DNA of 64,000 bases from Nitrospinota bacterium (GCA_030754595.1 JASLZZ010000078.1:1-64000), one strand, 5' to 3'. Shown: positions 1 through 64,000, counted from the stretch's first letter. Made by a program: numbers and translations. The notes: a model not told the origin generated them from the sequence alone.

Positions 1-11
1 GCCACTCCGGC
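1..11 (-). tRNA. possible 5' end of a tRNA (Leu-like), cut off by the window edge
   Basis: The reverse complement reads GCCGGAGTGGC, a typical tRNA-Leu start (acceptor stem plus TGGC). Only 11 nt are visible. Confidence 0.35.
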
Positions 12-18
12 CCAAAGA

Positions 19-31
19 TATCAATGATTTA
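19..31 (+). promoter_or_regulatory. IHF consensus site
   Basis: TATCAATGATTTA matches WATCAANNNNTTR exactly. Confidence 0.5.
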
Positions 32-191
32 GCCCATTGTCCCAAGTCACAACAGTGCCACAAATAGACGAATATGTCACATCCGGCGGAAAAATCGACA
101 TGAGTTTTCACTCAATTTACACAACAATTTTGAATTATACACCGAGCCGAAGGTATCACCCGATAATTTTTATCATGGGTTGGCGAAAGTG

Positions 192-338
192 GTGCGGAGC
201 GAGAGAAGAGATAAACTGTTAGCGGGGATTCACAAGCTGCTGAGCAGACACCTCAAGCGTTCTTCTCTGTCCACCCCTGAAATTACGGGTACGAGGTCTA
301 CTAATTAGCCGGGAGCGGCTGAGCTGGGCGCTCCGTAC
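192..338. ncRNA. candidate structured intergenic RNA of unknown family
   Basis: Closing stem GTGCGGAGCG(192-201)/CGCTCCGTAC(329-338), inner stem AGAGAAGA(202-209)/TCTTCTCT(261-268), and hairpin AGCCG-GGAG-CGGCT(307-320). Confidence 0.3.
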
Positions 339-352
339 GGACGAAAGACAGG

Positions 353-598
353 TTATTTGCCCACGCCGTCGTATTCCTTCCAACTCGACGGAGCGACCTC
401 CTGGGCCTCGATTCTCCACGATACGGCGCCGACGCACTCCGGACACAACACGATAAAACGCGCTTCGGGGTCATCCTCCATTTCGTCCCGGAAAACATTC
501 AGGCAGTTTCGGCAGTGCATCTGGTTGCATGCCGTACAATAGTTCGGGTTCGGGTGCGTGAATCTCAGCCCGCAAGCGGGACAATCAACGGTTTCCAT
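353..598 (-). CDS. small Cys-rich putative double zinc-finger protein
   Basis: 81 aa with four CxxC pairs (CPAC, CTAC, CRNC, CPEC) and an ATG start. Confidence 0.7.
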   Translation of the reverse strand: METVDCPACGLRFTHPNPNYCTACNQMHCRNCLNVFRDEMEDDPEARFIVLCPECVGAVSWRIEAQEVAPSSWKEYDGVGK

Positions 599-728
599 TA
601 TGACAATTCTTTCGCCGGATTAATCTTTCTCCGGGCTTTGGTACCCATATCTCATTAGCGGAAATGAAACGCCTTTGCTACTTTATTCGTATTGTTGTTT
701 TTAGCACTTATCGAGGAGGCGCTCCATC

Positions 729-1511
729 ATGATTATCGATACCGACCGGCTAGACGACTACGAACTTATCGACCTAAGCCACCCCTGGGGGCATGGCGCG
801 CCCCTGTGGCCCTACTTTCCCGACCTAAAAATCGAGCGGTTCCATTATCACGCCAAAAGTCAGGTCCTCAGCCAACAAATCACCACATTCATGCACTGCA
901 CCACCCACACCGACGCCCCGGCACACGTTATCGAGGGCACCCCCTTCATGGACGAAGTGCCCTTGACCAGCTTCTTCGGTAACGCCGTCTGCGTCGATAT
1001 CCCCAAGGAGAAATGGGAGGTCATCACCCCGGAGGACCTCGACAAGGCCCGGCCCGAAATCCGCCCCGGCGATATCGTCATCCTCCACACGGGGTGGCAT
1101 CAATACTACGGCGACAACACGAAATATTTCATCTACTCCCCCGGACTTTACCGCGATGCCGGGGAGTGGTTCGTCGAAAAAGGGGTCAAGGGTGTGGGCT
1201 GCGACCACCAGGCGCTGGATCACCCCCTAGGCACCAAAATCGCCTGGGGGCCGGAACCTATCTGCCCCTTCACGATTGACGAGTACAAAGCCGACACCGG
1301 AAGGCATCCCGACGAGGACTTCCCGGACTGGGAGCCCTGCCACCGGCTTTTGCTTGGCAACGGAATCGTCGGGTTCGAAAACGTGGGCGGGGACATCGAC
1401 CGGGTGGTGGGAAAGCGGTTCACGGTGGCGGCTTTCCCGTGGCGCTGGAGAGGCGGCGACGGATGCATCGTCCGCCTTGTGGCCATTGTCCTTAAATCCG
1501 AGCTTGATTAA
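729..1511 (+). CDS. cyclase family metal-dependent hydrolase (kynurenine formamidase-like)
   Basis: LIDLSHP, HCTTHTDAPAH, GDIVILHTGW, H..LL..GI..FEN and GGDG..VR motifs; RBS GAGGAGG. Confidence 0.9.
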   Translation: MIIDTDRLDDYELIDLSHPWGHGAPLWPYFPDLKIERFHYHAKSQVLSQQITTFMHCTTHTDAPAHVIEGTPFMDEVPLTSFFGNAVCVDIPKEKWEVITPEDLDKARPEIRPGDIVILHTGWHQYYGDNTKYFIYSPGLYRDAGEWFVEKGVKGVGCDHQALDHPLGTKIAWGPEPICPFTIDEYKADTGRHPDEDFPDWEPCHRLLLGNGIVGFENVGGDIDRVVGKRFTVAAFPWRWRGGDGCIVRLVAIVLKSELD

Positions 1512-1534
1512 GACACCATTGAAGGAAAGAGGCG

Positions 1535-1915
1535 CTAGTCGGCGGCCTTGGATGTTATCTTCTTTGAATCGCCCGGCTTTTTCTCGCCGCCGCTCTTGGA
1601 TTCGCTCTTAGACTCGCTCTTGGATTCACTCTTGGTCTCGGTCGCCGTCACGGAAGTGGATTCGCTTTGGGATTTTTCGGAGGATTCGATTTTGGATTCT
1701 TTGGCGGCGCCGTCCTTCTCCGGTTTTTTCCCGTTCTTGCCGTAGTCCGTCACATACCAACCTTCGCCTTTCAGATGAAAAGCGGAGCGGGAAATTTTGC
1801 GGCGCAGCTTCAATCGGCCGCAGGCGGGGCATTTTCGAAGAGCCCCGGCGGACATGCCCTGCATGGTTTCGTGCTCCTCACCGCAGGAACCGCATTCGTA
1901 TTCGTAAATCGGCAC
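1535..1915 (-). CDS. FmdB family zinc-ribbon protein with a Ser/Lys/Glu-rich tail
   Basis: GTG start; PIYEYECGSC...CPAC...FHLKGEGWYVTDY; SESK repeats in the tail. Confidence 0.9.
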   Translation of the reverse strand: MPIYEYECGSCGEEHETMQGMSAGALRKCPACGRLKLRRKISRSAFHLKGEGWYVTDYGKNGKKPEKDGAAKESKIESSEKSQSESTSVTATETKSESKSESKSESKSGGEKKPGDSKKITSKAAD

Positions 1916-1940
1916 AACTACACTCCCATTGTTGTGTGGG

Positions 1941-2855
1941 TCAAACGTTCGTGAGCCAACTGAGATGAGCCTCGTCCTCTCCATTGACCACGGAGAAAAA
2001 AGAGGTCTGTAGGCGCTTGGTAATCGGTCCCGGCTTACCGCCGCCGATCATCCGGCCGTCCACTTCCCGAATCGGGGTGAGTTCGGCGGCCGTTCCCGTG
2101 AAAAACGCTTCGTCGGCGGCATACACCTCGTCCCGAGCGAACATCTCGACCTCTATCTCGAGGCCTTGCTCCCGGGCCAACGCCATCACTGTCTCGCGCG
2201 TGATTCCCCTTAAAACACCGTGGAGGGGAGGTGTCTTCAGTATCCCGTCGCGCACGAGAAAAATATTTTCCCCCGAGCCCTGGGCGACGAATCCCTCGGG
2301 ATCAATCATCAACGCTTCATCAACGCCGGACCGGACCGCTTCCATCTTGGCCAACTGGCTGACAGCGTAGTTCCCCGTCGTCTTTGCGCCGGTCATATAG
2401 CTGTTGGGATGATGGCTCGTGAAGGATGAGACCTTGACCCGGATCCCTTTTTTGAGGCCTTCCTCGCCCAGATAAGCGCCCCACTTCCAGGCCGCTATCA
2501 TGCTCCGGACGGGCGCGCCAGCGGGGTTCACTCCCATCGAACCGTAGCCGAGCCAGACCAGCGGACGGATATAGCACGCCTCTACCTTATTGACGCGGAT
2601 GGTCTCTATGACCGCGTTCGTGAGCGTCGCCTGATCGTAGGGGAGATCGATGCCGACGATATGGGAGGAATCGCATAGGCGCCTCATGTGCTCATCGAGG
2701 CGAAAGACGGCGGGGCCACGGCTCGTCTTATAGCAACGAATCCCTTCGAAAACTCCCAACCCATAATGCAGACTGTGGGTAAGAATGTGAATTTTCGCCT
2801 CGTCCCATGGCAAAAATTCGCCGTCCATCCATATTTTTTCGGTGGCGCCTTCCAA
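1941..2855 (-). CDS. ilvE: branched-chain amino acid aminotransferase
   Basis: IWMDGE, LHYGLGVFEGIR, AK..GNY, GENIF, L.GITR and FFTGTAAE motifs. Confidence 0.95.
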   Translation of the reverse strand: MEGATEKIWMDGEFLPWDEAKIHILTHSLHYGLGVFEGIRCYKTSRGPAVFRLDEHMRRLCDSSHIVGIDLPYDQATLTNAVIETIRVNKVEACYIRPLVWLGYGSMGVNPAGAPVRSMIAAWKWGAYLGEEGLKKGIRVKVSSFTSHHPNSYMTGAKTTGNYAVSQLAKMEAVRSGVDEALMIDPEGFVAQGSGENIFLVRDGILKTPPLHGVLRGITRETVMALAREQGLEIEVEMFARDEVYAADEAFFTGTAAELTPIREVDGRMIGGGKPGPITKRLQTSFFSVVNGEDEAHLSWLTNV

Positions 2856-2911
2856 AATTCAAAACCCCATCTAAAAGTAGGAAATTGACCTGATATTCGG
2901 GCAACCGAGGG

Positions 2912-2940
2912 AGTATAGATAGCTGAAACCGAGGGAGCAA
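2912..2940 (-). promoter_or_regulatory. sigma70-type promoter for ilvE
   Basis: Minus strand TTGCTC-N17-TATACT. Confidence 0.6.
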
Positions 2941-2974
2941 CCTCCTCCCGGCTACTCCGCGCTAAAACCGGGAT

Positions 2975-3973
2975 TCAGGCGGTTCCGGAGTTATTTTCAT
3001 ATATTTCAGGGTTTTGCAGCATCTTCGGATCAGGCCGCGTCCCACTTAAAACCTTGACGATGCTTTCCGTCGCCATGTGAAAGATCCGCTCGTGGGCCAG
3101 ATGGGTGGACCCCGCCAGATGCGGCGTGACTATGGCATTGGGGAGATAAAAAAGCGGATTCTCCCTCGAAGGGGGCTCGCTCTCGAAAACATCGAGCCCG
3201 GCGGAGGCGATAACCTCCTCGCGGAGCGCGCCCACAAGCGCACTTTCATCGATGATCGGCCCTCTCGCGCAATTCACGATAACAGCGTGGGATTTCATCA
3301 TTCCAAAACGATCGGCGCCGAACATATTTCTGGTCTCCGGCGTCAGGCTGCAGTGAATTGAGATGATGTCCGACTCCCGCGTCAGAGTATCCAAATCCAC
3401 CGGCTCTGCGCCGCGCGCGCGAATCTCATCGGGTTCGACATAAGGATCGGTGGCGAGAATCCGCCCCTCGAAACCCCGGAGCAATCGGGCAAACTCGCGG
3501 CCCACGTTTCCGATACCGACGATGCCGAAGGTCGCTCCCGTAAGCTCAATTGTATCTTCAAGCACCTCTCGCCAGGCGCCCTCTTTCAGCAACCTCATGT
3601 AGGGGGGAATTCGCCGGACCGTGGAAAGCATCAAGGCCAGGGCCGCCTCCGCCACGGCGATGGCATTGGAGCCGGGGCAGTTCGTCACCGGGATACCCGC
3701 CCGGGTCGCGGCCGGGATATCGATATTTTCGACTCCGACACCGAACTTGGCGACAATCTTCAAGCGCGAGCCGGCCCGGATCACTTCCTCGGTCACCTGC
3801 TCCCGCGAGGTGACCAGGAGAGCATCCCACTCCGGGACTCCTCGGGCCAGGTCCTCAGGCGTCCATTTCTCCGGGCCGCCCTCACGCACCTCGCCATGGG
3901 GCCCAAGAAGTTTTCGCAAAAGGGACATGGGTGTCCTCGGTTCGGGTACGAAAATGACAGGCCGATCGTTCAA
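2975..3973 (-). CDS. D-isomer-specific 2-hydroxyacid dehydrogenase (SerA/GhrB-like)
   Basis: GVGVENID, GIVGIGNVG, VNCARG, LDVFESEP and TPHLAG motifs; TTG start at 3973 with GGGAG RBS. Confidence 0.9.
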   Translation of the reverse strand: MNDRPVIFVPEPRTPMSLLRKLLGPHGEVREGGPEKWTPEDLARGVPEWDALLVTSREQVTEEVIRAGSRLKIVAKFGVGVENIDIPAATRAGIPVTNCPGSNAIAVAEAALALMLSTVRRIPPYMRLLKEGAWREVLEDTIELTGATFGIVGIGNVGREFARLLRGFEGRILATDPYVEPDEIRARGAEPVDLDTLTRESDIISIHCSLTPETRNMFGADRFGMMKSHAVIVNCARGPIIDESALVGALREEVIASAGLDVFESEPPSRENPLFYLPNAIVTPHLAGSTHLAHERIFHMATESIVKVLSGTRPDPKMLQNPEIYENNSGTA

Positions 3974-4020
3974 TGTGCAGGTCTCCCCCGCGGCGGGAAT
4001 CCAGCCGGAACCGGTCCGGC

Positions 4021-4818
4021 TTAAGTGCCCACCACCAATGCTGCCGTTCTCTGGCGCAAAAAATGGATGTTCGATAAATAAGTAAGAATCCCCGTCCTGT
4101 GGTTTTCCGTCGGGATATTTTCGATTCTTATAAAAGAGCGGCCAAACTCGCCCACCGCCTCCACCTCGTGAACATTCCTGTTCGCCGTCGGATCGCAAAT
4201 AATTCGCATTCGAGTCCGGTGGGGGCCGATCCCGGCGAGGCTGACAGCGGCAGATACATTGACGTTGGCGGGAAATCCCTTGCAAGCCTCAATCGGTGAG
4301 CCTTCGAAGATAACCGTCGGCTCGGTAATTTTATCGATTTCGATGTTGTTTTCATCAATAAACGGCGCCCCCTTGAGACTCTGAGGGGGTTTTGTCGTGG
4401 TCATGGTCACCGACTCCAACTTTCCCGTGGCCGCTCCCTTGAGACCATCCAAGCCAATAATCGCCCCCGAGGGAACATAGATGCGGGCCTTGTTTTCCTC
4501 GGCCAATGCCACAAGATCGCCCCGTTCCAAAAGGGCGCCCACCGAGTTGATAACGACGTCCTTTCCCCGGGACAGGGCCTCCCGGCAAATTGTCTCAACG
4601 GTAGGACCGCCGGAGGCCTCCAGCACGGTATCGGAGACTTCCGCCACCTCCGGAATCTCCATCATAGGGGGCCTTCTCGTCAGCGAATCCAGAAAATCAG
4701 CCGCGTTCCCGGGCGTTCGCGTCGCCACACCGGAAACCGTAAAAGGGACCTGACCCTCATCAGCGGCCTTGACTACGGCACGCCCGATAATCCCCAAACC
4801 AATGACTCCAAGATTCAT
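4021..4818 (-). CDS. nadX: L-aspartate dehydrogenase
   Basis: GVIGLGIIG, SVGAL, PSGAIIGLDG, TKPP, FPANVNV and NVHEV motifs; ATG at 4818. Confidence 0.85.
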   Translation of the reverse strand: MNLGVIGLGIIGRAVVKAADEGQVPFTVSGVATRTPGNAADFLDSLTRRPPMMEIPEVAEVSDTVLEASGGPTVETICREALSRGKDVVINSVGALLERGDLVALAEENKARIYVPSGAIIGLDGLKGAATGKLESVTMTTTKPPQSLKGAPFIDENNIEIDKITEPTVIFEGSPIEACKGFPANVNVSAAVSLAGIGPHRTRMRIICDPTANRNVHEVEAVGEFGRSFIRIENIPTENHRTGILTYLSNIHFLRQRTAALVVGT

Positions 4819-5050
4819 CGCCTCTCCCGGCTGCCGGAAACTTAATCCTAGAGGGAAGATTCCGGATTCCCATCCGCCCAACCAACCCCTGAATACAAAG
4901 AAGGAAGGAGGATAATTTATAAATTCTAACCAGGATACTCCGTTTCTTGCTTTATTTCTCCCTTAGACCGGCTTAATATAGCTTTTTTGAACGGTATGCA
5001 GCCTTGTTTTTTAATTGTTGCCTATTTTCCATCCGCCAGCAGGGGAACCC

Positions 5051-5734
5051 ATGGTTTTCGAATCCATACTTGCCCAGGTTCCTTTGTTTTCCCATTTGCC
5101 GGACGAAGGGTTAGACGAACTGGGGGGAAAACTTCAACGCCGCCGGTTTGAACGTGAGCAGATCATCTTTCACAAAAACGACCCTGGCTCCACCCTCTAC
5201 ATCATCATTTCGGGCAAGGTGAAAATCGTCCTTCCCTCGGCCGAGGGAGAAGCCGTGCTCGTGGCCCTACTCTCCACCGGAGATTTCTTCGGCGAACTTT
5301 CGCTGTTTGACGGCGAACCGCGATCGGCTACCTCGATTGCCTCCGAGCCCACCGACATCCTCACTCTCGACCAAGAAGACCTTTTTGAATATCTTCGCGG
5401 TAACCCGAATGCGGCCGAGGAAATATTCTCGGAGTTGAGCCTTCGCCTCAGGCGGACGGACGAGTTGTTAAGCGACGCCGCCTTTTGCAATCTTTCGACC
5501 CGCCTATCGAAACGTATTCTCGACCTCGCGGAGCGCTACGGCCAACCCAACGAGGAAGGAAACACTCGTATCAACATGCGCCTGAGGCAGCAGGATCTTG
5601 CCGACATGGTGGGCGCCACCCGCGAGAGCGTGAACAAAATGCTGAAAACCTATAAGCTAAAAAACCTTCTATCGATAAAAAGTGGCTATATCACAATCCT
5701 CGACGAGGGAGCCTTGCGCCTCAGGGCGCGCTGA
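5051..5734 (+). CDS. Crp/Fnr family transcriptional regulator
   Basis: cNMP-binding domain (FFGELSLFDGEPRSA) plus HTH (QQDLADMVGATRESVNK). Confidence 0.93.
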   Translation: MVFESILAQVPLFSHLPDEGLDELGGKLQRRRFEREQIIFHKNDPGSTLYIIISGKVKIVLPSAEGEAVLVALLSTGDFFGELSLFDGEPRSATSIASEPTDILTLDQEDLFEYLRGNPNAAEEIFSELSLRLRRTDELLSDAAFCNLSTRLSKRILDLAERYGQPNEEGNTRINMRLRQQDLADMVGATRESVNKMLKTYKLKNLLSIKSGYITILDEGALRLRAR

Positions 5735-5895
5735 CCACCCGTCCCTCCCGGCCATTACTCTTTACTAAAGGTCATTTCATAACCTCTTTCGCGTAATATT
5801 CGTCCGTCAAAGGCCTTGATTTTATCGGCCTTCTCACAGGGGTGGAAACCTCGGGAATGGGCTATGAAATGACTTCTAACCAAACACTACCAGTT

Positions 5896-6969
5896 CTATT
5901 TTGCCCGGCTCCCCAGGCCGCGGAGCATGTGGTCGGCGAGCACCAGCGCCACCATCGCCTCGCCAATCGGGACCGCCCTCGTGGCCACGCACGGATCGTG
6001 GCGCCCCTCCACCCGAACCGTCGTCTTTTCTCCGGAAACTGTCACCGTCTCCTGCTCAATCGGAATCGACGAGGTGGGCTTTACCGCGAAGGTCACGACT
6101 ATCGGCGCGCCCGTTGAAATTCCTCCCAGGATTCCGCCGGCGTTATTCGTCCTGGGAACGACAATACCGTCCACCATATCAAACGCATCGTTGTGCTCTG
6201 AGCCCTTCATCGAGGCCGCCCTGAAACCCGAACCTATTTCAACGCCTTTTACGGCATTGATCCCCATGATGGCCAATGCGAGTTCGGCGTCCAGCCGCCC
6301 ATAGATTGGCTCGCCCAGACCCGGGGGGGCGCCAATCGCTATTACGGAGATAATCCCTCCGAGAGAATCGCCCTCTTTTCTAGCGGCGAGAATGGCCTCC
6401 TCCATCTTCAGGGCCGTTTCCGCATCCGGGCAGCGACAAGAATTGCGCTCTATTTCCTCCAAATCGAAATTACTCCCGTCCCAGGTAATATCGGCGATTT
6501 GGGAGACGAAACCCTGGACGTTTATTCCACGATCGGCGAGATATTTTTTAGCAATCGCGCCGGCCGCCACCCTCGACGCCGTCTCCCGCGCACTGGCCCT
6601 TCCTCCGCCACGGTGGTCGCGGTGGCCCCATTTGACCCAATAAGTGAAATCCGCGTGCCCCGGTCGGAAAAGATTTTTCAAGTTATCGTATTTTGACGAG
6701 TCGGTGTCCTTGTTTCGAATCAAAATTGAAATCGGCGTTCCCGTCGTCTTGCCCTCGAAAACTCCCGAAAAAATTTCCGCCCGATCTTCTTCGCCGCGCT
6801 GAGTCGTCACCTTGCTCTGCCCGGGCCGGCGGCGGTCGAGGTCACGCTGAAGATCGGCCTCTTCGACGGAAATACCCGCGGGGCACCCATCCACCACGAC
6901 TCCAATAGCCGGGCCGTGGGATTCGCCCCAGGTGGTAAAACGGAATTTTTGACCAAATGTATTCGACAC
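5896..6969 (-). CDS. aroC: chorismate synthase
   Basis: GESHG, RPGHAD, GGGRASARET, NNAGGILGGIS and GRHDPC motifs. Confidence 0.97.
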   Translation of the reverse strand: MSNTFGQKFRFTTWGESHGPAIGVVVDGCPAGISVEEADLQRDLDRRRPGQSKVTTQRGEEDRAEIFSGVFEGKTTGTPISILIRNKDTDSSKYDNLKNLFRPGHADFTYWVKWGHRDHRGGGRASARETASRVAAGAIAKKYLADRGINVQGFVSQIADITWDGSNFDLEEIERNSCRCPDAETALKMEEAILAARKEGDSLGGIISVIAIGAPPGLGEPIYGRLDAELALAIMGINAVKGVEIGSGFRAASMKGSEHNDAFDMVDGIVVPRTNNAGGILGGISTGAPIVVTFAVKPTSSIPIEQETVTVSGEKTTVRVEGRHDPCVATRAVPIGEAMVALVLADHMLRGLGSRAK

Positions 6970-6992
6970 GGAGAAAAACCCTCCTTATGGGT

Positions 6993-7535
6993 TCATTTAC
7001 GGGATTTCATCCATTCCACAACTTCTTCAAAGGCCAAGCTCGCTCCCCGGGAGGGCTTTTCGCCGTCCGGATTATCGACGACAACATCGGCCACCTCCTC
7101 GTACCAGGGGAGGCGCTCGGCGAGCAGCCGCCTCAGTTCCGCTTCGGGGTCCGCCTCGCCGTCCAGGTATGCGGGCCACCCGCCCGAGCGAACCCTACGG
7201 ACCAAATCCTCCTCGGGAACGCGGATATAAACCACGCAACACCCCTCGACAAGCTCCCTGGCGGCCGGCGCGAGGACCGCGCCTCCCCCCAGGGAGAGAA
7301 CCATGTTTTCCTCGGACAACGCCTCGGCAAGCAGATTCGCCTCCATCTCCCTGAAGCGTTCCGCCCCCAGGCGCCGGAACGCCTGCCGGACATCCACATC
7401 CTCCCCAAGCTCCCTGGATGCGGCCCCCTTCATGCGCCAATCCAAATCGTCAAAGCGAAAACCGATTCTCTCCGCCAGGAGAGGACCCAGAGTCGATTTT
7501 CCAGCGCTTTTAAATCCGATAACCACAACATTCAT
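6993..7535 (-). CDS. aroK: shikimate kinase
   Basis: IGFKSAGKST P-loop, DLD, FREME, SLGGG and R...Y motifs; adjacent to aroC. Confidence 0.85.
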   Translation of the reverse strand: MNVVVIGFKSAGKSTLGPLLAERIGFRFDDLDWRMKGAASRELGEDVDVRQAFRRLGAERFREMEANLLAEALSEENMVLSLGGGAVLAPAARELVEGCCVVYIRVPEEDLVRRVRSGGWPAYLDGEADPEAELRRLLAERLPWYEEVADVVVDNPDGEKPSRGASLAFEEVVEWMKSRK

Positions 7536-8548
7536 GCCCCTGTTCCTCTCTTCGGAACAGAGGCCATACTGGAAGGAAGTGTGGATTCCAAATAGGTGGC
7601 CAATGCCTCTCCCGCACAACGGATCAGATAGCCCCGGTCCGCTTCCGCCGGCTCAAGCCATAAAACGTTTTCAATTTTCTGGCACCACGTCCCCTGACGT
7701 TTTGCGTAGCTGCGGTGAAGCCGACAGATGCGTTCAACGCAATCCTCGAAACCCATCTCCCCTCGGCTTAGTGCCAGGGCATCCTCATAACCAAGGCCCT
7801 CGAAGGATCGCGCGCCGCTCAGCCCCGCCTCGGCAAGCCAGGCCGCCTCCTTCTGCATCCCGTTTTCGAGCATACGGCGAACCCTCTCCTCGATCCGCCT
7901 CCCCTGAATTTCCTTGGGCCAGGCCAACCCGATATAAAAGGGCTGGGAAAATCCTCCCCCGCCCGCCTCGGCCCGAAGCGCCGAAATAGGCCTTCCGGAC
8001 ACCTCGAAAACCTCGAGAGCTCGGATAATCCGTTTCTTGTCGTTCGGATGGACATTTTTCGCCGTAACCGGATCGCAATTCGACAGGCGGCGGTGGAGCG
8101 TTCCTGCACCCTCCCGCTCCGCCCATCTCTCGAGCCGGCTCCGAATGCTCATATCCGTGCCGGGGCCCTCGAAAAGTCCCTCCAGCAGCGCCCTGATATA
8201 AAGACCGCTCCCGCCCACAACAAAGGGAAAGGCCCCCCGCCCATAGATCTCATCCACACAAACGCGAGCCTCTTCAGCGTACCGGGACGCATTGAAAGTC
8301 TCATCCGGCTCGGCCACATCGATCATATGATGCGGGACAGCTTCGCGCTCCCTCAGCGTGGGTTTCATCGTTCCGACGGATAGGCTCCGGTAGATCTGGC
8401 GCGAGTCGGCTCCGATAATTTCGACCGCCACCCCTCGCTCCTTCAGCCAGCCGGCGACGGAAATCGCCATGGTGGTCTTTCCCGAACCCGTCGCGCCCAC
8501 CAGGGCGGCAATCGGCCGCTCATCTCCGGCTTGATTAAGGTTCGACAT
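7532..8548 (-). CDS. miaA: tRNA dimethylallyltransferase
   Basis: GATGSGKT, DSRQIYR, GT.KP, VGGSGLY, RIIRALEV and YAKRQ.TW motifs. Confidence 0.95.
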   Translation of the reverse strand: MSNLNQAGDERPIAALVGATGSGKTTMAISVAGWLKERGVAVEIIGADSRQIYRSLSVGTMKPTLREREAVPHHMIDVAEPDETFNASRYAEEARVCVDEIYGRGAFPFVVGGSGLYIRALLEGLFEGPGTDMSIRSRLERWAEREGAGTLHRRLSNCDPVTAKNVHPNDKKRIIRALEVFEVSGRPISALRAEAGGGGFSQPFYIGLAWPKEIQGRRIEERVRRMLENGMQKEAAWLAEAGLSGARSFEGLGYEDALALSRGEMGFEDCVERICRLHRSYAKRQGTWCQKIENVLWLEPAEADRGYLIRCAGEALATYLESTLPSSMASVPKRGTGA

Positions 8549-9080
8549 TTTCGAGCTCCGCGGCAAACGCCTGATAATCGTCCTCTCCAAACATGACAAA
8601 CTCGATTCTTTCGATAACGCCCGGCTCCGAGCGAAGGTGAGCGGCGGCGGATTGAAGCATCCCCCGGGCACACTGATTCAGTGCGAGTCCTCCCACCCCT
8701 GTTCCGATCGCGGGGAATGCGATGCTGGTGATTCCGAGATCGGCGCCGCGCCGCAAGCTGGCCGAGGTGCACGAGGCGAATATCTCCTCAGACGTCCTCA
8801 GGTCCTGGCCCATTCCCGCCGCATGAATCACATAGCGGGCCCTCAACGCACCCCCGCCGGTCGAAATGGCCTCACCGACCCCGATCGGCCCTTTTCGGAT
8901 GGCCTCCTCCTCGATAACGGCTCCGCCCTTTCTCTTGATCGCACCAGCAACGCCCGCACCCATCCACAGGTGATTATTCGCCGCGTTCACAATTGCGTCC
9001 ACGCCGCTGTCTGTGATGTCGCCTTGGGAAATTACCAGGAGACCCCGGCCTATGCGTTTTTCGATCATGGGAATCGACAT
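8535..9080 (-). CDS. macro domain protein (ADP-ribose binding/hydrolase)
   Basis: GDIT, DAIVNAAN..L.MGAGVAGAI, VIHA and IAFPAIGTGVGG motifs. Confidence 0.93.
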   Translation of the reverse strand: MSIPMIEKRIGRGLLVISQGDITDSGVDAIVNAANNHLWMGAGVAGAIKRKGGAVIEEEAIRKGPIGVGEAISTGGGALRARYVIHAAGMGQDLRTSEEIFASCTSASLRRGADLGITSIAFPAIGTGVGGLALNQCARGMLQSAAAHLRSEPGVIERIEFVMFGEDDYQAFAAELENVEP

Positions 9081-9136
9081 CCACGCGAGGCAGAGGATAT
9101 TTTATTCATCCGCCCTTTTGACGGGCGGGAAATTCG

Positions 9137-9529
9137 CTAAAACCGACTTTCCTCAGCGGATCCGCTCAACACCTCGGAGACCGGCCGGGGGACATCCGGG
9201 CTCTCGCCCGAAGCATCGCCGGAGGAGAAGGAACTCGACGCCGGGGCGGGGTCAGCGTTATCGACCATTTCCCGTAATTCCTTGCCTGCCTTAAAGAATG
9301 GGACTTCCTTGGGTGGGATCTGCACCGTTGCTCCGGTGCGCGGGTTGCGGCCATCACGCCTATCTCGCGAACGAACACGAAAACTACCAAAACCCCGCAA
9401 TTCGACTTTATCACCTTTGGCCAAAGCCGAGATGACACTCCCGAAAACGATGTTTACGACTCGTTCGGTATCTTTTTTTGTCAGGTTGATCTTCGCGGAA
9501 ACTTTCTCAACCATTTCGGCCTTGGTCAT
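9137..9529 (-). CDS. ihfB: integration host factor subunit beta (HU family) with a C-terminal extension
   Basis: MTKAEMV, VELRGFGSF, GRNPRTG and FKAGKELRE motifs; RBS AAGGAGG; follows rpsA-sppA. Confidence 0.85.
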   Translation of the reverse strand: MTKAEMVEKVSAKINLTKKDTERVVNIVFGSVISALAKGDKVELRGFGSFRVRSRDRRDGRNPRTGATVQIPPKEVPFFKAGKELREMVDNADPAPASSSFSSGDASGESPDVPRPVSEVLSGSAEESRF

Positions 9530-9614
9530 CGGAACGAAACCTCCTTGATTATTCTCAGCTGTCACCGAAGCGCCTTAGCGGCTATCTCCTCAATCGGGCG
9601 ACGACTTTAGAAGA

Positions 9615-10529
9615 TTATCTCCACATGTACTGTAGCACGGCTGGATACCCACCCAAATAGGAAGAAGGCCCACCCTCTAACCATCCTGTCAACGACTGTC
9701 TCAATAGTCCCCATACACCTCCCCTAAGCTTAATTTCGAGAAGTTTTGGCTCCCCCGGGATTTTGGCCAGCCGCCCGGCTTCTAGCGCCGCGTCCCACTG
9801 CCCCCCTAGTTTATCAACCAGTCCGAGTTCCTTGGCCCGCTCTCCGCTAAAAATGCGGCCATCGGCGATCTTGCGGGTCTCGTCAATCGGTATCCGGCGC
9901 CCCTCGGATACCGCCTTGACGAACTGCTGGTAGGTATCGTCGATGAGCCGCTCGAAAATTTTCCGATCCTCTTCCGTCATTTTCCTCAGCGGCGAACCAA
10001 TATCCTTATGCGGGGCGCTTTTGATAACGTTAAAACTCAAGCCCAAATTCCCCAAAATCTTTTCGGCATTGGGCAAAACAACAATAACCCCGATGCTCCC
10101 AGTAACAGTGCCGGGATAGGAAAATATCTTATCGGCCGCAGACGCAATATAGTAGCCGCCCGAAGCAGCCACGCTCCCCAACGAGGCGACCACCTTACGG
10201 CCGGTCCGACGAAACCGCCGAATTTCCCCATAAATCTCCTGGGTGGGAGCCACTGCCCCGCCCGGGCTGTCAATTCTCACCAACAAGGATTTCACCCGGG
10301 GATTCCGCCGGAATTCGGTGAGGGTTTTCACCGTATTCGTCGCGTCGAAAATACTCCCCTTTATCCGGATAAAACCCACTACGTCATGCTGCCCAAATCC
10401 GAGGCCGTATCCCCGATCGCCGCCGGTTCTCCCACCCCAAAAAAACCAGGAGAGGCCATACAGGCCCATGGCGATGACAGCAAACAACCCTGCCGAAATC
10501 ATAAAGCCGGGAGTTCTCCACTTCTTCAT
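9615..10529 (-). CDS. sppA: signal peptide peptidase (S49)
   Basis: N-terminal TM segment; RIDSPGG, AASGGYYIA, TGSIGV and A.ELGLVD motifs. Confidence 0.93.
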   Translation of the reverse strand: MKKWRTPGFMISAGLFAVIAMGLYGLSWFFWGGRTGGDRGYGLGFGQHDVVGFIRIKGSIFDATNTVKTLTEFRRNPRVKSLLVRIDSPGGAVAPTQEIYGEIRRFRRTGRKVVASLGSVAASGGYYIASAADKIFSYPGTVTGSIGVIVVLPNAEKILGNLGLSFNVIKSAPHKDIGSPLRKMTEEDRKIFERLIDDTYQQFVKAVSEGRRIPIDETRKIADGRIFSGERAKELGLVDKLGGQWDAALEAGRLAKIPGEPKLLEIKLRGGVWGLLRQSLTGWLEGGPSSYLGGYPAVLQYMWR

Positions 10530-10556
10530 CGCAGGCTCCTCGGCAGCCGGTATCTT

Positions 10557-12422
10557 TTAGGCCTCTTCGCTTCCGGCCTTTTCCTCTTCGGTTTTAGCTT
10601 CAGCTTCACCCGCTTCACCAGAGGTTTCAGCTACCGCCACCGGAGTGTCGGCTTCGCCGGAATCCTCGGAAGCTGTCTCCGCCACCGGCTCCCCATCAAC
10701 AGCAGTGGGGGCGGGGGCGAGTTCCGGCTCAGGCGCGCGCTTGATTAGCGGATCCTCGCTGGTAGCCTCGACATAAGCTCTGATGCTAAGGCCCAGCTTT
10801 CGCTGACTCGCCTCTATTTTAATGACACGCATTTTGTACACATCCCCGACCCGGACGATATCCTCCGGTTTGTTCACCTTCTCAGCGCTAATCTCGGAGA
10901 TATGGACAAGACCTTCGAGCTCTTCCTCGGGGGCGGCGAAAACACCGAAATTCGTGATTTTCGTCACCTCCGCTTCCACGTCATCACCGACACCGTACCG
11001 CTCATCGATATCCGCCCAGGGATCCTTCGATAGCTGTTTGATGCCGAGCGAGAGCCGCTCTTTCGCGACATCCACGCTCAACACGACGGCATCGACTTCT
11101 TCGCCTTTTTTCAAGGCCTCAGAAGGGTGCTTGTAGCGCTGGGTCCAGGAAATATCGGAAATATGGATAAGCCCGTCGATGCCCTCTTCGAGCGCGACGA
11201 AAGCGCCAAACTCGGTCAAGTTCCTGACCTGACCGCTCACCCTTGAGCCGACGGGGTATTTCTCCTCGACCTCGGTCCACGGATTGGCCTCGACCTGTTT
11301 CATGCCTAATGAAATCCGGCGGCCATCCTTATCCAGACTCAAGACCACCGACTCGACGATGTCCCCGATGGTGACAATCTTGGAGGGATGACGATTACGG
11401 CGGGTCCAGGACATCTCGGATATATGGACAAGGCCCTCTACGCCCGGCTCGAGCTCGACGAAAGCCCCGTAGTCGGTAATCGACACGACCCGGCCTTTCA
11501 CCCGGCCGGTTTCGGGGTACTTAATCTCAACCCCTTCCCATGGGTCGGGCGTAATTTGCTTGTGACCCAGCGACACACGCTCGCGCTCTTTGTCGAATTT
11601 GAGGATCGTCACCTTCACCGTATCGCCGATCGAGAGCAACTCGCTGGGGTGGCTGACGCGTCCCCATGACAAATCGGTGATGTGAAGCAATCCATCGATA
11701 CCGCCCAAGTCGATAAAAGCGCCGTAGTCGGTGATGTTCTTCACGACCCCAACCGTCTGGAGACCTTCCTCGAGATTAGCCAAGGTCTCCCGCTTGAGTT
11801 CGAAACGCTCCTCTTCGAGCAACACCCGGCGAGAGAGCACAATATTCCCCCGCTTTCGGTTCAATTTGATGATTTTCAGATCAAATGTTTGGCCAATGAA
11901 CTGATCGAGGTTCCTCACGGGCCGAAGATCCACCTGGGAACCGGGGAGGAACGCTTTGAGGCCGATATCGACAGTAAGGCCCCCCTTGATCCGTGCAATC
12001 ACACGGCCCGGAACCGTCTCCTCGCTTTCGTAGGCGCGGGTGATTTCATCCCAGACTTTGATTCTATTGGCTTTATCTTTCGAAAGGATAATTCGTCCGT
12101 CTTCATCCTCCCGGGCCTCGACGTAAACCTCCACCAGATCGCCCGCCGAAAGGCTTCTTCCTCCATCGGGAAATTCGCGGCGTGAGACAAATCCTTCGGA
12201 TTTATATCCGACATCGACAAGAAGATAATCGCTTTCAACCCGGACCACTCTACCGTTGACAATTTCTCCGTCTTTAATCGGATCGAGCGTTGATGCATAT
12301 AGGGATTCCATCTGCTCAGGAGTAAGCGTATCGGGATCCATTTCCAAGAGAGTTGATTGGAGAGCTGCGGCGGATTCTTCGCCGGCATCCTCGGCCGGCG
12401 AGAAAGAAGGATTTTCTGTCAT
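10557..12422 (-). CDS. rpsA: 30S ribosomal protein S1
   Basis: Repeated S1 domains (DYGAFIDLGGIDGLLHITDLSW and similar). Confidence 0.98.
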   Translation of the reverse strand: MTENPSFSPAEDAGEESAAALQSTLLEMDPDTLTPEQMESLYASTLDPIKDGEIVNGRVVRVESDYLLVDVGYKSEGFVSRREFPDGGRSLSAGDLVEVYVEAREDEDGRIILSKDKANRIKVWDEITRAYESEETVPGRVIARIKGGLTVDIGLKAFLPGSQVDLRPVRNLDQFIGQTFDLKIIKLNRKRGNIVLSRRVLLEEERFELKRETLANLEEGLQTVGVVKNITDYGAFIDLGGIDGLLHITDLSWGRVSHPSELLSIGDTVKVTILKFDKERERVSLGHKQITPDPWEGVEIKYPETGRVKGRVVSITDYGAFVELEPGVEGLVHISEMSWTRRNRHPSKIVTIGDIVESVVLSLDKDGRRISLGMKQVEANPWTEVEEKYPVGSRVSGQVRNLTEFGAFVALEEGIDGLIHISDISWTQRYKHPSEALKKGEEVDAVVLSVDVAKERLSLGIKQLSKDPWADIDERYGVGDDVEAEVTKITNFGVFAAPEEELEGLVHISEISAEKVNKPEDIVRVGDVYKMRVIKIEASQRKLGLSIRAYVEATSEDPLIKRAPEPELAPAPTAVDGEPVAETASEDSGEADTPVAVAETSGEAGEAEAKTEEEKAGSEEA

Positions 12423-12523
12423 TCGATTACTTCACCTCGTACAAAAACGGGAAAAGACCTCTTCCACCGTCCGGAGCCCCTATCCCCAGACAGCCGATGA
12501 AGAGGCACTGTTAGGAAGCGTAA

Positions 12524-12552
12524 AAAATACTTCACGGGAGCGGGTGTGTCAA
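12524..12552 (-). promoter_or_regulatory. sigma70-type promoter for rpsA
   Basis: TTGACA-N17-TATTTT. Confidence 0.6.
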
Positions 12553-12558
12553 GGAAAC

Positions 12559-13269
12559 TCATCTAAGGTCAATGAGTTGCCCATATTCCCGGGCGATTTT
12601 GTCTAGCATGATTCTGAGCACATCGTCAACGGAGAGTTTGGACGTATCCAGCCGAAAGGCATCCTTTGCCTGTATCAAAGGGGCCTGCGCCCGGTGGCGA
12701 TCCCGGTGATCCCTTTCCCTGAGGCTCGCTCCCAGTTTCTCCGGGTCAAAATCGACCCCTTTTTCCCTCAATTCCTGAAATCTTCTCTGAATTCGGACCT
12801 CAACGTCCGCATCCAGGAAAAATTTGAGGCGGGCAGCGGAAAATACGACCGTTCCAATATCTCGACCGTCGATCACGGCCCCGCCATCCCGGCCATAACT
12901 GCGTTGGAAGTCGAGGAGGGCTTCCCTCACGACCGGATGTGTGGAAACCATTGAAGCAGCTTCACTTACGCGTTCTTCCCGTAAATTATCGGTCGCATCC
13001 CGGCCATTGAGAAAATTCCGCCACCCCTGGGGCGTCTTTCGGCATTCAAAGGAAAGATTGCGGGCCTGGCGAGCCGCTTCCTCCGGGTTTTCAGGGTTTC
13101 CTCCCATTTCAAGGACGCTCAACCCCACCGCACGGTAAATGGCCCCCGATTCCAGATATTCCCATTGTAGATGGTCGGCGATTCTCTTGGCCAAGGTGCT
13201 TTTGCCGGAACCCGCCGGACCGTCCACGGGAACCACGATACCCCCGCCTTTCGCCTGCTTCCCGCTCAT
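12559..13269 (-). CDS. cmk: cytidylate kinase
   Basis: DGPAGSGKST, SGAIYRA, DGRDIGTVVF and RD.RD motifs; the ATG overlaps the tyrA stop. Confidence 0.95.
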   Translation of the reverse strand: MSGKQAKGGGIVVPVDGPAGSGKSTLAKRIADHLQWEYLESGAIYRAVGLSVLEMGGNPENPEEAARQARNLSFECRKTPQGWRNFLNGRDATDNLREERVSEAASMVSTHPVVREALLDFQRSYGRDGGAVIDGRDIGTVVFSAARLKFFLDADVEVRIQRRFQELREKGVDFDPEKLGASLRERDHRDRHRAQAPLIQAKDAFRLDTSKLSVDDVLRIMLDKIAREYGQLIDLR

Positions 13270-14135
13270 TACAACCAGCCCCTCTCGCGGAGCCAGCCGT
13301 CCCTGCCCTCCTTGGCGCTCGAAAAAGCGCGGTTCATCCCCTCGCTGTCCTCTTCCTCCACTGCCCGCCGAAGGCCTGCGAGGGTCCTCACAAACGCGTC
13401 CAAAGAGGCCAGGAGCGCCTCCCTGTTGTCGAGGCATATCTCCCGCCACATCTCAGGATTGCTCGATGCGATACGCGTAAAATCCCTGAATCCGCCCGCC
13501 GCATACGAAACGGCGCCACCCTCGAGAGCCATATTAACGAGCGCATACGCTACAAGGTGGGGCAAATGGCTAATGTCCGCCAAAATTCGATCGTGGCGCT
13601 CCGGGTCGAGAATATCCACCTGGGCCCCCACGCCCTCCCAAAGCGCATGAAGCTTCTCCAGCGCCTGCCGGGAGGTGGAGGCGGTTGGAGTGAGAATCGT
13701 CCGGTGGTCTTCGTATAGGGCGGAAAAACTGGCCTCGACGCCTGATTTCTCGGTGCCCGCGATGGGGTGACCTCCGACAAAGCGAACATCTCCGAGGTTC
13801 AATGATTCGACGGCCCGGACAAACGGCCCTTTCACGCTGCCCACATCGGTGAGAATCGCCTCGGACTCCATCCCGGGAAGAATATTCCGAACGACATCCA
13901 CAGCCGAGCGAACGGGGGTGCAAACCACAACGATGTCCGAGCCCTTCACCGCCTCCCTGTGATCCGTCTCGAATCTATCGACGACGCCCAGCGAGAGCGC
14001 TTTCTCGAGGTTTTGAACACTTCGCCCCGCTCCGACAAATCGAGACACAAGTCCCTTTTCCCTCGCCGCGCGGGCAAGCGACCCCCCAATGAGCCCGACA
14101 CCGATGATGGTCATTTGCTGAAAAAGTACGCTCAT
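13269..14135 (-). CDS. tyrA: prephenate/arogenate dehydrogenase
   Basis: GVGLIGGS, DVGSVK, HPIAGTE, SHLPH and GFRDFTRIA motifs. Confidence 0.95.
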   Translation of the reverse strand: MSVLFQQMTIIGVGLIGGSLARAAREKGLVSRFVGAGRSVQNLEKALSLGVVDRFETDHREAVKGSDIVVVCTPVRSAVDVVRNILPGMESEAILTDVGSVKGPFVRAVESLNLGDVRFVGGHPIAGTEKSGVEASFSALYEDHRTILTPTASTSRQALEKLHALWEGVGAQVDILDPERHDRILADISHLPHLVAYALVNMALEGGAVSYAAGGFRDFTRIASSNPEMWREICLDNREALLASLDAFVRTLAGLRRAVEEEDSEGMNRAFSSAKEGRDGWLRERGWL

Positions 14136-14177
14136 CCGATTACTCGATCTCAGGCCGCGGAAAAATCGAAGCCCAGC

Positions 14178-15266
14178 TTATTTGCCCAGGAGCAAGGCCA
14201 GCGAATCGATCACCCGCCGGTTCTCTTCGGTGGTTCCGATTGAAATGCGCACGTGACCGGGGAATCCGTATCCCCCCACCTGACGAACGATAACGCCCTC
14301 GCGGAGTAGTCCCTCATAGATTTTCATCCCGTCGCCCACCTCGGCCATGATGAAGTTTCCCTGGGTGGGCACGAACGGAATGCCCAGCGCCGCGAACTCG
14401 CGGACGAAAAATTCCCGCCCTTCGGCGTTTACGACGACGCTCCGGCTCACATGCTCCTCGTCCCCCAGGGCCGCCTCCGCCGCGGCGAGCGCCAGCGAAT
14501 TTACGTTGAACGGCTCGCGCACCTTGTTGATGACTTCGATGATATCGGGATGTGCGATCCCGTACCCCACCCGCAACCCTGCAAGCCCGTAGGCCTTCGA
14601 GAAAGTCCGCAGGGCGATCAGGTTCGGATATTCGGCGAACAGTTTCGAGGCGTCCGGATAATCCTCGCGGTGTGCGTATTGACTATAAGCCTCGTCCACC
14701 ACCACCAGCGTCTCCCCGGACAGCGTCTCGATAAACCGGCGGAGCGCCCCTTCTCCCACCGCGGTTCCGGTCGGGTTGTTCGGGTTCGCGATAAACACCG
14801 CCTTGGTCCGCTCGCAAACCAACCCCGCCATCGCCTCCAGATCGTGGGTGTAATCCCGCATCGGCGCCGCCCGTATTTCACAATTTGAAAGCTGGGAGAC
14901 AATGAGATAGACGATAAACGCACCCTCGGAGAAGACAACCGGGTCGCCCGGGTCGAGAAACGCATGTGCGATACTTTCAAGAACCTCGTTGGTCCCGTTC
15001 CCGATGGTGAAATTCTCGGGCGCCATGCCGTGGAATTCGGCCAGCCTCCGCTTGAGATAAAACCCTCCACCGTCAGGATAGCGATGGACCCCGGAGAGGG
15101 CCTTGCGGACAGCCTCAAGTCCCTTGGGAGAGGAGCCGAGCGGGTTTTCGTTCGAGGCCAGCTTGATTGATTCGGAGATGCCGAGTTCGCGCTCGAGTTC
15201 CTCGACCGGTTTTCCCGGTTGATAGACGACGATATCCTCCGCCGAGCGGGAGATTTTAAATTTCAT
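14178..15266 (-). CDS. hisC: histidinol-phosphate/aromatic aminotransferase
   Basis: KLASNENP, NPNNPTG, DEAY and RTFSKAYGLAGLRVG motifs. Confidence 0.95.
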   Translation of the reverse strand: MKFKISRSAEDIVVYQPGKPVEELERELGISESIKLASNENPLGSSPKGLEAVRKALSGVHRYPDGGGFYLKRRLAEFHGMAPENFTIGNGTNEVLESIAHAFLDPGDPVVFSEGAFIVYLIVSQLSNCEIRAAPMRDYTHDLEAMAGLVCERTKAVFIANPNNPTGTAVGEGALRRFIETLSGETLVVVDEAYSQYAHREDYPDASKLFAEYPNLIALRTFSKAYGLAGLRVGYGIAHPDIIEVINKVREPFNVNSLALAAAEAALGDEEHVSRSVVVNAEGREFFVREFAALGIPFVPTQGNFIMAEVGDGMKIYEGLLREGVIVRQVGGYGFPGHVRISIGTTEENRRVIDSLALLLGK

Positions 15267-15293
15267 TCCTTGCTCCGATAGTTACGCCCATTT

Positions 15294-16115
15294 TCAACCC
15301 ACCGTGGGGTACGAACCAAGAAGACGAAAAAATTCCACTTTCTCTTTCAAATCCTCAAGAGCTCCGGCCAGCTCCGGATCTTCCACATGGCCCTCGATGT
15401 CCATGAAAAAGATATAGTCCCACGCCTTCCGGCGAGAGGGACGGGACTCGATCTTAGTCATGTTGAGGCCCCGCTCGGCGATGGACCCGAGCGCGCGGTA
15501 AAGGGCGCCAGGCTCGTTCCTGAGAACAAAAAGGAGGCTCGTGCCCGATCGTTCGGCCCGCGGGGCGGACTCTTTTCCCAAAACGAAAAACCGGGTCACG
15601 TTGATGTTTTCCGTGTCCAATTTCGACGCCGCCACCTCGAGCCCGTATTTTTTCGCGGCCAGGGCGCTTCCCAAAGCCGCCAGTTCGGGGTTCTTTCCCG
15701 CTTCCTGGGCCGCCAGGGATGTCGAAGCCACCTCCTCCACCTCCACCTCCGGCAAACATTCCCGAAGCCAGCGTCGGCACTGGGCCACGGCGTGCGGGTG
15801 GCTCAGGACCCGGCGAATCGCCCCGAGCTCCGCCGCATTGGTGAGCAGGTGAATATCAATGGGAAGCGAAATCGCTCCCACGATGACGAGAGGAGAATCG
15901 ATGAGGCGGTCCAGGGTGATGTTGACCGTTCCTTCGAGTGCGTTTTCGATTGGAACAACGCCCATGTCCGAGCGCCCCGCCTCGGTGTCCTCGAAAATCG
16001 AGACAATTGTCGGCGCCGGCATATATTCGGCCTTCTCACCGAAGTGGCGCAGCGCCGCCTCGTGGGTAAAAGTCGCCTCGGGCCCCAGGAAGCTGACGTG
16101 GATTTTTTCGGCCAT
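15294..16115 (-). CDS. pheA: prephenate dehydratase (PDT plus ACT, no chorismate mutase domain)
   Basis: FLGP, VPIEN, SHP.A..QC, N.TRF and TKIESRP motifs; RBS GAGGA. Confidence 0.93.
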   Translation of the reverse strand: MAEKIHVSFLGPEATFTHEAALRHFGEKAEYMPAPTIVSIFEDTEAGRSDMGVVPIENALEGTVNITLDRLIDSPLVIVGAISLPIDIHLLTNAAELGAIRRVLSHPHAVAQCRRWLRECLPEVEVEEVASTSLAAQEAGKNPELAALGSALAAKKYGLEVAASKLDTENINVTRFFVLGKESAPRAERSGTSLLFVLRNEPGALYRALGSIAERGLNMTKIESRPSRRKAWDYIFFMDIEGHVEDPELAGALEDLKEKVEFFRLLGSYPTVG

Positions 16116-16150
16116 GTTTTCCTCTACCGTCATTCTATACAATCATTTAC

Positions 16151-16218
16151 TGTCATCGCATCGGAAGCGAAAAAACCCTTTGCCGGAAAACGGTTGTTAA
16201 CAAGAATAGTCGCGGACA
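16151..16218. repeat. degenerate REP-like palindrome remnant
   Basis: TGTCATCGCATCGGAAGCGAA...GCGGACA resembles the element at 59711. Confidence 0.25.
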
Positions 16219-16247
16219 ATTCCCTCTAGCTCAATCGGCACGCGCGA

Positions 16248-17138
16248 TTAGAGATACTCATCGAACCAGCCCACCGCTTCCTTCATTCCGACCTCGTGCA
16301 AATCCGGCCGGACGAAATAATAGCTCTCGTAGTGCTGCGCACCCGGCAGCTTGACGAGTTTCTTGGGTTCTCCGCACGCCTCGTAGCAGGCGAGCTGCTG
16401 ATCGACCGGAACGAGCATGTCGTTTTCCGAAAAAATGATCATCACCGGCCGGGGAGCGATATGTCCCGCCACCCATTCGGGCTTATAACGCCAACAAGCT
16501 TCCGCGCTTTCGAGGTCGTAATCGCCTACATAGCGGTGGTCTTTTTGGTGGTGCCCCTTGATTACGCTTTCGGTGTGCGGATCGCAGAGCATCATCTCCG
16601 TCAAGGGGACCTCGGTTTTATCGCCTGTCTCGACGCGCTTGCGGGCGGCCTCGCGGACCCTTTCCTTGAACGCGGCCCACTCGTGAGGCCGGCGAACCGA
16701 ACGCATCCACCGCTCGCCCTCGAACACGCCCACCGACGTCACCACGACCTTCACACGCTCATCGAAGGCCGCCACCCAGATGGCGTTCGCGCCGCCAAAG
16801 CTGGTCCCGTATATTCCGATTCTTTCGGGGTCAACTCCATCGACCGTTTCCATGAAGCTAATGGCATCGTAGGTATCCTGGGCCTGCTCCAGTGGGCGCT
16901 GGCGGCCGCGCTCCCCTTCGCTGACCCCAAAACCCCTGTGATCGGGCGCAAGGACGAAATAACCCTCCTCCGAGAGGCGCCGGGGAACATCGAGCCCGTA
17001 TACATCCTTCATCCCGCTATAACCATGAAGGGAGATAACCGCGGGGCTGGGAGAATCGCCCGCTTTCCAGCCCTTGGGTTTGTATAGATAAGCCGCAATC
17101 CTCAGCCCTTCGCTGAAATAACTCACCTCTTCATACAT
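16248..17138 (-). CDS. alpha/beta fold hydrolase (CocE/S15/S9-like)
   Basis: HG, D.RGFG.SEG, GTSFGG nucleophile elbow, ND..VP and GAQHY motifs; RBS GAGGAG before ATG 17138. Confidence 0.88.
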   Translation of the reverse strand: MYEEVSYFSEGLRIAAYLYKPKGWKAGDSPSPAVISLHGYSGMKDVYGLDVPRRLSEEGYFVLAPDHRGFGVSEGERGRQRPLEQAQDTYDAISFMETVDGVDPERIGIYGTSFGGANAIWVAAFDERVKVVVTSVGVFEGERWMRSVRRPHEWAAFKERVREAARKRVETGDKTEVPLTEMMLCDPHTESVIKGHHQKDHRYVGDYDLESAEACWRYKPEWVAGHIAPRPVMIIFSENDMLVPVDQQLACYEACGEPKKLVKLPGAQHYESYYFVRPDLHEVGMKEAVGWFDEYL

Positions 17139-17265
17139 CGGGCTCTCCTCCGCCATGGCACGTTTCCGGCTTTCAGGCGCACATATCGGTGAAATCAAAG
17201 ATACCGCGATTTCAGCCACACTTCGTATATTAAGGGAAATTCCGGAACCAAAGTACTCCGTAACC

Positions 17266-18093
17266 CTATTCTTTCAGACCGCGCAGCTCTCTTAAAAGGG
17301 CCTCGGGCGATGGGGCGCGCATGAGGGATTCACCCACCAATATGGCGTCCACACCTGCCTCAACGAGCGGTGCGACCTCCTCCCAACCGAAAATTCCACT
17401 CTCGGAGACGAAAATCAAATCCTCATTCATCTCCGCTATCACCTGAGAACGAATCTTGAAAGTATGACGGGTATCCACCTCAAACGTTTTCAGATTGCGG
17501 TTGTTGACGCCAACGATCCGTGCGCCGGAACCAAGCACACGCTCCACCTCCTCGTCGGCGTAAATTTCAACGAGAGCGTCCATGCCCAACTCCTCCGCCT
17601 GGCAGCGAAGATCCTCCAAGGCGGACTTTTCCAGGATGGCCGCAATCAGGAGAACCGCATCGGCCCCCGCCTCTCTCGCCTCGAAAACCTGATAGGGATC
17701 AAAAATAAATTCCTTCCTGAGAACGGGAAGGCTTACCGCCTCTCGCACGGCGCGAAGGTCATCGATGCTCCCCCGAAACTTCCGCCGCTCGGTCAGAACG
17801 GATACGGCGGCCGCGCCTCCTTCGGCATAACGGCCCGCCACTTTGGCCGGATCGACCTCCTCGGAGATTGTTCCCTGAGAGGGAGAGGCGCGCTTGACCT
17901 CGGCAATAACCCGTATCCGGTCAGTATCAGAACCGGAGGGTTCACGGATCCCCTCCCCGAATTCCAGGGTCTCGGGCATATCGGCCACGCGCGAGCGAAG
18001 TTCACCCATCGGGCGCCTGCCGCGATCTCCGGACATATCCTCTCGGACACCCTCGACGATATCGTCGAGAACCGTTTGGGTTCTAAGCGTCAC
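17266..18093 (-). CDS. trpC: indole-3-glycerol phosphate synthase
   Basis: IAEVKRASPS, SVLTE, PVLRKEF, GVNNRNL, VSESGI and LVGESLM motifs. Confidence 0.96.
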   Translation of the reverse strand: MTLRTQTVLDDIVEGVREDMSGDRGRRPMGELRSRVADMPETLEFGEGIREPSGSDTDRIRVIAEVKRASPSQGTISEEVDPAKVAGRYAEGGAAAVSVLTERRKFRGSIDDLRAVREAVSLPVLRKEFIFDPYQVFEAREAGADAVLLIAAILEKSALEDLRCQAEELGMDALVEIYADEEVERVLGSGARIVGVNNRNLKTFEVDTRHTFKIRSQVIAEMNEDLIFVSESGIFGWEEVAPLVEAGVDAILVGESLMRAPSPEALLRELRGLKE

Positions 18094-19109
18094 TCGTTCG
18101 AGACCTCGATCAGGCGCTCAAGCGCCTTCAAAGCATTTCCGGAATCGATGGAATCCGCCGCTTTTCCGACGCCATCCTTGAGATCCGTGGCCTTGCCCGC
18201 CGCCATGAGCGCCGCCGCGGCGTTGAGGAGAACCACATCGCGTGGCGGCCCTTCATCACCCTCGAGGATGCTTCGGAGAATTTTGGCGTTATCATCGGGG
18301 GAGCCACCGACAAGGTCTCGCGCCATGACTTCGGAGAGACCCGCATCCCCGGGCCGAACTTCGTAGGTCTTGACCTTCGAGCCGTCCCACTCCGAAACGC
18401 GGGTTGGGCCCGTCAAGGTAATTTCGTCCATCCCGTCGCTACCGTGAACCACGAGCGCCCGATGGGCGCCCACCTGCCCCAGCACAGTGGCGGCCACCTC
18501 CGTCAATTGAGGCGCATAGACGCCCACGAGTTGGCACTGGGCGCCGGCGGGGTTGGTCAGTGGACCCATGATATTGAAAATACTGCGCATAGCGAGTTCG
18601 CGGCGGGGGCCGATAGCGTGCTTCATCGCGCCATGAAGGGCAGGCGCGAACAGGAATCCAAATCCAGCCTCATCCAGGCAGCGTCCCACCTGCTTCGGTG
18701 AAATTTCAAGGTTCACGTCAAGCGCCTTAAGTACGTCAGCGCTTCCCGATTTGCTCGAAACCGAGCGGTTTCCGTGTTTCGCCACAGGTTGACCCGACCC
18801 GGCGACGACAAAGGCGGCCGTTGTACTGATGTTGAATGTCTGCGTCCCGTCCCCCCCTGTGCCGCAGGTGTCCACGACAAGAGGATGTTTCGATTTTACC
18901 GGAGTAACCTTGGCCCGCATGGACCGGACACTTCCCGCGATTTCATCGGGCGTCTCGCCGGCCATGCGAAGCGCCATCAGATATCCACCAATTTGAGCGG
19001 GGGTCGCCTCGCCCGTCATAATTTGATCCATTACCTTTTCCGCTTCATCGGCCGAGAGGTGCAGGCCATCAACCAGTTTTGCGATGGCATCCTGAATCAT
19101 CTGACTCAC
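18090..19109 (-). CDS. trpD: anthranilate phosphoribosyltransferase
   Basis: DTCGTGGDG, NIST, KHGNRSVSS.SGSAD and GPLTNP motifs. Confidence 0.97.
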   Translation of the reverse strand: MSQMIQDAIAKLVDGLHLSADEAEKVMDQIMTGEATPAQIGGYLMALRMAGETPDEIAGSVRSMRAKVTPVKSKHPLVVDTCGTGGDGTQTFNISTTAAFVVAGSGQPVAKHGNRSVSSKSGSADVLKALDVNLEISPKQVGRCLDEAGFGFLFAPALHGAMKHAIGPRRELAMRSIFNIMGPLTNPAGAQCQLVGVYAPQLTEVAATVLGQVGAHRALVVHGSDGMDEITLTGPTRVSEWDGSKVKTYEVRPGDAGLSEVMARDLVGGSPDDNAKILRSILEGDEGPPRDVVLLNAAAALMAAGKATDLKDGVGKAADSIDSGNALKALERLIEVSNE

Positions 19110-19254
19110 CTCACCGAATTACTTCATAGGGGTTAAAGTAAATAATAACAGTTACTTACAAAGGACGCTCTCGGCGCCTACCTCGTTCGGCCTCTCGCCT
19201 AAAATCACCATATTTGACAATACCTCGCCCGGAGATAGCTCTCAACCTCATGAT

Positions 19255-19842
19255 TTATGACAGGACCGCCACCCCGCCTTCAAGGGCATTCAGCAGGAGG
19301 GATTTTCCGTCGGGCGTCAGTATCGACTCCGGGTGAAACTGCACACCGGCAACGGGAATACCCTTGACCCGGATACCCATGATTTCCCCCTCCTCGGTTT
19401 CCGCGCATATCTCGATATCATCAGGCACCGAGTCGCGTTCGACGATAAGGCTGTGATACCGGGTCGCCGTCATGGGATTCGGCATATCCCTGAAAAGCCC
19501 CTTATTGTCATGGTGCACCTCGGAGGTTTTTCCGTGCATGATTCGCTCCGCGCGGACGATGCGCGCCCCGAAGGCGGCCGCGATTGACTGGTGCCCCAGA
19601 CAAACCCCAACGAGAGGAAATTTTCCCGCATAGCGCTTGATCAATGGGACTGAATGCCCCGCCCTATCGGGGACGCTGGGCCCCGGCGAAATCACGATCA
19701 ATTCCGGCAAGAAGTCATCGATATCGTCCAATTTAAACTGGTCGTTTCGCCAAACGGTGACCTCCGCCCCCAATTCGGCAAGATATTGAACCAGATTGTA
19801 GGTGAACGAATCGTAGTTATCTATCATCAACACACGTGACAA
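19255..19842 (-). CDS. trpG: anthranilate synthase component II
   Basis: IDNYDSFTYN, SPGP, GVCLGHQ, RYHSL and QFHPES motifs. Confidence 0.95.
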   Translation of the reverse strand: MSRVLMIDNYDSFTYNLVQYLAELGAEVTVWRNDQFKLDDIDDFLPELIVISPGPSVPDRAGHSVPLIKRYAGKFPLVGVCLGHQSIAAAFGARIVRAERIMHGKTSEVHHDNKGLFRDMPNPMTATRYHSLIVERDSVPDDIEICAETEEGEIMGIRVKGIPVAGVQFHPESILTPDGKSLLLNALEGGVAVLS

Positions 19843-19873
19843 TGTTCCACCTCCTCAAACTCAAGGCTTGTAC

Positions 19874-21400
19874 TTAAAGAAGCCCGCTCCGCGCCACATC
19901 GAGGGCCCGAAGCGTTCCCCGGGCCTTGTTAATCGTTTCCTCATATTCGAATTCAGGCCTGGAGTCCGAGACGATTCCGGCACCCACCTGAAGATAGAGC
20001 CTTCCACCCCGGACATAAAGCGTGCGGATAGCGATGCAGGTGTCCATATTTCCGTCAAAACCGAAATAGCCCACCGCCCCAGCGTAGGGGCCGCGCCGGA
20101 CCGGCTCCCTCTCCTCGATGATCTCCATGGCCCTCACCTTCGGCGCCCCGGAAACCGTCCCGGCGGGAAAAGTCGCCCGCAAAACGTCGTAGGCGTCCTT
20201 CCCGGATTCGAGCTTGCCGACCACGTTGCTGACGATGTGCATGACGTGGCTGTATCGCTCAATCGTCATTTGCTCGGTGACGCGAACCGTTCCCTTCTCG
20301 CAGACGCGGCCAACGTCGTTCCGCCCCAAATCGACGAGCATGATGTGTTCGGCGCGCTCTTTTTCGTCGGCGAGAAGCTCCTCTTCAAGGGCGAGGTCTT
20401 CGTCCTCGTTCGCCCCCCGGCGGCGGGTCCCCGCAATGGGGCGCACCTCGACCTTGTCGCCCTCCAGGCGAACGAGCACCTCGGGAGACGCTCCCACTAC
20501 CGTCGTTTCCCCCAGACTCAGGTAGAACATATAGGGAGAAGGGTTCACCGTGCGGAGGGCCCGGTAGATGGCAAACGGATGAACGTCAAGGGCGCTCTCG
20601 AGACGCTGCGACAAAACAACCTGTATCGCCTCTCCGGCATGGATCACCTCAACCGTTTCACCGACATGTCTCTCAAATTCCGGCTTCGAAAATGAAGAAG
20701 TCAGCCCAGCCATCCCCGGAACCGGATGACCCGACAAATCCCCCGCGGGAGGTGTGGGAGGCTCCGTCGGCGGGGGAACGCCCGGCCCGGCCAACCGTTC
20801 GACGAGAGAATCGACTCTTCCGACTGCATCCTCGTAGGCGGCATCTCCCTCGCACCCGCCATCGCCAACATGCGCCATCGCCACCACCTTCATACGCTGG
20901 GCCACATGGTCGAATATCACCAGCGTATCGGTGAGCATAAAACAACTCTCCGCCATCTCCAGGTCGTCGCTGGCCACCTCGGGAATCCGCTCGATGAACC
21001 GAATCATGTCGTATGACATATAGCCCACCGCTCCCCCCCAGAAGCGGGGGAGACCCGGCACATCCACACAACGATAGTCCTTCAACAAATCCCGCAGGGA
21101 AGCAATGGGATCCTCGCTTTGGAATTCCCGGGTCTCCCCGTCCTTCGTCACCCGAACCGTCTTCCCCTTGCTCTCGAAAACGGCGGAAGGACGGCTCCCC
21201 AAAAAGCAATACCGAGCCCATTTCTCCCCGCCCTCCACGCTCTCGAGCAGGAACGAATAGGGATCGTCCGCGATCTTCAGGTAGGCCGAGACGGGAGTCT
21301 CCAAATCGGCGAGGACCTCGCGGTAAACCGGAATGATATTCCCCCGGTTCGCAAGCTCCATGAATTCTTCCCTGCCGGGCACATACGGCGGCTGCGTCAT
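19874..21400 (-). CDS. trpE: anthranilate synthase component I
   Basis: LLES, NPSPYM, PIAGT, KE.AEH.MLVDLGRND and PAGTVSGAPK motifs. Confidence 0.96.
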   Translation of the reverse strand: MTQPPYVPGREEFMELANRGNIIPVYREVLADLETPVSAYLKIADDPYSFLLESVEGGEKWARYCFLGSRPSAVFESKGKTVRVTKDGETREFQSEDPIASLRDLLKDYRCVDVPGLPRFWGGAVGYMSYDMIRFIERIPEVASDDLEMAESCFMLTDTLVIFDHVAQRMKVVAMAHVGDGGCEGDAAYEDAVGRVDSLVERLAGPGVPPPTEPPTPPAGDLSGHPVPGMAGLTSSFSKPEFERHVGETVEVIHAGEAIQVVLSQRLESALDVHPFAIYRALRTVNPSPYMFYLSLGETTVVGASPEVLVRLEGDKVEVRPIAGTRRRGANEDEDLALEEELLADEKERAEHIMLVDLGRNDVGRVCEKGTVRVTEQMTIERYSHVMHIVSNVVGKLESGKDAYDVLRATFPAGTVSGAPKVRAMEIIEEREPVRRGPYAGAVGYFGFDGNMDTCIAIRTLYVRGGRLYLQVGAGIVSDSRPEFEYEETINKARGTLRALDVARSGLL

Positions 21401-21437
21401 ACACACCTCACTAAGGCGGCCGAGGTGGCCGCCTTAT

Positions 21438-21476
21438 AAAAAAAAAACCATGGAGGATACGTAGAATCCGCCATGG
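21438..21476 (-). terminator. intrinsic terminator in the trpE leader (attenuator)
   Basis: Minus strand CCATGGCGGAT-TCTACGT-ATCCTCCATGG followed by T10, 37 nt before the trpE ATG. Confidence 0.75.
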
Positions 21477-21502
21477 CGCATACCTTATCGATTCGAAAGA
21501 AT

Positions 21503-21589
21503 CTAACCGGCCGCGGGCGGACCCCCCCACTGAAATTTGGCTTCAATTCGCCTAGGCCAGGCATTTTCATTCCGGTAACGACTAATCAT
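21503..21589 (-). CDS. putative trp leader peptide (28 aa, 2 Trp)
   Basis: MISRYRNENAWPRRIEAKFQWGGPPAAG, with GGAG upstream; ends just 5' of the terminator. Confidence 0.45.
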   Translation of the reverse strand: MISRYRNENAWPRRIEAKFQWGGPPAAG

Positions 21590-21653
21590 TTCGTCAACTC
21601 CACGAATTAATTTGGTTCGAACGGCTGAAAAATCGCACATACCCCCCCAGCCG

Positions 21654-22457
21654 TCAAGTCTCCGGTTCCTCGGCATCGCCCTCGTCGCCGGGAGGCGGAA
21701 GTTTGTCCCCGTAATGCACGCATACAAGGCATAACCCCTGGGCGGGGGCTTTCAGGCCCGCCCGGTTCCTGTCCCGCGCCTCGAAAATCTCAGGAATGGA
21801 GTCCGGCAACTGTTCTTCCCGGCCCACCTCGGCAAGCGTACCCACAATGGTCCGCACCATAAATCGAAGAAAGCCTTCCGCAGTAACCTCGACCCATATT
21901 TCATCTTCGTTCACCACTACATCCATCCGATCCAAACGGCGAACCGTCGAAGATGCCTCCGTATTTTCCGGGCAGAAACTGGCGAAATCCCGCTCACCGA
22001 CGAAGTAAACCGACGCATTTCGCATCAGATCGATATCCAGCTTCCTGCGGTGATGCCAGACCTGATTTCGCCTGAGGGCGCTCGGCGCCCTTCGCGTCAA
22101 TATTCTGTAGCGATAGGTCTTACGCACGGCATCATATTGCGCATGAAAAGGGGACACCGCCTCGCGGCAATCGAAGACGGAAACATCTCTCTCGAGCATG
22201 GAATTCAGTCCAAGGCGGAATTTTTGGGGAGAAATCCGGGAAGTGGTGTCGAAGTGCGCCACCTGCCCCATGGAATGAACCCCCGCATCGGTGCGCCCGG
22301 ACGCGATGACGCGAATCTTCTCTTTGCACATTACCGAGAGGGCGGTCTCGATATCGGACTGGACGGTGCGCTGGCCGGGCTGAAATTGCCAACCGTGAAA
22401 ATCGGAGCCATCGTACTCAATCCACAGGACCACGCGCCGCTTTTCTTCACCTGACAT
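21654..22457 (-). CDS. truA: tRNA pseudouridine(38-40) synthase
   Basis: YDG..F.GWQ.Q, GRTDAGVH, GFLR.MVR.IVG and A.GL.L motifs. Confidence 0.96.
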   Translation of the reverse strand: MSGEEKRRVVLWIEYDGSDFHGWQFQPGQRTVQSDIETALSVMCKEKIRVIASGRTDAGVHSMGQVAHFDTTSRISPQKFRLGLNSMLERDVSVFDCREAVSPFHAQYDAVRKTYRYRILTRRAPSALRRNQVWHHRRKLDIDLMRNASVYFVGERDFASFCPENTEASSTVRRLDRMDVVVNEDEIWVEVTAEGFLRFMVRTIVGTLAEVGREEQLPDSIPEIFEARDRNRAGLKAPAQGLCLVCVHYGDKLPPPGDEGDAEEPET

Positions 22458-22487
22458 GAGCTAGATCCATCCACTCCGGATGGCCAT

Positions 22488-25355
22488 CTATTCCTTCGCG
22501 CCCGAAAGAAGAGGTGTTTTTTCGAAGGCTTCGCGAAGGAATTTCCCGGTGGCGGATTCTCTGACCTCGGCGATTTCCTCTGGAGAGCCGGCGGCGATGA
22601 GGTAGCCGCCCTCCTCTCCTCCTTCGGGCCCCAAGTCAACGATATAGTCCGCTGATTTAATCACGTCTATGTTGTGTTCAATAATGATGACGGTGTTCCC
22701 TTGATCCACCAGCTGATGAAGAACTGACAGAAGTTTTTCGATGTCGGCGAAATGAAGCCCCGTCGTTGGCTCGTCGAGGATGTAAAGCGTCCGTCCGGTG
22801 GCGCGCCGGGAGAGCTCTTTCGCCAGTTTAAGGCGCTGGGCCTCTCCTCCGCTCAGGGTCGTAGCAGACTGCCCCAAACGGAGATATCCCAGCCCGACAT
22901 CCTGAAGCGTTTTGTGTTTCCAGCGTATTTCGTTGAGATTTTCGAAAAACTGGGCCGCATAATCCACAGTCATTTCGAGGACATCGGCGATGGTGCTCCC
23001 CTTGTAGCGAATATCGAGTGTATCCCGGTTAAAGCGCTTGCCGCGGCATTCTCCGCACTGGACGTAAAGATCGGGAAGAAAGTGCATTTCCATGCGGATG
23101 GTGCCGTCACCCTGGCAAGCCTCACAGCGTCCGCCTTTTACGTTAAAGCTGAAGCGGCCGGGTTTATAGCCTCTTTTTCTCGCCTCGGGAACTTTCGCGA
23201 AAATGTCCCTAATCGGGGAGAAAACGCCGCTATAAGTGGCCGGATTGCTTCTCGGGGTGCGGCCGATGGGCGATTGATCGATGTCGATTACCTTATCGAC
23301 CTCCTCGCCTCCCTCGATGGACCGATGCTCTCCGGGCGTTGCGAGTGAGCGGTAGAGTTTCTGCGAAAGAGCCCGGTATAGTATTTCCTCGACCAAAGTA
23401 CTCTTGCCGCTTCCGCTCACCCCCGCGACGCAAACCAGAAGACCCAAGGGAATGGACACGTCCAAATCCTTGAGGTTGTGCTGGCTGGCGCCAATTATCT
23501 TGATATACCTCTCTCGGGGAGTGCGGCGTCCCTCGGGTGATGAAATTCGGCTCTCGCCGCTGAGATAACGGCCGGTCAACGAATTTGGAGTTTGGATAAT
23601 TTCATCGCGACTTCCCGAAGCCACCAGCCACCCGCCATGCTCGCCGGCGCCCGGCCCCAAATCCACAACGTAGTCGGCGCTTTCGATGGTGTCGCGATCA
23701 TGCTCGATGACAATAACCGTGTTCCCCATGTCGCGCAGTTTAGCGAGCGTATCCAGAAGACGGCGGTTATCGCGCTGGTGCAGGCCGATGCTCGGCTCAT
23801 CGAGGATATACAAAACCCCGACGAGAGAGGCTCCAATCTGGCTCGCCAGGCGGACCCGCTGGCCTTCTCCGCCACTCAATGTGGCCGTCGCACGATTCAG
23901 CGTCAGGTAATCCAGCCCGACCCGAGACAAAAAATCGAGCCTTTCCGTAATCTCCTTGAGAACCCGCTCGGCAACCGGATCCTGCGCGTAGCGCTCCGCC
24001 ATCTCACTGAAAAAGGCGCGGCCCCTTGCGATGGATAGGGCGCATATTTCCCCGATATTCCTGCCGCCGAAAGTAACGGCAAGACTCTCGGGCCGGAGCC
24101 TGGCGCCGCCGCAGCCCTCACACGGCAAGGCGCTCATATATTGTTCGGCGTCCGCGCGGATGTTGTCGCTCGCGGACTTATCAAACCGCTCCCTGATTGC
24201 ACTCAAAATACCATCGAAGACCCGCTCGCGCCTAAGTGTGCGCTTGGCCGTCTTGTGGCGAATTTTCAGCTTTCTTCCGTTGGTTCCGAACATCAACAAA
24301 TCGCGGTGTTTCTTCGACATTTTTCCAAAGGGGCGGTCCCGCGGGATTTTGTATTCCTCGATCACCGCATCGACAACGGAAGAAAGAAAACTTTTTTTCC
24401 CCGACAAGGGGACGATTGCTCCCTCATCAATCGACAGCTCGAAATCGGGCACCACCCGGGCCGGGTCCATCCTGCGTACGACCCCCAAACCGCCACACAT
24501 CTCACAAGCGCCGTAAGGGCTGTTGAAGGAAAACATCCGGGGCGCGGTCTCCGGAAGGGTTACATTGCACCTTGCGCACGAGAAATCCTGACTGAAAAGA
24601 TATTCCGGTCCCTTCTCATCTTGAAAAATAATCAATCCGCTCGAAAGCGAAAACGCCGTTTCGATGGAGTCGATGAGGCGCCGCTCGAGACCCGGTTTAA
24701 CTACCAGGCGATCTATCTGAACCTCGATATTGTGTTTCATGTGGCGCTTGAGAATGATCTCCGTACCCAAGTCGAAATAATGACCGTCAATACGGACACG
24801 TCCAAAACCTTTCCGCTCGAGCGCTTCGAGCTCCTTGCGGTAAATTCCCTTTCGCCCCCTGACAATCGGCGCAAGTATCTGAAGACAAGTCCCGGGCGCC
24901 ATGTCCATGACGCGCGAGACCATCTGCTCCATCTTGAGCGCGTTCATCGGCTCCCCGCAGGAGGGACAGTGAGGGGTTCCCACCCGGGCATAAAGCAAGC
25001 GGATGTGATCGTAAATTTCCGTTACCGTACCCACGGTGGAACGTGGATTTTTGCTGACGGTCTTTTGCTCGATGGCTATGGTGGGTGAGAGGCCCTCGAT
25101 AGAATCAATGTCGGGCTTGTCGATCTGATCCATGAATTGGCGGGCATAGGCCGAGAGGGACTCTACATAGCGCCGCTGGCCCTCAGCGTAAAGCGTATCG
25201 AAAGCGAGACTGCTCTTCCCCGACCCACTCAGGCCCGTAACGACAACGAGTTTATCGCGGGGGATATCGATATTCAGGTCTTTAAGATTATGCTCGCGCG
25301 CACCGCGTATGACGATTTTCTGTTGACGCCGCGGCCGGCCGTTGGCGGGAACCAT
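22488..25355 (-). CDS. uvrA: excinuclease ABC subunit A
   Basis: [22 protein letters not shown], two ABC domains and zinc fingers; ATG at 25355 with RBS GGAG. Confidence 0.98.
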
Positions 25356-25449
25356 CCAAATCTCCAGCAATAAAGCCAAGGAAAAAACAGAGTAGCGGCA
25401 CAAACAACCGGTTAGCATAGCATGGGGCGGGATTTCTTCACACGAGGGG

Positions 25450-26229
25450 CTAATACCAGGTCAGACCACCTGAAACGTTGATGTCCTGTCCGGTGATATT
25501 CGCTCCGTCTTCGGAAGCGAGAAAAATACATGCCGCAGCGTGGTCTTCGGGCCGGACAAAGCGCTTCAACGCGGCGGGGGCGGTAAAAGTGGCGGCTGCA
25601 TCCTCGTATGAAATATTTTCGGCGAGCGCCATTTCCTCGCAAACGCGTTTTATGCGCGGGCCCTCGGTGGAACCCGGACAAATGGTATTGGCCGTAATGC
25701 CGAACTCGCCCACCTCGAACGCCAGGGTGCGGGTAAACCCGATGAGAGCCATCTTCGAGGCCGCATAGGGGGTGCGGCCGGGGAGGGGGCGTTTGCCGGT
25801 AACCGAGCTTACGTTGATGATTCTTCCGCTACGGTTTTTCTTCATTATCGGCAATACGGCCCGGGTCATGAGAAAAACACCAGTCATATTCACTGAAAAA
25901 CAGTTGTCCCATTCTTCACGGGACACGTCTTCGCATCGCTTGGTGGGGCCGGCAATTCCTGAATTGTTGATGAGAATGTCAATCGTGGCGTACTCGGAGA
26001 GTGTTTTGCCAACCAACTGCTCTACGGCGGTTTTGTCGGTGAGGTCTGTCGGAGCAACGAGGCAGCCCCCCCCGTCCGAGGTGATTTTCTTCGCGGTTCT
26101 TTGGAGGTTGAGTTCGTTACGGGCGGCGATGACCGTCCGTGCACCTTCCCCGGCAATCCGGCAGGCGATGACCTGTCCGATACCCTGATTTGCACCGGTG
26201 ACGATGGCCACCTTATTTTTTAGGCGCAA
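25450..26229 (-). CDS. short-chain dehydrogenase/reductase
   Basis: TGANQGIG, NNSG, YAASK and ITGQ motifs; TTG start with RBS GGAGG. Confidence 0.92.
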   Translation of the reverse strand: MRLKNKVAIVTGANQGIGQVIACRIAGEGARTVIAARNELNLQRTAKKITSDGGGCLVAPTDLTDKTAVEQLVGKTLSEYATIDILINNSGIAGPTKRCEDVSREEWDNCFSVNMTGVFLMTRAVLPIMKKNRSGRIINVSSVTGKRPLPGRTPYAASKMALIGFTRTLAFEVGEFGITANTICPGSTEGPRIKRVCEEMALAENISYEDAAATFTAPAALKRFVRPEDHAAACIFLASEDGANITGQDINVSGGLTWY

Positions 26230-26283
26230 CGGCTTTCCTCCGGCATCATCAAAAAATCCACGTTGCGCCAAGTCCCCAAAACA

Positions 26284-27063
26284 TTAATACCAACAAAGCC
26301 CGGCAGTGACGTTGATATCCTGGCCGGTCATGTGCCTGCCCTCTTCGGAGCAAAGAAATACGCACATATTTGCGGTGTCCTCTGGCGTGACGAACGTCTT
26401 GAGCGCAGCCGCGCCGGTGAAATTCCTTTCGGCTTCCTCAAGAGAGATGCCCAGCGCCTTCGACTCGTTTTCGATGACAAGCCTGATGCGCTCTCCCTCG
26501 GTTGCGCCGGGGCACACAGTGTTCACGGTGACTCCAAATTCACCCACCTCGAAAGCAAGGGTGCGTGTAAGCCCGATGACAGCCATCTTCGATGCAGTAT
26601 AAGGCGATCGATGGACCAGAGGGCGCTTCCCGCTCAGCGAACTGATATTGACAATCCGTCCGGATCGTTTTTCCTTCATAACCGGGATGGCGTGCTTGCA
26701 ACACAAAAACATCCCGGTCACGTTCACCGCGAAACACTCCTCCCATTCCTCGGCCGAAATCTCCTCGACCGCTTTCATGGGCCCCGCGACACCAGCGTTA
26801 TTGATCAGAATATCGAGAGTTCCAAACCGGGAAACGGTCTCATCCATTAAATTTTTCACCGAAACCTCGTCCGTAATATCGACGGGAGTGACGTGGGATT
26901 CGCCACCCGCATCGGCGATCATCTCCGAGGTAGCCTTAAGATTATTACCAGAGCGCGCCGCGAGAATCGTTACCGCACCCTCACGGGCCACCACCTGCGC
27001 GATAACCTGGCCGATACCCTGACTGGCGCCGGTGACGATAGCGACCTTGCCGTTGAGACGCAT
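26284..27063 (-). CDS. short-chain dehydrogenase/reductase (paralog of the neighbour)
   Basis: TGASQGIG, NNAG, YTASK and MTGQ motifs. Confidence 0.92.
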   Translation of the reverse strand: MRLNGKVAIVTGASQGIGQVIAQVVAREGAVTILAARSGNNLKATSEMIADAGGESHVTPVDITDEVSVKNLMDETVSRFGTLDILINNAGVAGPMKAVEEISAEEWEECFAVNVTGMFLCCKHAIPVMKEKRSGRIVNISSLSGKRPLVHRSPYTASKMAVIGLTRTLAFEVGEFGVTVNTVCPGATEGERIRLVIENESKALGISLEEAERNFTGAAALKTFVTPEDTANMCVFLCSEEGRHMTGQDINVTAGLCWY

Positions 27064-27090
27064 ACTTGTTTTCCTCCTAGTCCTAAACGG

Positions 27091-27504
27091 CTAGGGAATC
27101 TCGACACCGGGAAACCAGTAGCCCAACTCAAACGCCGCCGTGTCGGGTGCGTCAGAGCCATGAGTGGAATTTCGCTCGATGCTCTCTCCAAACTCCTTGC
27201 GGATTGATCCCGCGGCGGCCTCCTCTGGATTTGTCGCACCCATCACATCCCGCCAATGTCTGATGGCCTCCTCCCGCTCCAGCGCCAGGACCACCGTTGG
27301 CCCCGAGGACATAAAGGAGGTCAGATCACCGAAGAACGGACGTTCCCGATGGACGGCATAAAACCCCTCGGCCTGCGCCTTGGTCATATTGATCAGCCGC
27401 ATCCCCAGGATTCGAAAACCCTCCTCCTCGATACGTGAAATAATTTTTCCGGCAATCCCGCGCTCGATGGCGTCGGGCTTAATCATCGCAAAAGTCCGCT
27501 CCAT
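27091..27504 (-). CDS. ndk: nucleoside diphosphate kinase
   Basis: [14 protein letters not shown]...PFF, GATNP and N..HGSD motifs. Confidence 0.97.
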
Positions 27505-27574
27505 TTAAATATTGCTCCTCATTGAAGACCTGCATGATGAATGCGGTTTCGGGAAATTAAAAAGCGAGTTTGAA

Positions 27575-28510
27575 TTATCCCCTTTTCAAGGCCTCCACCA
27601 TTGTGGTACCCATGTCGGCCCTTTTCAAGGCCTCCACCATTGTGGTGCCCATGTCGGCCGGACTCTTCGATACCAGGATACCGCACTCCTCCATCACACG
27701 CATCTTTTCGGCGGCTGTCCCTTCTCCGCCCGAGATAATCGCCCCGGCGTGGCCCATGCGCCGGCCGGGAGGAGCGGTCTGCCCCGCGATGAAACCAACC
27801 ATCGGTTTCTTTACATTATCCTTCGCCCAGCGGGCGGTATCCTGCTCGGCCGTACCGCCAATCTCGCCGATCACGATAATAGCTTCGGTTTCCGGATCCT
27901 CCTCGAAGCGCCGGAGGAGATCGATATACATCGTTCCGATAATTGGATCGCCGCCAATGCCTATGCACGAGGATTGCCCCAGTCCCTGTTCGGTCAACTG
28001 GGCCACCACTTCATAAGTAAGCGTTCCGCTTTTGGAAATGACCCCGATGGAACCCTTTTTATGAATATGCCCGGGCATGATTCCCATCTTGCACTCCCCG
28101 GGAGAGATGACACCCGGGCAATTGGGACCGATAAGAACATTATCCTTGCCTTGGCGGTGCCTGTGGACGTTGACCATATCCCGCACCGGGATCCCCTCGG
28201 TAACACATACGACTATCTGAACACTTTCATCGATGGATTCGACAATTGCATCGGCCGCAAAGGGGGGAGGCACAAAAATCAACGATGCATTGGCGCCAGT
28301 CTCGCGCGCGGCCTCGGCCACGGAATTGAACACCGGAACGCCGTTTGCTGTTTGCCCTCCTTTTCCGGGAGTGACTCCTGCGACGATCGCTCCGCCGCCG
28401 CCGGCGAATTCCTCGCTATATTGTTGACACTGCCTGGCATGAAAACCACCTTCACGGCCTGTGATTCCCTGAACGAGAACACGCGTCTCCTTATTGATTA
28501 GAATGGTCAA
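27575..28510 (-). CDS. sucD: succinyl-CoA ligase alpha subunit
   Basis: [27 protein letters not shown] and RMGHAGAI motifs; TTG start. Confidence 0.96.
27582..27659. repeat. 39-bp tandem duplication in the sucD 3' end
   Basis: Units 27582-27620 and 27621-27659 differ at one base and encode [13 protein letters not shown] twice. Confidence 0.95.
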
Positions 28511-28523
28511 CGAACAATCTCCC

Positions 28524-29684
28524 TTACCGTTTGAGGGCCGCCACCACCTTCTCGGCGGAATCGGCCATTCCGTTTCCAACAGTAAAATCGAGGCCGGAGT
28601 TCTCGAGGATATCCCGGCCCTTTTCGACGTTCGTTCCCTCCATACGAATAACGATGGGAACATTTACATTCACCGTTTTCACCGCTTCGACCACACCCTC
28701 GGCCAAAACGTCGCACCGAAGAATACCGCCAAAAATATTGATGAACACAGCTTTCACATCATCGTCATCCATCAGAATGCGGAAAGCGTTTTCGACCATA
28801 TCTTTGTTCGCGCCGCCTCCCACGTCCAAAAAATTCGCCGGCGAAGAGCCAGCCAGCATGATGATGTCCATGGTGGCCATCGCCAATCCCGCGCCGTTCA
28901 CCATGCAGGCGACTTCCCCATCCAGCTTGATGTAGTTGAGGTTATATTTCGAAGCCTCGACCTCAAGGGGGTCTTCCTCTCCGATATCGCGCATCTCGGC
29001 GACATCCTTATGCCGATAAAGTGCATTGTCGTCAAAGTTCACCTTTGCGTCGAGAGCAAACATTCGGCCGTCGGCTGTTTGAACAAGCGGATTTATCTCG
29101 ACGAGAGAGCAATCCATCTCATCGTAAAACTTATAGAGATTCGAGACGAATTTCGCGCCTTCGGCCGCCTGTTCGCCCTCCAGACCGAGACCATAGACTA
29201 CGCGCCGGGCCGTCGACGGCCAGATACCAAGCGCAGGATCGATTTGAATTTTAATCAGCTTCTCGGGGGTTTTCGCCGCGACTTCTTCGATATCCATACC
29301 ACCCTCGGTGCTTGCCATGATGGTGGGCCGCCCCGAGGACCGATCGAGAACAATGCTCAGATAAAGCTCATTCGCAATATCACTGGCTTCCTCGATAAGA
29401 ACTTTTTTCACCACACGACCGCCGGGCCCTGTTTGATGAGTCACCAGCGTCATCCCCAGGATTTCCGATGCCGCTTTTCTGGCCTCGGCCGGATCCTTGG
29501 CGAGTTTCACACCGCCTCCCTTGCCGCGACCACCCGCATGGATCTGAGCCTTTACTACAACCGCGCCGCCCATCTCCTTGGCAATCTCCTCGGCCTCATC
29601 GGCGGTATCCGCCACCTTTCCCCGCGGGACCGTTACGCCGTACTTCTTAAAAAGCTCTTTTCCCTGATATTCGTGAATATTCAT
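28524..29684 (-). CDS. sucC: succinyl-CoA ligase beta subunit
   Basis: [36 protein letters not shown] and NFLDVGG motifs. Confidence 0.97.
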
Positions 29685-29759
29685 CAAAATTATCCAATGT
29701 CCCGAAAAGACCCAATTTTCTCCCGAGTCATCTAAAGGAATAAAGTTTGTATGCGCTGC

Positions 29760-30332
29760 CTACTCAGCGGCATATTCCTTGAATCCCTCTTCGAAAATGT
29801 TATTTCCATGGCAATCGATGGCCACGACAGCGGGAAACCGCTCCACCCAGAGTTTCCTGATGGCCTCGGTCCCCAAATCTTCGTAGGCAATCATCTCCAC
29901 CTTCTTAATCGAGCGCGAGAGCAAAGCCGCTGTTCCCCCTACGGCAGCGAAATATACACAGCCGTATTTTACGATGGCGTCGACAACCGGACGGCTTCGG
30001 CCCGCCTTTCCTATCATTCCTTTCAGCCCGGCCTCAAGAATCCGGGGAGTATAGACATCCATACGGCCGCTCGTCGTAGGGCCCGCGGAGCCGATGACGG
30101 CGCCCGGCTTAGGCGGCGTCGGCCCGACATAGTATACGACCTCACCCTGGACATCGAAGGGCAAGGCTTCTTGCAACTCCAAAGCCTCGACCATTCGTTT
30201 GTGAGCGGCATCCCGAGCGGTGTAAATCACACCCGACAGATGACACATTTCGCCCATCTCGAGGCGAGCGATCACCTCATCCCTCAGCGGAAGCTCAATT
30301 TCGACCACACCGGCGCTAACCACCCGGTTCAA
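29760..30332 (-). CDS. Fe-S hydro-lyase beta subunit (two-subunit class I fumarate hydratase)
   Basis: G.IYTARDAAH.R, YYVGP, GPTTSGRM, MIGK and DLG.EA motifs. Start uncertain (TTG overlapping the alpha-subunit stop). Confidence 0.88.
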   Translation of the reverse strand: MNRVVSAGVVEIELPLRDEVIARLEMGEMCHLSGVIYTARDAAHKRMVEALELQEALPFDVQGEVVYYVGPTPPKPGAVIGSAGPTTSGRMDVYTPRILEAGLKGMIGKAGRSRPVVDAIVKYGCVYFAAVGGTAALLSRSIKKVEMIAYEDLGTEAIRKLWVERFPAVVAIDCHGNNIFEEGFKEYAAE

Positions 30333-31171
30333 AACTCCAGTTCCGCGTGACGATGTGCATGGCATTCAACATTGATGCAAATTGGAAGCGCCCCGATGTG
30401 GCAGGGGTAAGTTTCGATGTGCACCGCAACACAGGTGGTGTCGCCTCCCATTCCCATGGGTCCCACCCCGGTCCGATTCACAGCTTTTAAGATATCCTGT
30501 TCGAGATCGGCAACCAGAAGGTCCGGGTTGGGCCTCCCCAGCGGCCGAAAAAGCGACCATTTCGCAATCTGGGCCGCCTTTTCGATCGATCCCCCCAGGC
30601 CAATGCCCAAAAGAAGAGGCGGACACGGATTCCCGCCCGATTCGAATACATGCTCGACAACCGTTCTCAGAATTCCTTCACGGCCGTCCGAGGGCTTGAG
30701 CATCCTGGCCATGCTCATATTTTCGCTACCCGTGCCCTTGGCGGCGAAATAAAGTACGAAGTGATCCCCCGGAACCACCCGATAGTGAATCACCGCAGGC
30801 GTGTTGTCCTTTGTATTCTTCCGCCTAAGCGGATCGTTCACAACCGACCCACGGAGATACCCATCGCGGTATCCCTGCCGGACGCCTTCGTTAATAGCGC
30901 TCTCGAGGGAGCCTCCGGTAAAGTGGACATCCTGACCAACATCGGCGAACACAACAGACAGACCCGTATCCTGACAGTAAGGGACCCTTTCGGCGGATGC
31001 CAACTCTGCGTTTTCGGTGATCTGATTCAAAATATTGCGACCCAGGGGGGAGCTTTCAGAAGCTTTGGCCGATTCGATTTGGGCCAAATACTCGGGATCA
31101 ACATTATAGTTCGATTCGATTGCCATATCCCGAATCTTTGCGGTGACTTCGGCAACATCAATCACCCGCAT
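30329..31171 (-). CDS. Fe-S hydro-lyase alpha subunit (two-subunit class I fumarate hydratase)
   Basis: CQDTG, KG.GSEN, NPCPP, G.GPMG.GG and CHA.RH motifs; TCA cluster context. Confidence 0.88.
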   Translation of the reverse strand: MRVIDVAEVTAKIRDMAIESNYNVDPEYLAQIESAKASESSPLGRNILNQITENAELASAERVPYCQDTGLSVVFADVGQDVHFTGGSLESAINEGVRQGYRDGYLRGSVVNDPLRRKNTKDNTPAVIHYRVVPGDHFVLYFAAKGTGSENMSMARMLKPSDGREGILRTVVEHVFESGGNPCPPLLLGIGLGGSIEKAAQIAKWSLFRPLGRPNPDLLVADLEQDILKAVNRTGVGPMGMGGDTTCVAVHIETYPCHIGALPICINVECHAHRHAELEF

Positions 31172-31222
31172 CGACAATCACCTCAGGCGGAAAAGGGAGA
31201 CCCCTCCAGTCCCGCCTTTCGG

Positions 31223-33423
<2,201 letters not shown>

Positions 33424-33887
33424 CGCAGGACGCTCCCTACCTGTTGGTGATAGAACGCTGACTGGTCAGCGCCATGACGGCATCAGGACACCGCCACTCG
33501 AAATAGAAAAAAATCCTTGAAAAAAAGAACGCAATCCCAATACCCTGCGCCCCTAAAACAACCTTTTTCAAGAAATCCATCTCGGCAAAGACATGATAAC
33601 CTTTGCCTTTTCCGGTTTAAGCATCTCACCGGAATATGCGCCGGTGATACTAAAGACGCAACGGAAAAAAATCAACTCGGCGGGGACCTTCACCCTCCAA
33701 TGGGAGCTACCCAATCAACCCAACGCATGAATCAACCTGTATCATCCGATAGCAAATGATTTATTCTCCTTGCAAAGTGGAGGGTCATCAGGCAATAGAA
33801 CAATTTGCCGGAATATTCATCCACCTAGAACCCCAGCGCCCCAAAGGGAGCGGGATTCCTCCTATCACTTAATGTAAAGACTTCGGA

Positions 33888-34712
33888 ATGGCTTATCACC
33901 CCAAAAAACGCCTCGGCCAACACTTCCTCCGCGACGGCGATATTTTATCCCAAATTATTGAATTTGGGGAGCTATCGGACTCTGACCAGGTTCTTGAGAT
34001 AGGCGCCGGAGATGGAACGTTAACCCGTGCCCTGCTTGCATCGGGCGCTCGCGTCACAGCCGTTGAGTTGGATCGGGATCTCCTTCCGGGATTAACAAAT
34101 CTGGCTCTGGAAGAGCCCCGGCTCGAACTCGTGGAGGGGGACGCCTTGAAAATGGACCATTTCGATCTCCCCACCCCCATGAAGGTCATCTCGAATCTTC
34201 CCTACCAGATCGCTTCTGGGATCATCTCCGATCTCTCCCCCCGGCCCGACTGGTTCCCCATGATGGTTCTGATGGTCCAGCGCGAGGTGGGAGCGCGCCT
34301 GGCGGCCGGGCCCGGCGGCAAGGATTACGGCTCCCTCACCCTCTGGGTTGGCCACCGTTATAGCGTGGAAATCAAGCGCATTGTGCCCCCCGGCTCCTTC
34401 CGCCCCCCACCCAAGGTGGACTCGGCCCTGATTCTTCTCAAGGCGCTTGATTCGCCTCGCGTCGAGGTCCCGGACGAGGAGGTCTATTTCGGGCTGATCC
34501 GGGCGGCTTTTTCCATGCGGCGCAAGACGATCCTCAACAATCTGCGCTCCTGGAGCCCTCCTGACGGTGGCCCACCTAGCGGTGGTCACCCCGGCGGCGC
34601 GCGACCCGATTGGCTCAACATCCTCAATGAGGCGGAGATCGAGACCCGCCGCCGCGCGGAGACCCTCTCGGCCGAGGACTTCGCCCGCATCGCCCGGGCC
34701 CTCGGCCCCTGA
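33888..34712 (+). CDS. rsmA: 16S rRNA adenine dimethyltransferase
   Basis: KKRLGQHFL, EIGAG.G.LT, NLPY, F.PPPKVDS and RRKT..N motifs. Confidence 0.95.
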   Translation: MAYHPKKRLGQHFLRDGDILSQIIEFGELSDSDQVLEIGAGDGTLTRALLASGARVTAVELDRDLLPGLTNLALEEPRLELVEGDALKMDHFDLPTPMKVISNLPYQIASGIISDLSPRPDWFPMMVLMVQREVGARLAAGPGGKDYGSLTLWVGHRYSVEIKRIVPPGSFRPPPKVDSALILLKALDSPRVEVPDEEVYFGLIRAAFSMRRKTILNNLRSWSPPDGGPPSGGHPGGARPDWLNILNEAEIETRRRAETLSAEDFARIARALGP

Positions 34713-34718
34713 TACGCC

Positions 34719-35876
34719 GTGCGGATACTCCTCTACCGCTCCGGAGCCCAGGGCGACACCCTGCTCACCCTTCCCGCCCTCGACGCCCTGCGCCGCCGCC
34801 ACCCGGCCGCGATCCTCACTCTCGCGGCCCATCCGGCCTACGGCGCCCCTCTCCTGGGCGCGGGGCGCGCCGACGCCCTTATCGACGCCGGGGCCCCGCC
34901 TTTTCACCTCCTGCACACCGCACCGGTGCTGCACACTGCACCAGTGCCGCGCGCCCCTCAGGAAGTGCCGCACCCCGCGCCTGAGACGGACGACCTCGAC
35001 CGCCTCCTTCGGGCCTTCGGCCTCATCATCCTCCTCACCCGCGACCCCGAGGGGCTTGGCCCCGAGGGCGCCGCCGCCGCCCGCCTCCGGTCCCTCAAGG
35101 CCCAGACCAGCAAGGTCAGTACCCTCATCGCCCCGCCCTTTCCGCCCGAGGGGGACCGCCGCCACATCGCCGCCTGGACCTTGGGGACGCTCGCCGCCCT
35201 AAAGGCGAAAATATCGATCTTGCCTGATGCCCCCACCGCACCTGCCGTCAAATGCGGGGAAATGCGCGTTGCTTCATGCGATTCCGCACCGGCGGCGGCG
35301 CCTGAGACCGGACCCGAAGCTGCCTTATCGAACCTCAACCCAGCTCCCGACCCGCTCATACAAACCGAGCAAATACAATCAGATGCCAACAAAACCCTGA
35401 ACCGGCTTGGCATCTCCTCCGCGAGTTCCTTCATCGCCATCCATCCCGGCGGCGGAGGCCGCCCCAAGTGGCCGCCCTCCGCCGCCCTCGCCGCCCTCGC
35501 CAGGGGTTTTTGCAAAAAGACCGGCGCCCGCCCCCTCCTCATCGAGGGCCCGGCCGACGAGGCCCCTACCGCTCTTTTCAAGGCCGCCTGGGGTGCGATC
35601 GCGCACACCAGTGGCGCGGAGGAAATACCCCGCCTCGTCTCCCCCCCGCTCGACCTCCTCTCCGCCCTTCTCGCCCGCTCCGCCGCCTTCGTCGGCGGAG
35701 ACTCGGGCGTCAGCCACCTCGCCGCCCTCTCCGGTGCGCCCACCCTCGCCCTATTAGGCCCCGCCTCCAACCCCGTCCGCTGGGGCCCCATCGGGCCGAG
35801 AGCGGGCTGGATATCGTGGAATAAAGCCGATGAGGGAGCGGACAGCTTGATGAGACTGGCGGGGAGAGAGCCCTGA
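34719..35876 (+). CDS. glycosyltransferase family 9 (heptosyltransferase-like)
   Basis: RILL.R..A.GD, IHPG.G...K, VG.DSG.SHLAA and WGP motifs. Confidence 0.85.
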   Translation: MRILLYRSGAQGDTLLTLPALDALRRRHPAAILTLAAHPAYGAPLLGAGRADALIDAGAPPFHLLHTAPVLHTAPVPRAPQEVPHPAPETDDLDRLLRAFGLIILLTRDPEGLGPEGAAAARLRSLKAQTSKVSTLIAPPFPPEGDRRHIAAWTLGTLAALKAKISILPDAPTAPAVKCGEMRVASCDSAPAAAPETGPEAALSNLNPAPDPLIQTEQIQSDANKTLNRLGISSASSFIAIHPGGGGRPKWPPSAALAALARGFCKKTGARPLLIEGPADEAPTALFKAAWGAIAHTSGAEEIPRLVSPPLDLLSALLARSAAFVGGDSGVSHLAALSGAPTLALLGPASNPVRWGPIGPRAGWISWNKADEGADSLMRLAGREP

Positions 35877-36189
35877 TCGGGGCCGGGATTCGCAGGCGGA
35901 TAGTCTTCCGGAGCCAGATGGGATGCCCCCCCCGAGGCCAACCGCCGGGGGAATGTCAGGCAAGGAACCCACTAGTGGGGAGAAGTATGTCTGGGGAGCG
36001 CCGAAGTGCTTGAAAGTGAAACTATTATTGACTGTTGTCCGGGTCCGGAGGGGCAGTTCGGGTCCGGAGCCGGTCGCCTGGAGAGAAAACCTTGGCGTGA
36101 AATGCCAAACTAGGCTAGGATTTTTCCACAACAAAACCATATGGGAAATGCCGGGCAAGCAGGGTTGCCGCGAGGGAGAGGAGGAACGC

Positions 36190-36693
36190 ATGGAAGCCGA
36201 TGAAAAGAAAAAACTTGCCGAAGAGATCGGAGAGTGCGCCCGCGAATACACCATGAAATACGGCGGCTGAACTCAGACCGTTCTTGCAGCTTTGCAAGAA
36301 AAGCTCGGTATGGAGGATGCGGGCGCCTTTCGTGCGGGAAGCGCCCTTGCCGGCGGTGTGGCCAAGATGGGGGAAACCTGCGGCGCGCTCACGGGCGCCC
36401 TGATGGCGGTGGGCCTCGCCGCGGGAAGGGAGCAACTCGAGGACACCGCCCAGCTGGGACAGTCGATGATCCCCGCCGAAAAGATTTATCTCCGCTTTCA
36501 GGAAGCCGAGGGAACCACGCGTTGCGCCGAGATTCACAAGACCCGCTACGGGCAGAGCTTCCAGCTCACCGACCCGGAGCAATACAAGGCGTTCGTGGAG
36601 GCGGGGGGACACGACGCAACCGGTTGTCCGGACGTTTGCTGCAACGCCGCCCGGATCGCCGCCGAGGTGATCCTCGACCTGCGCGAGGAGTAA
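36190..36693 (+). CDS. C-GCAxxG-C-C family redox protein, predicted selenoprotein (in-frame TGA at 36268-36270)
   Basis: RBS GAGGAGG and ATG 36190; ...YGG[TGA]TQTVLAA continues in frame into AGG....GETCGALTG...TRC...GC; SECIS-like hairpin downstream. Confidence 0.88.
36277..36309 (+). promoter_or_regulatory. bacterial SECIS-like hairpin
   Basis: ACCG-TTCTTGCA-GCTT-TGCAAGAA-AAGCT-CGGT; the apical loop starts with G, 18 nt after the UGA. Confidence 0.75.
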
Positions 36694-36895
36694 GAGGCCG
36701 GGAACCGGCAAGACGGCGGCGGATCTGGCGCTTCCCAGGCTCGTGGGCTGTTCCGCCTCACCTCCTCCGGCGCGCTTTCCGGCTGAAAAACCGGTTACTC
36801 AACGGGCCGCCCTCAGCCCCCCCCCGGCCGGGTGGATTCCGCGAAATCGCGCCGAAGAGGAAGGGGAGCTTTTGATGAGATTGGTGTGGGATTTT

Positions 36896-36946
36896 TCGTG
36901 AATTTACCTGAACGTAGTTACATAACTATCTGATTTTAAGGATATT
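36896..36946. repeat. ~50-bp direct repeat, copy A, containing an IHF consensus
   Basis: 40/51 identical to 38289-38339; TAACTATCTGATT is WATCARNNNNTTR on the minus strand. Confidence 0.65.
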
Positions 36947-37008
36947 CCATTCGATCAACTCGATCGGACCGGCTAAACCCGCATCAAACAGGCGAATGAC
37001 TCGCCGGA

Positions 37009-37977
37009 TTACGACACCCAGTTAATGTTGGCGGGCAGATTGCCGGGATTATAGTCGTTCGCGGCATTTTCCATGCGGTCCTTTACGCTCTGGTGGATAG
37101 ATGCATTCTCGCGAATTTCCCGAGGATCGCTTCCAAAGATAATCCACAATCCCGTGTATGACTCGTGGATTTCATCATGAGGGTTGCCAGGGAATTTTCC
37201 CGCGACAGTGGCATCTATTTCCATTCCGCACCCACCGGCTTTTTCCAACATCCACTGCAGGGCAAGGTTGGAGAGCCCTCGTTCGTCGTACCATCCTCCA
37301 ACGTCGGAGTGCACGCCCGCGAACCACACTTGCTCAATCGTTTGCCCGGCGGCGGCACTATTCGTATCCCATGCGTCATACGGAAATTTCTCCCTTTTCT
37401 CGTCAATGGCCAACGCCTGGTAACCAAGCGTCACATCCGGATTCAGCTTAGAATCATGGAATTTTTTATCGGCGTTCATTGACAGTGATTTCACCGTGTC
37501 CCAAACGCCAATAAAATGAACCGGGCATGCACGCGAAAATATCGCTTTAAATCCGGCCGCGACTTCATCATTTTTTTTGGTGTTGTAAATTTTAGAAGCA
37601 TATTCCACAAGGTTATCGGAGCCTTTTTCGAGCAAACCGCATTTATAAATCATTCCCGCCAGGGAGCGGACAGTGAAAGCCCCCCGGCTAAATCCGAACA
37701 GGTAGATATTATCCCCCGCCTCGTAAAATTCCATCAATATGCGGTATGCGTCCAAGACATTTTATTGCAGACCCTCGCCGGTGGCCTGGTCGCTTTTTGC
37801 CTTAAGGTCCAATGGACTATCTTCATGATATTCCCAACCGCCCGTTCCGACACCCGGATCGTAAAACGCAATTTGCGTTGCGGACTTTTTAGCGGCCATA
37901 TACGTCAAGACTATATTCGTGTTGTTTTTCCCGTACTCGTTCCCGGTCCCATCACAACAAATCACGATATTTTTCAT
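37009..37977 (-). pseudogene. DUF2235 (Tle1-like alpha/beta hydrolase) interrupted by an in-frame TAA at 37762-37764
   Basis: KNIVICCDGTGN, Y..GVGT, GEGLQ*NVLDAY, GFSRGA, GVWDTV and GVHSDVGG motifs; both halves are in the same frame. Confidence 0.85.
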
Positions 37978-38164
37978 TTTCCAATCTCCCCGGTAACAAC
38001 CCAATTCTCCGAGACAAGGGCCGACGGAGATTCCTTTTGATGCTTCCCTCGGAGGAAGGCACTTGAGGTGTTTTTATGTCGGTATCGACCAAGCCCAATG
38101 GCCCACACACCGACTCAGTTTAAAGTTATTTATTAATAAATTTACTACGAAATAACAGGTGGAT

Positions 38165-38177
38165 CAATGATCTGATT
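38165..38177 (-). promoter_or_regulatory. IHF consensus site
   Basis: Plus strand CAATGATCTGATT reads AATCAG-ATCA-TTG on the minus strand. Confidence 0.45.
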
Positions 38178-38288
38178 TCATGCCCCCGGCGCGGTGGTAC
38201 CCGCGCGGGACGAACCGGAAAGCCCGGGTGAATTCCGTGGGAACGCACGGACAAGGGAGCGGAATGCTTGGTGCGGCTGGCGAAGGTG

Positions 38289-38339
38289 TCGTGAAATTAC
38301 CTGAAAATAAGTTCGTAACTAGCTGATTATACTGATATT
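38289..38339. repeat. ~50-bp direct repeat, copy B, containing an IHF consensus
   Basis: TCGTGAAATTACCTGAA...TAACTAGCTGATT...GATATT, matching copy A. Confidence 0.65.
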
Positions 38340-38373
38340 ATGGTATGTCAAAAGCCAGCTTGTCCGGCCCCTT

Positions 38374-39657
38374 CTAGGCCCTCACGCGCCAGACGGCGGC
38401 GGCACTGACGAGCCGTGCGGCGGCTATCGTCCCGAACACCCAGACCCACCCGCCCGAGGCGGCCATCGACAGCCAGCCGAAGAGCCAGGCCTGCACCGCC
38501 CCGTAGATGTAGCCGTGGACGCTCAGGAGCCCGGTCCCGGTCCCGGCGAGCCGGCGGCCGACGAGATCGATCGCCAGCGCGGGCAGCGGGGCCATGTTCA
38601 GCGTGAAACCGGTCAGGAAGAGCAGCCCCGAGGCGAGGGGGGCGTTGTCCGCCGGGCTCAGCGCGATCGCGGCGATGGCGGCCCCGCTCAGGAGGGCGGC
38701 CATCATGATCACCCGTGAGCGGTTGCTCCCGAAGAGGCGGTCCGAGATGTATCCGCCCATCAGGGGCCCGAGCATGATCCCGGCCGGGTAGGCCACCGTC
38801 ACGAGCGACATCTCCTTGAGGCCGAAGCCGCCCGCCTGGGCGTAGTATACCGGCGCCCACGAAACCACCCCGTAGCGGACCAGAACGTCCAGCCCCCGGA
38901 GGTGGCAGGCGAGGACGAAGCGCCAGTTCGTCATGACGTGGACGTAGGCGGCGAGGCCTCTTTCAGATTCCTCCGAGGCGGCCTCGGCCTCGCGGGAGAC
39001 GGCCTCGGACTCGGCGTACTCGGGCAGCCCCACCTGGCCGGGCCGGTCGCGAGCGATGAGATAGATCGCCATCCCCATCAGTGAGATCAGCATCGGGGGC
39101 CAGCGCATCGCCGCGCGCCAGCCCCACTCCGCCGCCACCCAGGGCGCTATCAGCCAGACCACCACCATCGCGACGCCCGCCGAGGCGCTGGCGAGCCCGA
39201 CCGCCCTGCCCCGCTCCCGCCGCGACCACCACTGGGCGATGAGCCCGAGGCCGGGGGCCCAGGTGGCGGCTCCGAAAAACCCGGCCAGCGCCCAGGGCAC
39301 GAGAAGCCCCTGCGCCGAGTCGGCGTAGCTCGCGACAAAATTAAAGACCCCGATACCGGCGGCCCCGTAGAGGAGCACCACCCGGTAGCCGATCCGCTCG
39401 GCGATCCGCCCGTGGAGAGTCCCCCCGAGCGCGAAGCCCCAGAACATCCAGGAGTTGATCCAGCCCGTGTCGGCCCGGGTGATCCCCAGGTCCTCGATGA
39501 CGGCGGTCTGGATGAGGCTGAAATTGAAGCGGCCCAGATAGCTCGTCGCATAAAAGGCGCAAAAGGCGAGCAGCACCCGCCACTTCCACCGGCGAAAGGC
39601 GCCGGCCGGATCCAATGACTCCGCATCTGGGCTCATGGGAGCAGAATTATGGGCCAA
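38374..39657 (-). CDS. MFS transporter (OPA/GlpT-UhpC-like)
   Basis: Y..SYLGR.NFS, W....ERG and GYISDRLF motifs; about 12 hydrophobic segments; start uncertain. Confidence 0.88.
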   Translation of the reverse strand: MAHNSAPMSPDAESLDPAGAFRRWKWRVLLAFCAFYATSYLGRFNFSLIQTAVIEDLGITRADTGWINSWMFWGFALGGTLHGRIAERIGYRVVLLYGAAGIGVFNFVASYADSAQGLLVPWALAGFFGAATWAPGLGLIAQWWSRRERGRAVGLASASAGVAMVVVWLIAPWVAAEWGWRAAMRWPPMLISLMGMAIYLIARDRPGQVGLPEYAESEAVSREAEAASEESERGLAAYVHVMTNWRFVLACHLRGLDVLVRYGVVSWAPVYYAQAGGFGLKEMSLVTVAYPAGIMLGPLMGGYISDRLFGSNRSRVIMMAALLSGAAIAAIALSPADNAPLASGLLFLTGFTLNMAPLPALAIDLVGRRLAGTGTGLLSVHGYIYGAVQAWLFGWLSMAASGGWVWVFGTIAAARLVSAAAVWRVRA

Positions 39658-39916
39658 CCCCGCCCCGCCATCAAATTCGACCGGCGCGGTCTCCGATAGG
39701 CCAGTCCCCGGCGTGGATACCTGGTGCGGCCGGGGCGGTCCCCGATAAGTCGGCTGGCGCGGCCGGGGAAGCTGGCGCGGCGAGTATTAGATTCCACTCA
39801 AGGGTGATTGTGCTAGAATTTCGTTATCCAATAGGGCACCCGGGAAAAGTCGGTTAACAAGACTTTTTTTGTTTTGATAGGGGGAGCGATGCCCAAGGAA
39901 AGGGGGGAGGCCCGTC

Positions 39917-40471
39917 ATGGCTAAAGATGAAAACCCGGACGAGAAAAAGGGAAAGAAGCAATCCGGAACCTCGAAGGTCGTTTTCACGAAAAAGTTGCCC
40001 GCCAAGATACGGGACCTTATCTCCAAGCTTCAACAAAACTATCCGTTTTTCGCCGAGATGCACGAAAAAGAAATCGAAGAACTCCTCCGCCAATGCGAAA
40101 ATGAAACGTTTCGTGACGGAGAAATCATTTTCGAAAAAGGGGCCGGGGGGGACAAGTTTTATTTAATTGTCTCGGGCAGCGTCCTCATTTTCCCGGGTAA
40201 TGCCGAGATTCGCCTGGAGCCGGGAAATGTATTTGGCGAGATGGCGATTCTCGATCGCTCGGAACGTACGGCGACCGCCATGGCGGCATCCGATGCCACG
40301 CTCTTATCCCTTCACCAGAAGGTTTTTTCCACGGAGATGCTTGCCCTGCGCAGCAAGATAGCCATAGGCATCGCCAAGCAGCTTTCCGAAAAACTTCGCA
40401 ACACCAACCAGATCATGAGGCAGATTGCGGATCAGCTTTCCGGTGCCTTGAAAAAAATCGCCGAACTCTAG
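39917..40471 (+). CDS. cyclic nucleotide-binding domain protein (no HTH)
   Basis: IF.KG..GD.FYLIVSGSV and FGEMAILD...RTATA motifs; RBS GGAGG. Confidence 0.85.
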   Translation: MAKDENPDEKKGKKQSGTSKVVFTKKLPAKIRDLISKLQQNYPFFAEMHEKEIEELLRQCENETFRDGEIIFEKGAGGDKFYLIVSGSVLIFPGNAEIRLEPGNVFGEMAILDRSERTATAMAASDATLLSLHQKVFSTEMLALRSKIAIGIAKQLSEKLRNTNQIMRQIADQLSGALKKIAEL

Positions 40472-40493
40472 GGGAAAGTCTCCGAGAAGGCTC

Positions 40494-41240
40494 TCAGTCG
40501 ATCCCGCTGCCGATGCGGACCCAGCGGACGCTGCCCGCCTCATGGTTCCAGGACCAGTAGATCAAGAACGCCGAGCCGCGAATCTTCGAGTCCCAGCAGG
40601 CGGACCGCCAGAGCCCGCAGGGAAAGGGAAGATCCCAGACGTAGTCGGAGAATCTGAGGCGGAAGTGACCGAGTTGATCGCCCGCCTTCAAAAACCCCCA
40701 GAAGCGGCTGTCCTGGCTGTTGTTGCGGTTGTCGCCGAGGACGAGATAGCTCCCCTTCGGGACGCGGAAGGGGGTGCGCTCGCTCGGCGGGCCCGCCGCG
40801 ACCCCGTCGGGGTCCTTGAATACGGCGTAGGGCTCTTCAAGCGGGGCGCACCGATCGAGGGCGCCGGGGGTCTTGCAGTTGACGTAGACGCGCTTCTCCC
40901 GGACCAGCACCACGTCGCCCGGAAGCCCGACGACGCGCTTGATGAAGTCGCGCCGCTCGTCCTGCGGGAAGCGAAAGACGATCACGTCGCCGCGCTCGAT
41001 GTCGCGGAACCAGTAGATGAACTTGCTCACGAGAATATGGTCGCCGACGAGGAGGGTGTTCTCCATCGAGCCCGATGGAATCTTGAAGGCCTGGACGATG
41101 AAAGCGCGCACGAAGAGCGCGAGAAAGAGCGCGATCAGGATCGCCTCGGCGTACTCCCGAATCGTCGACTTTTCCCGCCGGGGCGAATCGGCGTCCTTAT
41201 CGGCGGCCCGAGCGTCCTCGGCCGCGGCGCCCTCGGTCAC
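40494..41240 (-). CDS. lepB: signal peptidase I
   Basis: [20 protein letters not shown] and GDNRNNS.DSR.WG motifs; the GTG overlaps the lepA stop. Confidence 0.95.
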
Positions 41241-43045
41241 GATCCCTCCTTGTTCACATCGAGGACGGCCATGAACGCCTCCTGGGGCACCTCGACGGTC
41301 CCGATGTTTTTCATTCGCTTCTTGCCCTCTTTTTGTTTTTCGAGCAGCTTGCGTTTCCGGGTGATGTCCCCGCCGTAGCATTTGGCGGTGACATCCTTCC
41401 GCAACGCCTTAATCGTCTCGCGGGCGATGACGCGATTGCCTATCGCCGCCTGGATGATCACCTCGAACATCTGGCGGGGGATGAGCTTTCGCATCCGCCC
41501 GGTCAGCGCCCTTCCGTGATAATACGCCTTTTCCTTGTGGATGATCGAGGAGAAGGCGTCCACGGGTTGATCGTTCAGGAGGATGTCGAGCTTGACGACC
41601 TCCGAGGGCCGGAAGGCGAGATGCTCGTAGTCGAAGCTGGCGTAGCCGCGGGTGATCGATTTCAGCTTGTCGTAATAATCGAAAAGTATCTCGCTGAAGG
41701 GCAGCTCGTAGATGAGTTCGACTGTCTGGGTGTCGAGATACTTCATCGTGCGCTGGGCGCCCCGCTTCTCCTGGCAGAGCTTCATCACCGGCCCCACGTA
41801 GTCCGAGGGAACGACAATCGTTCCCAGGATATAGGGCTCCTCGATGTGATCGACTCGGGACAGGTCGGGGAGCCGGGCCGGGCTTTCGATCTCGATCGCC
41901 TCCCCGCCGGTCATCACCACCCGGTAGACCACCGTCGGCGCCGTGAATATGAGGGTGAGATCGTACTCGCGCTCGAGACGCTCGCGGATGATGTCCATGT
42001 GGAGGAGCCCGAGGAAACCGCACCTGAAACCGAAGCCGAGGGCGCCCGAGGTCTCGGGCTCGAAGGTGAAGGCCGAGTCGTTGAGGTGGAGCTTGTCGAG
42101 GGCGGCGCGCAGGTTCTCGAAATCCCCGCTGTCGGCGGCGTAGAGGCCGCTGTAGACCATCGCCTTGGGCTCCTGGAATCCGGGAATCGGCTCGCTCGCG
42201 GGCGAGGCGGCCGAGGTCACGGTGTCGCCCACCTTGGTGTCGCTCACCTCGCGGATGGCGCCGGTGAGCAGGCCCACCTCGCCGGGGCCGAGCGAGTCCA
42301 GTTCGGCGAGACGGGGAAGGAACGCCCCTGCGCTGAGCACCTGGTACTCCCCGCCGGTGGCCATGAAGCGGATATGGTCGCCTTTCTTGATCGTGCCGTC
42401 GAAAACCCGGATCAGCGGGACCGCCCCCTGGTAGGAGTCGAACCACGAGTCGATGATGAGCGCGCGCGCGGGCGCCGCCGGGTCGCCGCCGGGCGGCGGG
42501 ATCCGCTCGACGATGGCCTCGAGCACCTCGGGCACACCGGTGCCCTGCTTGGCGCTGACCTCGAGGCAGTCCGCCCCGTCGAGCCCGAGCACCTCCTCGA
42601 TTTGGGCGATGACCCGATCGGCGTCGGCCGAGGGAAGGTCGATCTTGTTGATGATCGGGATGATCACGAGGTCCTGCTCGAGGGCGAGGTAGGCGTTCGC
42701 CAGGGTCTGGGCCTGGATGCCCTGGGTCGCATCGACGATGAGAAGCGCCCCCTCGCAGGCCGTCAGGCTCCGGGAGACCTCGTAGTGGAAATCGACGTGC
42801 CCCGGGGTGTCGATGAGGTTGAAAACATAGCTCTCGCCCGAGGCCGCCCGGTAGTCGAGGCGGACGCTGGCCGCCTTGATCGTGATCCCCCGCTCCTGTT
42901 CGAGGTCCATCGAGTCGAGCACCTGCGAGGACATCTCGCGGCCGCTGAGCGCTCCTGTGACCTCGAGAATCCGGTCGGCGAGCGTGGACTTCCCGTGGTC
43001 GATGTGGGCGATTATCGAAAAATTGCGGATTCGCTCTGGGTTCAC
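41237..43045 (-). CDS. lepA: elongation factor 4
   Basis: [29 protein letters not shown] and [10 protein letters not shown] motifs. Confidence 0.98.
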
Positions 43046-43167
43046 GGTCTGATCGGCACACCTGAAAAAGGGGCGGAGACCCGGGAGGCGGCCGGGCCGA
43101 AATCGAGACTTCCCTCCACCGCCGCCTCATACCGCGCCGGGAGGTTCGCGGCCTTTTCGGCGCCCAC

Positions 43168-43197
43168 GCTATATCAGAGGGAAACCGGGGAGGTCAA
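43168..43197 (-). promoter_or_regulatory. promoter for lepAB
   Basis: TTGACC-N18-TATAGC with a TG extension. Confidence 0.45.
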
Positions 43198-43241
43198 GAC
43201 TCGCGCCCCGGCGAAACCGCCTATTGGACGGTCCAAAATGA

Positions 43242-43270
43242 TTGAGCCGCTCACCCCGCAATGGTAGCAT
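43242..43270 (+). promoter_or_regulatory. promoter for the htrA pair
   Basis: TTGAGC-N17-TAGCAT with a TG extension. Confidence 0.5.
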
Positions 43271-43287
43271 TAAATTGAAAGAGGAAC

Positions 43288-44835
43288 GTGAACCCTCTTT
43301 CTGCAAGCCCCTCTTTTTTGGGCAACACAGGACACCAGGTGAAGATGCGAATCTCCCCGCTAATCCGCGCCGCAGCCGCAGCCACCCTCATCGGCGCCGT
43401 TGCGCCCCCCGGCGGCCATACGACCACGCCGCCGGGCGGCAGGTCCGCCGTGCTCTCAAGCGGCCACGCCGCCGTGCTCGAAAGCGGCCGGGCCGCAGCG
43501 ACGAGACCCGTCTTCGGCGACCGCACCTTCGTCGAGGCCGTCAAGCGAATTCGCCCGGCGGTGGTCCACATCCGGGTGAAGCTGCCCAAGTCCGCCGGGA
43601 GCGGCCTCATGGGTTTCTTCGGACGCGGGCCGAAACGGGAGCCCTCTCTCGATTTCGGCGAATCCGACCTCCGGGGAAGCGCCCAGGTCGGCGCCGGCGT
43701 CATCATCTCGAAGGAGGGCTACATCCTCACCAACCAGCACATCATCAAGGACGCCGCCGAAATTTATGTCAAACTCCACACCGGCGAGGAGTTCACCGCC
43801 CGCGTCAGCGGGGCGGACGAGAAATCCGACCTCGCCCTGATCCGAATCGAGACCAAAGGGAAACTCACGCCGGCGGCGCTGGGTGACTCCGACGCCGTCG
43901 AGATCGGCGAGTGGGTGATCGCCGTCGGGAGCCCGTTCGGCCTCGCCCACTCCGTTTCGGTGGGCATCATCAGCGCCAAGGGGCGTGATCTGAATCAGGG
44001 GCCCTACGACAGCTATTTACAGACCGACGCATCGATCAATCCGGGCAACTCGGGCGGTCCGCTCGCCAACAGCCGGGGCGAGGTGATTGGAATCAACACG
44101 GCGATCTTCACGCGCGGGCGGCGCTACAAGAGCCAGGGGGTGGGCTTCGCCGTCCCCATCAACCAGGCCAAGGCCGTCCTCGACGACCTTCGCCACAAGG
44201 GATATCCCATTCGCGGGCGGCTGGGCGTCTCGGTCGGCGAGGTTCCCGCGAAGGAGGGAAAGAAGATCGGCCTCACGCGCTATCAGGGGGCGCGGCTCGC
44301 CCACGTCGTGCGGGGCAGCCCGGCCGACAAAGCAGGCCTCCGGCGCGGCGACGTGATCGTCGAGTTCGGGGGAAAAACCGTCGTCACCTGGCAGACCCTC
44401 CCGCGCGTCGTGGCCCGCGCCCGGCCCGGCGAGGAGACCGAGGTGAAATACTACCGGGGGGGCGAGCTCAAGACCCTGCGCGTGCGCATCGGCCGCCGCC
44501 CGGACCGGCCCGGAAAACTGCGCTCTCAAATCAGGAACGCGCTGGGCATGAGGGTCGAGGAGATCACTCCCCGCCTCGCCAGCCGGTTCCGCCTGGAGGC
44601 GAAGCGGGGCCTGATCGTCACCGCCGTGAAGGCGGGGGGTCCGGCCGAGCGGGGCGGCGTCCGCGCGGGCGATGAAATTATCGAGGTTAACCATACCGCC
44701 GTCTCCACGCGGGCCGAGTTCGACAAAATCATCCGCCGGGCGGAGGGTACGAGTTCGGAAGTAGAAGGCTCGGCCCTTCTGCTGCTCCGGCGCGGGGGGT
44801 CGGATTTGTTCGCGGCCGTCAGGTTCAGCCGATGA
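43288..44835 (+). CDS. HtrA/DegP-family serine protease with two PDZ domains
   Basis: TNQH, DLAL, IAVGSPFGL and QTDASINPGNSGG motifs; start uncertain. Confidence 0.93.
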   Translation: MNPLSASPSFLGNTGHQVKMRISPLIRAAAAATLIGAVAPPGGHTTTPPGGRSAVLSSGHAAVLESGRAAATRPVFGDRTFVEAVKRIRPAVVHIRVKLPKSAGSGLMGFFGRGPKREPSLDFGESDLRGSAQVGAGVIISKEGYILTNQHIIKDAAEIYVKLHTGEEFTARVSGADEKSDLALIRIETKGKLTPAALGDSDAVEIGEWVIAVGSPFGLAHSVSVGIISAKGRDLNQGPYDSYLQTDASINPGNSGGPLANSRGEVIGINTAIFTRGRRYKSQGVGFAVPINQAKAVLDDLRHKGYPIRGRLGVSVGEVPAKEGKKIGLTRYQGARLAHVVRGSPADKAGLRRGDVIVEFGGKTVVTWQTLPRVVARARPGEETEVKYYRGGELKTLRVRIGRRPDRPGKLRSQIRNALGMRVEEITPRLASRFRLEAKRGLIVTAVKAGGPAERGGVRAGDEIIEVNHTAVSTRAEFDKIIRRAEGTSSEVEGSALLLLRRGGSDLFAAVRFSR

Positions 44836-46346
44836 TCGGCCGCTGCCCGGTCCGGTGGCCAACCACTCCGCGGGACAAGCTCCGATCTGCTCGGCTGCAG
44901 GCGCTGGCGCTGCTTGCGGCCATCTCTTTTTCGGGCCTTTTGCCCACCATGCCCGGCGGAACAGGGTCCGGATGGTTCGCCCCGCCCGGCTCCGCGGAGG
45001 CGGCCACCGCCTCCTCTTCCCTCCGGGGTCGCCGGAGGCGTAAGGGACGCCGGAGCCCGGTCGTCCTCGCCGTCGAGCGCGCCGCGCCGTCCGTCGTCAA
45101 TATCTCCACCCTCCAGGTCCGCCGGAAGGCGAACCCCTTCTCGCAGATGGAAAACCCGCTCACGGACTATTTCTTCCGCGACTTTTTCGGGGGAAGAACC
45201 CGGAAGCGGCGCGAGCAGAGCCTCGGCAGCGGCGTCATCATCCGCGCCGACGGCTACATCCTCACGAACGAGCACGTCATCTCCCGGGCGACCAAGATCC
45301 TCGTTCATCTTTCGGGAGACAATGTCTACCCCGCCCGCATCATCGGCTCCGACCCGGTCAACGATCTGGCCATCATCAAGATCGACGCCGACATCGCGCT
45401 GCCCTACCTTCCGATGGGCCGCTCCGGCGATCTGATGATCGGCGAGTCGGTGATCGCCATCGGCAACCCTTTCGGGCTTCAGCACACCGTGACGACCGGG
45501 GTGGTGAGCGCCCTGGGGCGCTCGCTCAACGAAAAAGGGCGGAACCAGGGGCGAAACCCCACGGACTTCATCCAGACCGACGCCTCGATCAACCCGGGCA
45601 ACTCGGGCGGGCCGCTGCTCAACGTCTTCGGCGAGCTGATCGGGGTCAACACGGCGATCTTCTCGAAAGCGCAGGGGATCGGCTTCGCCATTCCAATCAA
45701 CCGCGCCCGCCGGATCGTCGACGACCTGATTCACTTCGGCAAGGTCCGCAAGGCCTGGGTGGGGATCGTCCTCCAGGACCTCACTCCCCGGCTCGCCGCG
45801 CGAGTCGGCTACCGTCCGGGGCAAGGCACCATCGCCGCCCAGGTGCTCGGTGGCAGTCCCGCCGACAAGGCGGGCATCCGGCGCGGGGACATTCTCGTCG
45901 ATTTCGGCGGAAAGAAAATCGCCTCGCGGGAGGACTACCTGAACGAGTTGTCCGGCTACACCGTGGGCTCCGAGGTGGGCGTGCGCTTCTGGCGGGAGGG
46001 GAAGGTGAAAGAAACCCGGATCCGCTTCTCGGCGATTCCCGTCGCGCTGGCCGACGCCATCGCGCAGAACTGGCTCGGCCTCCGGGTCTCCTCCATCGAC
46101 GATCGGGGGGTGCGCCGCTACAGCCTCCGCACGAGGAGCGGCGTCGTCGTCACCGCCGTGGTGAGCGGCGGGGTCTCGGACTCGATCGGAATCCGCCCCG
46201 GCGACGTTATCCGCCAGGTCAACGGACAATCGATCGGGAACGTCGAATCGTTCAGGGAGATGGTGGTGCGCGCGAGGGAGTTTCCGCGAGTTCAGCTAAT
46301 CGTTCAGCGGCGAAACGAGGGCTACAACGTCACGCTGGAGCCCTGA
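44832..46346 (+). CDS. HtrA/DegP-family serine protease with two PDZ domains (second copy)
   Basis: GSGVII, TNEH, DLAI and QTDASINPGNSGG motifs; the start overlaps the previous stop. Confidence 0.93.
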   Translation: MIGRCPVRWPTTPRDKLRSARLQALALLAAISFSGLLPTMPGGTGSGWFAPPGSAEAATASSSLRGRRRRKGRRSPVVLAVERAAPSVVNISTLQVRRKANPFSQMENPLTDYFFRDFFGGRTRKRREQSLGSGVIIRADGYILTNEHVISRATKILVHLSGDNVYPARIIGSDPVNDLAIIKIDADIALPYLPMGRSGDLMIGESVIAIGNPFGLQHTVTTGVVSALGRSLNEKGRNQGRNPTDFIQTDASINPGNSGGPLLNVFGELIGVNTAIFSKAQGIGFAIPINRARRIVDDLIHFGKVRKAWVGIVLQDLTPRLAARVGYRPGQGTIAAQVLGGSPADKAGIRRGDILVDFGGKKIASREDYLNELSGYTVGSEVGVRFWREGKVKETRIRFSAIPVALADAIAQNWLGLRVSSIDDRGVRRYSLRTRSGVVVTAVVSGGVSDSIGIRPGDVIRQVNGQSIGNVESFREMVVRAREFPRVQLIVQRRNEGYNVTLEP

Positions 46347-46400
46347 GGAACTCACCCTGAGGGGCTCCCGAGGGTCCTCACTCCCGCCCCGGAGGGGTCC

Positions 46401-47552
46401 TTACTTCACGTCGCCGGCGATCCGCCCGCACAGATCGAGAGCGAATCGGTCGGTCATCCCCGAAATATAATCACACACCATGCGGGCCCTGCCGTCGATC
46501 TCCTCGCGCCGGAAGACATGCTCCGGGAGCCGGGCCGGCTCGGACATATAGGCCTCGAACAAATCCGACACCGTCTCGCGGGCTTGGCTCTGAATTCTGA
46601 GCAATTGCTCGTTCCGGTACATCCGCCGCATCAGGAACGCCTTGAGTTCGGCGTTGCGGGCGGCCATCTCCCCGCTGAAGGCGGCGGCCCCGCGCCCCCG
46701 CGCGCGCACGTCGGCGATGTCCCCGAGAGCCAGGGCCTCGATGCGGCGGCGCGTGGCTTCGACCAGGTCGCCCACCTGGGCGTTGATGATCCGGCGGATA
46801 GTCTCGTGGCGCACGGCGCCGGGCTCTGCGCCCGGAAACGCCCCCCGCGCCGCCTCGTAGTGCTCGGCCCAGAGCGAGGTCTCCATCGCGTCGGCCTCGG
46901 TGAAAAGCGCCGAGCGCATCGCGTCGTCGAGGTCGTGGTTGTTGTAGGCAATCTCGTCGGCCACATCGACCACCTGGGCCTCGAGGCTCAGCGCGATTTC
47001 GTTCGTGAGGCCCCCGGGCATCGCCCCGGTGTAGGAGGCCATGTGCTTAATAATCCCCTCGCGGGTCTCCCAGGTGAGGTTGAGCCCCGGAAACGCGGGG
47101 TAGCGGCGCTCTAAGACCTCGACGATGCGGAGCGCCTGGAGGTTGTGCTCGAACCCGCCGCCCTCCGCCATCAGTTCGTCGAGAATCCTCTCGCCCGCGT
47201 GGCCGAACGGCGGATGGCCCAGGTCGTGGGCCAGCGCGACCGCCTCGGCCAGATCCTCGTTGAGGGAGAGCGCACGCGCGGCCGAGCGCGCGATCTGGCT
47301 GACCTCGATGGTGTGGGTCAGGCGGGTGCGGTAGTGGTCGCCCTCGTGATTGACGAACACCTGGGTCTTGTACTCGAGCCGCCGAAAGGCGGTGGTGTGG
47401 ATGATCCGGTCGCGGTCGCGCTGAAAGGCGGGGCGAAACGAGTGCTCGGGCTCCGGGTGCTCGCGGCCCAGCGAACTGGCGCTGTGCGCTGCGTAGGGGG
47501 CGAGCAGGACCCGCTCCCTCTCCTCGAGCCGGGTGCGCATGGTGTCGTTCAA
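46401..47552 (-). CDS. dgt: deoxyguanosinetriphosphate triphosphohydrolase
   Basis: FQRDRDRI, KTQVF, RTRLTH, HDLGHPPFGH.GE and DYISGMTD motifs. Confidence 0.94.
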   Translation of the reverse strand: MNDTMRTRLEERERVLLAPYAAHSASSLGREHPEPEHSFRPAFQRDRDRIIHTTAFRRLEYKTQVFVNHEGDHYRTRLTHTIEVSQIARSAARALSLNEDLAEAVALAHDLGHPPFGHAGERILDELMAEGGGFEHNLQALRIVEVLERRYPAFPGLNLTWETREGIIKHMASYTGAMPGGLTNEIALSLEAQVVDVADEIAYNNHDLDDAMRSALFTEADAMETSLWAEHYEAARGAFPGAEPGAVRHETIRRIINAQVGDLVEATRRRIEALALGDIADVRARGRGAAAFSGEMAARNAELKAFLMRRMYRNEQLLRIQSQARETVSDLFEAYMSEPARLPEHVFRREEIDGRARMVCDYISGMTDRFALDLCGRIAGDVK

Positions 47553-47637
47553 TGCTGGTTCCTCGGATGTTTTAAAGGACCTTGCAGACCGCGCAAGAGT
47601 CGCAGACCTCGCAGGCCCTCGCCGGGGCCGCAGGCCC

Positions 47638-48648
47638 CTAGTCGCCCTTCGCCGGTATACCCGCCCGCCGGGCAGCGAACAAGTATGCGCTCGCCAGCGC
47701 CCCCCACGGCTTCCACCCTAGAGCGGCCTCGCGGGCGCGGCACTCGTCCACCCGCACCTCGCCAAAGCAGTATTGCGCCACCACCTTCTGCACCCCGAGA
47801 TCGCCGCCGGGCAGCGCGTCGATCCGCCCGAGCGCCCGGTAGAGGGCCTGCTCGGCGCTCCAGCGGCCAACCCCCCGGAGGGCGGTCAACCGCTCGACGG
47901 CCTCCTCGAGAGGGAGCTTTCTGTAATCGTCCGCCTCGAGACCGCCCTCGGCCGCCGCCCGCGCGACGCCGATAACGTACTCGGCCTTTCGCCCCGAAAA
48001 TTGCATCCCCTTGAGGGTGGCCGCCCGCGCGCGCGCCAGGCGTTCGGGCCGGGGAAACGCCCAGTGCACCTCATCCTCCAGCAGGAGTTTTTCTCCCCAC
48101 CGCTTCACCAGCCGCGCCCGGGTCTGCCCGCCGAAAGTGAGGTTCACCTGCTGGGTCGTGATCGCCGTGATGAGCGCCTCGAAGAGGGTCAGGTAGCGCA
48201 CCGGCCGAAGCCCCCGGAACCGCCGCGCGAAGGGCGCGAGGACGGGGTCGCGCCGCGCCATCCGGTAGAAGGGCTCGAGGTCGAGATCGAAAGCGAGCAG
48301 GTGGCGAAGAGCCGCCTCCCCCGCCCCGAGGAGCTTCTTGCTCATCCGGCCGGGCGCGCGCACCCTCATATCGACCGCCCCTGCGTCGACCTCTCCTGTT
48401 TCGACCTCCCCCGTATCGGCGTTTCCCGTACCGGCCGGGCCTGTACCGGCCTCCCCGCGGGCGCCCCCGTACATGCCCGCGTCTCTGGCCTCGACGAGGA
48501 CGAGGGCGTCCCCCACTTCGATCACCCGCCGGTACACTTCGCCGTCGTAACGGTTCACCAACTCGTCGGGGGAGTGCTGGTACCGGCTCACGCTCTCGTC
48601 GAAGAGAAACGGCCCCTCCGCCCGGAGGCGGCTGCCGGCGGCGCCCAC
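47638..48648 (-). CDS. alkA: DNA-3-methyladenine glycosylase II (HhH-GPD)
   Basis: FEAL...I..QQV, AFP.PE.LA, L.GVGRWSA, P.GD.G and W.PW motifs; GTG start inferred. Confidence 0.85.
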   Translation of the reverse strand: MGAAGSRLRAEGPFLFDESVSRYQHSPDELVNRYDGEVYRRVIEVGDALVLVEARDAGMYGGARGEAGTGPAGTGNADTGEVETGEVDAGAVDMRVRAPGRMSKKLLGAGEAALRHLLAFDLDLEPFYRMARRDPVLAPFARRFRGLRPVRYLTLFEALITAITTQQVNLTFGGQTRARLVKRWGEKLLLEDEVHWAFPRPERLARARAATLKGMQFSGRKAEYVIGVARAAAEGGLEADDYRKLPLEEAVERLTALRGVGRWSAEQALYRALGRIDALPGGDLGVQKVVAQYCFGEVRVDECRAREAALGWKPWGALASAYLFAARRAGIPAKGD

Positions 48649-48650
48649 CG

Positions 48651-49430
48651 CTAGCTCATCATCCGGCGGCTGACCGAGATGGTCGCGCAGGCCATGAAAA
48701 CCAAGGTGCACCCGGCGAGGATGAACAGGTGAAAAAGAAAATCGTCCACCCGCCCGAAGATGATGAGGCCGCGCACGATCTTCACGGCGTGGGTGAGCGG
48801 GAGCATCTGCGAAAACAGGCGGAGTCCGTCGGGCAGCCCCCTCAGGGGGAAAAGCGTCTCGGCGAAGAAAAACATCGGCATGACGACGAGCGAAAAATGA
48901 AAGCTGAAAAACGAAAAACTCGGGGCGAGGCCCGCCGAGACGAGGCCGAGCGAGCCGAACATCAGGCCCACCAGAAAAATGATCGGCAAAACGGACAGAG
49001 CCCACCAGAGCGAGCCGATGAGGCCAAATAGGCTGAGCACGATCATCATCAGGGTGGCGCCGATGATCGCCCGCGTGCCGCACCAGAGCAGGTCCCCTAG
49101 AACGATGTCGCCCAGCGATAGCGGGGCCGACATCATCGCCTCGTAGGTTTTCTGAACCCGCATCCGGTTGTAGGCCCCGTAGGTGGACTCGAAAGTCGAG
49201 GTCCACATGGCGATCGACACTACCAGGCCGGGACCGATGAACTGGGCGTAACTGATGCCGTTCAGGGAGGGAACCAGTCTTCCCAGGCCGTAGCCGAAGG
49301 CCAGGAGGTAGAGGACGTGCTCGCCGAAGTTGCCCGCCCACTCGGCCACGTAAAACGAACGGTACTGGACCAGGTGGCGCAACCAGACCCTGAGGGCGCG
49401 GCGGCTGGGAACCATGCCGGCGGCGATCAT
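48651..49430 (-). CDS. ABC-2 type permease (NodJ-like)
   Basis: Y..F..PGL, ESTYG, P.FF....FP and LPLTH.V motifs; the ATG overlaps the ATPase stop. Confidence 0.9.
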   Translation of the reverse strand: MIAAGMVPSRRALRVWLRHLVQYRSFYVAEWAGNFGEHVLYLLAFGYGLGRLVPSLNGISYAQFIGPGLVVSIAMWTSTFESTYGAYNRMRVQKTYEAMMSAPLSLGDIVLGDLLWCGTRAIIGATLMMIVLSLFGLIGSLWWALSVLPIIFLVGLMFGSLGLVSAGLAPSFSFFSFHFSLVVMPMFFFAETLFPLRGLPDGLRLFSQMLPLTHAVKIVRGLIIFGRVDDFLFHLFILAGCTLVFMACATISVSRRMMS

Positions 49431-50344
49431 TCGCGCAGCTCCCGGCCCGTCAGGCGGAGGAACAAGTCCTCGAGCGAGGCGGGCCGCCTGAGAAACTCCC
49501 GCTCGCCCGCCGAGGCGAGCCGCTCGACCGCCTCGGCCCCGCTCCGGCAATAAAGGTAGAGGGTGTCGCCCGCCCGCTCGATCTCGAGGCCCAGCCCGTT
49601 CAGGGCGGCCGCCGCCGCCTCGCGCCCGGCGCCCCTGAGCTCGATGACCTCCTCGCCCACCCGCTCGCGCACGAGCTCGGCCGGAGGCCCCTCGACGAGG
49701 ACCCGCCCCTGGGCCATGACCCCGATCCGGTCGCAGAGCTGGGCCGCCTCCTCCATGTAGTGGGTAGTGAGCAGAATCGTCAGCCCCCCGCTCTTGAGCT
49801 CTCGGAGGCGCTGCCAGACGAGGTGGCGCGCCTGGGGGTCGAGACCGATCGTCGGCTCGTCGAGGATCAGGAGACGGGGCCGGTGGATGAGCGCCCGAGC
49901 GATGAGGAGCCTGCGCTTCATCCCGCCCGAGAGGTTTTTGATCTGCTCGCCCCATTTATCCCTGAGCTGGACGAAATCGAGGAGCTCCTCGATCCGATCC
50001 CGGGAGCGGCGGCGCGAGATGCCGAAATAGTTGGCGAACACCCACATGTTGTTGTAGACGGAGAGCTCATTGTCGAGGGTGTCTTCCTGGGGGACGACCC
50101 CCATCTCCTCGCGGATGCGGCGGCTCCCGGCGGCCGCGTCGCGGCCCAGGACGCTGAGCTCCCCTCCGTCGGGGCGGACGGCGCCGTGTATCATCCGAAT
50201 GGCGGTTGTCTTTCCCGCGCCGTTCGGACCCAGCATGCCGTAGCACTCCCCCCGCTTCACCTGGAGGGTAATGCCATCGACTGCTTTCAGGGCTCCGAAG
50301 GATTTCGAGAGGCCGCGGGCGTGGATGTCCAGTTCGGCCACCAA
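49427..50344 (-). CDS. ABC transporter ATP-binding protein (NodI-like)
   Basis: GPNGAGKTT, VVPQ.D.LD, LSGGMKRRL, LDEPT.GLDPQARH and TTHYMEEA motifs. Confidence 0.93.
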   Translation of the reverse strand: MVAELDIHARGLSKSFGALKAVDGITLQVKRGECYGMLGPNGAGKTTAIRMIHGAVRPDGGELSVLGRDAAAGSRRIREEMGVVPQEDTLDNELSVYNNMWVFANYFGISRRRSRDRIEELLDFVQLRDKWGEQIKNLSGGMKRRLLIARALIHRPRLLILDEPTIGLDPQARHLVWQRLRELKSGGLTILLTTHYMEEAAQLCDRIGVMAQGRVLVEGPPAELVRERVGEEVIELRGAGREAAAAALNGLGLEIERAGDTLYLYCRSGAEAVERLASAGEREFLRRPASLEDLFLRLTGRELRE

Positions 50345-50404
50345 TACACCTTCTTAAAAAATCGGGTTATTCGAGCTTCGCTAATCGGGTTGTTCGGGAC
50401 CGGG

Positions 50405-51658
50405 CTAAACGCCTCTGAGCCGCTCGGCCTCGGCCACGCGCTCTATAGCGATCGTGAAGGCGGCGGTTCGGAGCGTGACGTTTTTCTCCTTGGCGGCGGC
50501 GTGAACCTTCTGCGAGGAGAGGTTCATGATTTTCTTGAGTTCCCCGTTCACACGCTCCTCGTCCCAGCTGAACTGCTGAATGTTCTGCACCCATTCGAAG
50601 TAGGAGACCGTCACCCCCCCGGCGTTGGCCAGGATGTCCGGGATGATATAGACGCCCCTCTCCTCGAGGTGGCATTGCCCGATCGAGGTCAGCGGCGCGT
50701 TGGCCGCCTCGAGGAGGACCCGCGCCTTCACTCTATCGGAATTGTCCCGATTGACGACGCCGCCCATCGCCGCAGGGACGAGCACGTCCACGTCGAGTTC
50801 GAGCAGCTCCGCGTTCGTGATCAGGTCGCCCCCCGGGAATCCGCCCAGGTCGCCCGCCTCGGCCCGGTGCGCGAGGGCGGCCTGGATGTCGATTCCCTTC
50901 TCGTTGTAGTAGCCCCCTGTGATGTCGGATATGGCTTTGACCCGCACCCCGATGTCGGTGAGAAAGATGGCCGCGAAGGTGCCCACGTTTCCAAAACCCT
51001 GGACGGCGGCCGTCATCGCCGAGGGGTCCCATCCCTCGAGCCTAGCGAGTTCCTCGAATACATAAACCACCCCTCGGCCGGTCGCCGCCTCCCGGCCCTC
51101 GGAGCCGCCCAGCGCGATTGGCTTGCCGGTCACCGCGGCGAGGCTGTAGCCCTGGCGGCCGCTGATCTCGTCGAAGATCCAGGCCATGGTCTGGGCGTTG
51201 GTGTACATGTCGGGGGCGGGAATGTCGCGGTAGGGACCGAGGAGCCGGCTGATGCGGGAGATGAATTTCCGGGTGAGCCGTTCGATCTCGTAAATGTTCA
51301 GATGGTGGACATCGACGTTGACTCCGCCCTTGCCCCCGCCGAAGGGGATGTCCACCAGGGCGGTCTTCCAGGTCATCAGGGCGGCGAGGCCACAGACCTC
51401 ATCCATGTCCACATCGGTGGCGTAGCGAATCCCCCCCTTGAAGGGACCGCGCGCGCCGTTGAACTGGACGCGGTAGCCCGTATATACGGAGAGTGTGCCG
51501 TCGTCTTTTCGGATGGGGACTTCGACCCGGATCTCGCGGAACGGTGTGGACAAAAGAGTGCGGGTCTCGTCATCGAGCTCCATCGCCTCGGCGGCCTTAT
51601 CGAACTGCGTCTGGGCTGTCTGACCTATGCTAACGTGCTCGTCGGCTCCGGCCTGCAT
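50405..51658 (-). CDS. gdhA: Glu/Leu/Phe/Val dehydrogenase (glutamate dehydrogenase)
   Basis: RGPFKGGIRY, GGGKGG, DIPAPD, QGFGNVG and NAGGVTVSYFEW motifs. Confidence 0.93.
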   Translation of the reverse strand: MQAGADEHVSIGQTAQTQFDKAAEAMELDDETRTLLSTPFREIRVEVPIRKDDGTLSVYTGYRVQFNGARGPFKGGIRYATDVDMDEVCGLAALMTWKTALVDIPFGGGKGGVNVDVHHLNIYEIERLTRKFISRISRLLGPYRDIPAPDMYTNAQTMAWIFDEISGRQGYSLAAVTGKPIALGGSEGREAATGRGVVYVFEELARLEGWDPSAMTAAVQGFGNVGTFAAIFLTDIGVRVKAISDITGGYYNEKGIDIQAALAHRAEAGDLGGFPGGDLITNAELLELDVDVLVPAAMGGVVNRDNSDRVKARVLLEAANAPLTSIGQCHLEERGVYIIPDILANAGGVTVSYFEWVQNIQQFSWDEERVNGELKKIMNLSSQKVHAAAKEKNVTLRTAAFTIAIERVAEAERLRGV

Positions 51659-51711
51659 AATCACTCCCTTTTATCGATACGATGCCTTCGGGCGAAGATG
51701 GCAGGGCGGCC

Positions 51712-51747
51712 CGGCCGGCCCGGCCGGTGCGGCCGGTGCGGCCGGTG
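51712..51747. repeat. 9-bp tandem repeat
   Basis: CGGCCGGCC followed by (CGGCCGGTG)x3. Confidence 0.8.
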
Positions 51748-51769
51748 CGCCTCATACCCGAGGCCGGCC

Positions 51770-52009
51770 TTAATGGCCCGAACACATGCCTCCGCAGCAG
51801 CCTCCCCCGCCCGAGAAACCGCCGGTGTAGGAGGAGCCGGGGTTGTAGCCGCCGCTCTTCGCCGCGCCGACGCCGAAGAGGGAGAGTTTTTTGTGAACTT
51901 TCCGTGAGGCGCAATGAGGACAATCGACCGATGCGGCCGCGTCCGCCGAGGGAACCAGTTTTTCGAAATCCGTCTCGCACTCGGCGCACATGAACTCGTA
52001 CATGGGCAT
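51770..52009 (-). CDS. FmdB family zinc-ribbon protein
   Basis: MPMYEFMCAEC...CPHC, with a Gly-rich CCGGMCSGH tail; RBS AGGAG. Confidence 0.88.
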   Translation of the reverse strand: MPMYEFMCAECETDFEKLVPSADAAASVDCPHCASRKVHKKLSLFGVGAAKSGGYNPGSSYTGGFSGGGGCCGGMCSGH

Positions 52010-52099
52010 TTCGGTTCTCCTTTGGCTTTCCAATCTTCCCAATTTTCGGGTTGTTCAATTTCAATTCGCCGGTTCGTTACCTTCCGGTCCGGGGCTCCT

Positions 52100-52750
52100 T
52101 TAGGCGCCCTGCGAGGCCTTGTGCCAATCCGCCAGAAATTTCTCGAGTCCGATATCGGTCAACGGGTGCTTGAGCAACTGGGGGATCACCTTGGGCGGCA
52201 GCGTCGCCACGTGGGCGCCCATCCTGGCCGCCTCGAGGAAGTGGACCGGGTGGCGGACGCTCGCCACGAGCACCTCGGTGGCGAAATCGTAGTTATAGAA
52301 AATCTGGACGATATCGGCGACCATCTCCATCCCCGGCTGGGAGATATCGTCGAGCCGGCCCACGAACGGGCTCACGTACGAAGCGCCCGCCTTCGCGGCG
52401 AGGAGCGCCTGGGAGGGGCTGAAGATCAGGGTCACGTTGGTGTTGATGTTCTCCTCGCGGAGCTTCTTGACCGCCCGAAGGCCCTCGGGGCCGATCGGCA
52501 CCTTGATCACGACGTTATCGTGAATCGCCGCCAATTCGCGGCCCTCCTCGACCATCGGTTCCCAGGCGGTCGCAATCACCTCGGCGCTCACCGGGCCGTC
52601 CACGATTTCGCATATCTGGCGGATCCGGGAATGGATATCGGCCCCCTCCTTGGCGATCAGGGAGGGGTTCGTCGTCACCCCGTCCACCACCCCGAGCGAG
52701 GCAACCTCTTGGATTTCCTCGAGGTTCGCGCTATCGGCAAATATCTTCAT
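52100..52750 (-). CDS. tal: transaldolase (small FSA-like type)
   Basis: [31 protein letters not shown] and ASVR motifs. Confidence 0.92.
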
Positions 52751-52900
52751 GCTTTTCCCGCCTCCCGATGTTCATCGGCCGGACACCGGCGCGCGACTCT
52801 ACCTGGCGCGCGGGTGCGGGCAGTCGGCCCCGCTTATCGAGCAGGTTACGTGACAGCCCCTGAAAATTCAAATAGTAATACTTTCGCCTCCCGCCCCTGC

Positions 52901-53182
52901 CTATTCGGGCGGCCCCCCACGCACCGAGAACTCCCCGGCGCATTCTTCCCCGCAAAAGCGGTGGCGCTCGCGTCCCACCCGCCGCGGGATGCCGATCCCC
53001 GACGGAAAATAGGTCCCGCACTCCGGGCAGACGATCATCTCGTCGTCGGCGACCTCGCCCCCCCCGGAGCCATCGCCGCCCTCCTCCCCGCTCACCTGCC
53101 TCTGGATGCTTCCGAAGATGCCCTTCAGGGCGTAGAAAATCGCGTAAAAGATCGCGGCGTAAATAATTATTCGCAAGATCAT
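52901..53182 (-). CDS. small membrane-anchored PP0621/TRASH-like metal-binding protein
   Basis: N-terminal TM segment, then EM..CPECGTY.P and FC...C. Confidence 0.75.
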   Translation of the reverse strand: MILRIIIYAAIFYAIFYALKGIFGSIQRQVSGEEGGDGSGGGEVADDEMIVCPECGTYFPSGIGIPRRVGRERHRFCGEECAGEFSVRGGPPE

Positions 53183-53294
53183 TTAAACTGCCCCGTGATC
53201 GGATAGCGGCGGAGGTGACCGGCGCGCCCCTCAATTGGCGCGTCTTTGAACCGGCGCCTCCCCCAACTGGAGCCTCCCTGGACTGGAGAACCCC

Positions 53295-54041
53295 ATGCCG
53301 GACGAGCGGCCCTGGTACGAAACCGGCTTCGACGCCGACTACCCCCTCATGCAAACCTTCGAGGAGGCGATGACCGAGCTTCAGGCCTCGGCGGCCGAAT
53401 GGCTCCTCAACATGCCCCTCCGCGCCCGGATACTCGATCTGTGCTGCGGCTACGGCCGTCACAGCCAAGCCTGGCGCGAGGCCGGCCGCCGGCCGGTGGG
53501 CCTCGATTTCAGCGCCGACCTGCTGGCCCTCGCCCGCGATAGCCAGCCCGGGGGCGATTGGGTCCGGGGCGACGTCCGCCGCCTCCCCTTCCGGGCGGGG
53601 GCCTTCGACGCCGCCACCTTCATGTTCGTCTCGTTCGGCTACTTTGGCACCTCGGCCGATGACCTCGAAGCCCTGCGCGAGGCGAGGCGCGTGCTCCGCC
53701 CCGGCGGCGGCCTCTTCCTCGACATCAAACTCCCCGCCACCCTCAGGGCCGACCCGCCCCCCGACGGCCATTTGAACATCAAAGGCGCCGATGTCTTCGA
53801 GGCCAGCCGCATTGTACAGACTCCCGAGGGGGAGCGATACGAAATCCGGCGAAAGCTGCGCCGCCCGGGCGAGGCCGAGAGGAGTTTCTTCTACTCCGTC
53901 CGCCTCTACGAGCCGGACGCCCTCGCCGCCCTTTTAAAGGAGGCGGGCTTTGGCCGAATCAACCTCTATGGCGATTACGACGCCTCCCCCCTCGCGCCCA
54001 GCCGGCCCCGCCTCGTCGCCGCCGCATTCAACCCGGCCTGA
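53295..54041 (+). CDS. class I SAM-dependent methyltransferase
   Basis: ILDLCCGYGRH, G.D.S..LL, GD.R.LPF, SFGYF and LRPGG motifs. Confidence 0.92.
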   Translation: MPDERPWYETGFDADYPLMQTFEEAMTELQASAAEWLLNMPLRARILDLCCGYGRHSQAWREAGRRPVGLDFSADLLALARDSQPGGDWVRGDVRRLPFRAGAFDAATFMFVSFGYFGTSADDLEALREARRVLRPGGGLFLDIKLPATLRADPPPDGHLNIKGADVFEASRIVQTPEGERYEIRRKLRRPGEAERSFFYSVRLYEPDALAALLKEAGFGRINLYGDYDASPLAPSRPRLVAAAFNPA

Positions 54042-54116
54042 CACTCCGCGCCCGGGTGCTAAAACCCCTCCGGGGGTCGGGTACGAGAACCGCCGGGTGA
54101 CCGGGCCCAGGGGCCG

Positions 54117-54186
54117 TGGGACCCATGGGACACGGAGAAACCTGGCGGATGGGACCCATGGGATACGGGGAACCCTGTGGGTTCCC
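54117..54186. repeat. 33-bp-period direct repeat plus hairpin between convergent genes
   Basis: TGGGACCCATGGGAYACGGRGAAMCCTG at 54117 and 54150 (25/28 identical); GGGAACCC-TGT-GGGTTCCC hairpin. Confidence 0.75.
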
Positions 54187-54188
54187 AC

Positions 54189-54683
54189 CTAGCGGAAGGT
54201 CCGTCCCCGGTGGCGGATCCACCCGCCCGGAAGTTTCCGGGCCGGGTCCAGGTGGGTCCAGTGAATCAGCCCCCCCTTGGAGTTCCACTCGTAGCGCCCC
54301 CTCACCTCCACCGGCTCCCCCCGCCGCAGCGGTACACGCGGGGCGAGGTCGATGTTGTGGCTGACGAGGAGGGTCTGACCGTTCGACAGGCGGATGATGA
54401 ACCGCTGGTGGCGGCTTTCCTCGAGATCGTCCGGGAGAATCCGAATCACCTCCCCGCCCGCCCGGAGCCATACCCCGGAGCGCCTGGCCTCGAAAGCCCG
54501 GCCCGCCTCGACCGAAGATACCCGGGCCGGATCGGTCTCGACCGGAGCGGGCTGGGCCAAAGAGGTCCGGGCCGGGGCGAGCTCCCAGAGACCGGCGGCA
54601 AGAACTCCGGCGGTCAGAAGCCCGGCGGCCGGGAGGAGACCAACCCGCCAAACGCTCCGCCGCGACTGGTCCATCAACCGCAT
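54189..54683 (-). CDS. DUF3465 domain protein
   Basis: L.DD...SRHQRFI, HNIDLAPRV, G.YEWN.KGG.IHWTH.DP and GW motifs. Confidence 0.85.
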   Translation of the reverse strand: MRLMDQSRRSVWRVGLLPAAGLLTAGVLAAGLWELAPARTSLAQPAPVETDPARVSSVEAGRAFEARRSGVWLRAGGEVIRILPDDLEESRHQRFIIRLSNGQTLLVSHNIDLAPRVPLRRGEPVEVRGRYEWNSKGGLIHWTHLDPARKLPGGWIRHRGRTFR

Positions 54684-54768
54684 GATCGCTCCATCAAGAG
54701 GTCCCTAGCGGGACCCACACGAGGCGGCCTGTGACCCATTCGGTGAGACGGCCCTAGGAGCCGTCTCA

Positions 54769-57700
54769 CTATCCGGAATGGTAGTCCTGGAGCGAGCGGA
54801 CCGGCGTTCCGCCCTCGCGCAGAGAGCGCATCGCCCCCGCCGCGGCCTGGCCCGCCGCAATCGTCGTGCAATAGAAAATGTTCCGGAGGAGGGCGGTCCG
54901 GCGGATCGAATAGCTGTCCCGCCGGGACTGTTTCCCGGCGGTCGTGTTGAGGACGAAATCGATCTCTCCGCCCTCCATGCGGTCCACGATGTGAGGCCGT
55001 TCGCCGTCAATCACTTTATGGACCAGTGAGGCCGAGATGCCGTTTTGTACGAGGGCCGCCCGCGTCCCCTCGGTCGCCACGATCTCGAAGCCCATCCCGG
55101 CCAGCGCCCGCGCGATGGGGAGCATCGCCCCCTTGTCCTCGTCGCGCACCGAGACGAACGCCCTCCCGCCGGTGGGTACCACCTCTCCGGCCCCCTGCTG
55201 TGCCTTGAGGAAGGCCGTCGGGAAGTCCGGGGCCATCCCCATCACCTCGCCCGTCGATTTCATTTCGGGGCCGAGGAGAACGTCCACCCCGGGAAACTTC
55301 TTGAAGGGGAAAACCGCCTCCTTCACCCCGAAGTGGCGGAGGGACGCATCCTCCCGTACCCCCAGATCGGCCAACCGCTCCCCGGCCATCACCCGTGCCG
55401 CCACTTTGGCGAAGGGGATTCCGACCACCTTGCTCACGTAGGGCACCGTCCGGCTCGCCCGAGGGTTCACCTCGATGACATAGGCGCGGCCGTTATGGAT
55501 TGCGAATTGTACATTCATAAGCCCTTTAACTTCAATCTTTTCCGCAAGAATTCTCGTCTGTCGCTTTAGCTCATCGACAATCTCCCCGGAGAGCGAATAG
55601 GGCGGAAGCGAGCAGGCCGAGTCCCCGCTGTGGACCCCCGCCTCCTCGATGTGCTCCATCACCCCGGCGATGATCACCCGCTCCCCGTCGGCCACGGCGT
55701 CCACGTCCACCTCGATCGCCCCGTCGAGGAAGCGGTCGATCAGCACAGGGCGTTCGGCCGAGGCCCGCACCGCTTCTCTCATATAGGTCTCCAGATCGTC
55801 CGCATCGAAGACGATCTGCATCGCCCGCCCGCCGAGGACATAGCTCGGCCGCACCAGCACCGGATATCCAATGGACTCGGCGATCTCGAGGGCCGAGGGA
55901 GTGTCGGTCGCCGTCCCCGAGGGCGGCTGGGCCAACCCCAGCTCCTCGATCAAACGGCTGAACTGCTCGCGGTCCTCGGTCAGGTCGATGCTCTGGGGCG
56001 AGGTGCCCAGGATCGGCACCCCGGCCTCCTGGAGCCCGAGGGCGAGCTTGAGCGGGGTCTGTCCCCCGAACTGGACGATCACCCCCTTGGGCCGCTCGCG
56101 GGAAATGATCTCCAATGTATCCTCGAGCGTCAGCGGCTCGAAGTAGAGGCGGTCGCTCGTGTCGTAGTCCGTGCTCACCGTCTCGGGGTTGCAGTTCACC
56201 ATGATGGACTCATAGCCAGCCGTGGATAGCGCCATCACCCCGTGGACGCAGCAATAGTCGAACTCGATTCCCTGTCCGATGCGGTTCGGACCCCCGCCGA
56301 GGATGATCACCTTCTCCTTGCCGGTGGGCGGGGCCTCGTCCTCCTGCTCGTAGGTCGAGTAGAGGTAGGGCGTGTGGGCCTCGAACTCGGCCGCACAGGT
56401 GTCCACCTGCTTGAAAACCGGCCGCACCGCCATGCGCCACCTCGCCTCGCGCACCGCTCTCTCGGTGGTCCCCGGGGCGGCGGCCTCCTGAGCGGCGGCG
56501 ATCTCGCGGTCCGAGAATCCGTTTTCTTTTAAAAGGCGCATCCGCTCCCGGTTTTTCAGCAGATCGGGCGCCCCCGTCTCGGCCTCGAGGGCGATCAACT
56601 CCTCAATATGCGCGAGGAACCAGGGATCGATCTTCGATGCCTCATGAATTCTCCCGCGCGGCCAACCCTCCCGGATCGCCCGGGCCACCTGCCATATCCG
56701 GTCCGGCCCCGGAACGCGGAGGGCCTCCTCGAGCGCGGCCTCCCGCTCCCCCTCCCCCATCGCGGCCCAGGCGGCGGGCTCAGGATCCGCGAGTCCGTAG
56801 CGGTCGATCTCGAGCGAGCGCAGCGCCTTCATCAGCGACTCCCGGAAGGTGCGCCCGATGGACATCACCTCGCCCACGGATCTCATCTGGGTGTCGAGGA
56901 CGGCGGGCGTCTCGGGAAACTTCTCGAAGGTGAATCGCGGGAACTTGGTGACCACGTAGTCAATCGCGGGCTCGAATGAGGCCGGCGTCTTCCGGGTGAT
57001 GTCGTTGGGAATTTCGTCGAGGGTGAGCCCGACGGCGAGCTTGGCCGCGATCTTCGCTATCGGAAAACCCGTCGCCTTGCTGGCGAGCGCCGAGCTGCGC
57101 GAGACCCTCGGGTTCATCTCGATGACGATCATCCGCCCGTCCCTCGGGTCCAGGGCGAACTGGATGTTCGAGCCGCCGCACTCGACCCCGATCTTGCGGA
57201 TAATCGCCACCGCCGCGTCGCGCATCGCCTGATACTCGACGTCAGAGAGCGTCTGGGCCGGGGCAACCGTGATCGAGTCGCCGGTGTGGACCCCCATCGG
57301 ATCAAAATTCTCTATCGAGCAGATTATCGAGCAGTTGTCGGCCAGATCGCGCATGACCTCGAGCTCGAACTCCTTCCAGCCCAGCGCGCTCTCCTCTAAC
57401 AGCACCTGGCTCGTCGGGCTCTCCGAGAGCGCCCACGCGAGGAGACCCTCGAACTCCGCCTCCCGCCAGGCGACCGCCCCCCCGCTACCGCCCAGCGTGA
57501 ACGCGGGCCTGAGGATCATCGGAAAACCGACGTCCGCCGCCGCCCGGCGGCCCTCCTCGACCGAATTGACGGTCCGGCTCCTCGGGACGTTGAGCCCGAT
57601 CTCCCCCATCGCCTTCTTGAAAAGCTCGCGGTCCTCGGCGCACCGGATCGCCGGGAGCTTCGCCCCGATGAGCTCGACGCCCAGCCGGTCGAGCTCCCCG

Positions 57701-58014
57701 CTTTCGGCGAGCTCGACCGCCGTATTGAGGCCCGTCTGCCCGCCCATCGTGGGCAGCAGGGCGTCGGGCCGCTCCTTTTCGAGAATCTTCCCGGCCACCT
57801 CGGCCGTCACCGGCTCGACGTAGGTCGCGCCGGCCGTCTCGGGGTCCGTCATGATCGTCGCCGGGTTCGAATTGACCAGGACGACCTCGTAGCCCTCCTC
57901 CCGGAGCGCCTTGCAGGCCTGGGTCCCCGAGTAGTCGAACTCGCACGCCTGCCCGATGACGATCGGACCCGCCCCGATGACCATGATTTTCCGGATGTCC
58001 GCTCGTTTCGGCAT
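54769..58014 (-). CDS. carB: carbamoyl-phosphate synthase large subunit
   Basis: [16 protein letters not shown], duplicated ATP-grasp domains and an MGS domain. Confidence 0.98.
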
Positions 58015-58101
58015 TCCTGTCGTTTTCTCCGCCCGTCTCGGGTCTCAGATTCCAGTTGCGGTCTCAAGCCGCGATCTGGGCCCCAATCTCAGGCCCCGGC
58101 T

Positions 58102-59391
58102 TCAAGCTGCGGCCTCAGCTTTCAATAGATGAAACTCCCGCCGCGCGATGTGACGCTTCAGGGAATAAAGGATTAAGAGATTGATCGTCCCGGCCGCCAC
58201 CGAATTCGCGAAAGAAACCGTGTAGGCGCCCGTCACGTCGAAAAAGAAACCCGTCTGCCATCCGCCGAGCCCCATTCCGAGCCAGCCGCAGAAGAAAACG
58301 ACGCCCGTCGAGACACCCCGCCGCTCGATGGGAACGAACTCCCTCACGCAGATGACGAGACAGATCATCAGACCGCTGTAGAAGAGCCCGTAGACGAGGC
58401 CGAGCGAATAAAAGCCGGCGAGCGAGCTCAATCGCGTGAACCAGAAGACGAGAAGAATCTGCATCGCCGATGAAACCATGTAGGCCCTGAGCCCGCCGAT
58501 GATGTCGGCGAGCCGCCCGTAGCCGATCCGCCCGATAAAACTGCCTATCGAGATGAGGAGTAAAATCCCCGCCGCCTCCTGGGCGCCGAGGCCCCGGTCC
58601 TGGGCCAGCGACACCACATGGAGGAGAGGGGTCGCCATCGCCGTGCAACAAAAAACCGCCGCCAAGCCGACCCAGAAAGTAGCGAGCCAGGGGTCGAGGA
58701 GAGGGCCCCTCTCCGGCGCGGCGGCGCCCGGCGCTGCGGCGCCCGGTTCCGGACCGACCTCTTCCGCACCGCCCCGGGGGGCGCCGCCCTCGTGGGCCCC
58801 CGCCCCCATGGGCGCCCTTCTGATCAAGAGCGCCAGCGGAACCATCGCCGCCAGCACGAATATCCCCAGCGCCGAGTAGGCGCCGCGCCAGCCGAACCGG
58901 GTGATCAGGTAACCGGCGGCGAAGGGAACAACCCCGTTCCCGAGCCCGCCCCAGGCCGAGGCGGCCCCGATGGCGAGGCCTTTGTTCCTGGTGAACCAGT
59001 TGCCCACGCTCGACAGCAGCGGGGCCTGGAAAGCCGAGATCCCAAGGCCCATCAGCGCCGAGAGCACATAAAACTGCCCTATCCCCCCCTGCCGGGCGAG
59101 CATCAGGAAGGCCCCCCCCAGCACCACGGCCCCCGCCACCACCACCGGGCGGGCCGAATAGCGGTCCGAGAGATGGCCCATCAGGATCCCTCCCCCGCCC
59201 AGGACGAGCGCGGCGGTCAGGTAGGCGAAAGAGGTCTCCCCCCGGAGCCACCTCATCTCGGCGGTGAGCGGCTTCATGAACACCGCGAGCGCGGACATCG
59301 ATCCCACCGAAATCATCATGAAGGTTCCGGCCACCGCCACCATCACCCAGCCCCAGCGGGCCTCGGGCGCCCGCGCGTCAGATTGGCTCAA
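58102..59391 (-). CDS. MFS transporter (MCT/OFA-like)
   Basis: WGW.MV, G.LSDRY, WF...KGLA.G and GR...G.LAD motifs; about 12 TM segments. Confidence 0.88.
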   Translation of the reverse strand: MSQSDARAPEARWGWVMVAVAGTFMMISVGSMSALAVFMKPLTAEMRWLRGETSFAYLTAALVLGGGGILMGHLSDRYSARPVVVAGAVVLGGAFLMLARQGGIGQFYVLSALMGLGISAFQAPLLSSVGNWFTRNKGLAIGAASAWGGLGNGVVPFAAGYLITRFGWRGAYSALGIFVLAAMVPLALLIRRAPMGAGAHEGGAPRGGAEEVGPEPGAAAPGAAAPERGPLLDPWLATFWVGLAAVFCCTAMATPLLHVVSLAQDRGLGAQEAAGILLLISIGSFIGRIGYGRLADIIGGLRAYMVSSAMQILLVFWFTRLSSLAGFYSLGLVYGLFYSGLMICLVICVREFVPIERRGVSTGVVFFCGWLGMGLGGWQTGFFFDVTGAYTVSFANSVAAGTINLLILYSLKRHIARREFHLLKAEAAA

Positions 59392-59459
59392 AATTTTTTC
59401 CCGTCTTTCAGGTTATCTCGTGTCTTCAAGTTCTCTACCGCCCACAAAAAAATCTTCCC

Positions 59460-59666
59460 TCACCCCATCAAAATCCGCCGGGTGCTCGGAATCGAGATCG
59501 CGAACGAAACGGCGACCAGCCACCAGCCCGCCCGCGTCCAGTCGCCGCCCGCGTAGCCCGCGATCAGGAACCCGAGCCCCATCCCGCCCAGGGACTTCGC
59601 CAGGACGTGGGTGTAGAGCAGCGGCACCGGCAGCGTCCTGAATCTTCGAATCCACTTGGCCATCAT
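59460..59666 (-). CDS. small two-TM hypothetical protein
   Basis: 68 aa with two hydrophobic segments, a GGAG-containing RBS and GC-rich codon usage. Confidence 0.6.
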   Translation of the reverse strand: MMAKWIRRFRTLPVPLLYTHVLAKSLGGMGLGFLIAGYAGGDWTRAGWWLVAVSFAISIPSTRRILMG

Positions 59667-59710
59667 CCCTCACTCCCCCCTGATAGCGGCTCGGCGGCTG
59701 TGAATTAGTT

Positions 59711-59788
59711 TGTCACTCTGAGCGCAGCGAAGAGTCTTCGAGCGCCCTTGAAGATTCTTCACTCCGTTCCGCTTCGTTCAGAATGACA
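59711..59788. repeat. REP-like long palindromic element (TGTCA...TGACA type)
   Basis: TGTCACTCTGAGCGCAGCGAAGAGTCTTC...GAAGATTCTTC...GCTTCGTTCAGAATGACA inverted repeat. Confidence 0.8.
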
Positions 59789-59820
59789 GCAAGGGCGAAA
59801 TAATCTTATTGATTCATCCC

Positions 59821-60927
59821 CTACCCCACACAAAACCCGTAAAACTCATCAAACAATTCCCTCGCGTCGTGCGGACCCGGACAGGCTTCGGGGTGGTACT
59901 GGACGCTGAACACTTTGGGGTCATTGGAGCGAAGGCCCTCGCAGGTGTGATCGTTAAGGGAGGCGTGCGTGACGGCGACACCTTCGGGAAGCGAGGCAGG
60001 GTCGAGGGCGAAGCTGTGGTTTTGAGAGGTGATGGCGACGCGCCGCGTCTCGGCGTCCTGGACGGGGTGGTTCGCGCCGTGGTGGCCGAATTTCAGCTTG
60101 AAAGTCTTGCCGCCCAGCGCCTGCCCCAGTATCTGGTGGCCCAGACAAATCCCGGTGACGGGGACCCGGCCCAGGAGTTTTTTGACATTTTCGACGATGT
60201 AGCCGAGCGCCGCCGGATCGCCGGGGCCGTTCGAGAGGAATACGGCCCGTGGACCGCGGGCGAGAACGCTCTCGGCGCTCTCCGAGGCGGGGACGATCTC
60301 GAGGTCGAAGCGCTCCGCGAGTTGCTCGAAAATATTGCGCTTCGCCCCCAGGTCGTAGGCCACGCAGAGGGGCCGGCCCTTTTTTTCCCAAAATGTGTGC
60401 GCGGCCCCGCAGGTCACGTCCCGGACCAGATCGCGCCCGTCGAGCCCCGGGCTCGCCTTCGCACGGGCGACCAGCGCGGCCTCGTCTTCACCGCAAGATG
60501 ACAACACCGCCTTGAGCGCCCCGGCCTCGCGGATATGGCGCGTCAGCGCGCGGGTGTCGATGCCCTCGACGCAGGGCACCCCCCGCTCCTTCAGATAGCT
60601 GTCCAGGTCCCCCCCGGCCCGGTGGTTCGAGTAGTCGCGGCAGAGTTCCTTGACGATGAACGCCTCGGCCCAGGCCCCCCGCGACTCCTCGTCGGCCGGG
60701 GTGACGCCGTAGTTGCCGATGTGGGGGTAGGTCATGATCACCATCTGGCCCCGGTAGGAGGGGTCGGTGATGATCTCCTGATAGCCCGTCATGGCGGTGT
60801 TGAAGACGAGCTCGCCTTCCGCCATTTCTCCAACCCCGCCGGCACGCTTTCCGCAAGAGCCGAAGGCGCGGCCCCTGAAGATTCGCCCGTCTTCAAGGGC
60901 CAGGACTGCGGGCCGGATATCCCTCAA
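59821..60927 (-). CDS. carA: carbamoyl-phosphate synthase small subunit
   Basis: FNT.MTGYQE..TDPSY, LSNGPGDP, GICLGHQ and QYHPE..PGP motifs. Confidence 0.97.
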   Translation of the reverse strand: MRDIRPAVLALEDGRIFRGRAFGSCGKRAGGVGEMAEGELVFNTAMTGYQEIITDPSYRGQMVIMTYPHIGNYGVTPADEESRGAWAEAFIVKELCRDYSNHRAGGDLDSYLKERGVPCVEGIDTRALTRHIREAGALKAVLSSCGEDEAALVARAKASPGLDGRDLVRDVTCGAAHTFWEKKGRPLCVAYDLGAKRNIFEQLAERFDLEIVPASESAESVLARGPRAVFLSNGPGDPAALGYIVENVKKLLGRVPVTGICLGHQILGQALGGKTFKLKFGHHGANHPVQDAETRRVAITSQNHSFALDPASLPEGVAVTHASLNDHTCEGLRSNDPKVFSVQYHPEACPGPHDARELFDEFYGFCVG

Positions 60928-62282
60928 TTCATCTCCCCCGCCCCGGCGCCCTCTCTGACGCCGGCGTCGGCCGGGAAGCCGGCGTCGATCACCGTCTCCC
61001 CTGAAATCCGGTTCATGACGACCTTCCCACCGACAATGGCTGCGGCAGCGCGGCCCCTGAGCTTCATCCCGCCGAAGGGGGTGTTCCGCCCCCGGCTCTC
61101 GAACGCCTCGGGCACGACTTCGTACTCCCGTTCGGGGTCGAGGATCGTCACATCACCCGGCGCGCCCACCCGGAGCGAGCCGCCCGCCAGCCCGAGGATT
61201 TTCGCCGGGCCCGCCGTGAATTTCGAGATCATCTGGGCGAGCGTCAGTGATCCACTGTGGACCAGCCGGTCGAGGGCGAGGGAGACCGCCGTCTCGAGCC
61301 CGACGACCCCGAAGGGAAGGGCGTCGAACTCGACTTGGAGCTCGGCCTCGTAGTGCGGGGCGTGGTCCGAGGCGATGGCCTCGATTGTGCCGTCCTTGAG
61401 GCCCGCGATGAGGGCCTGGCGGTCGGCCTCGGAGCGCAGGGGCGGGGCCATCTTGGCGGCCGAGTTGAAGCCTTGAATCTCCTCGTCGGTGAGGGTAAAA
61501 TGATGAGGCGTTACTTCACATGTAACCCCTATCTCTTTGTTTTTAGCCTCTCTAATCAGGTCGACCGCCCCCCCCGATGTGATGTGCAATATGTGGAGCC
61601 GCGAGCCAGTGAGGGCGGCGAGGCGGATGTCCCTGTAGACGCAAATATCCTCGCTGGCGGCGGGATTCGCATCCAGGCCCAGCGCCGTCGATATCGCCCC
61701 CTCGTTCATCACCCGCCCGCCCGAGAGGCTCATGTCCTCGGCGTGATCGAGGATGGGCACCCCCAGCATGCCGGCGTACTCGAGGGCCGATCGCATGAGC
61801 TGGGCCGTCCTGACCGGCGCCCCGTCGTCCGAGAAGGCGACGCAGCCCGCCGCCCTCTGGTCGGCCATCTCGGTGAGCCGCTCCCCCCGGCGCCCGGCCG
61901 AGACCGCCCCGATCGGATGGACCCGGCAGGCCGCCGCCTCGCGGGCGCGCTTTAAAATGCGCTCGGTTATCGAGCTCGAATCGTTCACCGGGTCGGTGTT
62001 CGCCATGCAGGCGACCGCAGTGAAGCCGCCCGCCGCCGCGGCGCGCGTCCCGCTCTCGGTGTCCTCTTTATATTCCTCGCCCGGCTCGCGCAGGTGAACG
62101 TGCATGTCGATGAACCCCGGCGCCGCGACGAGCCCGCCGGCATCGAGCACATCGTCGCCCCCTCTCGGGGGGATATCGCGGTCCACGCGGGCCACCCGCC
62201 CGCCCTCGATCAGGAGGTCGAAGGCGCCGTCCACCCCCTCGGCCGGGTCGATGAGGCGCGAGCCCTTAATGAGCAACGGCAT
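60924..62282 (-). CDS. pyrC: dihydroorotase
   Basis: [24 protein letters not shown] and SDHAPH motifs; ATG at 62282. Confidence 0.95.
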
Positions 62283-63303
62283 TTTCCACCCCCGGTTTTC
62301 GCGCCTCGTCCGCGCCTTCTCCGGCCGCCTCCGTTCCGGAATCGTCCTCGGCGGCATCCGCCGCTCCGGTGGCGTTCCGCTGGCCCGCGAGGAGATAAAG
62401 AATCCCCATCCGGCAGGCAACGCCGTACTCCACCTGCTCGAGGATGACCGAGAACGGCCCGTCGGCTACGTCGGGCGACATCTCGACTCCCCGGTTGATG
62501 GGCCCGGGATGCATGATGAGCAGGTCCGGCTTCGCCCCCTGGAGGCGTTTTCGATTGATGCCGTAGGTGTTGGCGTACTCCCTCGCGCTCGGGAAGGCGG
62601 CGCCCCCCCCGCGCTCGAGTTGTATCCGAAGGGCCATGAGGACGTCGGACCACTCGATGGCCTCTTCGACCCGGGTCGTCACTCGCGCCCCGAGGCTCTC
62701 GGCCTCGGCGGGAAGCATCGTCCGGGGGCCGCAGATCATGACCTCGGCCCCGAGCTTGGCGAGGGCGACGATGTTCGAGCGGGCGACCCGGCTCCGGGCG
62801 ATGTCGCCGACAATCGAGACGTGAAGGCCCCCGAATTCCTTTTTGTGCTCCCGGATGGTGTAGAGGTCCAGAAGGGCCTGGGTGGGGTGCTCGTGGCAGC
62901 CGTCCCCGGCGTTCACGACCCCGCAGCGAAGCTCCCGGGCCAGGTAGGCCGGGGCCCCCGAGGCCGGGTGGCGGACGACGACGACATCGGTGGCCATCGC
63001 CTCGATGTTCCGGGCGGTGTCGCGCAGGGTCTCCCCCTTCTGCGCGGCGCTGACGGCTGCGGAGATATTGATAACGTCGGCCGAGAGGCGTTTTCCGGCG
63101 ATCTCGAAACTCGTCCGCGTCCGGGTCGAGGGCTCGAAGAAGAGATTCACCACCGTCTTGCCCCTAAGGGAGGGGACTTTCTTGATCTCGCGCTCGTTCA
63201 CCTCCCGGAACGAGTCGGTTATTTCGAGCAAAAAGAGAATCTCTCCCGGAGATAGGTCCCGGATGGAGAGCAGATCTTTTCGATGAAACGGTTCCGGCTT
63301 CAT
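62266..63303 (-). CDS. pyrB: aspartate carbamoyltransferase catalytic subunit
   Basis: [26 protein letters not shown] and MHPGP.NRG motifs. Confidence 0.97.
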
Positions 63304-63899
63304 GACGAATCCTCCGGGGCTGCGGGGTGCTCGTCGATATCTTTCCGAATATGGCGCTTCGCGAAGTCGGGCGAGTCCTGCACGACGATGGCGTCGAGCC
63401 CGTCGCTTTCCTCGAAGAGGACCTGGACCTCCTCGTCCGGCAGGACTTCCATGTTCCGGCCGACGAAATCCGCCCGGACGGGCAGCTCGCGTCCTCCCCG
63501 GTCCACGGCGACGGCGAGCAGGACCCGCCCCGGCCGGCCGAAATTTACGAGGGCGGCCAGCGCCGCCCGGACCGTCCGGCCCGTAAACAGAACGTCGTCC
63601 ACCAAAACGATGTCTTTCCCCTCGCAGGAGAAGGAGATGTCCGTCTTCCGGAGCCGCCGGCGGGCGCCCCCCTCGCGGTCGAGATCGTCGCGGTAGAGGG
63701 TCACGTCGAGCGCGCCCACGGGCGGGCGGACCCGCGCCAGCTCCTCGATGATCCGGGCCAGCCTTTCGGCCAGCGTCACACCCCGGGTGCGGATGCCGAC
63801 GAGGGCGAGCGAGCTCGGATCGCCGATCTGCTCGATAATTTCGTGGGAAAGGCGCTTGAGCGTCCGGCGGAGCTGGTCGGCCCCGATCTCCTCAGGCAC
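63300..63899 (-). CDS. pyrR: pyr operon attenuation protein / uracil phosphoribosyltransferase
   Basis: [36 protein letters not shown] and RELP.RAD motifs; GTG start. Confidence 0.93.
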
Positions 63900-63964
63900 C
63901 GGTCCGGCCCTCCACGCTCGGAGAAGCAAGCACATCCGGGGAATCGAACACAGCCGGAGAGGTG

Positions 63965-63996
63965 AAAAAAAACCTCCATTCCATCCGGATTGGAGG
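63965..63996 (-). terminator. intrinsic terminator in the pyrR leader (attenuator)
   Basis: Minus strand CCTCCA-A-TCC-GGAT-GGA-A-TGGAGG followed by T8, about 65 nt upstream of pyrR. Confidence 0.7.
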
Positions 63997-64000
63997 CCAG

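Follow-up and report, generated by a model that had tools for sequence, protein, structure and literature searches.

Two listed reading frames in a Nitrospinota bacterium very probably form one gene for a C-GCAxxG-C-C family selenoprotein

Results

The DNA analyzed here, which we call the window, is a 64,000-nucleotide stretch from a Nitrospinota bacterium (GCA_030754595.1 JASLZZ010000078.1:1-64000). In the table 11 ORF listing, two ORFs (35923..36270 and 36292..36693) are listed apart, and they lie in one common frame. An earlier reading of this DNA (hereafter, the original prediction) had noticed this arrangement and had proposed that a single selenoprotein gene is split at a UGA codon, and the reading frame bears out what was seen: from ATG 36190 to the TAA at 36691-36693 (+) there are 167 codons with a sole in-frame TGA, at 36268-36270, and translation with TGA read as U gives a product of the predicted 167 residues (...MKYGG-U-TQTVLAALQE...) with a single U, at residue 27. 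The ribosome-binding site that had been noted before this ATG, GAGGAGG, is read directly from the sequence at 36178-36184 (+), 5 nt upstream. Among the homologs listed, the chosen start lies mostly 19-28 codons before the column that aligns with this U (up to 56 codons), and thus ATG 36190 fits as the start of the coding sequence 36190..36693 (+); this is a consistency check, made with a script that took for each homolog whichever start codon was closest to 26 codons before the column.

Model searches placed the product in the C-GCAxxG-C-C family, to which it had been assigned from the sequence alone. The Pfam model PF09719 (C_GCAxxG_C_C) scored 81 bits (cut-off 27), its profile positions 3-117 of 118 aligning with residues 27-159, and the NCBIfam model TIGR01909 (‘C-GCAxxG-C-C family (seleno)protein’) scored 54 bits against 47.4; a single copy matching PF09719 was found in the genome. 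The four-Cys pattern of the family (C ... GCAxxG ... C ... C) is present at residues 27 (Sec), 64, 112 and 146, as is the glycine-rich motif around the second Cys, although its letters are C-G-A-x-x-G rather than a literal G-C-A-x-x-G. The family's own description presumably also gives the motif as CGAxxG. Compared to the Pfam model (118 positions), the subfamily found here has about 25 additional N-terminal residues. Three further families gave lower scores. The DVU_1555 family C-GCAxxG-C-C protein (NF045669; 46.1 bits against 103) and the HUGP/GUXX-star fusion selenoprotein (NF045501; 35.8 bits against 325) are weak matches to the same domain, so that the gene is a member of neither, and it likewise falls outside the split-Soret cytochrome c family (NF047622; 17.9 bits against a cut-off of 400).

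The original prediction had cautioned that Sec-containing members of this family may already be known, and the caveat was apt. The name of the NCBIfam model itself points to such members, and Zhang and Gladyshev 2007 describe, under ‘putative redox protein’, a family of selenoproteins that also has Cys homologs and SECIS-like hairpins (PMC1976440). The tables of a 2022 review include ‘C-GCAxxG-C-C family protein, pfam09719’ as a selenoprotein of prokaryotes (PMC9312934), and those of a 2026 review list a C-GCAxxG-C-C family protein in two forms, 1 and 2 (PMC13188914). As far as the 2007 account of the family goes, the published Sec-containing proteins have in common with this one a single Sec per protein, Cys homologs and a SECIS-like hairpin after the UGA (PMC1976440); the comparison with forms 1 and 2 is one of table rows and description (PMC13188914).

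A protein search returned 488 relatives, of which the full-length ones (165-200 residues) show C or W at the U27 column; many others are 127-143 residues long and start right after this column, as expected if gene callers stopped at the TGA. Since the output of the protein search renders U as C, we counted codons at the DNA level, using a scan of one genome per species that yielded 80 loci with 81 gene copies, one of which is cut before the column and was left out. In the 80 homologous copies that were counted, the codon at the column is TGA in 46, TGT in 18 and TGC in 16. The expectation that the UGA would align with Cys in homologs thus held in all 34 copies without TGA, and Trp or Gly was never its counterpart at the DNA level.

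These counts bear on whether the UGA might be read as an amino acid other than Sec, whether through near-cognate decoding as Trp, Cys or Gly or through a reassigned code. Six full-length database homologs do have W at the column, and this is most simply explained by gene callers that, we presume, used a table in which TGA is Trp. Against such decoding stand the consistent Cys codons just described, the complete Sec pathway of the genome (see below) and the normal use of TGA as a terminator in the host, in which it is the commonest stop and closes 1148 of 2763 frames of at least 300 codons. We consider it extremely unlikely that the codon is read in this way.

Conservation in the protein extends to both sides of the column. 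Alignment A3, with 45 full-length sequences, has invariant Cys/Sec at positions 27 (Sec here), 64, 112 and 146; A17 and G26 are also invariant, as is the stretch G61-E62-T63-C64-G65-A66-L67, with G69 nearly so, and Cys150 is retained in at least 90%. The original prediction had pointed to an extra CC in this member. Its second cysteine, Cys151, is indeed present in the window, but occurs in only two of 26 aligned proteins, namely the window product and the 99%-identical P0002.

We considered that the TGA might be a true stop, which would leave a short upstream ORF and a separate protein of 127-133 residues starting from TTG 36292 or ATG 36310. This is how the table 11 listing divides the locus and how gene callers have annotated close relatives, and it would fit the many database homologs of 127-143 residues that start just past the column. 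However, in the Sec-form loci the codons before the TGA are conserved both in frame and in sequence, A17 and G26 being invariant in A3; the Cys-form homologs run continuously across the column; the truncated product would be without one of the four invariant Cys positions; and the hairpin described below is specific to TGA forms. A true stop is most unlikely. The split is instead one of annotation: standard gene callers divide the gene, and most of its database relatives are stored as the shorter proteins, in records that have neither the Sec residue nor one of the four invariant positions.

To place the window among its relatives, we used a quick maximum-likelihood tree with the Sec/Cys column masked, from which we left out L061, as its frame extends beyond the locus, and in which L102 is without the column. 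In this tree, 46 of the 47 TGA forms fall with three Cys forms into one 49-row group (SH-aLRT 88), and the window is sister (support 93) to L025 from a Nitrospinota bacterium MAG, which is also the nearest named homolog at 69-72% identity. The one TGA form among Cys forms is L089, and at least five Sec/Cys changes are needed on this quick tree. According to the labels in the sequence records, the subfamily is spread over Thermodesulfobacteriota, Methylomirabilota, Nitrospinota and others. We also note two independent loci with a TGA at the first-Cys position that is followed in each case by a different hairpin, L089 (3064-3123), whose clade is otherwise Cys-only, and L108 (G020:C8), a distant paralog with 29% identity. 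To judge from these sequences, Sec seems to have been gained or retained more than once at the first-Cys position.

The original prediction had also described a SECIS hairpin, with an 8-bp perfect stem beginning 10 nt after the UGA and a GCTT loop, and this structure is present at 36281-36300 (+). The 5' arm, TTCTTGCA (36281-36288), pairs with the 3' arm, TGCAAGAA (36293-36300), around the loop at 36289-36292, such that the UGA-to-stem spacing is 10 nt and the UGA-to-loop spacing is 18 nt. This hairpin alone folds at -8.4 kcal/mol, and at -12.1 kcal/mol with a possible lower stem (36277..36309, +) in which ACCG at 36277-36280 pairs with CGGT at 36306-36309. The lower stem had been proposed along with the upper one and can be formed in the window, but it is poorly conserved, with 45.7% of cells paired across 47 Sec-form sequences, and from the alignment it is probably not part of the conserved element.

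Taken by itself, the fold of the 64-nt segment stands out only moderately from shuffled sequence (z = -2.07, with an equally good fold in 8 of 200 shuffles). As a control, among the 1146 TGAs that close frames of at least 300 codons in this genome, three are followed by a perfect hairpin of 8 bp or more with the geometry of a bacterial SECIS, and the same geometry is found after 256 of all 96,752 TGA triplets (about 0.26%). These three TGA codons were considered as marks of further selenoproteins and set aside, as they look like ordinary stops.

The hairpin overlaps the conserved peptide VLAALQE, so that part of its conservation is at the level of the protein. To separate the two, we counted pairs at fixed register in the 46 TGA forms and the 34 Cys forms. 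All eight pairs are formed in 36 of the 46 TGA forms, seven pairs in nine, and five pairs in one (L089, which has its own different hairpin). Thus at least seven of the eight pairs are found in 45 of 46 Sec forms, compared to 2 of 34 Cys forms, among which none has all eight. Even the seven Cys forms with an identical VLAALQ peptide have only 7, 7, 6, 5, 5, 5 and 5 pairs. Since the hairpin is kept in TGA forms and not in Cys forms, the stem goes together with the TGA, and conservation of the peptide is by itself not enough to explain it. Moreover, across the alignment of 47 sequences (the 46 loci and the window), 96.7% of the cells of the upper stem are paired, and one pair is compensatory, being U-A in 30 sequences and G-C in 14, although this switch lies mostly within one clade and hence reflects few independent events. 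As sequence evidence, this comparison of TGA with Cys forms, together with the covariation, is decisive. We also found a second contig, from another organism, in runs X13 and X14 (see below) that matches the window only at 36264-36303; a match limited in this way indicates that these 40 nt are strongly conserved at the DNA level.

A SECIS search had been suggested as a check, and we compared the hairpin with published constraints on bacterial SECIS elements. As summarized for the bSECISearch model in the legend to Fig. 2 of the 2026 review, these are an apical loop of 3-9 nt and an upper stem of 4-16 bp, a G in the first two loop positions, a UGA-to-loop distance of 16-37 nt, and a minimum free energy of -7.5 kcal/mol or lower (PMC13188914). 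The hairpin lies within all four published constraints, having a 4-nt loop on an 8-bp stem, G first in the loop, 18 nt of spacing and a free energy of -8.4 kcal/mol; among the 47 Sec forms, the loop G is found in 46 and a free energy of -7.5 kcal/mol or lower in 45. There are two differences from the model as summarized there. Its loops commonly have G followed by G or U (GG/GU) (PMC13188914), whereas the loops here start with GC (GCUU or GCUC), and the element here, unlike that of the model, lies wholly inside a strongly conserved peptide-coding stretch. An Rfam search of 35900-36900 at E up to 10 gave chance-level matches only and no SECIS family.

We next ask whether the TGA itself could have arisen as an error in sequencing or assembly, or whether a TGC or TGT could have mutated recently and left the locus an inactive pseudogene. 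A single base separates TGA from either Cys codon, and the host genome is a metagenome-derived bin of 138 contigs (96.9% complete, 6.43% contaminated). The original prediction had named TGC or TGT at 36268 as the result that would speak against it; two runs from other studies, X13 and X14, have contigs that cover 36000-36800, with the TGA at 36268-36270 unchanged. The one difference between these contigs and the window is C>T at 36267, which is synonymous in Gly26, and so they are not copies of the window, but they are near-identical to it and could have some connection with the source sample. Furthermore, TGA occupies the same column in 46 other assemblies. Among 30 related genomes, one of the same family (G012) and one of the same order (G019) carry the gene at 68-70% identity, each with one TGA in the same column and followed by the same hairpin. 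An error or a pseudogene is vanishingly unlikely. Contigs from two RNA libraries, X16 and X17, match the window exactly at 36442-36767 and 36367-36542, respectively; they cover the 3' two-thirds of the gene (36367-36767) with the UGA outside both, and they prove presence, not transcription.

If the UGA is decoded as Sec, the host should encode selA, selB, selC and selD, as the original prediction had pointed out, and we found selA, selB, selD and a tRNA-Sec in the same genome, all above cut-offs and all on contigs other than the window. selB (364.5 bits) and selA (551.8 bits) are both on contig C113, selD (345 bits) is on C16, and the tRNA-Sec (73.6 bits), which has the anticodon TCA, is on C102. 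The G+C content and tetranucleotide profile of these three contigs match the rest of the bin. The host selD is a selenoprotein gene as well (G000:C16:24570, locus L011), with an in-frame TGA in a GGUGSK active-site context that is followed by a strong hairpin.

Upstream of the gene, we observed a conserved intergenic element of about 110 nt, at 36044-36155 of the window. Alignment A5 holds nine copies of it from four genomes of the host's family, three of them in this genome; besides the one in the window, the copies are G000:C39:20-118 (-), G000:C70:9055-9127 (+), L121, L122, L123, L126, L127 and L130. Within it, a -35-like TTGGCG (36092-36097), an 18-nt spacer and a -10-like TAGGAT (36116-36121) form a probable promoter (36092..36121, +), judging by invariant columns: T73, A74, A77 and T78 of A5 (TAnnAT, 36116-36121) are the same in all nine copies. 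This candidate matches the consensus at 8 of 12 positions. A consensus promoter and terminator scan reported nothing on the + strand near the gene, the candidate at 36092..36121 included, and Rfam gave no match for the upstream element. The conserved stretch after the -10-like box contains the palindrome CCATATGG (36136-36155). A 20-codon ORF, at 36141-36203 (+), opens with an ATG inside the element and ends with a TGA at 36201-36203, in another frame than the selenoprotein gene, whose first 14 nt it overlaps; the ATG equivalent to that at 36141 opens the downstream ORF (MGNVG...) in some of the other copies. The genes that follow the other copies differ, and include those for a MerR-family regulator (on C70 of this genome), an ABC substrate-binding protein, a glyoxalase/VOC protein and an NfeD protease. 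By its sequence, the element resembles a module of promoter and operator that different genes share, and it perhaps marks a regulon.

The neighbors of the gene itself vary as well. The commonest real neighbor, DUF169, adjoins it in 9 of 81 loci, and other neighbors are clade-specific. Since the gene neighborhood is not conserved, the genomic context gives no function.

The AF2 (AlphaFold) model of the product is all-helical, with a pLDDT of 95.4. Helices of the model begin at residues 27, 65, 112 and 146, so that each invariant Cys/Sec would lie at a helix N-terminus or directly beside it. A Foldseek search against the PDB gave no match at E of 0.001 or lower. In an exhaustive structural alignment, the first row was 1h21_A, with Z 13.6 and an rmsd of 3.1 A over 140 of 167 residues at 19% identity, and the next row had Z 6.1; helical models often reach a Z near 13 through arrangement alone. 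The entry 1h21 is a split-Soret cytochrome c, with ‘a novel iron centre’ in its PDB title, and the part that the model matches is its iron-center domain. Weak sequence alignments to 1h21 (E 0.2-0.6) cover the G-x-x-C-G-A-L stretch and the region of Cys146, the Cys with which the last helix starts, and they end two residues short of the Sec column. The weaker structural rows (cis-aconitate decarboxylase/PrpD-type, CyuA and L-serine dehydratase, at Z 5-6) were discounted, being within the range that is common for helical models.

Discussion

We conclude that 36190-36693 (+) of the window is very probably (about 0.92) one gene that encodes a C-GCAxxG-C-C family selenoprotein of 167 residues. It is a genuine selenoprotein gene that was mis-split, and it adds a member to a selenoprotein family that has been listed since 2007; as such, it is real but ordinary and would not surprise a specialist. 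That the UGA at 36268..36270 is decoded as Sec at residue 27, the first of the family's four invariant Cys positions, was the central claim of the original prediction, and it is supported by the split of the column into 46 TGA and 34 Cys codons, by the TGA-specific hairpin and by the sel genes.

By the mechanism established in bacteria, the hairpin at 36281-36300 would act as a SECIS element during translation and would recruit SelB carrying Sec-tRNA(Sec), such that the UGA at 36268-36270 is read as Sec27; without recoding, the chain would stop at residue 26. Both the comparisons among homologs and the gene content of the genome support this step. In the protein, Sec27 would then stand where the family has its first invariant cysteine of four (27, 64, 112 and 146), and it might supply a selenium ligand to one redox-active metal site.

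The proposal of a metal site comes from the fold: the only strong structural match of the model is the iron-center domain of split-Soret cytochrome c. We take the iron center of 1H21 to be a [2Fe-2S] cluster bound by four Cys. On the strength of the model, we tentatively suggest that residues 27, 64, 112 and 146 may come together in one redox-active metal site of the iron-sulfur type in which selenium takes the place of one sulfur ligand. It is possible, if doubtful, that the selenolate of Sec27 binds directly to an Fe-S type center homologous to the split-Soret ‘novel iron centre’. The likeness to split-Soret cytochrome c is confined to the N-terminal domain fold. The protein found here stands alone, is apparently cytoplasmic, has Sec for Cys at one position, and has neither a CxxCH heme motif in its 167 residues nor a dihaem domain. 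If a selenolate ligand is present, this widespread subfamily would be a natural selenium-ligated Fe-S protein, and the repeated Sec/Cys switches would tune the potential or the reactivity of the cluster. The link between this fold and the iron-center domain offers a concrete and testable idea, a selenium ligand in a site of the Fe-S type, and is the point most worth following.

Alternatively, the protein could be a selenoprotein in which the four Cys/Sec bind no metal and the selenol of Sec27 cycles through a selenenylsulfide with a conserved Cys, as in a thiol/selenol oxidoreductase or carrier. The Pfam name of PF09719, ‘putative redox-active protein’, is compatible with such chemistry, most prokaryotic selenoproteins carry a redox-active motif according to the 2022 review, in the part that deals with them (PMC9312934), and our analysis shows no cofactor. 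On the other hand, there is no pair of the CxxC/CxxU type; the invariant positions are 35-50 residues apart, which fits a set of ligands better than a redox pair, and the one strong structural match is, again, an iron-center domain. We regard metal-free chemistry as rather unlikely, and as somewhat less likely than a metal site. In the open full-text literature that mentions ‘GCAxxG’ we found no biochemical function for the family, and in open papers its members come up only among proteins that are regulated or induced, with no assay described.

The locus itself lies in a variable stretch. We did not find the gene in the four genomes of the same genus that were searched (G001-G004), in which about 35900-37600 is without a counterpart; when 31000-42000 of the window was compared, the DNA on both sides matched at 76-97%, and the surroundings are not collinear. 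It is on this missing counterpart and the non-collinear DNA that we base the view of a variable stretch. By these comparisons, the gene may be a recent arrival, with a SECIS element that may or may not fit the SelB of its host. Beyond the gene, at 37009-38004 (-), lies a gene for a T6SS Tle1-like phospholipase (DUF2235, PF09994), which consists of two adjacent ORFs (37762-38004 and 37009-37755) that cover profile positions 1-77 and 82-286 of PF09994, so that it seems to be interrupted. The G+C content over about 36750-38250 is 0.46-0.53, compared to about 0.60 for the genome, and this stretch may thus be foreign DNA.
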